NCBI RefSeq assembly: GCF_036365525.1 | Contig: NC_090387.1 | Span: forward strand, 60,932,592-60,996,591 | Direction: 5' to 3' | Source of the DNA: Heterodontus francisci | Taxonomy: Eukaryota | DNA: 64,000 nt | Part shown: piece after piece, positions 1 to 64,000 of the stretch | Layout: every line of letters begins with the position of its first letter | Position numbering within the stretch: the first letter of the stretch is position 1 | The notes under the pieces: model-generated | What the model was told of the DNA's origin: nothing | Database searches by the model: none | What the model saw: only the letters and a program-made list of their open reading frames with translations | Translations under genes and position numbers: made by a program

Positions 1-482
1 TTAAAAGATTGATACCTGGAATAAGCGGGTTGTCTTATGAGGAAAGGTTTGACAGCCTGGGCTTGTTTTCACTGGAGTTTAGAAGAGTGAGGAGAGACTT
101 GATTGAAGTATACAAGATCCTGAATGGCCTTGACAAGGTGGATGTGGAAAGGATATTTCCTCTTGTGGGGGAGTCCAGAACTAGGGGGCGCTGTTTTAAA
201 ATTAGAGGTCGCCCTTTGAGGACAGAGATGAGAAAAATGTTTTTCTCTCAGGGTTGTGCAACTTTGGAACTCTGTGCCTCAGAAGGTGGTGGAGGTTGGG
301 TCATTGAATAATTTTAAGGCAGGGGTAGATAGATTTTTGTTAGGCAAGGGAATCAAAGATTATCAGGGATAGATGGGAGTGTGGAATTAGAGACACAAAC
401 AGATCAGCCATGATCTTAATGAATGGTGGAGCAGGCTCAAGGGCCCTGAATGGCCTACTTCTGCTCCTAATTTGTATGTACT
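1..482 (+). mobile_element. CR1 LINE 3' end (RT C-terminus and 3' UTR)
   Basis: ORF 9-311 reads LSYEERFDSLGLFSLEFRRVRRDLIEVYKI; CR1-type tail aatggcctacttctgctcctaat. Confidence 0.9.
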
Positions 483-657
483 TCATAACTAAACAGCTAA
501 ATGCATTACTGTGTTCACCCACATTACCTTAGTAACCATAGTATATTGTGTATTACTGTAATAAAACATTTGTAAAGATTTTGAAGTGGTTTGTTTTAAT
601 CTTTACCATAGTAAAATATAATTCTCTCCAATATTTCATAGAATAGTATATTATTGA

Positions 658-838
658 CTCATTGAATATTTTTAAGGCGGAGGTAGATAGATTCTTGTTA
701 GGCGAGGGAATCAAGGGTTATCGGGTAGATGGGAGTGTGGAATTTGAAGCACAAACAGATCAGCCATAATCTTATTGAATGGTGGAGCAGGCTCGAGGGG
801 TCGAATGGCCTACTTCTCCTAATTTGTATGTTCGTAAG
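658..838 (+). mobile_element. CR1 3' UTR fragment, same family as 1-482
   Basis: Near copy of 300-480 (ggtagatagatt...cagatcagccat...aatggcctacttct). Confidence 0.85.
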
Positions 839-1250
839 TTTATGCAAGGTGGAATCTGGGCCAGTGAAGAGGTCATTGGTTTGAGCCTGGAGGGGACAAA
901 CCCATGAATGTGAGTGAATACAAATGTTTAAATCTTGGTCAAGAGCTGACAAAGCTCCCTAGATTGGTTGGATATATTTGAATGGCTGAAACGTTGTGCC
1001 CAATTCCTTGGATTTCTGGTTGGTAGATATGTATTGTATGATTTATAGTACGAACCTTATTTTTGTTGTTTGCAAAATACTTTTTGAATTTTATTCACTT
1101 CTATTTTTCAATAAAAAGTAAACTGGATCCAGAATTCATTTATATTGATGCATTTCGGAAGTTATTTTGTACAAGTCGTTTTATTTAGTGCTAATTGTTG
1201 TCAGATGGTTTACAGTGTAAGTATTGTTTCCACACACCTCTATCTTTTCT

Positions 1251-4200
1251 CAGAATCACAGAATAATAGTGCAGAAGAGGCCCTTTGGCCCATCAAATCT
1301 GCACTGATGCATTAAAACACCTGACCTGTCTACCTAATCTCATTTGCCAGCACTTGGACAATAGCCTTGAATGTTATGACGTGCCAAGTGCTCATCCAGG
1401 TACTTTTTAAAAGGATGTGAGGCAACCCGTCTCTACCACCCTCCCAGGCAGGGCATTCCAGACCGTCACCACCCTCTGGGTAAAAAAAAGTTCTTCCTCA
1501 AATCCCTCTTAAACCTCCCACCCCTCACCTTAAACTTGTGACCCCTCGTAACTGACCCTTCAACTAAGGGGAACAGCTGCTCCCTATCCACCCTGTCCAT
1601 GCCCCTCAATCTTGTACACCTCGATCAGGTCACCCCTCAGTCTTCTCTGCTCCAGTTAAAACAACCCAAGCCTATCCAACCGCTCTTCAAAGCTTAAATG
1701 TTCCATCCCAGGCAACATCCTGGTGAATCGCCTCTGCACCCCCTCCAATGCAATCACATCCTTCCTATAATGTGGCGACCAGAATTGCACACAGTACTCC
1801 AGCTGTGTCCTTACCAAAGTTCTGTCCAACTCCAACATGACCTCCCTGCTTTTGTAATCTATGCCTCGATTGATAAAGGCAAGTGCCCCATATGTCTTTT
1901 TCACCACCCTATTAATTTGCCCTTCTGCCTTCAGAGATCTATGGACAAACACGCTAAGGTCCCTTTGTTCCTCGGAACTTCCCAGTGTCAGGCCATTCAT
2001 TGAATACTTCCATCTCACTTTACTCCTTCCAAAGTGTATCACCTCACACTTTTCAGCATTAAATTCCATCTGCCATTTTTCTGCCCATTTGACCATCCCG
2101 TCTATATCTTCCTGTAACCCAAGACACTCCAACTCACTGTTAACCACTCGGCCAATCTTTGTGTCATCCGTGAACTTACTGATCCTACCCCCCACATAGT
2201 CATCTATGTTGTTTATATAAATGACAAACAATAGGGGACCCAGCACAGATCCCTGTGGTACGCCACTGGACACTGGCTTCCAGTCACTAAAACAGCCGTC
2301 TGTCATCACTGTCTCCTGCAGCTAAGCCAATTTTGAATCCACCTCATCAAGTTACCTTGTATCCCATGTGCATTTGCTTTCTTGATAAGTCTCCCATGTG
2401 GGACCGTGTAAAAGGCGTTGCTGAAATCCATGTAAACTACATCAACTGCACTACCTTCATCTACACACCTGGTCACATGCTCAAAAAATTCAATCAAATT
2501 TGTTAGGCATGACCTCCCTCTGACAAAGCTATGCTGACTATTCCTAATCAAATTTTGCCTCTCCAAGTGGTGATAGATTCTCTCCTTCAGAATTTTCTGA
2601 TAGTTTCCCTACCACTGACGTGAGACTCACTGGTCTGTAGTTCCCTGGCTTATCTCTACCCACCTTTCTTAAATAGTGGGACCACATTAGCTGTTCTCCA
2701 GTCCTCTGGCACCTCCCCCGTGGCCAGAGGGGAACTAAAAATTTGGGTCAGAGCCCCTGCAATCTCCACCCTCGCCTCCCACAGCATCCTGGGACACAAA
2801 TCGTCCGGACCTGCAGATTTGTCCACTTTTAAGCCTTCCAAAACCTCCAATACCTTGTCACTCCCTATGACAATTTGCTCAAGAACCTCACAGTCTCTCT
2901 CTCCAAGTTCCATATCTACATCCTCTTTCTCTTGGGTGAAGACAGATGTGAAGTATTCGTTCAATACCCTACCAATGTCCTCTGGCTCCACCCACAAATT
3001 TCCCCCTTGGTCCCTAATGGGTCCTATTCTTTCCCTGGTTATCCTCTTCCCATTGATATACCTATAGAAAAACTTGGGATTTTCCTTACTTTTACCAGCC
3101 AGAGCTTTCTCATATCCCCTCTTTGCTCTCCTAATTGCTTTCTTAAGCTCCATCCTACACTTTCTGTACTCCACTAATGCTTCCATTGATTTGCTCTCCT
3201 TGTATTTGCTAAAAGCCTCTCTTTTCCTTCTCATCGTACCCTGAATGTTTCTGGTCATCCATGGTTCTCTGGGCTTGTTGCTCCTACCTATTACCCTAGA
3301 GGAAACATGTTGGGCCTGTACCCTCCCCATTTCCTTTTTGAATGCCCCCCTCTGCTCTTCTGTAGATTTCCCGACAAGTAACTCTTTCCAGTCTACCTTG
3401 GCCAGATCCTGCCTTATTTTACTAAAATTCGCTCTCCCCCCAATCCAAAGCTTTTTTTTGCAACTTGTCTATTTCTTTCTCCATAACGAGCTTAAATTGT
3501 ACCATGTTGTGGTCGCTATCACCAAAATGCTCCCCCACCAACACATCAACCACCTGTCCGGCTTCATTCCGCAGAATTAGGTCCAGCACTGCACCCTCCC
3601 TTGTTGGATCCTCTACATAGAGCTAAAAAGTTCTCCTGTATACATTTTAAGAACTCCACTCCATCTAAGCCCTTAACACGATGACTAACCCAATTAATGT
3701 TGGGAAAGTTGAAATCACCTAATATAATTACCCTATTATTTTTACACACTTCTGCAAATTGCGTACATAATTGCTCCTCAATTTCCCACTGACTATCTGG
3801 GGGTCTATAATAAACACCTAGCAATGTGGCTGTCCCTTTTTTATTCCTAAACTCTACCCATAAAACTCCATTTGATGCCCCCTCCAAGATATCATCTCTC
3901 CTTACTGCAGTAACTGACTCCTTAACTAATATTGCAATGCCCCCTCCTCTGTCTCGCCTGAAGATTCTATATCCCAGGATATTGAGCTGCCTATCCTGCC
4001 CCTCCCTCAACCATGTCTCCGTGATGGCTACTATATCACAATTCCACATGTCAATCATTGCCCTTAACTCATCCGTTTTACCTGCAATACTCCTGGCATT
4101 AAAGTTAAAGGCCTTCCATCCTGGTCTTACTCCCTTGAAACTTACTTCTGCTGTATTCCCTCTGACTTGTTCGCATTCCTGTGTTTAGCTGTCTCCCTAT

Positions 4201-5737
4201 TCTGCTAGGAGTCTGCATCCCCTTCCCCTGCCAAATTAGTTTAAACTCCTCCCAACAGCACTAGCAAACCCACCAGCAAGGATGTTAGTGCCCCTCTGGT
4301 TCAGATGTAGATCGTCCTGCTTGTACAGGTCCCACCTTCCCCAGAAACGGTCCCAGTGATCCAGGAATCTAAAACCCTCCCTCCTGCACCAACTCTTAAG
4401 CCACGCATTCATCTGTGCTATTCTCCTATTTCTATACTCGCTAGCACGTGGCACTGGGAGTAATCCAGAGATTACAACCCGAGAGGTCCTGGTTTTTAGT
4501 CTACTGCCTAACTCCCTGTATTCTTAATGCAAGACCTCATCCCTCTTTCTACCTATGTCATTGGTACCAACACGTACCATGACCTCTGCCTTATCACCCT
4601 CCCCCTACAGGATGCCCTGCAGCCGTTGTGACATCCTGGACCCTGGCACCAGGGAGGCAACACACCATCCTGGAGTCACGTTGACGGCCACAGTAGCGCC
4701 TATCTGTTCCCCTGACTACAGAATCCCCTATTAATATTGCTCTTCCTCTTTTCCCCCTTCCTGTGCAGACAGGCTGCTTGTGGTGCCAGAAGCTTGGCTC
4801 TGTCCGCACTCCCTGGAGGAACCAGCCTCATCAGCCTCCAAAATGGAATACCGATTTGTAAGCGAGACCCCAGGGGACTCCTGAACTACCTGCCTGATTC
4901 TCTTGGACTGCCTGGCGGTCACCCATTCCCTTCCTTCCTCAAGTCCCTTCAGCTGCAGTGTGACCACCTCTCTATATATGCTATCCACAATGCTCTCAGA
5001 CTCACGGATGCTCCAGCGTTTCCAGCCGCCGTTCCAGCTCTGAAACCCGAGCTTCCAAAACCTGCAGCTGGATACACTTCCTACACACAGGCTGGTCCCG
5101 GGGACTGGAAATGTTCCCGGATTCCCACATGCAGCAAGAGGAGCAAACCACGGCTTCAAGCTCTCCTGCCATCTAAACCCTTTAAATTTAAAACTTTAGA
5201 AGATTATAATTTTTTAAAAAAACAACTAAGTCTTGCTAAAACAATGACTTACAATTCAATCCACTTTGAAAAATACCCACCAGGACTTACTCGCCAGTCA
5301 GCTGTGCTCTTTGGAAACTCTCAGCTCCCCTCACTGAGGACTGGTAGGAAATGAAAGGAGCTCCTCGCTCCCTCCTCACCGAATTTCCTCAGTCACCAAA
5401 CTTCCACTTTAACACTCTAATGCAACCCAAGTCAGCACTCCAATACAAACAAGGTCAGCACTGTAAGATGGCCCACTTTTATACTGACTGACTCTAGCCC
5501 CTGAAAACTGGTTTCAGCCAATTCTCTAATTAACAAGGTGCAGCTGCAAGCAGAGTCTGAGTGAACTCTGATTAAAGCTGGTCTAAAACTCACCTTCTCC
5601 AACCCAAACAGCAACTGTTAAGTTAATCTGCTAAATAAAAGGCAGACTAGATTTAAGATAAATTAACCCTTAATTATCCTCAGTCACCAAACTTCCACTT
5701 TAACACTCTAATGCAACCCAAGTCAGCACTCCAGTGC
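1251..5737 (-). mobile_element. Near full-length degenerate CR1 LINE: ORF1 (SGNH esterase) and ORF2 (APE endonuclease-RT)
   Basis: ORF1 pieces AILIGDSVVRG and FLDHWDRFWGRWDLYKQDDLHLN (4236-5159). EN motifs AITETWL, YYRPP, GDFNFPNI (3564-4058). RT motifs QHSFVRGRSCLTNL, GVPQGSVLGP, KFTDD (1656-3330). Frameshifted. Confidence 0.93.
5386..5733. repeat. 57-bp perfect direct repeat (5386-5442 and 5677-5733) in the CR1 5' UTR
   Basis: tcctcagtcaccaaacttccactttaacactctaatgcaacccaagtcagcactcca occurs twice, 291 bp apart. Confidence 0.9.
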
Positions 5738-6149
5738 ATTGAAAATTTGGAAATGAGCTACAGTTGGGTTACTGCTTTAGTTCCACTAATACCTGGCAAT
5801 TTAATTTGAAAATTAGTATTTCCAAAGCATAGCTAGTCTGGGAGCTGATCGGTCATCATAATTTGATATTGAAATGTTTCTGGACATTCATCTTTACATG
5901 TTGCCAAGTTTTCAGGTGTATTTGAAATTAAATGCTCAATGCCTTAATTTATGTCACTAATTGGTCTTTTTCATGATTTCAGACATCTTGCATATTGTGG
6001 AAAGCTTACAAGTGCTACTGTAATTACCTGCACAATGCTTAACTACATGAAAACCAGGAGTGAGCACTGTCATCATTCCCACCTCCCTGTGACCTTTCAC
6101 ATTTCACCTTTGATTAGCCAGAAAAATTTCTTCCCTTTTTTTTTGCTCA

Positions 6150-6220
6150 GTTACATTCCTGTGAAGTGCCTTGGGGCATTTTACTCTGTCAAAGGCACCA
6201 TATAAATGCAAGTTATTTTG
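6150..6220 (+). mobile_element. L2 LINE 3' tail fragment
   Basis: cctgtgaagtgccttggggcattttactctgtcaaaggcaccatataaatgcaagtt resembles the tails at ~29530 and ~41600. Confidence 0.6.
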
Positions 6221-6777
6221 CATACTTAGTGGATACATCACTGCTATTAATGAACTAGCAGCATTTTTAATGAACATGAAACTTCCTCACTGTGATGCAT
6301 ATTAGAAATCTATATGGTGTAATTTACCAAGCGTACCTATTAAAATTAGATTAAACTTGAAATTATCTTTGTGGCTACAAATTACTCAAACTTTTCTGAA
6401 AGGTAATCAAATGCTATCCCATAGAAATATTCAGGGCTACTGAGTTTAATGTATGGATTCGAGAATATTCAGATACTTTTTGTGATGTGGTGCCCACATC
6501 GAGACAGGCATATCAAAGTGTTGAAGATTGGTACTATGTTGTTCTTTTAGTATTATACTTTACAAAACGTGCAGTGATTTTAAATGGCAGAGATACAACC
6601 TCGAATTAAAAGGTACTAATTAGTGCCCACCCACCCACAACTAAATACCTTTTTGGAGTCACGTTTGCAAATTTTGAGTTTCTCGTGGCTGAGTTTATGC
6701 CATGATTATGGAGGACCAAAAGGAAACCACATAGTTCAGACTTTTCAGTTTTACTTTAAAAAGGTCTTAGTGTTCAC

Positions 6778-6990
6778 ATGCCAAAGACTTGCAGGTTGAT
6801 AGGTAATTTGGCCATTATAAATTGCCCCTAGTATAGGTAGGTGGTAGGGAAATATAGGGACAGGTGGGGATGTGGTAGGAATATGGAATTATTGTAGGAT
6901 TAGTATAAATGGGTGGTTGATGGTCGGCACAGGCTTGGTGGGCCGAAGGGCCTGTTTCAGAGCTGTATCTCTAAATAAAAAATAAAATAA
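6778..6990 (+). mobile_element. 5'-truncated HE1-like V-SINE
   Basis: Matches the 3' half of the SINE at 17276-17620; CR1-derived tail gggccgaagggcctgtttc followed by (taaa)n. Confidence 0.85.
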
Positions 6991-8351
6991 ATTAACAAAA
7001 ATAAGCAGGCTAGTACAATTATCATTCAACAATTCAGCTCCAATTATTTATTTATCTTTTTTTATTCTCAAACACAATGCACAAGGAGTTGTTAGAAAGG
7101 GTTTTGCCCAGAACATTCACCCACCTTTCGCTGTTGAATGCTAATTATATTCATTTTCTGATTTGGTTAAATAACTTATCTCTCAGAAGATGTATTGGCC
7201 TATCTTAGAGCACGACATCACAGGTAATTGCTTCTTGAAATAATTTATCGTTAGCGCTTATGTTTGTTTGCTGAAAGCATAGTAATATTACAGCAGAGGA
7301 ACCCACAGACTTTCTTTGAAATCTTAGGCTAGGCTTATTAAGCTGAAGGGACAACTTCTAACAAGAAGAGGAAAAACTCAATCAAGGTCAGTCAGTCCAG
7401 TTAGGCCTGGGAAAGGAGCCTGGCTTAATGAGGGAAAAGTCACTCATCTTGGGGTCAGAGCCAGAAAGCTAACAAAAAGTTGTTAGCTCACTAGTGTGAC
7501 ATGGTTTATTATTTTTCCTCTTCATGGAGGAGAGGCTTGAAGTTAGGTAAAGTAAGCAAATTTTAGTGTATGCTTCTTGCTGTCTGTAAAATAACTTAAT
7601 ATTTGACTTCATGTAACTAGAGTATCTGTCCATCCACTCAAAAACTGGATAAGTGCACATGAGGTTACGTGAATGGACCTAGAACTTTGTTGGAGCCCAG
7701 ACCTGGTACTGTGCAACCAGCTTGCCTAAACTGAAAGGCCTAAGAATTGATAGAAATGTGGTTTTTTGTCAATATATTTCGCGTGAGATGCTGGCACTGA
7801 TAATGCCTCCACCAGCAACTTGTTCCAGAAAAGACATCATTGTTGTTGTGGTATACCTTTAAGGGGTGTGTCTAAAACTGCTGTCTATCACAAGACAGGA
7901 TATGATGTATATACTCATGTAATCATCGGGTAGATGTTAGGAGCAGTCAGAGACCAGATGTGTTAGTTAACCTTCCAGTTATTGTTGTACATAGTTTCAT
8001 ATCTTCAGATAAAGAACCCACTTATTTTAGTTACCAATCCTCCTTGTTCAGTTAGTGTGTTCGTGTTAGAGAAACACAATATGGTGATTGAAGACTTGAT
8101 TTGAAGATTTTGCAGTCTCTGCAACACTGAGCCCCTCCACATGCTACAGAGCTCCAGTGTGTGGCGACTTGAAGACATACAAGTACATCTGCAGTACTTA
8201 CAGCAGCGTGGAAGTCTCTGTGTGAGTGATTCTGCAACAGTGTAGGCATCCATTGCACAGAGCTGTGCAGTCCTGGTAAAACTACTACTTATTGGGGGAG
8301 CATTGGTCTGAGTCCAACTGCTGATGCAGCTTGCACATTAAAAAAGTTTAT

Positions 8352-8545
8352 ATAGAAACATAGAAAATAGGAGCGGGAGTAGGCTATTCGGCCCTTTGGG
8401 CCTGCTCTGCCATTCAAAAAAAGATTATGGTTGATCGTCTAATTCAGTACCCTGTTCCTACATTCTCCCCATATCCCTTGATCCCTTTGGTGTTAGGAAA
8501 TATATCTATCTCCTTCTTGAATATATTTAATAACCTGGCCTATAT
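8352..8545 (-). mobile_element. Short CR1 3' tail inserted in the leader of element A
   Basis: tagaaacatagaaaataggagc...ggctattcggccc is the reverse complement of a CR1 3' UTR. Confidence 0.8.
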
Positions 8546-8892
8546 AACCGACTCCGTGAAGTGTGGTGCTGGATATCGGGGCACTGGGTCAAGAGTCCAG
8601 GGCAAGGGGTGACCAAACGTTTGCGAAAGGGCAGAAAATAAAAATAAATAATTCTGTCGAACGGCAGCCCTATAGCTTTGAGAAGGCTGAAAGCTCAGCT
8701 TTGCGACTATGGCCTAGCAAATGAGCGAGACGGCAGCAACAGTACTGTTGATCCCAAGTCTAGCAACGAGGTGTGGCCATCCAAGGTACTGCAAGCCAGT
8801 GGGGCCACAGCACTTAATCCCTTAAGGACTGTGCAGGTTTGAATTTTTGTTCCTGCCTCAGGTTAATTGAAACTCCAGCAAACACTGGCAAA

Positions 8893-9600
8893 ATGACTAC
8901 AAAATTCCCATCCCTGAATTTGAAGGCAGCAGACCTCCTTGCTTAATTTAAACTGTTCAGGCAACAGATGGAGCTATGTTTTCTGAACCTGGCTGTCTCC
9001 AAACCAGACAAAAAAGCCATAAAGGTAAAAATAACCATAGGGAATGAAGGTCTCCACAGACTGAACACATTGGGACTGTCAGAGGATGACCTCAAAAACC
9101 CAAGCAAAGTATTGTCTACACTGGAAGACAAGTTAAGCGTGAATTTCAACTTCCGAATACACCATCTCAAGTTTATTTCTTTCAGACAGCAACCCAAGGA
9201 GATGATCGATCAGTATGTGAGCCAGTGCACAGATAAATGTTGTGATTGCGACTTTACAAAGGCAGAGCTGTCTGATAGGATCATCGAGCTCGTGATTGCT
9301 TCTATCCCTTTCGAAGCATTTCAAAAAGATCTTTTGGACCAACCCAAAGGTTACAGCTTGGAAGCATTGTTCAAAAGTGGTCGCAAGTATGAAGCTATCC
9401 TTATGGATCAACAGAGTCCATTACGTCCACCAAAGGCACGGTAGCCAATTCAAATAAACCTGGTAAGCCATGCAGGTTGTGCGGTCTCATACATGCACCT
9501 GAAAATTGTCCAGCTTTCCATGACGTATGCAAGGCATGTGGCACCAGAGGACACTGGAAGTGCCAATGCAGGAAGCCAAAGCTAGAACGGGTGGCCTGAT
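8893..9600 (+). pseudogene. Gag of element A with two zinc-knuckle motifs
   Basis: FKLFRQQMELCF...KITIGNEGLHRLNT and CRLCGLIHAPENCPAFHDVCKACGTRGHWKCQC; contains a stop and a frameshift. Confidence 0.8.
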
Positions 9601-10537
9601 ACCAGGACAAATCACAGTCGGATGCAAGACTGGTACAGCATTGCAGCAAGCAAAAGGAGCTGACCAGATATCACAAGCAGCAAATCCATGATATGACCAG
9701 CCTGCCAGTAGGGTCAGATGACAAGGATGACCAGAGCGTTGATGCACGGTGAGCAGGCATTCCATACAGAATGACCTTTCAGAGGGTGAGGGACACCATC
9801 TCAAGACTCAGCACCCTGAAGATAGAATTCCTTCGATTATAAGAAGACATCAGACGAGAGGTACGAGGACAACACCCAACCAATGGAATGTGGAATCCAG
9901 CAGAAATTATAAGCAAAGGTCCAGAACCACAATCATACCAAACAAGAGCGCCCAATGGCATGACACTGCAAAGAAATCAATGCCACATCAGAGAAGTACC
10001 AAAACAAGAAACACCTAGTAGGCCAATCGCAAGTCGACATGATTCAAGCACAACACTTCTACGGACAACCAGGGTATTGAGAACATAGTGCGATCTCAAA
10101 CTAACTTCACAGTAACCAAGACTGGGCGTATCAGTAAACCACCATTAGGCTTCAGAGACTTATAAGTTTATCACTTTATGTAATCTTATATGGAAACACA
10201 ACAGTTTTCTCGATGTAATGTAAATAGTTCTAACTTTTTAAGGACACAATTTTAACTTATTAAAAAAAGGGAATGTTGTGTCTAAAACTGCTGTCTATTG
10301 TGGGACCACCTTAAGAGGCTATAAGTGAAGGTCACCAGAGGAAGTGATGTCGCATCACATGACCAGAGAGTTGTGGGTGTAGCCTGACAGAGTGTGTAGA
10401 TGTGTGTGTGTGAGACACATATATATTTATATATATATTCTAGTTAAATTATAATAACCCACATATTCTTTGCATATTACTTGGAGTCCTGTGCATCTTA
10501 CGATAGCTCACAGAACAAAGGAACAAATAATAATATA

Positions 10538-10555
10538 TGGTGGCAGTGGTGGGAT
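10538..10555 (+). promoter_or_regulatory. Primer-binding site of element B, complementary to a tRNA-Leu 3' end
   Basis: TGGTGGCAGTGGTGGGAT lies directly after the 5' LTR and is the reverse complement of ...ATCCCACCACTGCCA-CCA (vertebrate tRNA-Leu TAG/AAG type, recalled from memory). Confidence 0.8.
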
Positions 10556-11251
10556 ATATTTGTCTGAAGCGCACCAAATAATACATCGTGGCAATGTTTG
10601 ATTTTTTTTTTCTGAAGAACACAGAACAAGAAACAGCAGGTTGTTCACCAGGAGTGGATTGGGCAGAAGACCCCACAACAGTGCAATGAGCTTGGACTGC
10701 AGACAGGACCCTGGGAGGGGTTGAAACTCTGAGTACTGCAGGCATGTTGCCAGGAGATCAGAGCTTTCAACTAATGTAGCAGTGGGTCGAAAAATTTGAG
10801 AAGTAAATGTAGCCATTACTGCTTTAGTTTTTCTGTTTGTTTTTGCTTTGTGGGCAGGGCCTAAGCCAAAATGAGTAGAAAGAGCTCAACAGCACTACTG
10901 GGGGTCCACAACACAAAATAAAAGGCTGTCTGTGGCAGCTGTCTGTACTGCAAACTGCAGCTCTCTGCGGAGAGAAGGAAAAAACTGCGTTCTCAGTTGC
11001 AAGAAAAACAAGCTGCGTAAACAAAGCAGCTGTAGTCTCTCATTCTTAAAAGGGCAAGACTGCAAAAAAAGAACTCCTCTAAAAGAGGAAACAGAAAGCT
11101 GTGCCTGAGACAGAAAACCTGTAAAGAAGGGAGCCTGTGAAGAAGAATCGTGCCTGGTAAAAAGAAAACCTGTGGAAAAGCCTATATTTCTGAAAAAGCA
11201 GGATCATGCAGAAAATGGCATTCAAGTATCCAGTTATGGTTTGGAAGGTAT

Positions 11252-11369
11252 AGAAACATAGAAAATAGGAGCAGGATTAGGCTATTTGGCCCTTCGAGCC
11301 TGCACCGCCATACAATACGATCATGGCTGATCATCCAAACTCAGTACCCTGTTCCCGCTTTCTCCCTAT
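11252..11369 (-). mobile_element. 118-bp CR1 3' tail inserted in element B gag, with 7-bp TSD
   Basis: AAGGTAT at 11245-11251 and 11370-11376; removing the insert restores MAFKYPVMVWKVSAIASEFKLFRQ. Confidence 0.85.
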
Positions 11370-13193
11370 AAGGTATCGGCCATAGCGTCTGAGTTTAAAC
11401 TATTTCGTCAGTGAATGGAACTGTGTTTCCTGGATCAAGAAGTGAGTGAACCAGAGAAACAAGCTTTGAAAATCAAGATCGCACTGGGCAATGAGGGCCT
11501 GCAATGGATCAATACATCAGGATTGTCACCCGAGGATCAGAAGAACCCTGGCAAGCTATGGACATTCCTGGAGGAGCAATTCCAGGTAAAGGTCAATTTC
11601 TGAGTACATAGGCTTGAGTATATGACCTACCAGCAAAGGCAGTCCATTGACCAGTTTGTTGCAAAGTGCCAAGACAAAGCTCAAGAATGAGACTTCACAG
11701 ATATCGAATTGTCAGAACGGGTTATAGAGCTAGGAATCATGTCTACCCCACTCGAGGCCTTTCAAAAAGACCTACTAGAAAAGAAGAAAGGGCACACCAT
11801 AGATGCACTACTTAATGATGGAAGAAGATTTGAAGTCATCATGGCTGGACACCGACAGTTGCAAGCACTGGGGCAGCTATGACAACTGGTATGATAACCG
11901 AGGGTCAGAAGCCTGCTAAGCTTTGTAACAAATGTGGCCTGGCTCACCCAATTCGCAGTTGTCCAACGTACTAGGACCTGTGCAAAGCTTGTGGCACGCA
12001 AGGACATTGGGAAAGGCAGTGCAGAAAGCCGAGCTCATACTGCACACAGGAATGGTGGCAGGTATTGGAGAGAATGTCTGCAAGACAGGATGGCAAACGC
12101 AACAAAAGGTATGCCAACACACACCAAAAGTCCAAGCAGGTACATCAGGTCAGCAGAGACACGGGTGAAGAATGCACTCATGTGAACAGCAAGCAACCAT
12201 TTCACATAGTTTATTTCGATCAAAATGTCAATGCTATTACGCAGTCTGAGGCATTCGCCATGATCTGTATATGTCTGCAGAAGAGCGGCAAGCATAAGCT
12301 TAGAGTAAAAATTGACACCAGAGCAAGTGCAAATATTCTGCCCATCTGTATACGGAAGGACATATACTTAAAGAAATGTGAATCTATGGTACAATCCACC
12401 ATGGCTAGACTGCCTACAATGGTTCTCCAATCAAGTGCATTGGAACGATAACCTTGCAGTGCAGCTATGGGTGCTCCGAATGGTTATCACAAAGTTTTAT
12501 ATTGTAGACCGAACTGGACATCTGTTGCAGGACTTCGAGTATGCTGAGATTGACGATCGTCACAATGCATGAGGTCAGCACCTCACCGGAAGGTTGCAAC
12601 ACGTAGTGCACTGAGTTGATTAGAGACCTGAAACTACTTTACCAAGCCAGGCTTCAGACAGTCAGCGATTTCAAGGGTGATGCCACATTGCATGAGGAGG
12701 ATGCAGTTCCTACTCTCGACGCACCAAGGAGGTGCAGCGTGCACATTCAACAGAAGCTTAAAGTGGAGATGGATGAGGTGGAGCGCAATCGCATCATCCA
12801 CCAACATTCCGATTGTTGCAACTCTCTGACCAGCATGCTGAAGAAAGACAACAATCACCGGATTTGCTTAGACCCACAACGATTGAATTTAGCCCCCAAG
12901 TAATACTTGCATAAAATCCCGATCCTGGAGGAGCTGTATCCTGAGTTTACTGTTTTTTTTTCAAAGCTTGATGCGAAGCACAACTACTGGTCTGTCCACT
13001 TAGCCAAGAAGTCCCAGTTACTCTCAACTTTTAGAACACCATTCAGGAGATACTATTTCAGATGGTTACAGTTTGGTCTGTGCATCAGCCAGGAAGTTTT
13101 CCAACAATGCATGGACAGGATGATGGAAAATGTCCCGAGCTATATCTCTCTAGCCGACGATATTGCGGTGAAGAAGTGGGCCAAGGTAGAGCA

Positions 13194-16023
13194 TGAGTTG
13201 ACTTCAGTTCCATTTGAGAATAGCACAATTGGATGTCCGGACTTCATACAATCTAGGCTGGTCGCATATCCTAGCAACCTCTGCAGGATACCAAGTTCCT
13301 GATGTATGATTGAGGACTCTGACCTTCTGAGCTACTCTAAATCAAGCCAATTCTGGTCCTGCTTGCCTGTCATATGATGCCTTCATCTTCCCTTGTTTAG
13401 AAAGTATATCCTTTTACTGTGGAAAACTTGAGAGATGTTCACTGGGCAGGGTAGTTCTTACCTGCCTTCCAAACATCAACTCTGCAGGCAACGGTAAGCC
13501 CATGTTCGATGGAATAGCTTGGAGGTGCAACATTGCAACCTTGAGATCATGTCTCATCTGTCTAAACTTTAAAATCAGAGATTTGTTGTGTTCAGCCACT
13601 CCGTTGGACAATGCGGCGACAATACCACATGACAAACTCTCCACCCGGGCACACGTCTTGGAATGGTCTTCCTGCATATTGCGGCCTGTTATCGGGATAA
13701 TTTCTTCTGGCACGTCAAGCACTGACCGTATCAGCAACCACTATACTTGATGTATCTCATAGCCGTCTGATGATCGGAAACTTGAAGTAATCCGTAACAA
13801 GGAATAACATGAATGTGAAATAAATCTGTGCAATCTTCGCCCATGGATGTGAAGGTGCTTCATGTGGAATCAAGGGTTCCTTCTGTTGATTTGGCTGACA
13901 AATCTGACATGCCTGACAGGATTTTACTGCGGTCTCAACATCACTGTTGATTCTTGGCCAGTAGACTACCTCTTTGGCAAAGCGGCTGGTACGCTCTATT
14001 CCTAAATGTCCTTGATGCAGTTGGGTTAGAATATCAAAACACAGAGCCTTGGGTATCAGGACTTATTTGCCTTTGAAAATCACCCCTTGTGATATACCAA
14101 GCTCGTCGCGATACAGCCAGAAACAGCGTAGACGTTTGGTTACTTCCTGTATAATGTCAGGCCATCCTTCCACAATCACCTTCCTCAACAACAATAGGGT
14201 AGGGTCACGTGCCGTTTCATCTCTTAGTTGCTCACATTTGTGGGGTCCAAAACTCATGAGGTCGATTCAAGATATTTTCAATCTAGTATCCACACCATGG
14301 ACATGCAAATCTAGCGAGATATCTACATCTTTATTTGGGTTAGGCAGTCTGCTCAGGGTGTGCAATGTGACTTATTTGCTGCCCGGTTTACATCGGATGT
14401 CATAATCATAGCCCTGGACCTTCAGCAAAAGACTGCAACTGCGGAGGAGCACTCGTAAGCAGTTTGCACCATATCATTTCAAGTGGCTTGTGATCTGTCT
14501 CCATGGTAAAATGTTTTCCCAACAAGTAGGTGTGAAGCCTAGCGATAGTAAAAACCACAGCTAAGGTTGCACGTTCAATGTTCGAGTAATTGGATTGGGT
14601 TTTCAACAAACTCTTTGATGCAAAGGTGACTGACTTCCCTTCCTGCATGTTGCAGGCGCCAAATCCCTTCTGGGATGCATCGCCTCAAGCGATCGGGTCG
14701 GGTCGCAATACTGTAGCGTGCTGTCTTGACAGAGCTAACTTTAAGGACTCAAACACCTGCTGGTGGCCTTCCTGCCACAAGTAAGAGGTATCTTTATGTA
14801 GCAGTTCCCCAAGCGGTGCTGCTTGCTCAGCGAAATTGGGGGAGGTACAGGCCCAAAAAATTGAACAGTCCAAGACACTGTTGTAGGTCTTCCCAGTCCT
14901 GAGGAGTTGGCATGGCTCCGACATCTTTGATTTGATCTGGGCATATTCCTGTGGCGTAATATATCGACCCAAAGAAATTGATGTGCTCAACGTGGATTTG
15001 GCACTTCTTGCTATTAAACATAAAGCCCTCACAATGAGCAGCCAGCTGTTGAAAATACAAGTATTTTTCCTGACATCATACAGGAAGTAACCAAACGTCT
15101 GCGCTGTTTCTGGCTGTATCGCAACGAGCTCGGTATAGCACAAAGGTGATTTTCAAAGGCAAATAAGTCCTGATACCCAAGGCTCTGTGTTCTGATATCC
15201 TAACCCAACTGCATCAAGGACATTTAGGAATAGAACGTACCAGCCGCCTTGCCAGAGAGGTAGTCTACTGGCCAAGAATTAACAGTGATGTTGAGACCGC
15301 GGTAAAATCCTGTCAGGCATGTCAGATTTGTCAGCCAAATCAACAGAAGGAATCCTTGATTCCACATGAAGCACCTTCACATCCATGGGCGAAGATTGCA
15401 CAGATTTATTTCACATTCATGTTATTCCTTGTTACGGATTACTTCAAGTTTCCGATCATCAGGCGACTGTGAGATACGTCAAGTATAGTGGTTGCTGATA
15501 CGGTCAGGGCTGGACGTACCAGAAGAAATTATCCCGCTAATGGGCCGCAATATGCAGGAAGACGTGTGCCCAGGTGGAGAGTCTGTCACGTGGCATCGTC
15601 GCCGCATTGTCCAACGGAGTGGCTGAACACATCAAATCTCTGATTTTAAAGTTTAGACAGATAAGACATGATCTCAAAGTTGCAATGTTGCACCTCCAAG
15701 CTATTCCATCAAACATGGGCTTACCGTTGCCTGCAGAGTTGATGTTTGGAAGGCAGGTAAAAACAACCCTGCCCAGTGAACATCTCTCAAGTTTTCCACA
15801 GTAAAGGATATACTTTCTAAACAAGGGAAGATGAAGGCATCATATGACAGGCAAGCAGGACCAGAATTGACTCAATTATGAGTAGCTCAGAAGGTCAAAG
15901 TCCTCAATTATGCATCAGGAACTTGGTATCCTGCAGAGGTTGCTAGGATATGCGACCAGCCTAGATCGTAAGAGGTCCAGACACCCAATGGTGCGATTCT
16001 CAAATGGAACTGAAGTCCACTCA
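13194..16023. repeat. Inverted duplication inside element B: arms 13194-14161 (-) and 15069-16023 (+), 907-bp inverted spacer
   Basis: Near-identical integrase peptide on both strands (ORFs 13414-13737 - and 15574-15804 +). The spacer encodes the RT end and RNase H on the - strand. Confidence 0.92.
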
Positions 16024-16641
16024 GAGAGCTGTACGACAACGCAACATGTGATATCTCTGTAGCATTGTGGACACAAAGACAAAGTCTGAATATGAATGTA
16101 CAGAGGCTATGAACTCAGAGGAACAACATGCTAATCAGCGTTTTGAGTTTTCAGCGTCTCAGAGGAATCGTCAAGATGGCCTCAACTGTGAGAAGAGGTT
16201 TACATTAACCAGATCGGGACAAATAGGCAAACCTCTATGTTTAGAGTGTTAAACTTGCTTACTTGTAAATAACATTTTGATTTGATCATGTATAGTTAAT
16301 CCAAATCACGATATCATTACATATTGTACATGTATTTTTATGTTTGGAAAAAAGGGGGGATGTTGTGGGACCACGTTAAGAGAACCACCTTAAGAGGCTG
16401 TAAGTGAAGGTCACTGGAGGAAGTTGTGTGTCACACATGACCACAGAGTTGTGGGTGTAGCCCAACAGAGTAAGATGTGTGTGGATGTGCCCATGTAGTA
16501 ACAGTGAATATATATGTTCCAGTTAAGTTATAATAAAAACCCACCTATTCTTTGGATATTACTTGGAGTCCTGTGAAGCTAACAATAGTTCATAGCAAAG
16601 GAATGAGTGATATTACATCTATTACCAGACAGGATATGATG

Positions 16642-18977
16642 AAAAGAGTGGTACTGCCAAATCTAGAGCCCCTTGCTTATCTAGAAGCATTACAGGGTAA
16701 GATAAAGCAGAAAAAGAAAGCTTATGACCGTCACAAAAAACTTAATACTTTGGAAAGCCTAGAGGAGTATAGAAAGAGCAGGGGTAAAGTAGAAAAGGAA
16801 ATTAGGAAAGCAAAGAGAGGATATGAAAAATTATTGGCAGGTAAAATCAAGGAAAACCCAAAGATGTTTTATCAGTATATTAGAGCAAGAGGATAAATAA
16901 GGAAAGGGTAGAGCCTATCAGAGATGTACAAGGTAACTTATGCGTGGATGCAGAAGATGTGGGCAGGGTTCTTGATGAGTACTTTGTCTTTGCCTTCACA
17001 AAGGTGAGGGATGATGCAGACATTGTAGTTAAAGAGGAGGAGTGTGAAATATTAGGTATGATGAGCATAATGAGATAGGATGTACTAGAGGATCTGGCAA
17101 CCTTGAAAGTGGATAAATCACCACAGCTGCATGGATTGTGTCCCAGGCTGTTAAAGGAAGCCAGGGAGGAAATAGCGGATACTTCTGAGGATCATCTTCA
17201 AATCCTCACAAGATACAGGCGAGATACCAGAGGCCGGCACAGACACGATGGGCTGAATGGCCTCCTGTGCAGTTTGGGTGGCACAGTGACGCAGTGGTTA
17301 GCACCGCAGCCTCACAGCTCCAGCGACCTGGGTTCGATTCTGGGTACTGCCTGTGCGGAGTTTGCAAGTTCTCCCTGTGACCGCGTGGGTTTTCGCCGGG
17401 TGCTCCGGTTTCCTCCCATAGCCAAAGACTTGCAGGTAAATTGGCCATTATAAATTGCCCCTGGTATAGGTAGGTGGTAGGGGAATTGAGGGAAGGTGGG
17501 GATGTGAGAGGGTATTGGGATTAATGTAGGATTAGTATAAATGGGTGGTTGATGATCGGCACAGACTCGGTGGGCTGAAGGGCCTGTTTCAGTGCTGTAT
17601 CTCTAAATAAATAAAATAAATAATTTTTCTATGGTTCTATGATCAAAGGTCTTCAAATGTTGCACCATTCTTTAAAAAAGACGCGAGGGGTAGACCAAAT
17701 AATTATAGGCTGGTCAGTCTGACCTTGGTAGTGGGCAAATTATTAGAATTAATTCTGAAAGATAGGATAAACTGTCACTTAGATAAACTGACACGGCTTA
17801 ATCAGGAATAGTCAGCATGGATATTTTAAAAGAAGGTCGTGTTTTACTAACTTAATTGAATTTTTTGAGGAAGTAACAAGGAGGATTGATGATGGGTGGT
17901 AGATGTTGTCTACATGAATTTTAGTAAGGCATTTGACAAGGTCCCACATGGCAGACTGATCAGAAAAGTAAAAGCCCATAGGATACAGGGGAATGTGAGT
18001 TGGATCCAAAATTGGCTCTGAGGAAATAAAGAGTAATGGACGATAGATGCTTTGGGCTTAAATATGGGAGGCACAAAAATTGGCCATGTAGTTGATGGTG
18101 AAGAGGATAGCTGTAGACTGGAATGATATCAATGGTTTGGTTGAGTGGGCAGAAAAGTGGCAAATGGAATTCAGTCCAGAGAAGTGAGCTAATGCAAATG
18201 GGGAGGGCAAACAATGCAAGGGAATACACAGTAAACGGGAGAATATTGAGAGGAATAGAGGAAGTGAGAGACTTTGGAGTGCATATCCACAGGTCCCTGA
18301 AGGTGGCAGGACAGGTAGATAAACTGGTGAAGAAGGCATATGGATTGCTTTCCTTTATTGGCCGAGGTATAGAATACAAAAGCAGGGATGTAATGCTGGA
18401 ACTGCATAAAATGCTGGTTAGGCCACAGCTGGAGTATTGCTGGAGTACAGTTCTGATCACCACATTATAGGAAGGACATAAGTGCTCTGCAGAGAGTACA
18501 GGGGAGATTTACAAGAATGTTGCCAGGGCTTGGAAATTGTAGCCAAGAGGAAAGATTGGATAGGCTAGGGTTGTTTTCCTTAGAACAGAGGAGACAGAGG
18601 GGTGACTTAATTGAGGTGTACAAAATTATGAGGGGCCTGGATAGAGTAGACAGGAAGGATCTGTTTCCCCTAGCAGAGAACTAGGGGGCACAGATTTAAG
18701 GTGATTGGAGGAAGTATTAGAGGGGACATGAGGAAAAACGTTTTCACCCAGAGGGTGGTGGGTGTCTGGAATTCAATGCCTGGATCGGTGTTAGAGGCAG
18801 AAACCCTCAACTCATTTAAAAGGTACCTGGACATGCACCGGAAGTGCAGCAACCTGCAAGGCTATGGACCAGGTGCTGGAAGGTGGGATTAGATTGGGCA
18901 GCTAGTTTTTTCAGCCGGAGAAGACATGATGGGTTGACTGGCCTCTTTCTGTGCTGTAACCTTTCTGTGGTTCTATG
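16642..18977 (+). mobile_element. 5'-truncated CR1 LINE inserted in the 3' LTR of element A
   Basis: RKAKRGYEKLLAGKIKENPK, DKSP, SQHG, MLVRPQLEYC, FTQRVVGVWN; tail ttctgtggttctatg. Host LTR reads gatatgatg|tatatactc across the insertion. Confidence 0.9.
17276..17620 (+). mobile_element. Full-length HE1-like V-SINE (tRNA head, V domain, CR1 tail), nested in a short CR1 tail (17233-17641) inside the CR1
   Basis: A-box-like tggcacagtgacgcagtgg, B box gggttcgattc, V core tgtgcggagtttgcaagttctccc...ctccggtttcctccca, (taaa)n end. Confidence 0.88.
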
Positions 18978-20908
18978 TATATACTCATGTAATCATCGGC
19001 CAGAAGTTAGGAGCAGTCAGAGAGACCAGACTTGTTAGTTAACCTCCCAATTATTGTTGTACATAGTTTCATATCTTCAGATAAAGAGCCCACTTATTAT
19101 AGTTACTAATCCTCCTCGTGTGGTTGGTGTATTTGTGTGAAAGAAGAGAAACACAACAATTGTCAGGCCACCTGCCTTGTTGGCAGCAGCGCTCGGGTAA
19201 ATCACAGGTGTAAAGATTGGAGAAGGCTATTGAGAAGCAGGGGCACCCCCTGCTCCTCCTGGCGTCCCAAGAAGATATTTTCAAAAGACAATTCATATTC
19301 ATTTTTTTTTCTTATTTGCCTTTTTTAACAGCCATAGGGGCTTTCCAACTTCTGTCTCATTCATTGCTGACAAATTTTGAAAAGTGGATCTTTAATAGGT
19401 GTTAGGCCACTAATTTACATATTTAATGAGTCTAATGCATATTTTACAAAGGGCTGAACAAGTTTAGCAGTGAGACCACCACCTGCACAGATCCTCAGGC
19501 TCCTTCCTTTCTCGATTGCAAGATTTCCCTGAAAGCTTCTTCCTGCAACTTAGCTGAGTGCTAAAGGCCATTCCTTTTGTCCTGACTACTAGCCGCCAGC
19601 CACCACTTCCGCTTGTTTTAGGGGTCCTGTGGAAGAGTCTCAGTCGTTAAAATCGCCCAGGCCCCTCAATGCTGAGATCAGGGGGACAATGGTGCTCGCC
19701 GTATCTCCATCACCTGATTTTCGCTCCAAGTTAAAATCAGTTTTTATTTCCATATTGGTTATTAAAAGTAGGATGGGGGAAAGCAGGGAGTAATTTAAAT
19801 ATTTACTGAGCAACGAACAAATGTGTTACTGCTGAGCAGGAAATGTACTTGGCGTATCTTCTCTTTGTCAGTGAAGACTTTAGTTTATTTTGAACCAAAG
19901 TGCTGCTTAGCTGACTACACAGCTGCTATTAACTTTCCCTGACTTCAACAAGGCTGGTCCTTCTTGCTGATTTTCTAGGTTTCTTTATGGAAGTGTTTAC
20001 TAACGTGCTTATAACTGACACCAGCAAAGTAACTTTGTAGAATGAGGATAGTTCATTAATCAAAGTAAGAATATATATCGAGTTGCAAATTTTTAAGACC
20101 CTAATAGTGCGTAGATTGGAGAGAAGGAAATACTTTTGTATTAAACGTATTCCCCATACTGTCCTCCTTAAGTAGTGTTTTTCTGACTTCTCTTTGCTGG
20201 ACCTGAAGTGTCATGCACATTGTTTTGTCTCTGTAGTAAAATGTTTTCCAAATTATTGTTTTCAGAATAGAGAGAGTCCTTGCTGTTTGTTTAATAAATG
20301 TTTTATATATAACCGATGAAAGTATCTCATTGAAACCATTGCGGTTATAAAACTAAAGGAAATTATCAATTCTTCCCCTACATATGCTCCTTGTTGCTAC
20401 CTATTAATGCCAGCTGGTAAGTGTCTACATGAGGAAAGGATCAGGCTTAACTGTGTTCTCCATGGTCGAATAGGCTGTCAACTGGAAAGTCTAAACACAT
20501 GCAAGATGGCTTGGGTACGATAACAAAGGGTCACTGTCGCCTGTGGAGTTGTACTCGGGCACAAATCAGCACCTTCAAAAGAAGAGAAAATTGCTAAAAT
20601 ATACCGAAGATGTTTTTAGGTGTTAAGGGATGAAGTGTACTTTTGAAAGGCTAAAAGTAAAATTTTTCCATTTTGAATTTGTGTTATATAAAGAAGTAAG
20701 TGTACCAAATCACCTACATGATGGTATCGTCGTGATGAAATTCAGCATACGGAAGAAATTAGTGAAGTGAAATTGAACTTTGTTACTTACCCAGTCACCC
20801 CAAGTAGGAAGAGTTAGATAGCTTTGTCTCACTGCATTGAACAGTCTTAACTTGCTATTTTTGCTGTCCAAATGGTTTTCTTTAACCTATAATGGCTCTC
20901 TAAACTTT

Positions 20909-21155
20909 AATAAAAACAAAATACTGCAGATGTTGGAAATTTGAAATAAAAACAAAATACTGCAGATGCTGGAAATCTGAAATAAAAACAAAGTGCTGGA
21001 AATACTCAGCAGGTCAGGCAGCATCTGTGGAGAGAGAAGCAGATTTAATGATGACCTTTCATCAGACACAGTCACAGACCTGAAACATTAACTCTACTTC
21101 TCTCTCCACAGATGCTGCCTGACATGTTGAGTATCTCCAGCACTTTGTTTTTATT
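20909..21155. mobile_element. Penelope-like terminal-repeat fragments in inverted arrangement
   Basis: Arms 20981-21050 and 21086-21155 match at 65/70; 36-bp tandem duplication at 20909-20980; flanked by tctaaa(c/t)tttaata on both sides. Confidence 0.65.
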
Positions 21156-21502
21156 CTAAATTTTAATATTAGGTGTCATTGCTATGAAAAAAATCATTCT
21201 TGGCATCCACCCGCACCCAAGCATCCTGGGCATGATACCAATTCTATGTACACAGATATTGGGGAGTAAAGAATGAAAGAACTTTTCAAGCACTTTTCAG
21301 TTTCATTTGTAGCATTCACAAAAGAGTTTAAGCAGCAAAGAGTCTTGTACATAGGAAACAGCTGAACCTTTTAGAGAGGAAATAGTTCTGCACCATGTGG
21401 GATCCTTTATTAATGTTTTCATACTTTTGACCCTGAAAGTATTGATTTAAGTTAACCCCTGAAGGTTCAATAGCTGTAGCTTTAAAATCTGGGAAAAAAA
21501 GA

Positions 21503-21757
21503 TACCATCTCCTCTTGCCTTGCCCTTATTGTCATTTAATCTCTGCTACCTTCTGCCCTATCACAGACCTTCCCTTTTGTTATCTCCCCCTCTTGCCCAA
21601 CCCTTCTCTGCCTCTTTCAAATCATCCAGTTCTGATGAAAGGTCATCAAACTGAAACATTAATTCTGTTTCTCTCTCCACAGATACTGCCTGACCTGCTG
21701 AGTATTTCTAGCATTTTCTATTTCAGATTTTTAGCACCTGCAGTATTTTGCTTTTGA
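21503..21757 (+). mobile_element. Penelope-like terminal repeat with degenerate minimal hammerhead motif (~21628-21665)
   Basis: agtt-CTGATGA-aaggtcatcaaact-GAAA-cattaatt, followed by the family tail ctctccacagatactgcctgacctgctgagtattt. Confidence 0.6.
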
Positions 21758-22363
21758 TTTCCAAAATTGTCATTTTCTATGGCCTTGTAAATTGCTGCAA
21801 TATTTTGTTTCCTTCTGATAGAAGTTTGAAGCATGTAATGGGCAGAAGCCAATATAGTTATAATTTTGCAGCTGCAGTAATCAAACTCGGAAAACTGCAT
21901 TTCTATTTCTACTTTTGGGCATTGATACTACAAAGTTCTTGACTACAAAAATCCAGTCCTTTTTTACAATGCAGTGTGAAATTTTGCACACTATACAACT
22001 GAATTTTTTTGGATTTGTGGTGTGTCGGCTGCTTGCCAATGTGTTAAATGATTATAGAGCACCGTAATAATGAGTATGCAGTTTTGTTATTTCTGATGTG
22101 CCATTTCTGTATTTTGAAGTTATATTGTTTATGTTGAAACTGAGAAGAAAAGACATTAAATTGTGAGGGGAGAAAAATGACTCCGACATATTAATGCTGT
22201 AACGCTTAAAGGGAAGTCTCATGGTTTAAAAAAAGCTTTGGGTTTTGAAGATGGTCTGCACCTCTCACTGAAGAAAACCTGATTCATCTTTTGGTGCTGA
22301 TTTTCTGTTCTCTCCATAAAATCTGGTAGCTTTTGCTTACTGTAAACATGTTGTCTTTTGCAG

Positions 22364-22563
22364 CTTCAAGGTTACAATGAAAAGCCAATCAACCTGCAGA
22401 TGTTCATTGGAACTGCTGATGATCGCTATTTAAGACCACATGCATTCTACCAGGTGCACAGAATCACTGGGAAGACTGTTGCTACAGCTAGCCAGGAGAT
22501 TATAGTTACCAGTACAAAGGTTCTTGAAATTCCTCTTCTGCCTGAAAACAATATGACTGCAAG
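22364..22563 (+). CDS. NFATC3: NFATC3 coding exon (~exon 4; Rel homology DNA-binding domain), 200 bp
   Basis: Acceptor ttttgcag|CTT, donor AG|gtactt. Translates [47 protein letters not shown]...LLPENNMTA, an NFAT RHD sequence of NFATc3 type. Confidence 0.96.
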
Positions 22564-23569
22564 GTACTTGGCCAATCTCTAAATGTAATATTTATCTTTT
22601 TGGCTTCTCTCCCGTTTAAATCCTTAATTACTTGAGGGATGAAAACTTGATAGTGTAATACCGTAACTGCTGAAGGAATTGGGACTTTGTTAAATTTGTT
22701 ATTTTCTTTAAAGCTTTTGTCAGTTCCATCTAGTTTAAAGCTACAGTCCCTATAATTACATTTCTGGAAATAAATTTTTACACGGGGTGGAGAGACATAT
22801 ATGCCTCAGTTATCTTATTCAAAGGATTATTCCAGGATAACGTATCATGAAGCTATTGCCTTTAGACTATTCTGAAAATTAGGAATGCAATTATAAATGA
22901 AAAAAAAATCATTGTTCGCAATGCAGTGGCTAGTCTCCCTTCAAGGCTTTATTCACGACTCCAGGACTGAAGAATTAGAGTTCTCCGCTCTTCTTACGTC
23001 CTGCAACAGGATATCAAAGGTGAAAAAATGGCATGTTACAGTAACTAGATTCCAGTTTGAAAGCAAAGATGATAGCCACCAGCAAAAGACTGCCTGGTGT
23101 AAAACAAATTTTAAAAGAAAACTGATGTGCGTTTATATTTTTCAGTTGAGTGCTTGAGGACCAGACCATTGTAGGAACTTGAGCTGGAGTATTCCTTTTA
23201 AGTAAAAAAACAGGTGTCTGAGATTTATGTTACTAGTGCTTCCTAATTTAGGAGTGCTAATAAAGCAGTTTTCTTAGACAGATGATTGTTCTTCCATATA
23301 TTAAGATGAAGAAAGCTGTAAGTGTTCATGGCACAGCAGACCCTACAAAATTGTGGTCCTGGGTGAAGAGCATGAAGTATCTAGCATGAATAGGGAATTG
23401 TTTAATATATGATCAAGATATTTGTGGAATATTGAGAAGCTTCTGATAGGGATTGCATTTTGACTGTAAACCAAAGTATGGGTGGTGAGGACCTTCATGC
23501 GACTGATGCATTTCATAGAATTGAGCCAAAGAAGAGGATTTGATGTGACTTACTCAATATTTTTCAGGG

Positions 23570-23955
23570 CTGGTCGGAAGAGAGGATTGAGAGGAGATTT
23601 GATAGAGGTGTTCAAAATCATGAGGGGTCTAGACAGACTGCATAGAAAGAACCTGTTCCCATGGGTGGAAGGGTTGAGAACCAGAGAACACCAACTTAAG
23701 GTGATTGACAAAAGAACCAACGGTGACATGAAAAGCTTTTTTTTATGCAGCAAGTCGTTGGGATCTGGCATGCACTGTCTAAGTGTGTGGTGGAGGAAGA
23801 TTCAATCATGGCTTTCAAAAAGGAATTGGATCAGCTCCTGAAGAGAGAAAATTTGCAGGGGGAGGAGGAAGGGCAGGGGGGGATTAGCTGAGTTGCTCTA
23901 GCAGAGAGATGACACGGACACAATGGATTGAATGGCCTTCTGTAACCATTGTATG
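23570..23955 (+). mobile_element. CR1 3' fragment
   Basis: RGLRGDLIEVFKIMRGLDR; tail gaatggccttctg. Confidence 0.85.
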
Positions 23956-24889
23956 GTCTCCTCGGCAGGAATCTTGGAGCTGCAGATTGTTTCTGCCTTA
24001 CTTTTTCAAATTTCTGGAGGAGTTGGGAAGCTGTAAAAAGGTTTCTAACATAATATACATTCTTCATTGGCACGCCATAGTGCTTTAATTCCACCAATTC
24101 AAAGATGCAAGGGAACAGGAACTAATAATATACATACAGTCATCTGTAGGGTAGCATTGCTCATTGCTAGTACTATATTTTTGTAAGTGACAGACTAAGA
24201 TGATACAAATGAAGGTCTTTTGGAAGACCTATTTTATTTTCTCCTCTTTCCATACTTTCTGAATGTTGTAGTTTGATAGTTTCCAGTTATAGTGATGATA
24301 TCCAGATTACTACCACACAGTTTGAAACAAAACATTGTTTTTATTAAGGAGGACAGTTTTGGTGAGGTAGAATGCATTAAATAAAGTGTGACTATGTTTT
24401 AACTTGAGAGATCTGGAACCTGTCAACATATTGCAAGTTCTTCAGCGTAATAGGATAATAAATTTTCGATCTCATTCATTTACATTTGGAAATCGTTGTT
24501 CTTTAGCACCTCAAACAGGGGCTGAACATCTTTCCCTGCAGAAGGGAGGGACAACTGGCTGAGGAGACTCCACAAAGCTGTTCCTGCATGTATCCTGGCA
24601 GCCGAGCAATAACATTGATGGTAACTTGGCAGTATCTACCAGCTGTCTGTCACCCTCAATGCAATCCAAACTTATACCACAACTATGAGATCCATATCGG
24701 ATTCTGATATTAACTACTAGGGAAGAATTTTTATATAACATGCACATATACATTTACATGTACTCAAGAGTGACTTGCATGTTCTCTTCAAATTAGCAAC
24801 TTTCTGCACCTGTCACAAGTAAAGAACCATATTCAATTTGAAGTGCTCTGCCGAATAGCATATGAGGCGCATTCTTACTTTTCTTCATT

Positions 24890-25950
24890 AAATATTGGGG
24901 AAAGTTGATATTTCTATATTCAATATTACTTAGCCCAGCATCTCTGTCTCTATTTATAAAGCCAAGGATCCCGTATACTTTTTTAACAGCATCTCAACTT
25001 GTCCTGCCACTTTCAATGATTTGTGTATGAGAACTTTCTCTCCCCGCCTCCCCCCCCCCCCCTTACAATTGTACCATTTAGTTTATGTTGCCACTCCTTA
25101 TTCTTCTCCATTTCACACTTCTGTGCACTAGATTTAATCGGTCATGTGACGGCCCATCACCAATCTGTCTTTCTGAAGTCTGCTGCTAGCCTCCTCACTG
25201 TTTACTATTTTTCCAAGTTTTGTGCCGTCTGTAAACTTTGGCCCCTATATCCAAGTCCAGGTCATTAAAATATACAAAAAAAAAACAGTAGTCTTAATAT
25301 AGACGCTGGAATCACCATTGCATACTTCACTCCAGTCTGAAAAACAACCATTCACCACTGCTCTCTGTCTGAGCCAATTTTGTATCCATTCTGCTACTGT
25401 CCCTTTAATGCCATAAGCTTCAATTTTGATAGTGCACCACACAATAGACATTATCAAACTTCTTTTGCAAGTTCATAAATACATCAACCCTGCTACCTTC
25501 ATCAAAGAACTCACTCAAGTTTGTCAGATGCACTTTGCCCTTGACAAATCTGTCATTGGCTGTCATTTATTAGCCCATAATTTTCCAAGCCAAAATTAAT
25601 TTTAGATTATGATCTCTAGACATTTCCCCACCACTGACATTAGACTGACTGGCCTGTAGTTATGAGTTTACCCCTTTCCCCTTTTTTTGAACTCCAGTCC
25701 TCTGACACTTCTTTCATCCACGAAGGATTAAAAGATTGTGGCCAGAACCTCACTATTCCCTTACTTCCCTCAGCAACCTGAGATGCATCCCATCCAGACC
25801 AGGTGACTTTTTGGCAACTTTTTAAAGTATAATCCTCTTTAACCATTTTCATCCTGTCCAATTTCTTTGCTCCCTCTTTACTGTGACATTGGTAGCATCC
25901 TCTTTTGTGAAGACAGACGTAAAGCACTCTTTCACTACCTCGCCCATAGT
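24890..25950 (-). mobile_element. Old degenerate CR1 RT fragment
   Basis: YGIKGTVAEWIQNWLRQRAVVNGCFSDW (ORF 25245-25457). Confidence 0.75.
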
Positions 25951-27022
25951 ATTTTAGACTGTTTCTTTTACAGAATTTAAATAGCTCAGCAGTTGATGAC
26001 CACCACAGTTTGTTTACTGCAGGCAGGGACAAACTATGTGACCAAGTACCTAGAATGTGAACATGTTAATATCACTTCTAAGTGGTGGGTGATTCATATC
26101 AATTTCGGTCACGTAGACAACTTAACTATTACCAATTTCTAAATTCCACATAGAAACATTTAACATTACCTGGCTGCAAGAAGGAGATGTTTATCAGTTG
26201 TAATTGTTTGATCGAGTGGGGAAAGTAAGGGTGTTGCGAGCAAGGCTCACAGTTTTGTTTTACCCTGAAGGGATCGATGGCTGAAAACCAGTTTCTAGGA
26301 AATTGCCTGATGCATTTGAACCCTGCTGTGGTACTGCAGTTAAACTATCAGTTTTATTTTAAAGTGCTATAAAAACTAATGACCAGTTATAGTTTTGTGT
26401 GGTTTTCCCTCTAAATACAGGGGAGGACTTAGACACTTCCTAAAGAGTAATGGAAAAATAGGGGACTGATTTATGCCTAGGTACATCTTGTGCATTGGAT
26501 TTTTTCCTGATTGGTTAATGCAGTCATAGTTTTGTTGCACCATTGTTCAAGAACTGTATTTCTAAAGCAGCATGCCAATTTAAGACTAATATACGTACAT
26601 GAGCTGTTCGCTTTTGAATTAGAATCTATATTCATTAGTAACTGAGCAAATATTCCCTTTATAAACTGTTACAGTTAGCAGGATTCCCATGAATTGAATT
26701 GAATTGCAGGAGCAAGTATCATTGTGTCCATGCTTTAAAATTCATGTCACCAAACTGAGCAAGAAATTAAGATAACTTGAACATAAATTTGCCTTTTGAG
26801 TGCCCCAGACTAAATGCGTGAAAATCAGTACTTTAGTTTGTTCCATGAGTAATACAAGCCAATCAGTGTGGCCTCGTACTCACCCTATTTTGTGGCTTTT
26901 TTGTTTTAATGTGGGACAGCTGACTGTTCTAATTCTATAAATTTATACCACTTTAATGTGATCATATTTTGATTCATGCAATCATGTATTACTTATGAAT
27001 CTGTTTTCTTATTTCTTTATAG

Positions 27023-27195
27023 CATTGACTGTGCAGGAATTTTGAAACTACGCAACTCTGATATTGAACTTCGCAAGGGTGAAACTGACATTGGTAGAAA
27101 AAATACAAGGGTTCGCCTTGTTTTCCGTGTGCACATCCCACAGCCCAATGGAAAAGTTGTCTCACTGCAAGCAGCTTCCATTCCTGTTGAATGCT
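27023..27195 (+). CDS. NFATC3: NFATC3 coding exon (~exon 5; RHD), 173 bp
   Basis: Acceptor ctttatag|C, donor T|gttagt. Translates (S)[57 protein letters not shown]; phase matches both neighbouring exons. Confidence 0.97.
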
Positions 27196-28439
27196 GTTAG
27201 TATTAAATTTGCATTCATCAAACTTCCCTACATTTTTTCTTCTTTCCAAATATTCCCACAAGTATTGCTGCATTTGTGACCTATTTCATTTGGCAGGGTG
27301 TAGGTGTCTAGATACTGTGCCTCCCACCAGTTGTTGTCAAGCTCTATATGTTTAGCTTGTAGCTTGTGGCAGGTCAGCTTATAGTAAAATTTGGCGCACC
27401 CCTCATCTCACTTCAGTTTCCCCTCTACTCTGCCCATCCACGCCATGAAGTACACCAAATTATTAAAGTATGTCACTACCGTCAGCTTAAAAAGTGTCAA
27501 AACTAGCTCGTAAAAATGATGGGCAGTCCTGGTCACTGGCATGTGGGAGGAAAGAGTAAGAAAGCTGGAAGATGGTCTCAACTTGTAACTTACTCAGAGT
27601 AGTTAGGATTATGTGAGGTGAATCCAAGCAGTGCTACCTTGGATTAATATACTTAGGTGCTGTTCACTATCAAATATTTTTTCTAACTTGTTTTGAATAT
27701 TGTTTCTTCTTCACACTGTCCAGAACTCTAGCAGAAGCACATTTATGTTGTGCAACTGTTCATTTATTTATGAGCGCAAACTTCTTATTGCCTCAGTAAT
27801 TAAATATTTCAGATGAATAATGCCTTTTCATTTCTCATACTCTTATCAAAAATAGTCACACGAAGAACCACCTTCACATCTGAAAGGAGTAATGTTATGT
27901 CCCAAAATTAATTCATTGTTAAATTTCTCCTTAGCTTATTGATTTCTCTAATGCTGTGGATTCTTTTGTTTGAAAATGAGCATGTTGACCAATATCTGAG
28001 TCAGATTATGTATTTACGCATTTTATACTTTAATACATCTTGTCATCGCAATTATCTGGTAACGCCATCAAAATTTAATCTGAAACTTTCTTGAACGTTT
28101 TGGATCCTTTTTAACTGTGCTTGACAGTAACCTCTAAATGCTGTGCTGGTAACGAGGGTGCCCAAAACTTCTTCATAACACAGTGCTAGAATAGAGTGCA
28201 TATGTGGACAGAGCGCACACATCCTTTGAGCAGGAAAAATAGAGCTGAAGCAGATTTTTAAAAATTTTGTCCAGTGATACTTGCATGGCTGTTTACTTGA
28301 TTCTTCTGCACTATGAATGCTTTTTGAACATTTCCTGTTTACTCAACACATTGCATGGAATTGGATAAGAATTGATACTGTAATAAATATGTATTTGAAA
28401 ATTCTTTTTTCAATAATCCTAGTTATTTGATTTATACAG

Positions 28440-28580
28440 CCCAGCGTTCTGCCCAGGAACTTCCTCAGATTGAAAAGTACAGCATCAATTCATGCTCAGT
28501 CAGTGGTGGAGAAGAAATGATAGTTAATGGTTTCAATTTTCTTCCGGAGTCTAAGATTGTCTTCCTTGAAAAGGGCCCAG
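28440..28580 (+). CDS. NFATC3: NFATC3 coding exon (~exon 6; RHD/IPT), 141 bp
   Basis: Acceptor atacag|CC, donor G|gtatgt. Translates (S)[46 protein letters not shown]. Confidence 0.96.
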
Positions 28581-28884
28581 GTATGTGTGCAATTGGCTGC
28601 AGTGAATACTATTTTAAGCTATAGATGTCTCTAGTTATATATTTTTAAAAAGTCACAATTCTGGTCTTCACTGTAAATGCAGTTTTGCTTACATTCAAAT
28701 CTCATTTTCTTTTCCTTGTTATCCTTCTCTTGGCTTGGTTAAAATTAGCATACCACAAAGGAAAATCAAGAAGAATAAATGCTTCAAGTTTTTATCCAGC
28801 ACTACATTGGCTGTACCCTTGTGGAGTCATCTACATTGCTATTTTTAGTTCCTTTTCTCCTATTTGTCACTATTAGATTTATGA

Positions 28885-29600
28885 AACTCATCGAATTTGC
28901 AACCTTGGTGTCATATTTGATCCCAAGATGAGCTTCTCGTCACACATCCGTACTATCACTAAAACAACTATTTCCACCTCTGACATTGCTCAACCCTGCC
29001 CCACCTCACCCCATCTGCTGCTGAAGCCCTCAACCATGCCTTTGTTGACTTGATTATTCCAGGACACTCCTGGCCAACCTCCCACGTTATACCCTATGAA
29101 AACTTGAGGTCATCCAAAACGCTGCTGCCATGTCACTTATAATGCCAAGTCCCATTCATCCTTCACCCTGGTGCTTGCTGACTTACATTGACTCTCAGTT
29201 AAGCAACACCTCCCTATTTAAAAAAAACATTCTCATGCTTGTTTTCAAATCCTTCCATTTCATTGCCCCTCCCTATCTCTGTAATCTCCTCCAGCTCCAC
29301 AACCCTCTAAAGTATCTGTACTAATCTAATTCTGGTCTGATTTTTATTGCTCCATCATTGGTGGCCATGCCTTCAGCCGCGTAGGCCCTAAGCTCTGGAA
29401 TTCCCTGCCTAAACCTCTCCGCCACTCTGACATTTTTCTATTTTAAGACACTCCTCAAAACCTGCCTCCTTGATCAAGTTTTTTGTCATATGCCCTAATA
29501 TTGTCTCGGTGTCACATTTTGCTTTATAACATTCCTGTGAAGCACCTTGGAACATTTTATTTGAGGGACTGACAACAAAAAAATATAAATATAAGTTTTT
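28885..29600 (+). mobile_element. L2 LINE 3' fragment
   Basis: aaccttggtgtcatatttga (NLGVIFD), KILMLVFKSFH-like peptide, tail cctgtgaagcaccttggaacatttt; paralogous to 40940-41667. Confidence 0.8.
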
Positions 29601-31244
29601 GTTGTTGAGTGTGCAAATATGTTCTCATATAATATGTGGTCAATTTTCTACCTGTACATTTAGAGTCTAATAACTAGCCTCTTTAGGCTAGTAGCAGTTT
29701 CCATGATTTTTATTAAATATCTGCTTTTGGTAGCTGCCTACCCATAGCTGAAAGGTCTGCAAAGCCTGTTCTTGGATAGGCAGTTGGTTTGAGAGTATGT
29801 GTTTAGAAACAAGATATGAACTGTTTTTCAGATAGAAGCATACTTTTCTTAGAAGTAAGACTTGAAAATTCTCATCAAGGCACACATAGGATGTCACCTG
29901 TAGGTGCTTGATTTTGGATTTCCTATCAGAGGAGCATTTTAGAGCTTTAAATGCAACCAGTTCAAGTCACACATTCTAGGTCCACTTCTGAACCTCAGTC
30001 ATATTACCAGAAACCATTATAACAGTGTTAGACTGTTTGACACCCTTGCAATTGAACAGTTATTTCCAGCTGTTACATCTTTCAGATCCTGGAGAGATAT
30101 TTTGACTAAGCAGAACAATAACAATGGTCAGCAAACAGCCAATGTATTAGTTTTTCTCTACAGTAGCTAGAATAATCCTTAGTAATGGGTGAATTGTGTG
30201 ATGGTGCTGCCTTTGTGTAAAAGTAATGGCTCGGTGCATTTTTAACCAGTAGAACAGTACAAAAGGATTGTTGATAATTTCTTTAAACTGCGAATCAAAG
30301 AGCAGTGGCTTTATTGTTGGTCTTCTCATTCAGGCCTCTCCAGCCTTGTTTATTGGCGTGGCATATTCGTAATGCTCTTAATTTCCAGGTCAGAAGGTTG
30401 TAGGTTGAGCATATAGGCAAGCAGCTGAGTCGGATTGTGAATTTACCTGCTCAGATTAGACTAATTCATTGTATGAAGCATTTTGAAATGTTTTGGTGTG
30501 AAAAAGCGACTCCACTAAAACTGGGCTGGGATCAATGTCCTGGTGAATTCAGTAACTAGGGCGGTAGATAGGGCTTTAAACTAATAAGGGGTGTTGGTTC
30601 GGTCAAGGCCAATTTATAGGTCTGTAGAGCAGAGTAGTGATTTGGGTAAAATCGCGCCGATTGTGTCAGAATGGCCCCGCGCCACTTGGGGAGACCACCA
30701 GGTACATCGAGGCAGCCTCCCAGCGTGTTCTTGCCAGCGAGCCTTCATTTACCTTGGCTCTATGACCCATGGAGGCAATGGCCATCCTCTGATGCTGCCA
30801 CTGGAGGTTTCACCCCTCCAATTGCTGGGACCTGCGTGTCAGCATGGCCTCGGCACAGAATAATTCATTACTGGCCTTTCAAGGGAGCTAAAACATAGAG
30901 GTGCCCTCTCCTTCTCCCTGCAGCCTCAGCAGCAACCACCTCTATCGATGGTGATACAGAGCTGCCTGCCCTCTGATTCGGCCAACTTCTCAGAGAGGTA
31001 GGCAAGGACAGCAGTCCTTGTTAAATTCCGGAAAGCTTGTTATGGAAGGATAATGCTGGAGCCTATATTTATTCAGTTTCACATTTATTGTGCAGAGTAA
31101 GAGGATCACAAACATGTAGCTCCTCACTCAAACCCTCCACCAGTCTCAGTGAGTGTCTGCTTATAAGTGCTCAACTAAAACCCCAATTAACACCCTTCAC
31201 CTGCACATAATCAAACCATTGACACAAAATAAACAGGTTAACAG

Positions 31245-31600
31245 TAAAATAAAAGCAAAATACTGCAGATGCTGGAAATCTGAAATGAAACCAAAAGTGC
31301 TGAAAATACTCAGCAGGTCTGGCAACATCTGTGGAGATAAAAGCAAAGGTAACCTTTCAGGTCAGTGATCTTTCATCGGAACTGGCAAAGGTTAGAAATG
31401 TAATATTTATTATTATGTCATTTAACATCCTCTCTGCACTAACGCTATGCCTTTCACGACACCATTAACGCACTCTTTGTCTTTGCCCTATGACCTCCTT
31501 GTCAATTATTCTCTGTGACCCTCTGTCCTACCAACACTTTCCCATTTGTTCTCTTTTGCCCCACCCCCACATTACTTGCTTAAAACCTATTACATTTCTT
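31245..31600. mobile_element. Penelope-like repeat pieces (- strand 31245-31400, + strand ~31410-31600)
   Basis: aaatactgcagatgctggaaatctgaa...ctcagcaggtctggcaacatctgtggag; reverse strand reads ccgatgaaagatcactgacctgaaa. Confidence 0.6.
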
Positions 31601-31842
31601 GCACACCTGCAAGTTCCCCTCCAAGTCACACACCATTCTGACTTGAAACTATATCGCCGTTCCTTCACTGTCGCTGGGTCAAAATCCTGGAACTCCCTTC
31701 CTAACAGCACTGTGGGTGTACCTACCCCACATAGACTGCAGTGGTTCAAGATGGCAGCTCACCACTACCTTCTCGAGCAATTAGGGATGGGCAATAAATG
31801 CTGGCCTGGCCAGCGACGCCCACATCCCATGAATGAATAATT
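31601..31842 (+). mobile_element. 3' fragment of the tRNA-headed LINE family
   Basis: RRSFTVAGSKSWNSLPNSTVG and tail gcaattagggatgggcaataaatg; reverse-complement match to 33290-33530. Confidence 0.85.
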
Positions 31843-31844
31843 AA

Positions 31845-32180
31845 AAAAGGCTGTTTGCCTGGTTGGAGACTCTAGAACTAGGGGTCATTGTCTCAGTATA
31901 AGGGTGCAACCACTTAGGACAGATATTATGAAAAATTTCTTCACTCAGAGTGTTGTGAATCTTTGGAATTTTGTACCTCAGAGGGCTGTGGATGCTCAGT
32001 TGATGAGTATATTCAACACTCAAATTGATTTAGATTTTTGGGCACTAAGGGAATCGAGGGTATAGGAGTCAGGCGGGGAAATAGAATTGATGTCGAAGTT
32101 CCATCATGATCATATTGAATGGCGGAGCAGGCTCAAGGGGCCGTAAAGTATTCTTCTGCTCCTATTTCCTGTGTGCTTAT
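31845..32180 (+). mobile_element. CR1 3' fragment
   Basis: ttcttcactcagagtgttgtgaatctttggaat and gaatggcggagcaggctcaagggg 3' UTR. Confidence 0.8.
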
Positions 32181-33286
32181 AAATGCACCTATTTGCTCCT
32201 ATTTACTTTGCCTCTTCTGGCCATATAGGATTGACTGTTGTGACTGTGAGCTACTTTTTCATATTATTTACATGATCTGACTGAAAGTTTTAAAAGTAAC
32301 TACATTCCTGGCTTTCCTCATTGACATGGTGATCTTGAAAGATAATTTAAAAATATGCAGATGATGGACTCTGCTTGGGTGCTTTGCTGGTTATACCTAG
32401 CTGTGTAAAAGTTTTAACAGGATTTGTCACACTCAAAGATCTGAATGTTGAGGGGAGAGAAGATCAGTGGCAATTATTTCATATTTTGGGGCTTGGACAT
32501 GGGAATTTACAGGCATATCAAATGTGCGAACATCCTCACCAAACAACAATTAAGCTCTGATTATTCTGGGGTTCTGTTTACTTATAGTTGTTAGACACTG
32601 CGGTCTTAATCGGATGGAATATTTTAAACAGCGGCAGATTAATAAATTGTATGTTACATGGCAAAGTATTCCTGCCATTGTAAAACAGCATATTATTTGA
32701 CTTACCATTAAAAAGCCTTGGGAGATACACTTGTTAAGTGCATTCTTCATGGCACCATGGCACACCTTTCAAAGGCATCATATTTGAAATTGTTGCAGCA
32801 CCCTTAAAGTGTCGTGTCACAGCTCCAAAACATTACTCATCCATAATGCAGAAAATCAGAATTGGCTCAAATCATCTCTGATCTGTTGTGTTGCCAATAT
32901 AATATCTGATTGACTAAGTGGAAACAAAGAAGGTGCTTTAAAGTACCAGTGAGGCATGATTATTTAGCAGAAAGAAAAACAGTCAAATCCCTCTTTTTTT
33001 TAAAATTGCTATTCATGAACTAATAGGTACAACATAAAATTGCTCAGATAATTTCTTCAAACTCTTTTCCAACGCCAGTTTCCTCCTTCATCCAGGTGAG
33101 TGCATACAACTTGAAATAACATTCATTATACAAAAAAATTGCTAAACTCATCCATTATATTGGTTAAATATAAAGATTAAAATGATGCAAGAAATTTCTC
33201 CACATATCCTTGCTTCTTTATCTGTGTTGAAAATTTCCATGTACTTAGGTTGTGGGAATCCAGCTACTGTGGGCACATTTGTCTGC

Positions 33287-36200
33287 TTTTTTTTTTATTC
33301 ATTCATGGAATGTAGGTGTCACTGGCCAGGCCAACATTTATTGCCCATCCCTAATTGCCCTTGAGAAGGTGGTGGTGAGCTGCTGCCTTGAACTGCTGCA
33401 GTCCATTTGGGGTAGGTATACCCACAGTGCTGTTAGGAAGGGAGTTCCAGGATTTTGACCCAGCAACAGTGAAGGAACACCGATATAGTTCCAAGTCAGG
33501 ATGGTGTGCGACTTGGAGGGGAACTTGCAGGTGGTGGCGTTCCCATGTATTTGCTGCTCTTGTCCTTCTAGTTGGTAGAGATCGCGGGTTTGGAAGGTGC
33601 TGTCTAAGGAGCCTTGGTGCATTGCTGCAGTGCATCTTGTAGATGGTACACGCTGCTGCCACTGTGCGTTGGTAGTACAGGGAGTAAATGTTTGTAGATG
33701 GGCTGCCAATCAAGCGGGCTCCTGGATGGTGTCGAGCTTCTTGAGTGTTGTTGGAGCTGCACCCATCCAGGCAAGTGGAGAGTATTCCTTCACACTCCTG
33801 ATTTGTGCTTTGTAGATGGTGGACAGGCTTTGGGGAGTCAGGAGATGAGTTACTCGCCTCAGGATTCCCAGCCTCTGACCTGCTCTTATAGCCACGGTAT
33901 TTATATGGCTACTCCAGTTCAGTTTCTGGTCAATGGTAGCCCCTTGGATGTTGATTGTGGGGGATTCAGCGATGGTAATGCCATTGAATGTCAAGGGGAG
34001 ATGGTTAGATTCTCTCTTGTTGGAGATGGTCATTGCCTGGCACTTGTGTGGTGCAAATGTTGCTTGCCCCTTATCAGCCCAAGCCTGGATATTGTCCAGG
34101 TCTTGCTGCATTTCTACACAGACTGCTTCAGTATCTGAGGAGTCACGAATGGTGCTGAACATTGTGCAATCATCAGCGAACATCCCCACTTCTGACCTTA
34201 TGATTGAAGGAAGGTCATTGATGCAGCAGTTCAAGATGATTGGGCCACGGACACTACCCTGATAAACTCCTGCAGTGATGTCCTGGAGCTCAGATGATTG
34301 ACCTCCAACAACCACAACCATCTTCCTTTGCGCTAGGTATGACTCCAGCCAGCAGAGGGTTTTCCCCCTGATTACCATTGACCTCAGTTTTGCTAGGGCT
34401 CCTTGTGCCATACTCAGTCAAATGCTGCCTTGATGTCAAGGGCAGTCACTCTCACCTCACCTCTTGAGTTCAGCTCTTTTGTCCATGTTTGAACCAAGGC
34501 TGTAATGAGATCAGGAGCTGAGTGGCCCTGGCGGAACCCAAACTGAGCGTCACTGAGCAGGTTATTGCTAAGCAAGTGCCACTTGATGGCACTGTTGATG
34601 ACACCTTCCATCACTTTACTGATGATTGCGAGTAGGCTGATGGTAATTGGTCGGGTTGGACTTGTCCTGCTTTTTGTGTACAGGACATACCTGGGCAATT
34701 TTCCACATTGCAGGGTAGATGCCAGTGTTGTAGCAGTACTGGGACAGCTTGGCAAGGGGCGCGGCAAGTTTTGGAGCACAGATCTTCAGTACTATTGCCA
34801 GAATATTGTCAGGGCCCATAGCTTTTGCAGTATCCAGTGCCTTCAGTCGTTTCTTGATATCATGTGGAGTGAATCGAATTGGCTGAAGTCTGGCATCTGT
34901 GATGCTGGGTACTTCAGGTGGAGGCCGAGATGGACCATCAACTCGGCACTTCTGACTGAAGATTGTTGCAAATGCTTCAGCCTTATCTTTCGCACTGATA
35001 TGCTGGGGCTCCCCCATCATTGAGGATGGGGATATTTGTGGAGCCGCCTCCTCTTGTTAGTTGTTTAATTGTCCACCACCATTCATGGCGGGATGTGGCA
35101 GGACTGCAGAGCTTAGATCTGATCTGTTGGTTATGGGATCGCTTAGCTCTGTCTATCGCATGCTGCTTACGCAGTTTGGCATGCAAGTAGTCCTGGGTTG
35201 TAGCTTCACCAGGTTGACACCTCATTTTGAGATCTGCCTGGTGCTGCTCCTGGCATGCCCTCCTGCACTCTTCATTGAACCAGGGTTGGTCTCCTGGCTT
35301 GATGGTAATGGTAGAGTGGGGGATATGCCGGGCCATGAGGTTACAGATTGTGGTCGAGTACAATTCTGCTGATGGCCCACAGTGCCTCATGGATGCCCAG
35401 TTTTGCATTGCTAGATCTGTTCGAAATCTATCCCATTTAGCACGGTGATAGTGCCACACAACACGATGGACGGTATCCTCAGTATGAAGGCGGGACTTAG
35501 TCTCCACAAGGACTGTGCGGTGGTCACTCCTACCAATACTGTCATGGACAGATGCATCTGCGGCAGGCAGATTGGTGAGGATGAGGTCAAGTATGTTTTT
35601 CCTTCGTGTTGGTTCCCCCACCACCTGCCGCAGACCCAGTCTAGCAGCTATGTCCTTTAGGGCTCAGTCAGTAGTGGTGCTACCGAGCCACTCTTGGTGA
35701 TGGACATTGAAGTCCCCCACCCAGAGTATATTTTGTGCCCTTGCCACCCTCGGTGCTTCCTCCAAGTGCTGTTCAACATGGAGGAGTACTGAGTCATCAG
35801 CTGAGGGAGGGCGGCAGGTGGTAATCAGTAGGAGGTTACCTTGCCCATGTTTGACCTGATGCCATGAGACTTCATGGGGTCCGGAGTCGATGTTGAGGAC
35901 TCCCAGGGCAACTCCCTCCCTACTGTATACCACTGTGCCACCACCTCTGCTAGGTCTGTCCTGCCGCTGGGACAGGACATACCCGGGGATGGTGATGGCA
36001 GTGGCTGGGACATTGTCTGTAAGGTATGATTCCGTGAGTATGACTATGTCAGGCTGTTGCTTGACTAGTTTGTGGGACAGCTCTCCCAACTTTGGAACAA
36101 GCCCCCAGATGTTAGTAAGGAGGACTTTGCAGGGACAACAGGGCTGGGTTTGCCGTTGTCGTTTCCGGTGCCTAGGTCGATGCCGGGTGGTCCGTCCGGT

Positions 36201-36550
36201 TTCATTCTTTTTTATTGACTTCGTAGCGGTTAGGTACAACTGAGTGGCTTGCTAGGCTATTTCAGAGGGTATGTAAGAGTTAACCACATTGCTGTGGGTC
36301 TGGAGTCACATGTAAGCCAGACCAGGTAAGGACAGCAGATTTCCTTCCCTAAAGGATATTAGTGAACCAGATGGGTTTTTACAACAATCGACAATGGTTT
36401 CATGGCCATCGTTAGACTAGCTTTTAATTCCAGATTTATTAATTAAATTCAAATTCCACCTTCTGCTGTGGTGGAATTCGAACCCATGTCCCCAGAGAAA
36501 TACCCTGGGTCTCTGGGTTACTAGCCCAGTCCACTATGCCACCGCCTACC
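33287..36550 (-). mobile_element. Single-ORF CR1-group LINE (APE-RT, no ORF1) with a tRNA-derived 5' end
   Basis: EN motifs TNIWGL, PDIVILTESYL, GGGTVVY, GDFNVHH, SDH. RT motifs AMGPDNI, QFGFRQGHS, LDIKAAFD, QGSV, FADD. A-rich 3' end; A and B boxes at the 5' end. Frameshifted copy. Confidence 0.9.
36473..36541 (-). promoter_or_regulatory. Pol III type-2 internal promoter (A box 36531-36541, B box 36473-36484)
   Basis: On the - strand TGGCATAGTGG fits TRGCNNARYGG, and GGTTCGAATTCC fits the B box with one mismatch; spacing is tRNA-like. Confidence 0.8.
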
Positions 36551-36878
36551 TCTGATGCTTATGTATTTGAGAAAGAGGGAAAGATCAATCAAAGAGTTAT
36601 AGTTCTTAACCTGCTGTTGTGAAACTACAGTTACAAGAGCATACTGTGGCAACCGATTAAAAATTTAAAAAAATACCAACTAAATGGAAAGTGATAAGGG
36701 AATGAAAAAGCATTTTATACTGTTTAAGCCATTAACTGAAAGTATTCTCAGTTGAGTTTGATCTTTTGGTATCACTGTGAGAGATTGATGATTGCATATG
36801 AGGGTGGGAAGTGCTGTGAATGAGATACCCAAATGCTGACCTTGGATGTTGAGACTGGAGTCAGTTAGGTCCTATTAA

Positions 36879-37843
36879 TGTTATGACCGAGGTGGCAGGA
36901 GTGAACTTTCTTTTCTAGTTCCACTTCTCCACAGGTCACAACATATTTAAATGTTTACCCAGTTACCGATACGGTCAATCATAGACTCTACTCTCTATCC
37001 CAGAATAAAAAACAACAAAATTATCAGTTTATTATAAAACCAGACATAACCAGTAACAAAGCAAAGCATTAACACACAGATTGAAATATGAAAGTCGCCT
37101 TTTACCTTAGCCCTTCTCAAAACTGGAAAAAATTGACATTTTCTTTTGAGAGCTCTGTTACAAAAAAAGACAAAAAAGAATACTTTGGCCAAATACTTAC
37201 TTATTCTTGAAGAAAAAAGAGAAGATACGGAAAGATGTCAGTTGTCCTTTTTTGGTTTGGCGTCCCTAATATGCATAGACAGCTGTCACTGGGATCTTTC
37301 TCTGGAGCAATTCATTCAGGCGGCATCAGGATTTATCCGGCAGGTTTTTCCAACGTCTCAGGAGAAATGCGGCAACAGGGGTTTCAAGCAGGTCTTTCAG
37401 GATGAATGTATCATCAATTTCTCTCTCTGTTTCTTGCACTTGCTTCAAAGAGCTTCTCAAAGAGATGGAAAACTGGCAGGCTTTTCATAAAGATGGAACA
37501 GGCTGAGCTGGGGTTTTGTCCTTCAGGTTGATTTTTTAAAAACTCCAACTGACTGGCCAAAGCGAAACCAAAACAATCTCGAGTCAAGCCTCCTAACCCC
37601 TATGAATCTTGACCTGTCACTTCTCTCTAAACATCTTCTCCAAGTCAAAAAATCCCTGCTGGGTATTTATCTAAAGAAAGGTGACTTCCAGTAAGGGTTG
37701 TTTACAAACCAAGTCCAAAAGAACTTCTGATGACCTTTTTATATATAAAAAAAACCAAATTCCAGCATCTATGGAATCCTTTTTTCCAGTTTTAAAATGC
37801 AAGTCCTCAAAATTTAACAAAAAATGGAAGTACTTTCATAATA
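36879..37843 (-). mobile_element. Solo LTR, 965 bp
   Basis: Termini tgttatga...tcataata (7/8 inverted); 4-bp TSD TTAA at 36875-36878 and 37844-37847; AATAAA on the - strand near 37030; no coding capacity. Confidence 0.7.
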
Positions 37844-37859
37844 TTAATGACTACCTGTT

Positions 37860-38130
37860 TAGATGTTGATCAGCGGAGACACCAGAGGTTTTAAAGTCAG
37901 ATCCCACTTTGACAAGTTGTGAAATTGAATTCAATAAGTGTGGTGATTTATGGGCCAGTACTAGGAAAAAATTACCATGAAAGCTCATTTTTTAAAAAAA
38001 GCAACTGGCTCACTAATTTCCTCTACCTGGTCTGGCCTAAATGTGACTCCACTCCTTAACCATGTGGTTAACTCTTCATGCCCTGAGGTCAGCTAGGATG
38101 GCCCAGATCAAGAATTAAAAAAAAAAAATC
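37860..38130 (+). mobile_element. Degenerate SINE sharing its body with the 5' UTR of the tRNA-headed LINE
   Basis: ctggctcactaat, tacctggtctggcctaaatgtgactcca and atgtggttaactctt match the reverse complement of 36265-36375; ends in an A-tail. Confidence 0.7.
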
Positions 38131-38809
38131 CATACTGGGCAGTACTGCCCCAACATCATTAATGAGACCAAAAAATATACTGTGACAGTCAGTGGGGGAG
38201 AGGGATTAGACTGGAGAGCAGTGCTTTTAAATCATATAAAAAATGGCAATACCATTGCATATAGAGTTTGTGTGTACCCAGCATACTTCATATGTCACAT
38301 TTTTTAAAAAAAAATGTTTTTGACCTCTCATTACTCTGAACATTTGTTAAAAATAAGCCTCTAATTGACCTACAACACATGAAATACCGAGTTCTAGAAA
38401 AGAACACCAGTGAAGCTCTGACTGGAGGATCAGATCTGAATGAACTGATTTCAAGAATGCAGATCAATTATACCTTGTAGTCCTAAACTGACATTTCTTT
38501 GCTGAAGTGCAAGTTTGTAATGTATTGTTACATAATATAATGCTACTACTCTTGTTATACACTATTCCCAGCTTTGCTATGAGTGGTGGTGTTTATATAT
38601 ACACCAGTAGTTGTAGAAATTTGGAAGAAGGGATTTTTGATTCTTGGAAAAGGTCTTATATATGCTCATTTCAACAAAATTAACTTTTAAAATTAGTCTC
38701 TTTCACTTTTCCTTTACCTGTTACTTGGCAAAAACAACCACTTGATTGAGGTTTGGAATGCCTATAGATCAATACTCCAGCATTTGTCACTCGTTGTCAG
38801 GGTTAAATC

Positions 38810-40381
38810 CAAAAGGTGTTGCGTATGGCATAAATCATTGCCATTCCAAAACCAGGGAATGATCTCGCGTTGGCAGCCAGCTATTGACCAATTTCACTAC
38901 TTTCTGTGTGCTTTAAGACCTTTGAGCATCTTATTCTGCAACGCATATCTCCAGAAGTAGAGACCATTGTTAATGTCGACCAAGTTGGTTTCCGTAAGGG
39001 GTGCAGCACATGTGATCAAGTTCTGGCACTCACCACCTACATCGAAAGTGGCTTCCAAAAGAACCTGAAGACAGGCATAGTGCTTCTGGACCTCACAGCT
39101 GCCTATGATACAGTGTGACATATTGGCTTGCTCCTAAAGCTGTCCAGAGTGCTACCAACCTGGGTCGGGACAATTTTTGAAACACTCCTTCGCAACAGAT
39201 GATTTAGAGTCCACCTTGGACAAGGGAGAAGTGCATGGAGAAGACTGGCCAACAGACCAGCACAGGGTTCAGTGCTAGCCCCAACGCTGTTCAACATATG
39301 TGCCAATGACCTGCCAACTACCACGTGTCACAAGTTCATCTATTTAGATGACATCTGCTGTGCCACCCAAGCTCCATCCTTCTGCACCCTGGACCAGATC
39401 CTTAATGAAGACATTGCAAAACTGATAGACGACTGTAGCACATGGTGCCTCACATTGAATCCCTCTAAAACCAAACCCACCTCCATGATGCCAGTGTTCC
39501 ACCTCCATGATGCCAGTGCCAAAAAGAATTGCTTATCTACATGGAAGGTCAGAGACTAAAGTGTGATCCCAACCCAACGTACTTGGTAATGACTCCGGAT
39601 AGGACTTTGTCCTTCCGGGAGCATCTAAAGAAAACAGCAGCAGAGGCAAAACCAAAAACAACCTATTAACCAAACTTGCTGGATCCACGTGGGGTGCTGC
39701 TGTCACAACACTCTGGACCTCAGCACTTGGCCTATCATACTCAGCAGCAGAGTACTGTGCACCTGTCTGGCATAGGTCATCTCACACACATCTTGTTGAC
39801 ACTCAACTGAATGCAAAAATGCACAACATAACTGGAACGCTTTGCTCAGCAACCCTGCCTTGGCTTCATATCCTCGCAAGCATCACTCCCCCACATATCT
39901 GCCAACTGACGAAAACCCACAAGCTGGTTGAAACCATCCGTGCTGCACCTCTCTTGCCACTCCATAATGACATGCTCAATCCACCTACTGCCCGCCTTCC
40001 ATCTCGGCACCCCATATGGAGCAACCTTCCTGGGCAAGATCTACCAGCAGACATCCTTTGGATCAAGGAATGGGAAACATGGGAAGTCACTAACAAGTTC
40101 CTTGTGGCAAACCCCATGTGTCGAATGGCAGGCTTTGTGCTACCACGGCGAGACTGCTCCTTGCTAAACAGGTTCGGGACGAGCCCCTGCGCAGCCAACC
40201 TCCACCTCTGAGGCCTCAGCACAAACCCCTTATGCATTTGTGGAGAGGCACAAACAAAGTTGCACATTACTGAGGAGTGTCCCTTTATAGACTAAATGGC
40301 AGACTAATCACCTTAAACTCAGCAAATGAGGAGGCTATCGCTTGGCTCCGGGGATTTGCATTTGCTAAATAAATAAAATAA
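38810..40381 (+). mobile_element. 5'-truncated Vingi/I-group LINE (RT plus C-terminal CCHC)
   Basis: IIAIPKPG, DQVGFRKGCSTCDQVLALT, LLDLTAAYDTV, QGSVLAPTLFNI, IYLDD, GSTWGA, EYCAPVW, CICGEAQTKLHITEECP; (taaa)n tail. Confidence 0.8.
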
Positions 40382-40939
40382 TGGTAAATCAGCTTGGTTT
40401 TAGAGGAGGCAATTTCTTAAATGGTTTTGCATGTTTTCATTTTATAATGTAAGCGTAGTGGCAAATAGATCTTGGTAAATTTTCTCAGTTGTTGCCTCTA
40501 ATTATTCTTTGTTTTGGAATAGTTGAAAGGGAATATAAGTAATCTGTAGTATAAGAAAATTGTAGGTTTAGATGTTGCAACATCTGTCCAGCTGCTATAT
40601 AATGGCAACTGGTATGTCTCCGATATAGACCATTTTCAGCCCTTAGTAAAAGCATTCAGTTGTTTGGAAGGCATTACAATGAGTCTAAAATGGAGAGCAA
40701 GAAATACAATTTACTTTAAGGAGGAAATGAATTTGAAAATGTGTAAAAACGTAGATAACATTAAAATAAATTTCCTTATGAGAAAATTGAGCCTGCAAAC
40801 TGGGGATAATTTGATGTTGGGTGGGGGTTTCATTTTTTCACCTAATTCTAATTTGAAGTGGTATGTGCTGCAGTAATAATTAAAAGTATTTGCTGAGTCA
40901 TTGTTGTCTTTGATCCCTGCTACATACTTATTTCTCTGA

Positions 40940-41667
40940 TCTAGACTGTTCGCAACCTTGGTGTCATATTTGACCCCCAGATGAACTTCTGATCACAGGT
41001 CCATGCCATCACTAAGACCACCAATTTCCACCTCCGTAACATTGCCTGTCTGCACCCTGCCTCAGCTAATCTGGTGCTGAAACCTTCATTCATACCTTTG
41101 TTACCTCTAGACTTGCCTATTCCGAGGCACTCCTGGTTGGCCTCTGACATTCTATCCTCCAAGAACTTGAGGTCATCCAAAAGTCTGCTGCATTCTTTTA
41201 CTCTTATCGTGTCCCATTCACCTATCACCCCTCTGTTCACTGACCTACATTGACTCCTGGTTAAGCAGCGCCTTGAATTTAAAATTCTTATCTTTGCTTT
41301 CAAATCCTTCCATGACCTTGCCTCTCTCTCTCTCTGTCATCTCCTCCAGCCCCACAACCCTCCGAGACAGCTTTACAGCTCTAATTCTGGCACTTTGAGC
41401 ATTCCTGGTTTTAATTACTCCATCATTTTTGGCCGTGTCTTCAGCTGCAATGCCCTAAGCTCTGGACTTCCCTTAACCTCTCCGTCTTTCTACCTTTCCT
41501 CCTTTATGAAACTCCTTAAAACCTACCTCTCTAAACATGCTTTTGATCATCTGCCATAATATCTCCTTATGTGGCTCGGTGTCAAATTTTTGTTTTACAA
41601 CGCTCCTGTGAAGCACCTTGGAATGTTTTATTACATTAAAGGTGCTATATACATGCATGTAGTTGTA
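40940..41667 (+). mobile_element. L2 LINE 3' fragment
   Basis: cgcaaccttggtgtcatatttgacccc...cctgtgaagcaccttggaatgttttattacattaaaggtgctatat tail. Confidence 0.82.
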
Positions 41668-42289
41668 ATAAACTTGTTTGTTTTCCAAATAATTTTAGTA
41701 GGTGACCACTTAAAACAATTAATTTGGGTTATGCCAATAGTTTTTAAAGAAATTTTTATAAGAATGTTGGCAGTTTTGGCAAGGTTCATTCCTTTAGAAC
41801 AATTTTGCAGGTAATATTTTTTAAGTTTAGCATTTGTCAATATTTGTCAACACAGTTGTCAGTATGACAATAAGTGTCATGGATCACTGTCCTGCCCAAA
41901 TAATTATCATTTTTCCTAAGCAAAAAATGTTTCCATAGTGTTAGAACTTGGTCCCTGTATTTTGGGTCAGGCATCAAAATTGTAGGAAGTGTCGTGCTGA
42001 AAATGCTGTAAGGTTTGAACTATATTTTGATTTACAATGTCATAATTGAGCAAAAAAGGTCAAATCAATGTGACTACTATTCTCCTTTTCCTAACAGGAA
42101 AATTAAAATGGCTTGTCGATTGCAACTATGTCTAGAATCTTTTCTGTTTTACTAGAATTAGAGTGTACACGCGATTCTGAAATTATTTATGGAGACTATT
42201 TAGCTGTATAATGTAGTACAATAACTAGCATAATTAAGAATGAAGCATAATCCTAGTCATAGGTAGTGATTAAATTTGTAGCAATTGTT

Positions 42290-43260
42290 CCTAGCAATGA
42301 AATGGAAATATAGAAAACAAGTAATGATGTGCAATTGGATGAAGAAAAGATTGCATGAGAACTGTATAGAAAGCAGCGCATATTTAAGAGGAGTAATGCT
42401 GAGCTGGCTGCCTCAGGAATTTGGACTGGGACCTGTGCAGTTTCTGTTCTACATGCAGAACTTTGATTCAGAAGTTCAATGCAACTGGTCAGATTTACAG
42501 CTAATAAGTGGGAATAACAGTTGAATTTGGGGAGGCAGCTCGGAAACTACGAAATGAGTTAAAATTTGTAAGTGAACAGGTATAAAGGAAATTTCATACA
42601 AATTGCACATAGGAAGCAAAGAAAGCGAGTGGCATAAGAACTTCAAGAATGATGTTGAAATAGTTAAGAATTGCATTAAAATAAGTGGAGCAGTTTAGTT
42701 GGCTCAAGCCTCATCACGTCCAGTCACTGTGGAGCAGCAATCAACAAAACAAATAAAATGCTGAACCAGATAGCTAAAACATTGGAATACAAATTGGAGA
42801 AAGCCATATTCAGATTGTATAGTGCTACATTCAGACCACACTGAGTACAATTCGAGTCATTAGAATACAAGGGAGGCATTCAAGCCATGAAAGCAGCTCC
42901 AAGAAAAGTCGCAATAATCCCAAGTGTCAGAGAACTGAGTCAAGGAAAGACTGAAGAAAACTGGTCTTAAGATACCCAAGATAATATGTGGTATGGAAAA
43001 GGTAAATCTGCAGCATTTACTTCAAACTAAATAATTATAGCAAGACAAAGGGACACACGTAATAGACAAATTCAGGCATGATCTAAAAAAGCTCTTTACT
43101 GAGCGATCAACACATGGAATAGACATTTGGTTAGGGTGATGGAAGCAAATATCCTGGAGTAGTTTGAACAGCTGGATGTCATGATGGGACTGCTAGTGTT
43201 TTTTTTCAATGGGTAAGCTATGATTGGTTGTATGGCCTTCATTATCTTGTAAAGTTTTTA
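42290..43260 (+). mobile_element. Highly decayed CR1-like RT fragment
   Basis: Remnants LPQEFGLGPVQF, cagaccacactgagtac (RPHLEY) and a tail-like tatggccttc. Confidence 0.55.
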
Positions 43261-43944
43261 CCATTTCTATTGGGGTTTCACATAGTGAGAAAAATATTTG
43301 GGAAACACTCCTCCAGGGAAATATTGTGAAAGCTGCACATCTCTCTTCAAAATCATCCTTTCTTGAGTGTTTTTTTTAGTTTTCAAGCTATATCGCCCAT
43401 GGGAGAAAAATTCTGTAGATACCCCGGGTCAGTATTATGAAGTACTTTTTAAGATTCATATGCGATCAATGAACTCTTCTTGGTTAAAAGTATTTCGAAA
43501 ATATAAGCTAAAGACAGATAACTTTCTCATTTCCTTGGTCTCTATTGCAGGCTTAGTTCCCAAACTTTCAGCCATGTCACCCTGAGCTTTTCTTTTTAAA
43601 GGTAAATTTGCAGATACTTCAGCTTCCATTAATGTCGGATCTGATGTGTCATTAGAATTTACTAGCAGGTTATACCTGTCCAGATTTTATTTTAAACACA
43701 ATCAAAATTCTGTATGTAGATAGTACTTTAATAGCAACATAAATAATTGTAAAGAAAACTGAACAGTATATTTTTAAAAGAATGGACATATAGAAAGTAC
43801 AAAAGGTTATGCATATCGTTGTGAATTTATTCTACCTTTTATGTGGTACTGACTAATACAATCCTGGAGAGTCCCACTTTGACCCCTGGTCTGGGCTTTT
43901 GTTAACCGATCCAGTAATTGTGTGAGTCAGCCTGTTTCAGTTGA

Positions 43945-44240
43945 TAGCACATGGCTCTGAAGTTGGAAGGTTTTGGATTCAAATCTTTCTCGTAGACTTG
44001 AGCATGTGATCTAAACTAATAGGCAGTGCAACACTCAGGAATTGTTACATTGTCAGGAGGTGCCATCCTTCTAATAAGGCATTAAACCAAAGCGCGCTCT
44101 GCCTGTTCAGGTGAACATTAAAAATCTGCACTGCTTGAAGAGCAGAAAATTCCCCTGTACTGTGGCCAGTGGTTACCACTCAACTAACATTATCAAAAAA
44201 GAGATCTAATGTCCATTCATCTGTATGTTTTTCCTGAGAT
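43945..44240 (+). mobile_element. DeuSINE (SacSINE1/AmnSINE-like) remnant
   Basis: tgtcaggaggtgccatccttctaataaggcattaaaccaaagcgcgctctgcctgttcaggtg resembles the recalled Deu-domain core. Confidence 0.6.
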
Positions 44241-44623
44241 ATTACACGCACTAGATAGTTGCTGAGAAGTGTGATAAAACTATATCCAAGAAAGCCTATA
44301 TGCGTGTGTACACACTTGTGTGTGGGTGCGCAAGCTACACACATAGCCATATCTAGCATGCATGTACACAGACACACATACTCAATGTTAAAAATCCAAG
44401 TAGTTTCCTACACCTCTGTCCAGACACCCTGATGAAAAGTGCATGAACATTAGCTGACTATAAGATCATATTCCAATGCAACTGCGTGTGAAGAATGATC
44501 ACATGGGTGAGGATTCAGAGGGCTGTTTGTGTCCATGCTGCTGAGTATTACAGGTCCTTACCAGTTGCACAGATGCAATATCATTTTTTGTAGGTAAATT
44601 CTCATTGCTCTAATATTCTACAG

Positions 44624-44679
44624 ATGGGCGCCCTCAATGGGAGGTAGAAGGAAAAATTATCAGGGAGAAGTTTCAAGGG
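44624..44679 (+). CDS. NFATC3: NFATC3 small coding exon (~exon 7; IPT), 56 bp; absent from the ORF track
   Basis: Acceptor ctacag|AT, donor GGG|gtaaga. Translates (D)GRPQWEVEGKIIREKFQG, matching recalled human DGRPQWEVEGKIIREKCQG; restores frame between the flanking exons. Confidence 0.95.
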
Positions 44680-45675
44680 GTAAGATATTCAATTTTCTTT
44701 CTAATGTTATTCATGGTAAAATTTAGACAGCCTTGTATGTGTTTTGAGTGGTTGCTGACCGTAGTTTGGATGAATGTTAGAAGTAATTTTTTTCAAATGA
44801 TGCTGAACTGCATGAACTCGAAAGGTGAAAAGAAGTCTTGATCTATACCCCCCCTTATTTATGTTGACTTCAATTAAAATTTATTTGGAACATTAATTTT
44901 TTTTTTGTTTATATGTAAGACTTTTATTCTAGTGCTGTTTACTACCTTATGGGCTCAGGGAATGAAACCGGATTTCAAAGACAACTTTCTTTTCAACTAG
45001 TTTTGAGTAAGAGAAAATTCATCCTGAAAAATTTATTTTCTTTAATTATGTGCAAAATATTTCTAGAACTTTAAGTAGCATTGGAGAATTTTACAAACCC
45101 GCATATTACTCCTTAATAATAGTATTTTTGCAAATCAGTCATATTCTTAGTATTTTAGCTCAAAAATCAAAATAAGTTAAAGTCTTCAAAGAGTTAATCT
45201 GGTATGATATTAGAAATTGTGGCCTTGTGCCAATGATAATGCTACTATAGATCTGTTGTTAAGCTACGCCAAATTCCATTATGCTGCCATTATTCTCCTT
45301 GGTAATTAGAATCCTTTTTTCTGATTGGAAAATTTTATTTGAGTATCATGGAAAACCTAATTTTTGGATGCCATTTATATTTTTAAATTTAAACCATTTG
45401 AGTATTTGGCCGATATTTCATTATTTTAAAACCACAAGTTCAGTTTTGAGCTCCCCAGCATCTATTAAATTCATTCTTAATTTCATTTAAGGAGTGGAGT
45501 GAAGTGAAACATGAAAAACATCAAGAACTGTTGCAATTTTATGATAGCTGATCTTCATTTGCTGCATAATATTCAAAAGCCACCTTGATAATCAACAAAA
45601 TTTACTTTTCTTTTGCTTTAAACATTAGAAAGTGAATTGTGCATGAACTTATTCTTTAAAGTTGCCTCGTTTCAG

Positions 45676-45802
45676 GTTAATCTTGTTGTTGAAGTCCCTC
45701 CATACCATAATAAAAATGTTACGTCTGCAGTTCAAGTTCAATTTTATGTTTGCAATGGCAAGAGAAAAAGAAGTCAGTCCCAACGCTTCACTTACATGCC
45801 AG
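45676..45802 (+). CDS. NFATC3: NFATC3 coding exon (~exon 8; end of IPT with KRKR NLS), 127 bp
   Basis: Acceptor tttcag|GTT, donor G|gtaaat. Translates [42 protein letters not shown]. Confidence 0.96.
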
Positions 45803-46275
45803 GTAAATCATTTCATTGGTTTCATTTCGTCTGCAAAAATATGGGGAAATTGTATTTTCTCTTCAGTGAAATTACAATAAAATGCAATTTTTAAGAAATC
45901 CTGCATTGCCATTTCTGTACTGAATCTTGAGTTGGTCTTGAAATAAAATGAATTGTTTTCTTTATTAATGTTGCATAAGAAGGAGGGTTGCATGCTGGGT
46001 TGTAGCAAACATGTATATATCCAACACAACAATTCAGTGTCTGAAATTGGAGTAACTTGGGTACCTCACACAGTCACAGTTTTCTTTTTTAAAAAAATCA
46101 TTGATGATTCATTGCAGCTCTTGTGAAAACTGGCTGTAGAATTTATTCAGAAAATGCCAAGGATGATGAGACTGAAAGAAAACTAATACAATCATGACAC
46201 AGCCAAATATGAAGTGAAATGTATGAGGGCAGTGGGTTCAGCAGAAATTAGGGCTCCCAGAGATTTCCAGCATTA

Positions 46276-49200
46276 AGAACATAGAACATAGAACAGTACA
46301 GGTCCTTCGGCCCACGATGTTGTGCCGAACCTTTAACCTACTCTAAGATCAAACTAACTACCTACCCTTCATTCTACTATCATCCATGTACCTATCCAAG
46401 AGTCGCTTAAATGCCCCTAATGTATCTGCTTCTACTACTACCGCTGGCAGCGCATTCCACGCACCCACCACTCTCTGTGTAAAGAACCTACATCTGACAT
46501 CTCCCCAAAACCTTCCTCCAATCACCTTAAAATTATGCCCCCTGGTGATAGCCCTTTCCACCCTGGGAAAAAGTCTCTGGCTATCCACTCTATCTATGCC
46601 TCTCATCATCTTGTACCCCTCTATCAAGTCACCTCTCATCCTTCTTCGCTCCAATGAGAAAAGCCCCAGCTCCCTCAATCTTTCTTCGTAGGACATGCCC
46701 TCCAGTCCAGGCAGCATCCTGGTAAATCTCCTCTGCACCCACTCTAAAGCTTCCACATCCTTCCTATAATGAGGCGACCAGAACTGAACACAATATTCCA
46801 AGTGTGGTCGAACCAGGGATTTATAGAGCTGCAGCATAACCTCGCGGCTCTTAAACTCAATCCCCTTGTTAATGAAAGCCAACACACCATACGCCTTGTT
46901 AACAACCCTATCAACTTGGGTGGCAACTTTGAGCGATCTATGGACATGGACCCCAAGATCCCTCTGTTCCTCCACACTACCAAGAATCTTGTCTTTAAGC
47001 CTGTATTCCGCATTCAAATTCGACCTTCCAAAATGAATCACTTCACACTTTTCCAGGTTGAACTCCATCTGCCACTTCTCAGCCCAGCTCTGCATCCTGT
47101 CAATGTCCCGTTGCAACCTACAACAGCCTTCCACACTATCCACAACTCCAGCAACCTTCGTGTCATCGGCAAACTTGCTAACCCAGCCTTCCACTTCCTC
47201 ATCCAAGTCATTTATAAAAATCACAAAGAGCAGAGGTCCCAGAACAGATCCCTGCGGAACACCACTGGTCACCGAGCTCCAGGCTGAATACTTTCCATCT
47301 ACTACCACCCTCTGTCTTCTATGGGCCAGCCAATTCTGTATCGAGACAGCCAACTCTCCCTGTATCCCATGCCTCCTTACTTTCTGAATGAGCCTACCAT
47401 GGGGAACCTTATCAAACGCCTTGCTAAAATCCATATACACCACATCCACTGCTCTTCCTTCATCAACGTGTTTTGTCACATCTTCAAAGAATTCAATAAG
47501 GCTTGTGAGGCATGACCTGCCCCTCACAAAGCCATGCTGACTGTCTCTAATCAAACTATGCTTTTCCAAATAATCATAAATCCTGTCTCTCAGAATCCTC
47601 TCCAATAATTTGCCCACTACGGACGTAAGACTGACTGGTCTATAATTCCCAGGGTTATCCCTATTCCCTTTCTTGAACAAGGGAGCAGCATTTGCCACCC
47701 TCCAATCATCTGGCACTACTCCAGTGGACAGTGAAGACGCAAAGATCATCGCCAAAGGCGCAGCAATCTCTTCCCTCGCTTCCCGTAATATCCTTGGGTA
47801 TATCCCACGGTGTGAAACAGACTGGTAAGCTCGAGGAAGTGCTCGTTAGGAGGGAAGATGTGTTGGGGTTTTTGAATAACTTGAAGATAGACAAGTCTCC
47901 CGGGCCTGACGGGGTATATCCAAGGATGTTATGGGAAGCAAGGGATGAAATTGCAGAGCCGCTGGCAATGATCTTTTCATCTTCTCTGCTGACGGGGGTG
48001 GTACCAGGTGATTGGAGGGTGGCAAATGTTGTGCCCCTGTTCAAGAAAGGGAATAGGAACAACCCTGGGAATTACAGGCCAGTTAGTCTTACTTCGGTGG
48101 TAGGCAAGTTGATGGAAAAGGTGCTGAGGGATAGGATTTCTGAGCATCTGGAAAGACACTGCTTGATTCGGGACAGTCAGCACGGTTTTGTGAGGGGTAG
48201 GTCTTGCCTCACAAGCCTGATTGAATTCTTTGAGCAGGTGACCAAGCAAGTGGATGAGGGTAAACCAGTGGATGTGGTGTACATGGATTTTAGTAAGGCA
48301 TTTGATAAGGTCCCCCATGGTAGACTTATGGAGAAAGTCAGGAGGCATGGGATAGTGGGGAATGTGGCCAGTTGGATTAAGAATTGGCTAACTGATAGAA
48401 GGCAGAGAGTGGTCTTAGATGGTAAATACTCAGCCTGGAGCCCAGTTACCAGTGGCGTGCCGCAGGGATCAGTTCTGGGTCCTCTCCTGTTTGTGATTTT
48501 TATTAACGACTTGGATGAGGAAGTCGAAGGGTGGGTCAGTAAATTTGCAGATGATACAAAGGTTGGTGGAGTTGTGGATACCGAGGAGGGCTATTGTCGT
48601 CTGCAAAGGGACTTGGATAGGTTGCAGTGCTGGGCTGAAAAGTGGCAGATGGAGTTTAACCCTGAAAAGTGTGAGGTCGTCCATTTTGGAAGGACAAACA
48701 CGAATGCAAAATACTGGGTTAACGGTAGGGTTCTTGGGCATGTGGAGGAGCAGAGAGACCTTGGGGTCTATGTGCATAGATCGTTGAAAGTTGCAACTCA
48801 AGTGGATAGGGCTGTGAAGAAGGCATATGGGGTGTTAGCGTTCATTAGCAGAGGGATTGAATTTAAGAGCCGTGAGGTGATGATGCAGCTGTACAGGACC
48901 TTGGTAAGGCCTCATTTGGAGTACTGTGTGCAGTTATGGTCGCCTCATTTTAGGAAGGATGTGGAAGCCTTGGAGAGGGTGCAGAGGAGATTTACCAGGA
49001 TGTTGCCTGGAATGGAGAATAAGTCTTACGAGGAAAGGCTGAACATTCTAGGCCTCTTCTCATTAGAACGGAGAAGGATGAGGGGTGACATGATAGAGGT
49101 TTATAAGATGATCAGGGGAATAGATAGGGTAGACAGTCAGAAACTTTTTCCCCGGGTGGAGCAAAGCGTTACAAGGGGTCATAAATTTAAGGTGAAGGGT

Positions 49201-51203
49201 GGGAGATATAAGGGGGATGTCAGGGGAAGGTTCTTTACCCAGAGAGTGGTCGGGGCATGGAATGCCTTGCCTGGGGAAGTTGTTGAGTCAGAAACTTTAG
49301 GGACTTTCAAACGGCTTTTAGATAGGTATATGGATAAAGGAGAATGATGGGGTATAGATTAAATTGTCCTTGACAGAGGACAAAGGATCGGCACAACGTC
49401 GTGGGCCGAAGGGCCTGTTCTGTGCTGTATTTTTCTATGTTCTATGTTCTATCCCGTCTGGCCCCGGGGACTTATCTGTCCTCATATCATTCAAAATTTC
49501 CAGCACATCCTCCCTCTTAACCTCAATCTGTTGGAGCATATCAGCCTGTTCCACGCTGTCCTCACAAACGACCAGGTCCCTCTCACTAGTGAATACTGAA
49601 GCAAAGTATTCATGTAGGACCTCCCCTACCTCCTCCAACTCCAGGCACAAGTTCCCTCCACTATCCCTGATCGGCCCTACCCTCACTCTGGCCATCCTCT
49701 TGTTCCTCACATAAGTGTAGAACGCCTTGGGATTTTCCTTAATCCTACCCGCCAAGACTTTTTCATGTCCCCTTCTAGCTCTCCTAAGTCCATTCTTCAG
49801 TTCCTTCCTGGCTACCTTGTAACCCTCTAGAGCCCTGTCTGATCCTTACTTCCTTCTTCCTCTTGAATAGCTGTTCCACATCTCTTGTCATCCAAGGTTC
49901 CTTCACCCTACCATCCCTTCCCTGCCTCATCGGGACAAACCTATCCAGCAGTCGCAGCAAGTGCTCCCTAAACAACCTCCACATTTCTGTCGTGCATTTC
50001 CCTGAGAACATCTGTTCCCAATTTATGCTCCCCAGTTCCTGCCTAATAGCATTGTAATTCCCCCTCCCCCAATTAAATATTTTCCCATCCCGTCTGCTCC
50101 TGTCCCTCTCCATGACTATAGTAAAGGTCAGGGAGTTGTGATCACTATCACCGAAATGCTCTCCCACCGATAGATCTGCCACCTGGCCTGGTTCGTTGCC
50201 AAGCACCAAGTCCAACATAGTCTCCCCTCTCGTTGGCCTATCTACATATTGAGTCAGGAAACCTTCCTGGACACACCTGACAAAAACTGCTCCATCCAAA
50301 CTATTTGCACTAAGGAGGTTCCAATCAATATTAGGGAAGTTGAAGTCACCCATGACAACAACCCTGTTACTTCTGCACCTTTCCAAAATCTGCCTCCCAA
50401 TCTGTTCCTCCATGTCTCTGTTGCTATTGGGGGGTCTATAGAAAACTCCCAACAAAGTGACTGCTCCTTTCCTGTTTCTGACTTCCACCCATAATGATTC
50501 AGTAGACAAACCCTCCTCGACGACCTCCCTTTCTGCACCTGTGATACTATCCCTGATTAGCAATGCCACTCCCCCACCTCTTTTACCTCCCTCCCTATTC
50601 CTTTTGAAACATCTAAACCCCGGAACATCCAACATCCATTCTTGCCCCTGTGATATCCACGTCTCCGTATTGGCCACAACATCGTAGCTCCAAGTACTGA
50701 TCCATGCTCTAAGTTCATCACCCTTATTCCTGACACTTCTTGCGTTAAAATAGACACAGTTCAACCCATCATACTGGCTGCAACTTTGCCCTGTCAACTG
50801 TCTAACCTTCCTCGCAGACTGTCTGCACTCGGTATCTGCCTGTTCAACAGCTACCCCATCCACTGATCCGTAGCTCCGGTTCCCATCCCCCTGCCAAACT
50901 AGTTTAAACCCTCCCAAAGAGCTCTAGCAAACCTCCCGCCCAGGATATTGGTGCCCCTCCAGTTCAGATGCAACCCGTCCTTCTTGTACAGGTCCCACCT
51001 TCCCCAGAAGGTATCCGAATGATCCACATATCTGAATCCCTCCCTCCTACATCAGTTCTGTAGCCACGTGTTCAGCTGCACTCGCTCTCTGTTTCTAGCC
51101 TCACTAGCACGTGGCGCCGGTAACAATCCTGAGAATACTACTCTGCTCGTCCTGCCTTTCAGCTTCCAACCTAACTCCCTATATTCGCTTTTCAGGTCCT
51201 CAT
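46276..51203 (-). mobile_element. Young CR1 LINE (end of ORF1, EN, RT) interrupted by a nested CR1
   Basis: Open RT ORF 46358-47755 (KFADD) and EN ORF 49784-50917 (FNARS, TETW, GDFN, SDH); (catagaa)n tail; possible TSD CATTA at 46271-46275 and 51204-51208. Confidence 0.95.
47807..49449 (+). mobile_element. 5'-truncated young CR1 with uninterrupted RT ORF, 6-bp TSD
   Basis: TATCCC at 47801-47806 and 49450-49455; about 510 codons without a stop up to 49347; (ttctatg)n tail. Confidence 0.95.
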
Positions 51204-51865
51204 CATTAGTGGTTATTTTTTTTTCTGTTCAATAGTTTAGAATCTAGGTTCTGTGTATGTGCTGGCAGTTAAACTATTTTGTTTGGTAGTAGTCCATTAA
51301 GTTGTGACATTTGTAATGGTAATTTCTGCTTTCAAGCAAAAATAAATGACCAGAAGAGAATATTTAAAAAATGATTGACTTGCAGTATTAAGGCTTTTGC
51401 TAATACTGGGAAATGGGGTTACATTTTTAATGTATTGGGCCAGAATTTACTGTTAATTTTAACAGAGACTAATGGGGTTCACTGTCAATTAAGCACAAAT
51501 TGGACAGTAACTTCAGGAGAGCACAGATAAACAGTTAAACCCAAAAATCTTGAAGTCTGAGATGTACCGCTCTGCCATAAGCTGCACGAGCACAGCATCT
51601 CTGTCTGGCCTCCCATTCAAATGTATTAAATGGTGTGAAGTTCCTGTATTGATGATGCGTGCGCTAAGCACATCACAGAAAGTTAGGGCTTGTCCATTTC
51701 AGTCTTAAGTATCCTTCCAACTGCATGATTACTATCATGCAATCTCACTGAGACATTGAAAATTTACATTTGCAAGTATGGTGTCTCTCTTCAGATTTTA
51801 ATTGTTCTTCGATATTTAAAGAAAAACATTATTAACTTTTTCATTTTCTGTTTTCCACCCCTCTC

Positions 51866-52368
51866 TTGAGAGGGGAAGTGAAGAGAAAAATAAGACTGGC
51901 AAAGAGAGAAAATGAGAAAAGAGTAACGGTCAACATAAAAGGGAACCCAAAAATCTACCAGCATGTCAATAGTAAGCGGTTATTAAGAGATGGGATGGGG
52001 TCTAATGGGGACAAAGAGGGTGATATATGCTTAGAGGCACAAGGTAAGGCTAGAATACTTGATGAGTACTTTGTATCGGTGTTTACTAAGGATGGAGGAA
52101 CTGGAAAGGCTGGCTATGCTTAGAGTGGATAAGTCGCCTGGTCCAGATGGCTTGCATCCCAAGTTGCTAAAGGAAGTAGTGGTGGAGATGGCGGAAGGGT
52201 TTACCCCATAATCTTCTCGTCTTCACTAGATACGGGGGAGGTGCCAAAGGATTGAAGAGTGGCAAATGAGGCACCCTTATTCAAGAAAGGGTGCAAGAAC
52301 AGTCCTAGTAACTATAGGTTGGTCAGTTTAACATCTGTGGTGGGTAAATTTTTAGAAACAATCATCAT
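51866..52368 (+). mobile_element. CR1 ORF2 internal fragment
   Basis: KRKIRLAKRENEKR...GNPK, DKSPGPDGLHP, PLFKKG, NYRLVSLTSVVGK. Confidence 0.85.
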
Positions 52369-52375
52369 AAAAATA

Positions 52376-53030
52376 ATCCTGTGCGCGGATGCTGATGTCA
52401 TTTTAAAGGGCTCTCACCCCTACCGGTAAATTTAAATATTCAAAGCACAAGTAAATAAAAAAAAGACATTTCTTTTGCCTCTGTCCCACCCACGCAATAA
52501 CAATTTAATTAATTATTTGCCCTCTTCTTTCCCCCCCCCCCAAAAAAAAAACACTTAACTTGTCCACCTGACCTCCCCCGCCCCCCCCCCCCCCCATTTC
52601 TGCCCCCACATTGCATAAACTTGAAACTATAACCCTTTCCACCATCCCCTACACCAATGATGTAACTTTGACCCTATTTCTCCTCCCCCCCCCCCCCCCC
52701 CACCCCAACACTGCACTGAGAAACCTGCCTCCTCCCTTCCCCACCAGTGTGGAGCCTCATTTCCCCGGGCGGGAGTGCCGGCCACCAGGCTGAAGATCGA
52801 AGCGGAACTCAGGTGGTGATGCAAGTATCATTAATGCATTCATTTTAATTTATTTAAATATTCTAATGGGGGGTCCCATCGTTGAGCGGTGGGGGGGCCG
52901 CCACTGGTAATATCGGGCTGGGCTCTCCCGGCATCAGGGTGCATGGCAGCCCTCTCCCGGATGCATCTTCAGGCCCACCCCTACCCCCCGCCATATGCCC
53001 AGACGCCTTGGGGAGAACTAAATCCAGCCT
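52376..53030. mobile_element. Partial non-autonomous DNA transposon (MITE-like)
   Basis: Ends in taaatccagcc, like the TIR family at 55538 and 62620-63254; C-rich interior. Confidence 0.45.
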
Positions 53031-54419
53031 GAGGTTATTAGAGGCCCATGCTTGTGGATTGTAGAGATGATGGACTGGTGGGGGGAGAGAGACAGTGGAG
53101 GCAAGTTCACAAGATGGTTACAGATGAGTAAAGTCATTAGGCTCACTGTTCATTCATCCAGAAAGATCCTATATTTTGCTTGTCACATTTCTCCCTTGCT
53201 CTACTGGAAGTGTTATTTACTGGTGTTCTGTCCTTTGACAAGGCATTGACGAGGTACAGAAGAACACCAGGCAATTATTATTCATGAACTGCAACTGGGA
53301 ACACCAGCAGGCTATTTGACCACTAGGTAGGGCAGGGCCATCAGTGCCAAGCCAGATCCTGCTGTTGGCCAATATGTATTTCCACTGAGGGCCAATAGCT
53401 TTTCTCCAATCTCATGCAAAGACATTGAATCCAGTTGTAGCACTCCTACCATTGTTTCTGCTGAAATTAGCTAATTTGATACACACTGAGGTTCAAACTA
53501 GATACTTTCCTGATCAGTACTGCTTAGTGAATAAACTCAAGAGTCATCATGGGAGCTCTTTTCCAGTCTCGTATGCGAAACTGAATGGCATAATGAATAT
53601 CCTTCTAAGAATTTTTTTCTTCCCAAAACTCTGTTGATATGTTCCTTTAAACAGCGCATTGAAACTTCACCAGAGTATCTGTAACAATAGATGATATAAA
53701 TTTAAATAGGAAAGCTCCCCTGTGGAGAAAGAACTCAAAAGGTATAGAATAAAATATGGTTCGTTTCTGTAACATAGTTTGAGCTTTGCACTGATAGACT
53801 GAATTATTAGAGCTGTTTGATTATATTGTGGCCTTGTTGCTCCTTTCCAACCTTCAGTTATTCTCAATGGGCAAAATAGCACTTCTGAATAGTAAGGTAA
53901 CTAGTATTAAATTTATCGCAATTAACCGATTTGAGCAATGTTGAAATATTCAAGAATATGAGGAATTGGGGTGTTGGATGGACAGTCGTGAACAGAGATC
54001 AGCCTGTCACCACAAAGAGAAGGCTATAGATAGCAAGGTAAGTTAGGGTGGGAGGGGTGTTTGTGCAGGTGTCGCAGCTGGGTAGGGGGGAGCCCAGGGA
54101 TGAAGGGGCCTGGACTTTGCTATTGGAACCTGGAGGAATACTCCTGCCTTAGTTGGCAGGAGTGAGTAAAAATGCCATTGGGGTCATATTGTAAGTCATG
54201 AGACCAAAATTTAAATTTATAAGGAGAATCCTGCAGGAATCCAGCAGCTGCCTCACCCTCTCCTGAAACCAGCAACATTAAAATGGGGGAATCGGCAGAA
54301 AATGAAGCTGTGCAATATTAATTATACCTCTGCTCCTTTCCAGCCAATAGGAGAGAGTTAGACACTCCTACTATGTCTGTTTGTGTTAATAATGTTCAAC
54401 TATAGTATTACCATAGAAT

Positions 54420-54525
54420 GTGCAGGGCTGTGGGGTAAAAGCAGGGGAGTTGCTCTTGCAGAGAGCTGCCACCAGCATGATGGGCTGAATGGCCTCCTGT
54501 GTGGTAAAGATTCTATGATTCTAAG
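54420..54525 (+). mobile_element. CR1 3' tail fragment
   Basis: atgatgggctgaatggcctcctgtgtggtaaagattctatgattct. Confidence 0.75.
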
Positions 54526-55537
54526 AACAGTAAAATAATGAGTATTTCACTAAAGCTAAGTGCTCATAATGCAACCCACTTGACATGTTTCCTGTTTTCA
54601 TTGTAAGAAATGTTTAGTGGACCAATGATGGATCAGGACAGGTGTTGGCAGGAAGTGGCTTGTTGTACTGTTGAGCAGCAACCAGGTTTATCTGTAAACC
54701 ACGGTCTTCTGCTAAACTGGCAGAAGCTGAGGCTTGAACTTGTCGCAAATTGTTTGTCGCTAACAACAGCGTATATGTGGGCGTATGGCACCCAAAGCAA
54801 CGGGAAAGCAGTGTGAAATGTGTAGGCTTGTGCTCTCATCTGAGCTCTTGAAGTAAAGCAGCCAAGTCTTTTTGGTTACTTGTCTCAAATCTTTAATTTT
54901 AAGAATTAGTTTGTTTTAGAAACTGGCTAAAAGTGACACCACAAAATTAGCATCCCCTTTCAAAGCAAAGCTGTTTTTCATCTCATTTTCAAATATTATT
55001 TACTCTCCCTTGCTTCAATACTTTCTTCCCCCTAAACATCTCCCTTACCCCTTTGAATATTACTTGCTCATTTAAAAATCATTCTACCACAGAACACAAG
55101 AAGACAGCTTAACTGCAGGTCTGGGAGATCATGCTGTTAACTAGCTCTTAGTAAATTCATGCGTTGGATTTGATTTTCTTTCCGTTTGGGAAAGCATTCC
55201 TCAGTTTTGATTCCTTTGCTAGTCTGTGTCTTAAACGTGAGAACTTTCATGGAATCACATGAGAAAACCTATGTAGAACAAACATTTACACAGTACACCT
55301 TGTCATAACTGTTTTCAAAGCTTCTAAATTCCTTAAAATAACTTATTTTTCTGGTATTTTGCCAGCTTTTGAAAATATGGTAGTGATTATATTGTCTTTC
55401 TTGAATGCTGGTCACGTGCAACTAAAGATTAGAGTTGATAGCCAGGAGAGTAATTTGTATGCAATAGCTTTGTGACAGGATTAAAAAAACCAAATCATTT
55501 AGTATGAAATTTACAGTTTAAGGCTGTAAGAGACAAG

Positions 55538-55850
55538 GGGCTGGATTTTAAGACCCCACCACTGCTATTGGTGGTGGGTGAAAAAATGGCGACTCGCACG
55601 CATGGGCCGAACACCATGGTGGCTCATTTAAATAACTGGGGCGCCCCCCCCCCCCCCCCCCACCCCCAAAATCACGTGGAGGGGGCGGGCTGTCTGACAC
55701 TGGCAATAGTGTCTGATGCGTGTGCGCAATCGCTGGCGCCATTTTTAAAGGGCAGCCAGCCCTGCTAACAAATTAAATTTTTAAAGCACCCCGCCCCCCA
55801 AAAAAAACCTAACAAAATTATAATGCTCCTTTCCCCCCCCCCCCCCCCCC
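55538..55850. mobile_element. Left part of a MITE-like element
   Basis: Starts gggctggattttaa, the same terminus as 62620; CpG-rich interior sharing tttaaata and ggcgccatttttaaag motifs. Confidence 0.5.
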
Positions 55851-55854
55851 CGGA

Positions 55855-56050
55855 TAACAGGAGAAGAGAGTGCTGATTGGCTGGCAAGTGGACTCTGGTG
55901 GAGGCAGAGTCCACTTAGAAACCAATCCGCATTCTTCTCATACAGTATAAATTTGTTGTTTCCCTTGCATTGGTATTCTTGCAAATTGTCTTGATGAGTG
56001 CAAGACAAAAAGCTTTGACAAAATGTTGCTATTTTCAGCAATACTCAAGT
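55855..56050 (+). mobile_element. Second Penelope-like repeat with decayed minimal hammerhead (55986-56021)
   Basis: ttgtc-TTGATGA-gt gcaag ac-AAAA-agct-TT-gacaa: stem I and a palindromic stem III are present, the core is mutated. Confidence 0.5.
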
Positions 56051-57427
56051 TCTGTACTACCAAACAGCCATTTTCTAGGAATACTATAATTGAGTATTTT
56101 TATTTGTATTTCAATTAGACAGAAAAGGCATTTGTTTATAAAATACTTAGATTCATTTCTAAATGTGGATTCATAAACTTGTACAAGAAAAGCAACTTCA
56201 TTTTAAAATATCAAAACAAACTATTGAATATGAAACCATTAAATGGCGCACTAGAAGTGGTGTACATGATTGTACCTATGCCTTCAAAGTTGAGTGGAAA
56301 TGTTGAAAACAGCTGTTAATATGTCATAAACTATTCATTATGTTTAAATGGAGACAAACTACCCATGTTCTGAAGTTTGTGATACTATCTGGCTGCACTG
56401 CAGAATGTTTCGATTCAAAATTTTTATTGATCCTAACTGCACTATAGCACTTTTATCCCTTTACCAATTGGTAAGTTCCACTGACAAAAAATAGGGGTGT
56501 GATCTGATTATGGAATGATTTTAGCAGACACATTTAAAACTCAATCAGTAAACTAAAATTTAAGCATCTCCAAATAAATCTTTCATCCCTTTTGATTTGA
56601 GTTATCCTCCTGTGCTTGACACTTTGAAGTTCTGCCATGCCAGGGGAATATGAACAGTACTCTGAAAATAAGAATAAGTGCCTTTATATTTTTTAAAGGG
56701 CCTACATTGCTAATTTTTGCCTTTTTTGAGATTGAAAATATACAATACTAATTTATGTGTGTAATGCAATTTACGTAGGGATCACCTGGAATCGTGTGAC
56801 CCCAGTTTAAGATTACATTCATAATTTGTGGGACTGAGTTGGCATGTAAAGCAAGTGCATTCTGCTGCAATGTGCATGTATTAAACAGCTGTCTTCTCAT
56901 TGAGCACTGTACTACTGAGCTATGTTTTTGATTAGACAGAAGTTTTATGTTTCAATGAAGAATGCAGGAGCCATAATTTAATTGCAGTGAATGTAATTTC
57001 AAGTTTTTAAATCAGTTTCTAAAAGAGGAAAAAGTATCCCATAAAATTGTACTCAAGAAGTAGTACAGTTCACAACATTGCGCTGAGAATGTTGAGACTT
57101 CACCATTGATGACTCAGTTGTATGATCCAGAGCCATGAGTCAAGAAATTTGGTCCTTGGTTTGTGCTGAATTCATTGATCAGAGTAGGGATATTTGCCTT
57201 GGCCTCAATCTTGGGCTAAGGAGGAAAAAATTGGGCAGGAATCTCAGTCCTAATCTCTGTGCGCTAGCCCCTTAGTATAAGTTTGTGTGGATGTCACACG
57301 ATAGAATAATCAAGTTTAGTGTAGTATCTTCTGTTTGAATAGCTAGTTAATTTTCATTGTCTATTATCACTGGTAAGAAATAGCCAGTTGGATATAGTTC
57401 TGGGGACTGCCAGAGGTCAGAAAAAAT

Positions 57428-57800
57428 AATTTGTATTTATATAGCACTTCATCACATCTCTGTGATCCCATAGTGCTTCATATCCAAGGATCCACTCTTT
57501 GACCTCGGCCAATGTGGCAGTCATATTGTAAGCAGCTAGATCTCAGAAATAGTAGTGAAATGAATGACCAGTTGATTTGTTTTTAATGTATTGTTTCGGG
57601 GAGAAATATTTGCTCCTCATGGACCAGAGCCATAAGATCTTTGTGTCCATGTGAACCACCAGAACAGTCAGGCAGGGCCTCGGTTTAACAATTCATCTGA
57701 ATAATTATGCATTTGTCAAAGCATTACTCATTCAATACTGTGCTGATGTGTCAGATTGTGTACTCAGCTGAGATGAACTGATACTTAAGATACCATACCC
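57428..57800 (-). mobile_element. DeuSINE-like remnant
   Basis: ggcagggcctcggtttaac is the reverse complement of the Deu core gttaaaccgaggccc; tail ttgtatttatatagcac. Confidence 0.6.
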
Positions 57801-57913
57801 CAAAGTGAGACCATACCTTCAGCAAAAATGATGAGAAAGTGGGATGCATTCGTGCATTTATGGCGTGCATTTGTCTGTACACCTTCAATTAATTTTTTTC
57901 TTTTTCTTCACAG

Positions 57914-58678
57914 TTTTAATCAAGCGGGAGCATACAGATGAGATAGAATTGCCCACCATTCCTACCCTTCCAATGCCTGTTGCGCACACTGCTGGTGTAT
58001 CTGGTCTACATCAAGTTGGGTCACAGCTGCCTGCCTCAGATACTGGCCACCTTCATGAAAATTTGGCACCTAATTCACAGAGGAACCTTGGTCCTCCAAT
58101 GCAGCAAACGTATGCACCTATGATTTCTCCATCAGTAACGTGTATGTCACGCCTATCAACTAGAAGCATTAGTCCAGGTTCGGAATGTCCCATTATGCCT
58201 CCCTTGGGTCACCAGTCCTTCCCAACACCAGCTCCGCCTATCAGGCCTTCTTATCAGCCTATGCAATCTAACATGATGTATAATGGACAGCCAGGTCTTC
58301 CCATGAACTCTGTTACTAACCAGAGATATGAAAAAATATCTTATCAGCCTGATGTAGCTGGTCCACTTCAAATCAACCTTGGATGTCAACAAATGCAGCA
58401 AATGTACTGTTCTCCGAGTCCAGGTCCAGCTTCATCACCATCTCCAACAGCAGCTCATTCTTTGGGACATTCTCCACACTCTGGACAAACCTCACCACAG
58501 CTACACAGTACAAGTTTAGGAAGTCTATCAGCACCTCCTCCGTTGACCCATCACAATGTGTGTAATTCATCTCCATTTTCAACACCAGAGCAAGCATCCC
58601 TGAACATTAAACAAGAACCAGAGGATAGCGAGCTGCCTTTTCAGGCCATTGGCCTGCAGGATATCACACTTGATGATG
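57914..58678 (+). CDS. NFATC3: NFATC3 large coding exon (~exon 9; Pro/Ser/Gln-rich C-terminal region), 765 bp
   Basis: Acceptor ttcacag|TT, donor G|gtaagc. Translates (V)LIKREHTDEIELP...YQPMQSNMMYNG...IKQEPEDSELPFQAIGLQDITLDD; LQDITLDD is the conserved NFAT C-terminal motif. Confidence 0.94.
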
Positions 58679-59099
58679 GTAAGCAACTTAACCTATTTTA
58701 AAGTTATAATTCTGTTGTTGAAAGGACATTGTGACCAAAGAATTAGTACACAAATTTAGAAAATATATACACATGGGTACTTAATGTAACAAGATCGAGA
58801 TTTGTCAGAACATCTCCTAACAGTCTCTTGAATTTGTACTCTCTTTGGATATTGTTTTTAGTGCAATTTTAGAAAAGAATCTATGATATGTTAACTGTTA
58901 GCAGGAAAACAGCTGTTCTTTTATCATATTTTAGTCCCTGCCTACACAAACTACACATCTTTTTAATTCGCTACCAACATGAAATAATTATTTTCAATAT
59001 TTTTATTGGTTGGACTGACTGGAAAAATGCTATATTTCTTACTAAAGATATGTCATCAGGAGCAAGGTTATTAGTCAAGAAAAACGTTATTGTCAGATA

Positions 59100-59400
59100 A
59101 TAGAAACAAAAATTCTGGAAATACACAGCAGCTCAGGCAACTAGAAACAGAGTTAGTGTTTCAAGTTAGTGATCTTTCTCAGCACTGGAGCATGTTAGAG
59201 ATGTAATAAGTTTTAAGCAAGTCCAGAGGCAGGGAATAGGAGGAGGGGAGGAAAGACTTGTGATAAGGTGGAAGACATGAGTGCTTATATGACCAAAGGG
59301 ATGATGGTGTCGGGCACAAATGGGTGGTAGTGGGACAGAAACAAAAGCTGGGTCTAGAGCTGTAAAGCTGGCTGAAAAAAATGGGAGCAGTGGTTATGTC
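59100..59400 (-). mobile_element. Decayed Penelope-like terminal repeat
   Basis: ctggaaatacacagcagctcaggc...gagttagtgtttcaagttagtgatctttctcag resembles 31245-31400. Confidence 0.5.
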
Positions 59401-60799
59401 AGGATTGATATCAGTAACTGTTTACACTTTATGATGAGTCACAGAGTTGCTTTTTAAAGGAACTGTATAGAATTAAACATATGGATTGGATTAATTTTTT
59501 TTGAGTAAAAATGATGTGAAAAAGGTATTCTGGTTCTCTGTGTCATAATCCAGAAATCCATTTGGTGATGAATATTACTGGAGCCAATCTTTATACGCTT
59601 TCATAAGCGTTTACTTACACAGTTACAGATTACAAACAAGCATCTCCTAACCCAACAATCACAGTTTAAGTCAATGTCTGTTTAAGGGCACAAGTGATTC
59701 CACGGTTAATGCCTACATAATATGCAATTAACAGAGAAACTGTTCTTCACTGAGAGTGTGACTAGTTTTATTGCAGTTTTTTTTGTTACTGTTTGTTCAT
59801 AATTATCCTCAGGGATAAGAGCAATATGGGTCAACTTTTAGATTTGTTTCCAATTTTTTTCCTGCGGTTCAAGTTGAGATTAAATGAATACTGTACAAGA
59901 AATAATTCATTTTCCCTTTCTTTCTATAACCTATTAAAAGACTTGCCCTTCAATACCTAAATATAAACTTGGAAAGATTGAACTCACCACAGATTAAGAC
60001 TGATTAGATTTCTTCATTGTTTCATACCAGTATATCATGGTCTTGTACTGATGCATTGGGCAATGGGAAGTTTCAAATGTTACAAAAATTCTGACATACG
60101 TGAGGCAGAAATGTAAGTAGGGAAAAGCAAATTAATTAAGCAGACCCATGTAAATTTTCAAAGTTGCTACAAAATGTATAATCACGAACTACCTCACATA
60201 TCCACATAAAACGTTCAGGAGTGATTTCTACTTCTACGACGGCTACAAGGTAAAGAAAATTCATAAGTTATAAAGTATCTTTAATTGAAGTTGTAATAAC
60301 GTTACAAAAAATTTCCAGTGCTATATGGAGACTTGATGAGGGTTATTTTTAGACCAGTGTATATTTAGCACTCTTTCCTGCCTCATAAAAATAAGGGATT
60401 ATATGTCATGATCAGAGCAAGCTATTGCTGTTACCTATAAATATATTTGTAATGTTTTTCTCCCTTTTGGTTGTAATGCAGACTGGTAGGATCATCCGAG
60501 TAAGGTGCTGAACCCTACATTTTGCCACCACTTCTAGAAACCTCTGTAATGCCATTCACATTGATGACAAAATATTCTCTCAAGCATTAAGCTTGTACTA
60601 AAATTAAGCTTGCTGGTTTTTGGATTTTAGGATTGTCCTTAATCCTTTCTATACCAAAATCATGAATTTAAAAACATTTTTATTCCAAGAGTACAGGATT
60701 TTTATATTTTCCTTTTTATTTTATAACACTTATCAATAGAAATTACTTGGTTGCAAATTGTACATGGAACAGAAAGAATCATATTTTTAAAATGTTTTC

Positions 60800-61780
60800 T
60801 GGATGCATGCAAAGCTGCATTAATGCCTGTCTCTAGTTTCCCTGAGAAGGTGGTGCTGGGCTTCTTTGAACTGCTGGAGTCCTTATGTTGATGGTGCTTC
60901 CACAATGACGATAGCTTGGAAGTTCAGGATATCGGCCCAATAGTACTGTTGAAATAACCTTTGTGAGTTGCTGCAGTGCATCCTGTAGTTCATATATACT
61001 ATAGTCACAGTGTGCCAGTGTTGGAAGGGTTGGATATTGAGTCCAGTGGCAGAAGCATTGATCAAACAAACTGCTGTGCACAGCTCTTGGAAAGGGTCAA
61101 CATTTTCCTTTCTTTACAAATTCTGCCTGACTTGATGAATGTATGCAGCGTTTTCTGTTTTTTTTTCTGTCATGAGTGGTGATGAACTTGTTGAATGTTA
61201 CAGCTCCACCCTTTGAAGCAAGTAGTGAATGTTTGATCACACTTCTAGCCTGAGCCTTCTAAAGGTGAAGAAACTTTGAGGAGTCAGGAGATGAGGCACT
61301 CATCAGAGTCCCCACCCTCTGCCCTATTCAGTGATGACTCCCCAAGATATTGATGGCTGAAGACTCTGTAATTAAAGGTCAGAAAAAATGGCAGGGATTT
61401 CTCTTGCTTGAGATAGTCATTGTATGGCACTTAATGTGGCATGAATATTACGTCCACTTTTCACCCTGAGAGTGGATGTTATCCAAATTCTTCTGCAGGC
61501 CATTAGGGAGCTGAACAGTGTGGAATCCTTATTGAACAGCCCCTCTCCTGACCTCATGACAGAAGGAAAGTAATTAAGGTAGCAGTTAAAGATTATTGGA
61601 CTGAGGATGCTTCCCTGCAGTGACATCCTGGGACACTGGCCTCACAACCACAACTGTCTTCTTTTGCATCACATGTGACTCCAGCTAGGGGATCCCTATG
61701 ATTCCTCAGTGACTTCAATTTGCTTGAGCTCTTTGGTGCCATACTCAGCCAGATGCTGCCTTGATGTCCAGCTCTTTCTA
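60800..61780 (-). mobile_element. Older degenerate relative of the 33287-36550 LINE (RT 3' half)
   Basis: cctgagaaggtggtg, ttgctgcagtgcatcctgtag, gagtcaggagatgag, gtgccatactcag and atgctgccttgatgtc are collinear with 33360-34440. Confidence 0.7.
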
Positions 61781-62619
61781 TGATCAGTTGGTTAAGTGGA
61801 GTTACTTGACTTCTGAATGAGATTAAATATCATTGTGGGCCAGAAATGACCAATACTTTAAGTTCCAGGTACCTTCACATGAATTTAAGAAATTGTGAAA
61901 GTTTTAAACTGGAAGGAGAAATCTTTGTAGCTGTGTTAATTATTTTTGGACCCTCTTGATTTGGTTTATCACTCAAAACAAAAATTACAGTCTCATAGCT
62001 GTACTGTGTCTCGTTCAAGTTTCACTTAGGTTTACAATCAGGACATTTAAGCCACCTTGGTTCAGTAAGACTGCATTGATCTACAAATGACATTTTGGAA
62101 CCATTCAGGGTTTCAGAATGGTTGATGTGAACAAACCTTCAGATTTGGATCAACTCCATGCAGTGTGTTTTGTTCCCAGCTGCTATTTAAAAAAAATCTA
62201 CTTGCTAGCTCTAATCTAATAGTGCTGCTTGTTATTGTAAATATTCAGATATTGGGTCATATCATTGGTTATTGTAAACATATAAAGCCATACATTACTA
62301 TTGTCCTCAAACCCAACTTCCAGCTTATTTCAACATAATGGATGTTTTCTGGTCCTAAGTATTGCAGTGTAAATTGAAGAAAGTAAAAATTAGGAGGAAA
62401 ATTGATCCTTAGACATTCCCAGTACCTCTTCAGTGCTTCCAGAGGCAGGTCCTGCACATCTCCCCTCTGGGCACCCGCCCCGACCCACGACTGATAGGAC
62501 TCTGGAATTAACTCAACCACATAGTCCAATCTTCCAGAGCTACCAATCTCCACAGTCCTTTCCCAGTGCAGCCAAGATCTTGGCTCGCCTCTTCAGTGCT
62601 ATCATTCACTAGAACCATT

Positions 62620-63254
62620 GGGCTGAATTTTACCAGCCCCTTGATGCTGTGGTTACAGCGGGTTGGGGGGGGATGCTGATAAAGTTCTGCAAGGAGAGGC
62701 CCACCTTGGCCCGTGACATCAAGAAGGGCCTGCCGCATATTAACGGGAGTTCCGAGGCGTGAACCTGGTGGGGAGGGGGGGAGGAATAAAATTGTCAGGG
62801 TTGGAGGGGTGGGGGAGCAGGGTTTATTGGCTGTGGAGTTGGTGGGAAGTGGTTGAGGGCAAAAGTTAGAAGGTTCGGGGGGAAATTTGGGTAGGGAAAA
62901 AGGCAAGTGTTAATATTGGACACTGAAATGAGCATGGGGGGCGTTGGGGAAGGGTCTCCATACCATTATTATTTGTTCATAAAAAATAATGAATATTGTA
63001 CCTTTAAAAATGAAAATTACTTCTAAGGGCTTAAAGCTCTTTAAAAATGACACCTGCCCGGTGGGGCTGGACACCGTTGCCGGGGACGCGGTGGCTGCCC
63101 CTTTAAGTCATCGGGCAGCCGCTCTGCCCCCTCTATTTAAATAAGCCCCCGCGCGTAATATCACGGGGGCTGTGCTGCGGCACTTCCACGTTGGAAGGCC
63201 GCCGAGTTCAAATTATGTCGCTGCGGAGCGCAGTGCGCGAATAAAATGCAGCCC
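62620..63254. mobile_element. MITE / non-autonomous DNA transposon, 635 bp
   Basis: TIRs gggctgaatttta and taaaatgcagccc (12/13 inverted match); no transposase; no clear TSD. Confidence 0.65.
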
Positions 63255-63777
63255 ACTGTCAAAATGCTGCTAAACCCCACTAACTTCACATACTTGCCCT
63301 AATCCCTTACAGGCTGCCTACCAACTTTTTGTGTAACCTGTTCTTTATGGTCGATAACCAAAACACTGATGTAATAACTCCAGAATTCCCCGTTATTAAA
63401 GTGGAACTTGATTTATTCAGTCAATATGGGCCCTGATAATACATTGCACATTCTGTAGTATAACTATTCTATTTTGATGAAATGTTGTCTGACCCGAGGT
63501 GACTATCACCATAGGAGAATTGCAAGTATATATGAAAACAGCTATATATGTCTGTCAAATTTTGTTAGCCTGAAGTACCACGTTTTGTTATATATTTTTT
63601 TAAAAGCTGAAAGTAAAGCCAATATTTTTTGCCTGTTTCTTCAGACTGAGAACCAGAAATTTGTTACAGTTGCTCTCTAATTGGCCGTAAGTTTATGAGG
63701 AGTGGCAATTACCTAGATTCATTTAGCAAAACATCTTAACTGCTCCAGACTCTCAGTCCTACTCGAGATTAAGCAAC

Positions 63778-64000
63778 AAACAACTTGTATTTATATAGCG
63801 CTTTTAATGTAATAAAATATCCCAAGGTACTTCTCAGGAGCATTATGAAGCAAAATTTGACATAGAGCCACAGAAGGAGATATTGGGGCAAATGACCAAA
63901 AGCTTGGTCATGAGGTAGGTTTTAGTAGAGCGTCTTAAAGCAGGAAAGAGAGGTTTGGGGAGGGACTTCCAGTGTGTAGGGCCTAGTCAGCGGAAGGCAG
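63778..64000 (-). mobile_element. L2 LINE 3' end (runs off the window)
   Basis: caacttgtatttatatagcgcttttaatgtaataaaatatcccaagg is the reverse complement of the L2 tail at 41600-41665. Confidence 0.8.

Follow-up and report, generated by a model that had tools for sequence, protein, structure and literature searches.

A decayed tRNA-headed LINE in Heterodontus francisci represents a protein-coding retrotransposon family that was probably transcribed by RNA polymerase III

The analysed stretch of DNA (the window; 64,000 nt; NCBI RefSeq assembly GCF_036365525.1, contig NC_090387.1, positions 60,932,592 to 60,996,591 of the forward strand) is from Heterodontus francisci. It contains a decayed, full-length LINE with a tRNA-like head and a single ORF on the minus strand, and a second, truncated copy of the same family on the plus strand. 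The following features were assigned (positions are those of the window).

33287..36550, minus strand: decayed full-length tRNA-headed single-ORF LINE (aligned in one piece over nearly the whole length, at 90-94% identity, to 25 of 39 other copies)
36465..36545, minus strand: tRNA-Thr(AGT)-like head (ARAGORN calls in family copies; ~10 nt missing behind the A box in the window copy)
36531..36541, minus strand: A box of a putative type-2 Pol III promoter (sequence match; located ~10 nt into the element in family copies)
36473..36484, minus strand: B box of the same putative type-2 Pol III promoter (sequence match; found in family copies)
36255..36464, minus strand: non-coding leader of ~210 nt (common to the LINE and the SINE form; not recognised as a described SINE body; by eye unlike the Deu, Meta and UCON3 domains)
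36240..36265, minus strand: predicted hairpin at the leader end (fold of copy L038; codon counts)
36252..36254, minus strand: in-frame UAG immediately 5' of the long ORF (TAG in 59 of 86 LINE copies; window frame)
33351..36251, minus strand: single ORF of ~970 codons, broken in the window copy (frame open over 990 codons in the natural copy L034)
35510..36113, minus strand: APE-type endonuclease domain, approximate limits (domain match in frame)
33974..34659, minus strand: reverse transcriptase (RT) domain, approximate limits (domain match in frame)
33287..33363, minus strand: 3' tail with predicted stem-loop, AATAAA and short A-tail (common to the SINE form; fold of the L038 tail; leader-to-tail junction matches; joints)
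31604..31823, plus strand: second, 5'-truncated family copy, comprising the 3' end of the family (92% identical to copy L038; no sense TTTT)

The ORF encodes a basic N-terminal arm, the APE endonuclease, the RT and a C-terminal region, in this order. The frame of the window copy is interrupted by four frameshifts and two internal stops, with APE and RT lying in one broken frame, and its head is about 10 nt shorter than that of other copies owing to a deletion behind the A box. ARAGORN called no tRNA in this head, and an Rfam search of the window gave nothing above threshold (tRNA-clan match of 15 bits versus a cut-off of 47). In most copies the leader-end hairpin holds a two-codon AUG-sense-UAG frame, the AUG of which is mutated in the window copy.

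A preliminary description of the locus had noted that an A box and a B box open the element and that a leader, estimated at ~230 nt, runs into an APE endonuclease-RT frame with no SINE tail in between and no ORF1. Both boxes were located at 36541-36531 and 36484-36473, the leader was measured at ~210 nt, and no ORF1 was found in the window element, whose leader-ORF layout leaves no space for one. The description had further reported that the plus strand is free of AAAA across the element, with about 15 AAAA and about 11 TTT runs in sense orientation at ~20% T. Counting confirmed this: the minus strand of the element (3,264 nt, 20.9% T) contains 16 runs of four or more A, 11 runs of three or more T and no run of four or more T. 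The AAAA-free gap of the plus strand (33230-36659; 3,429 nt) is the longest in the window, the runner-up being 1,083 nt. The second family copy, delimited at 31601-31842 in the preliminary description, has no sense TTTT, as was stated there.

A 351-nt probe across the leader-ORF joint was searched in the 6.0-Gb genome and gave 4,229 candidates. The best 40 of these 4,229 were scored (95-100% identical across the junction), and the 39 other than the window copy, all of which were fetched, served as the set of best copies. The exact young-type head-ORF junction was matched 3,759 times genome-wide; a looser leader-end pattern gave 15,930 matches, and 26 of the first 30 of these loci continue into the ORF. 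Of the 39 best copies, 29 share a 5' start (within 4 nt of one base), their flanking sequences being unrelated, and 25 are near full length in a single piece. A junction unique to this copy, which the preliminary description had regarded as speaking against its reading, was thus not what the genome contained, and a SINE lying beside a truncated LINE by chance was ruled out by the occurrence of the same junction at thousands of unrelated loci.

A presumed sister family at 65% identity proved to be a frameshifted copy of the same LINE, and its sample was reused as a set picked by RT sequence, independent of the head (20 of 39 RT matches fetched). The head was reached in 11 of the 20 copies, 9 end inside the ORF region, the tail is common to all, and no alternative common 5' end was found among them. 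The 20 copies are dispersed and show a fixed 3' end, variable 5' truncation and no LTR. Target-site duplications were not detected in 17 copies. The element is a member of a high-copy LINE family with thousands of copies of several ages, which carries a tRNA head and has a fixed 5' start ~10 nt ahead of the A box. Young copies differ from one another by 6-7%, and the family may therefore no longer be active.

Among copies picked by eye as intact-looking, ARAGORN identified the head as tRNA-Thr(AGT) in 11 of 14 LINE and 4 of 8 SINE copies. No structure emerged when 79 heads were folded as a consensus, so the head is without covariation support. In old copies, non-CpG differences amounted to 5/99 in the B box, 8/72 in the A box, 93/536 in the spacer between the boxes and 290/3,154 in the leader; the A box is thus no better kept than the leader, and promoter conservation is only suggestive of function.

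The ORF was under coding selection in the source lineages. In the natural copy L034, 990 codons are open, and the Pfam domains PF03372, PF14529 and PF00078 were found above cut-off. In the endonuclease, 28 of 42 shared non-CpG variants are located at third codon positions, which indicates selection on the encoded protein in the source elements.

The absence of TTTT was compared with several expectations. Base composition predicts 5.0 occurrences in the window copy (P=0.013), in agreement with the 4-5 given in the preliminary description; a dinucleotide model lowers this figure to 2.1 (P=0.13) and a trinucleotide model to 1.1 (P=0.34). Comparison to codon-shuffled sequences, as suggested in the preliminary description, gave a divided result. 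The absence of TTTT was not significant against synonymous-codon shuffles (P 0.07-0.13), but a pronounced shortage of shorter T-runs was detected: in L034, TT occurs 86 times versus 105.5 expected, overlapping TTT 5 times versus 16.6, and TVTTT/TTTVT not at all versus 4.4. Two further copies match this result, the copies being relatives and not independent tests. T at the third position was used before 7 of 57 codons starting with T (0.12), compared to 0.29 before A or C. The L034 shuffles showed no depletion of AAA, CCC, GGG, pyrimidine tracts, splice-like words or AATAAA. Zero TTTT is weak evidence by itself; the wider depletion of TT and TTT is strong (TTT 5 versus 14-17 expected) and, in the sequences compared, specific to T-runs and to this LINE family.

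In the family alignment (3,270 columns), T is nowhere the commonest letter in four adjacent columns, and internal T4 runs, where present, are each confined to one or two copies and are private or due to CpG decay. Two other LINE families of the same genome with 21% T, presumably L1/Tx1-like according to their motifs, have 12-13 and 5 T4 runs, without depletion. CR1 pieces (24-27% T) contain 3-6 T4 runs per kb (overlapping loci partly counted twice) versus 0.12 per kb in young copies of the tRNA-headed LINE, and the window CR1 at 47807-49449, which the preliminary description had cited as rich in sense TTTT, has 10 sense T4 runs. The expectation that the consensus would lack TTTT at the frequency normal for other families was thus borne out. 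As a further control, 160 loci were fetched, which yielded 104 related ORFs with a length of at least 600 aa. The observed/expected ratio of TTT was 0.35 in the tRNA-headed LINE versus 0.76-1.19 in these ORFs. Among these ORFs, that of L359, a 5'-truncated invertebrate LINE unrelated to the family and without a visible head, has one T4 run where 9 are expected, which implies that T4-poor ORFs can arise elsewhere and that T4 poverty is not proof.

Avoidance of splice sites or pyrimidine tracts was rejected as the cause of T-run loss, neither word class being depleted. Loss of conserved Phe is likewise not evident, with 14 of 20 conserved-Phe columns kept and a homologue range of 10-20. The overall Phe content of the LINE ORF is the lowest of 40 proteins. 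Four T are an efficient terminator of human Pol III, yet read-through is common, according to the available part of a recent preprint (bioRxiv 10.1101/2025.10.17.683076).

In addition to the coding form, the genome contains a short form of ~400 nt with the same head. It consists of head, leader and tail, with ~2.9 kb of the LINE missing. A pattern in which the last ~75 nt of the LINE follow the leader end without a gap gave 4,695 exact matches, and a control pattern gave 0. Several SINE junctions were distinguished: the copies L272/273, L276, L278, L281, L283 and L289 retain LINE-only bases beyond the common break point and longer 3' pieces, and joints in public contigs skip 2,842-2,909 nt of the LINE. 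A tree of 79 heads (58 LINE, 21 head-only) was calculated with 200 bootstrap trees, the bootstrap of which had not settled; five changes are needed between LINE and SINE labels, and a single change suffices in none of the bootstrap trees. The heads of old LINE copies (77-86% identical) are of the old type and resemble those of old SINEs. The several junctions, the label changes and the shared old-type heads argue that head and ORF travelled together through several subfamilies, and junctions and head tree together indicate that at least some SINEs arose from the LINE by deletion. The SINEs in this genome thus appear to be the LINE with ~2.9 kb removed via several different junctions, a relationship that is new here. 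The preliminary description had overlooked both the SINE form and the lack of an AUG at the ORF start.

Compared with the definition of SINE2 elements, the LINE possesses an A/B-box tRNA head and no internal terminator (0 runs of four majority-T columns in 3,270), but at 3.3 kb it is neither short nor non-coding; only the ~400-nt deleted form is both. In T+ SINEs, whose Pol III transcripts are polyadenylated, an AATAAA and then a terminal T-run precede the A-tail. An AATAAA is located near the 3' end of young copies. Four or more T preceding the A-run were found in 18 of 83 tails picked by regular expression (a few of them false picks) versus 73 of 679 background sequences (P=0.007); T-runs before A-tails also lengthen after insertion (PMC9599045).

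The start of translation is unusual. According to codon counts, the UAG that directly precedes the long ORF in the majority of copies lies two codons past the hairpin AUG. There is no AUG in the early part of the long ORF, and the next in-frame Met is located beyond the endonuclease. The in-frame UAG would therefore leave the ORF without an AUG start, which is also new here. Homologues begin with Met and a basic arm resembling the arm encoded directly after the UAG, so this arm is probably translated. Another codon occupies the UAG site in 27 of the 86 copies, and the open frame of L034 begins with an AUG. These stop-less alleles form no subfamilies, distances within and between classes all being about 0.05-0.07, and SINE copies vary at the site at a similar rate; UAG was therefore taken as the source state, and the proposal that stop-less copies are the true sources was discarded as unsupported. 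An out-of-frame AUG is present 47 nt downstream in 77 of 86 copies, and no canonical slippery site was seen by eye.

Protein pieces on record are 60-85% identical to the LINE product; the two that are labelled with a species come from manta ray (79%) and whale shark (69%). For full-length relatives the identity is 36-41%; many of them lie on contigs of 3.2-4.4 kb, and sponge, brittle star and amphioxus are among their sources. A quick FastTree analysis of the RT placed the LINE outside the host CR1 clade, among clade-unlabelled and invertebrate elements of 36-41% identity. Its RT is ~29-31% identical to those of the window CR1s and forms a separate branch, and an ORF1 is lacking, so that the element does not qualify as a vertebrate CR1. 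The 104 related ORFs, many of whose loci were cut short, showed neither a tRNA nor an A+B-box head on their upstream side, and a scan of viral contigs was empty. Element DNA was present in public runs from seven organisms. In four RNA-type runs, 29 of 30 element bins are covered by contigs, with a 3' bias; this type of record cannot show strand, start, level or polymerase. One contig from another organism spans the head-ORF junction.

Single-ORF members of the CR1/L2 group include UnaL2 of eel and ZfL2-2 of zebrafish. The window family resembles the APE-type LINEs of this group in the combination of APE and RT in one ORF, in its 5'-truncated copies, in the lack of clear target-site duplications and in a predicted 3' stem-loop shared with a SINE. 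It differs by the A/B-box tRNA head, the purge of T-runs and the missing AUG start. The short form is similar to SINE2 elements and to bipartite LINE-derived SINEs such as Bov-tA in having a tRNA head, a body and a LINE-type tail. In the bipartite model, as given in the available part of Kojima (2018, PMC5786205), the tRNA head joins after loss of the ORF, whereas here the head is on a coding LINE and SINEs would result from deletion. The same text assigns the transcription of LINEs and of their bipartite derivatives to Pol II, regards SINEs as unable to code for protein, and names RTE, Ingi, Vingi and R2 as the only sources of bipartite derivatives. According to the accessible sections of Kojima (2024, PMC10886601), autonomous partners of Pol III-transcribed TRIMs must use Pol II. 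In these sources, as far as available, LINEs are regarded as Pol II elements, and the length of Pol III transcripts as limited by processivity. The TRIMp3 elements Cassandra, Helenus and Ajax are likewise retrotransposons with small-RNA-derived Pol III promoters, but are described in that 2024 text as of LTR type, non-coding and 0.3-1.3 kb in length, unlike the window LINE.

A tRNA head and a LINE-derived tail are also combined in the shark and coelacanth Deu-SINEs SacSINE1 and LmeSINE1 and in the V-SINE HE1 with its LINE HER1 (PMC5499810, PMC3747384; partial texts). Shark SacSINE1 is a non-coding Deu-SINE (Luchetti 2017, PMC5499810), and the parts available of these two papers describe no ORF-bearing form of SacSINE1 or HE1, in which respect the window LINE differs by description. 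Comparison by eye of the leader to the Deu, Meta and UCON3 domains in the supplement of PMC7245038 gave no clear match; with the hagfish and AmnSINE1 Deu sequences of that supplement, a few short words are common and no match is clear. In R2, the ORFs can also lack an initiating Met, according to partially available literature, but R2 depends on the promoter of the host rDNA into which it inserts and is released by a ribozyme, whereas the window LINE has its own putative promoter and is dispersed. A full-text literature search, with Repbase, Dfam and most subscription papers outside its scope, revealed no precedent for a tRNA-headed coding LINE.

On balance, the window element is a decayed copy of a tRNA-Thr-headed LINE which was probably transcribed by Pol III into a 3.3-kb RNA that would serve as message and template. 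The combination of start site, promoter boxes, strand-specific T-run loss and deletions that readily become SINEs is explained most economically by Pol III transcription. The preliminary description had proposed an autonomous family that captured a tRNA promoter and was purged of terminators; this proposal is supported in part, every prediction at the sequence level having come true (junction, T-run loss, coding selection), and the captured head may have been that of a SINE or a bare tRNA. Its argument from zero TTTT alone turned out to be weak. The broader reading, in which the family is an autonomous Pol III-transcribed protein-coding retrotransposon (an autonomous SINE) that spread in sharks and rays in many subfamilies, with terminator-avoiding codons, AUG-less translation of uncapped RNA driven by head and leader, and its own SINEs as offspring, is favoured with somewhat less assurance.

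In the proposed mechanism, TFIIIC would bind the A and B boxes and Pol III would start at the first base of the element. Selection, acting through codon choice, would have removed TTTT and near-terminators (TTT, TVTTT), because early termination would yield a template without the 3' tail. Pol III would pass the short A-tail and stop at the first T-run at or beyond the end. The uncapped RNA would be translated by a non-canonical route, as the frame is without AUG. Re-initiation or UAG read-through after the AUG of the leader-end hairpin may be the most likely start, which is a guess and the weakest step of the scheme. The endonuclease-RT would then bind the 3' stem-loop and insert the element by target-primed reverse transcription. 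Internal deletions that retain promoter and tail, which seem to have happened several times, would each yield a ready-made SINE. Against transcription by Pol III speaks that the translation of an uncapped, AUG-less frame of 3 kb lacks an explanation. The unremarkable A box, the T4-poor ORF of L359, the weakness of zero TTTT taken alone and the published assignment of LINEs to Pol II also count against it.

Alternatively, the element could be a LINE transcribed by Pol II whose 5' UTR derives from a recruited SINE, with the head acting as internal Pol II promoter or being a passenger, and with the T-runs lost for reasons of RNA stability, export, escape from silencing or the like. LINEs are Pol II transcripts in general (PMC10886601, PMC5786205; partial texts), SINE-like sequence is present in the 5' UTR of the LINE Ingi-3_AC (PMC5786205, available part), and the AATAAA of young copies and the unremarkable conservation of the A box are also compatible with Pol II. 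However, the copies start where a Pol III transcript is expected to start, the depletion is confined to T-runs and spares pyrimidine tracts, splice words, AATAAA and A-runs, and other LINEs of the same genome show nothing comparable. Moreover, deleted derivatives with the same head spread as SINE-like elements, and the lack of an AUG would be unexpected in a capped message. This alternative was therefore considered unlikely.

Less probable again is a split life cycle, with Pol III providing the template and the protein being made from capped Pol II read-through transcripts or from UAG-mutated copies with an upstream AUG. It would solve the problem of cap and AUG, and the stop-less minority, the open frame of L034 and the abundance of the family in RNA-type contigs with 3' bias are in line with it. 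Against it, the unclustered stop-less alleles and their similar rate in SINEs point to a mutable site instead of selected sources, and the third-position bias shows the ORF to have been maintained by selection in the source lineages themselves. A local accident, in which a SINE landed beside a 5'-truncated LINE and TTTT is absent by chance, was regarded as extremely improbable: the zero TTTT of the window copy is not significant under higher-order models, but identical junctions exist by the thousands at unrelated loci in old and young subfamilies, no SINE tail separates head and ORF, and the contig from another organism bridges the junction.

If Pol III transcription of the tRNA-headed LINE is true, the textbook division between coding Pol II LINEs and non-coding Pol III SINEs would be broken. 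The family would represent a natural protein-coding Pol III unit of 3.3 kb in a vertebrate, in which cap-independent translation of a Pol III RNA could be tested. As a standard tRNA finder calls most of the intact-looking heads tRNA-Thr(AGT), thousands of them may inflate the tRNA counts of sharks and rays. Deletion from a tRNA-headed LINE would also provide a second, simple origin for SINEs and for their unexplained middle bodies.

Beyond its main copy and a 5'-truncated second copy in the window, the family was represented by a short leader fragment, and ordinary CR1-type LINE pieces of the same window were used as controls:

38019-38084, +, family leader fragment, 67 nt, 85% identity
47807-49449, +, CR1-type control
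46778-47791, -, CR1-type control
49838-50683, -, CR1-type control

A single deletion derivative of the family was found in two near-identical copies about 93 kb apart (L272/L251 and L273/L253; G000:C1). The 3' flank was common to both copies, and the pair is probably a segmental duplication rather than the product of two insertions. Two young LINE families with many near-identical copies were recovered from the host genome (loci L180-L209, e.g. L204, L206-L208 and L209). Their long open frames comprised 1,252 and 1,136 codons; both families, which we take to be L1/Tx1-like from their motifs, were probably active recently.

Eukaryotic LINE ORFs were encoded on many GTDB MAG contigs (L290-L369), which suggests host contamination of these bins. 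In one such element, outside the family, 678 codons with 29% T held a single TTTT where 9 were expected:

L359:3001-5170, LINE of the CR1/L2 group, 5'-truncated

No head was in view at this truncated element, which probably comes from animal DNA assigned to a bacterial MAG.

At CCTA sites of the family, the T differed in 7.4% of copies, with G as its usual replacement, against 3.1% when every T is counted; the stop-codon T at such a site (window 36254) differed in about 20% of copies. The T of CCTA appears to be a mutation hot spot of an unusual kind. The T-run preceding the A-tail varied in length, with one T in most copies and four to seven in 18 of 83 (tails picked by regular expression, a few of them falsely). 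It is illustrated by these family copies:

L032, L041, L042, L044, L049, 3'-end T-run before the A-tail

This run may serve as a Pol III terminator at the element's end, or it may have lengthened after insertion.
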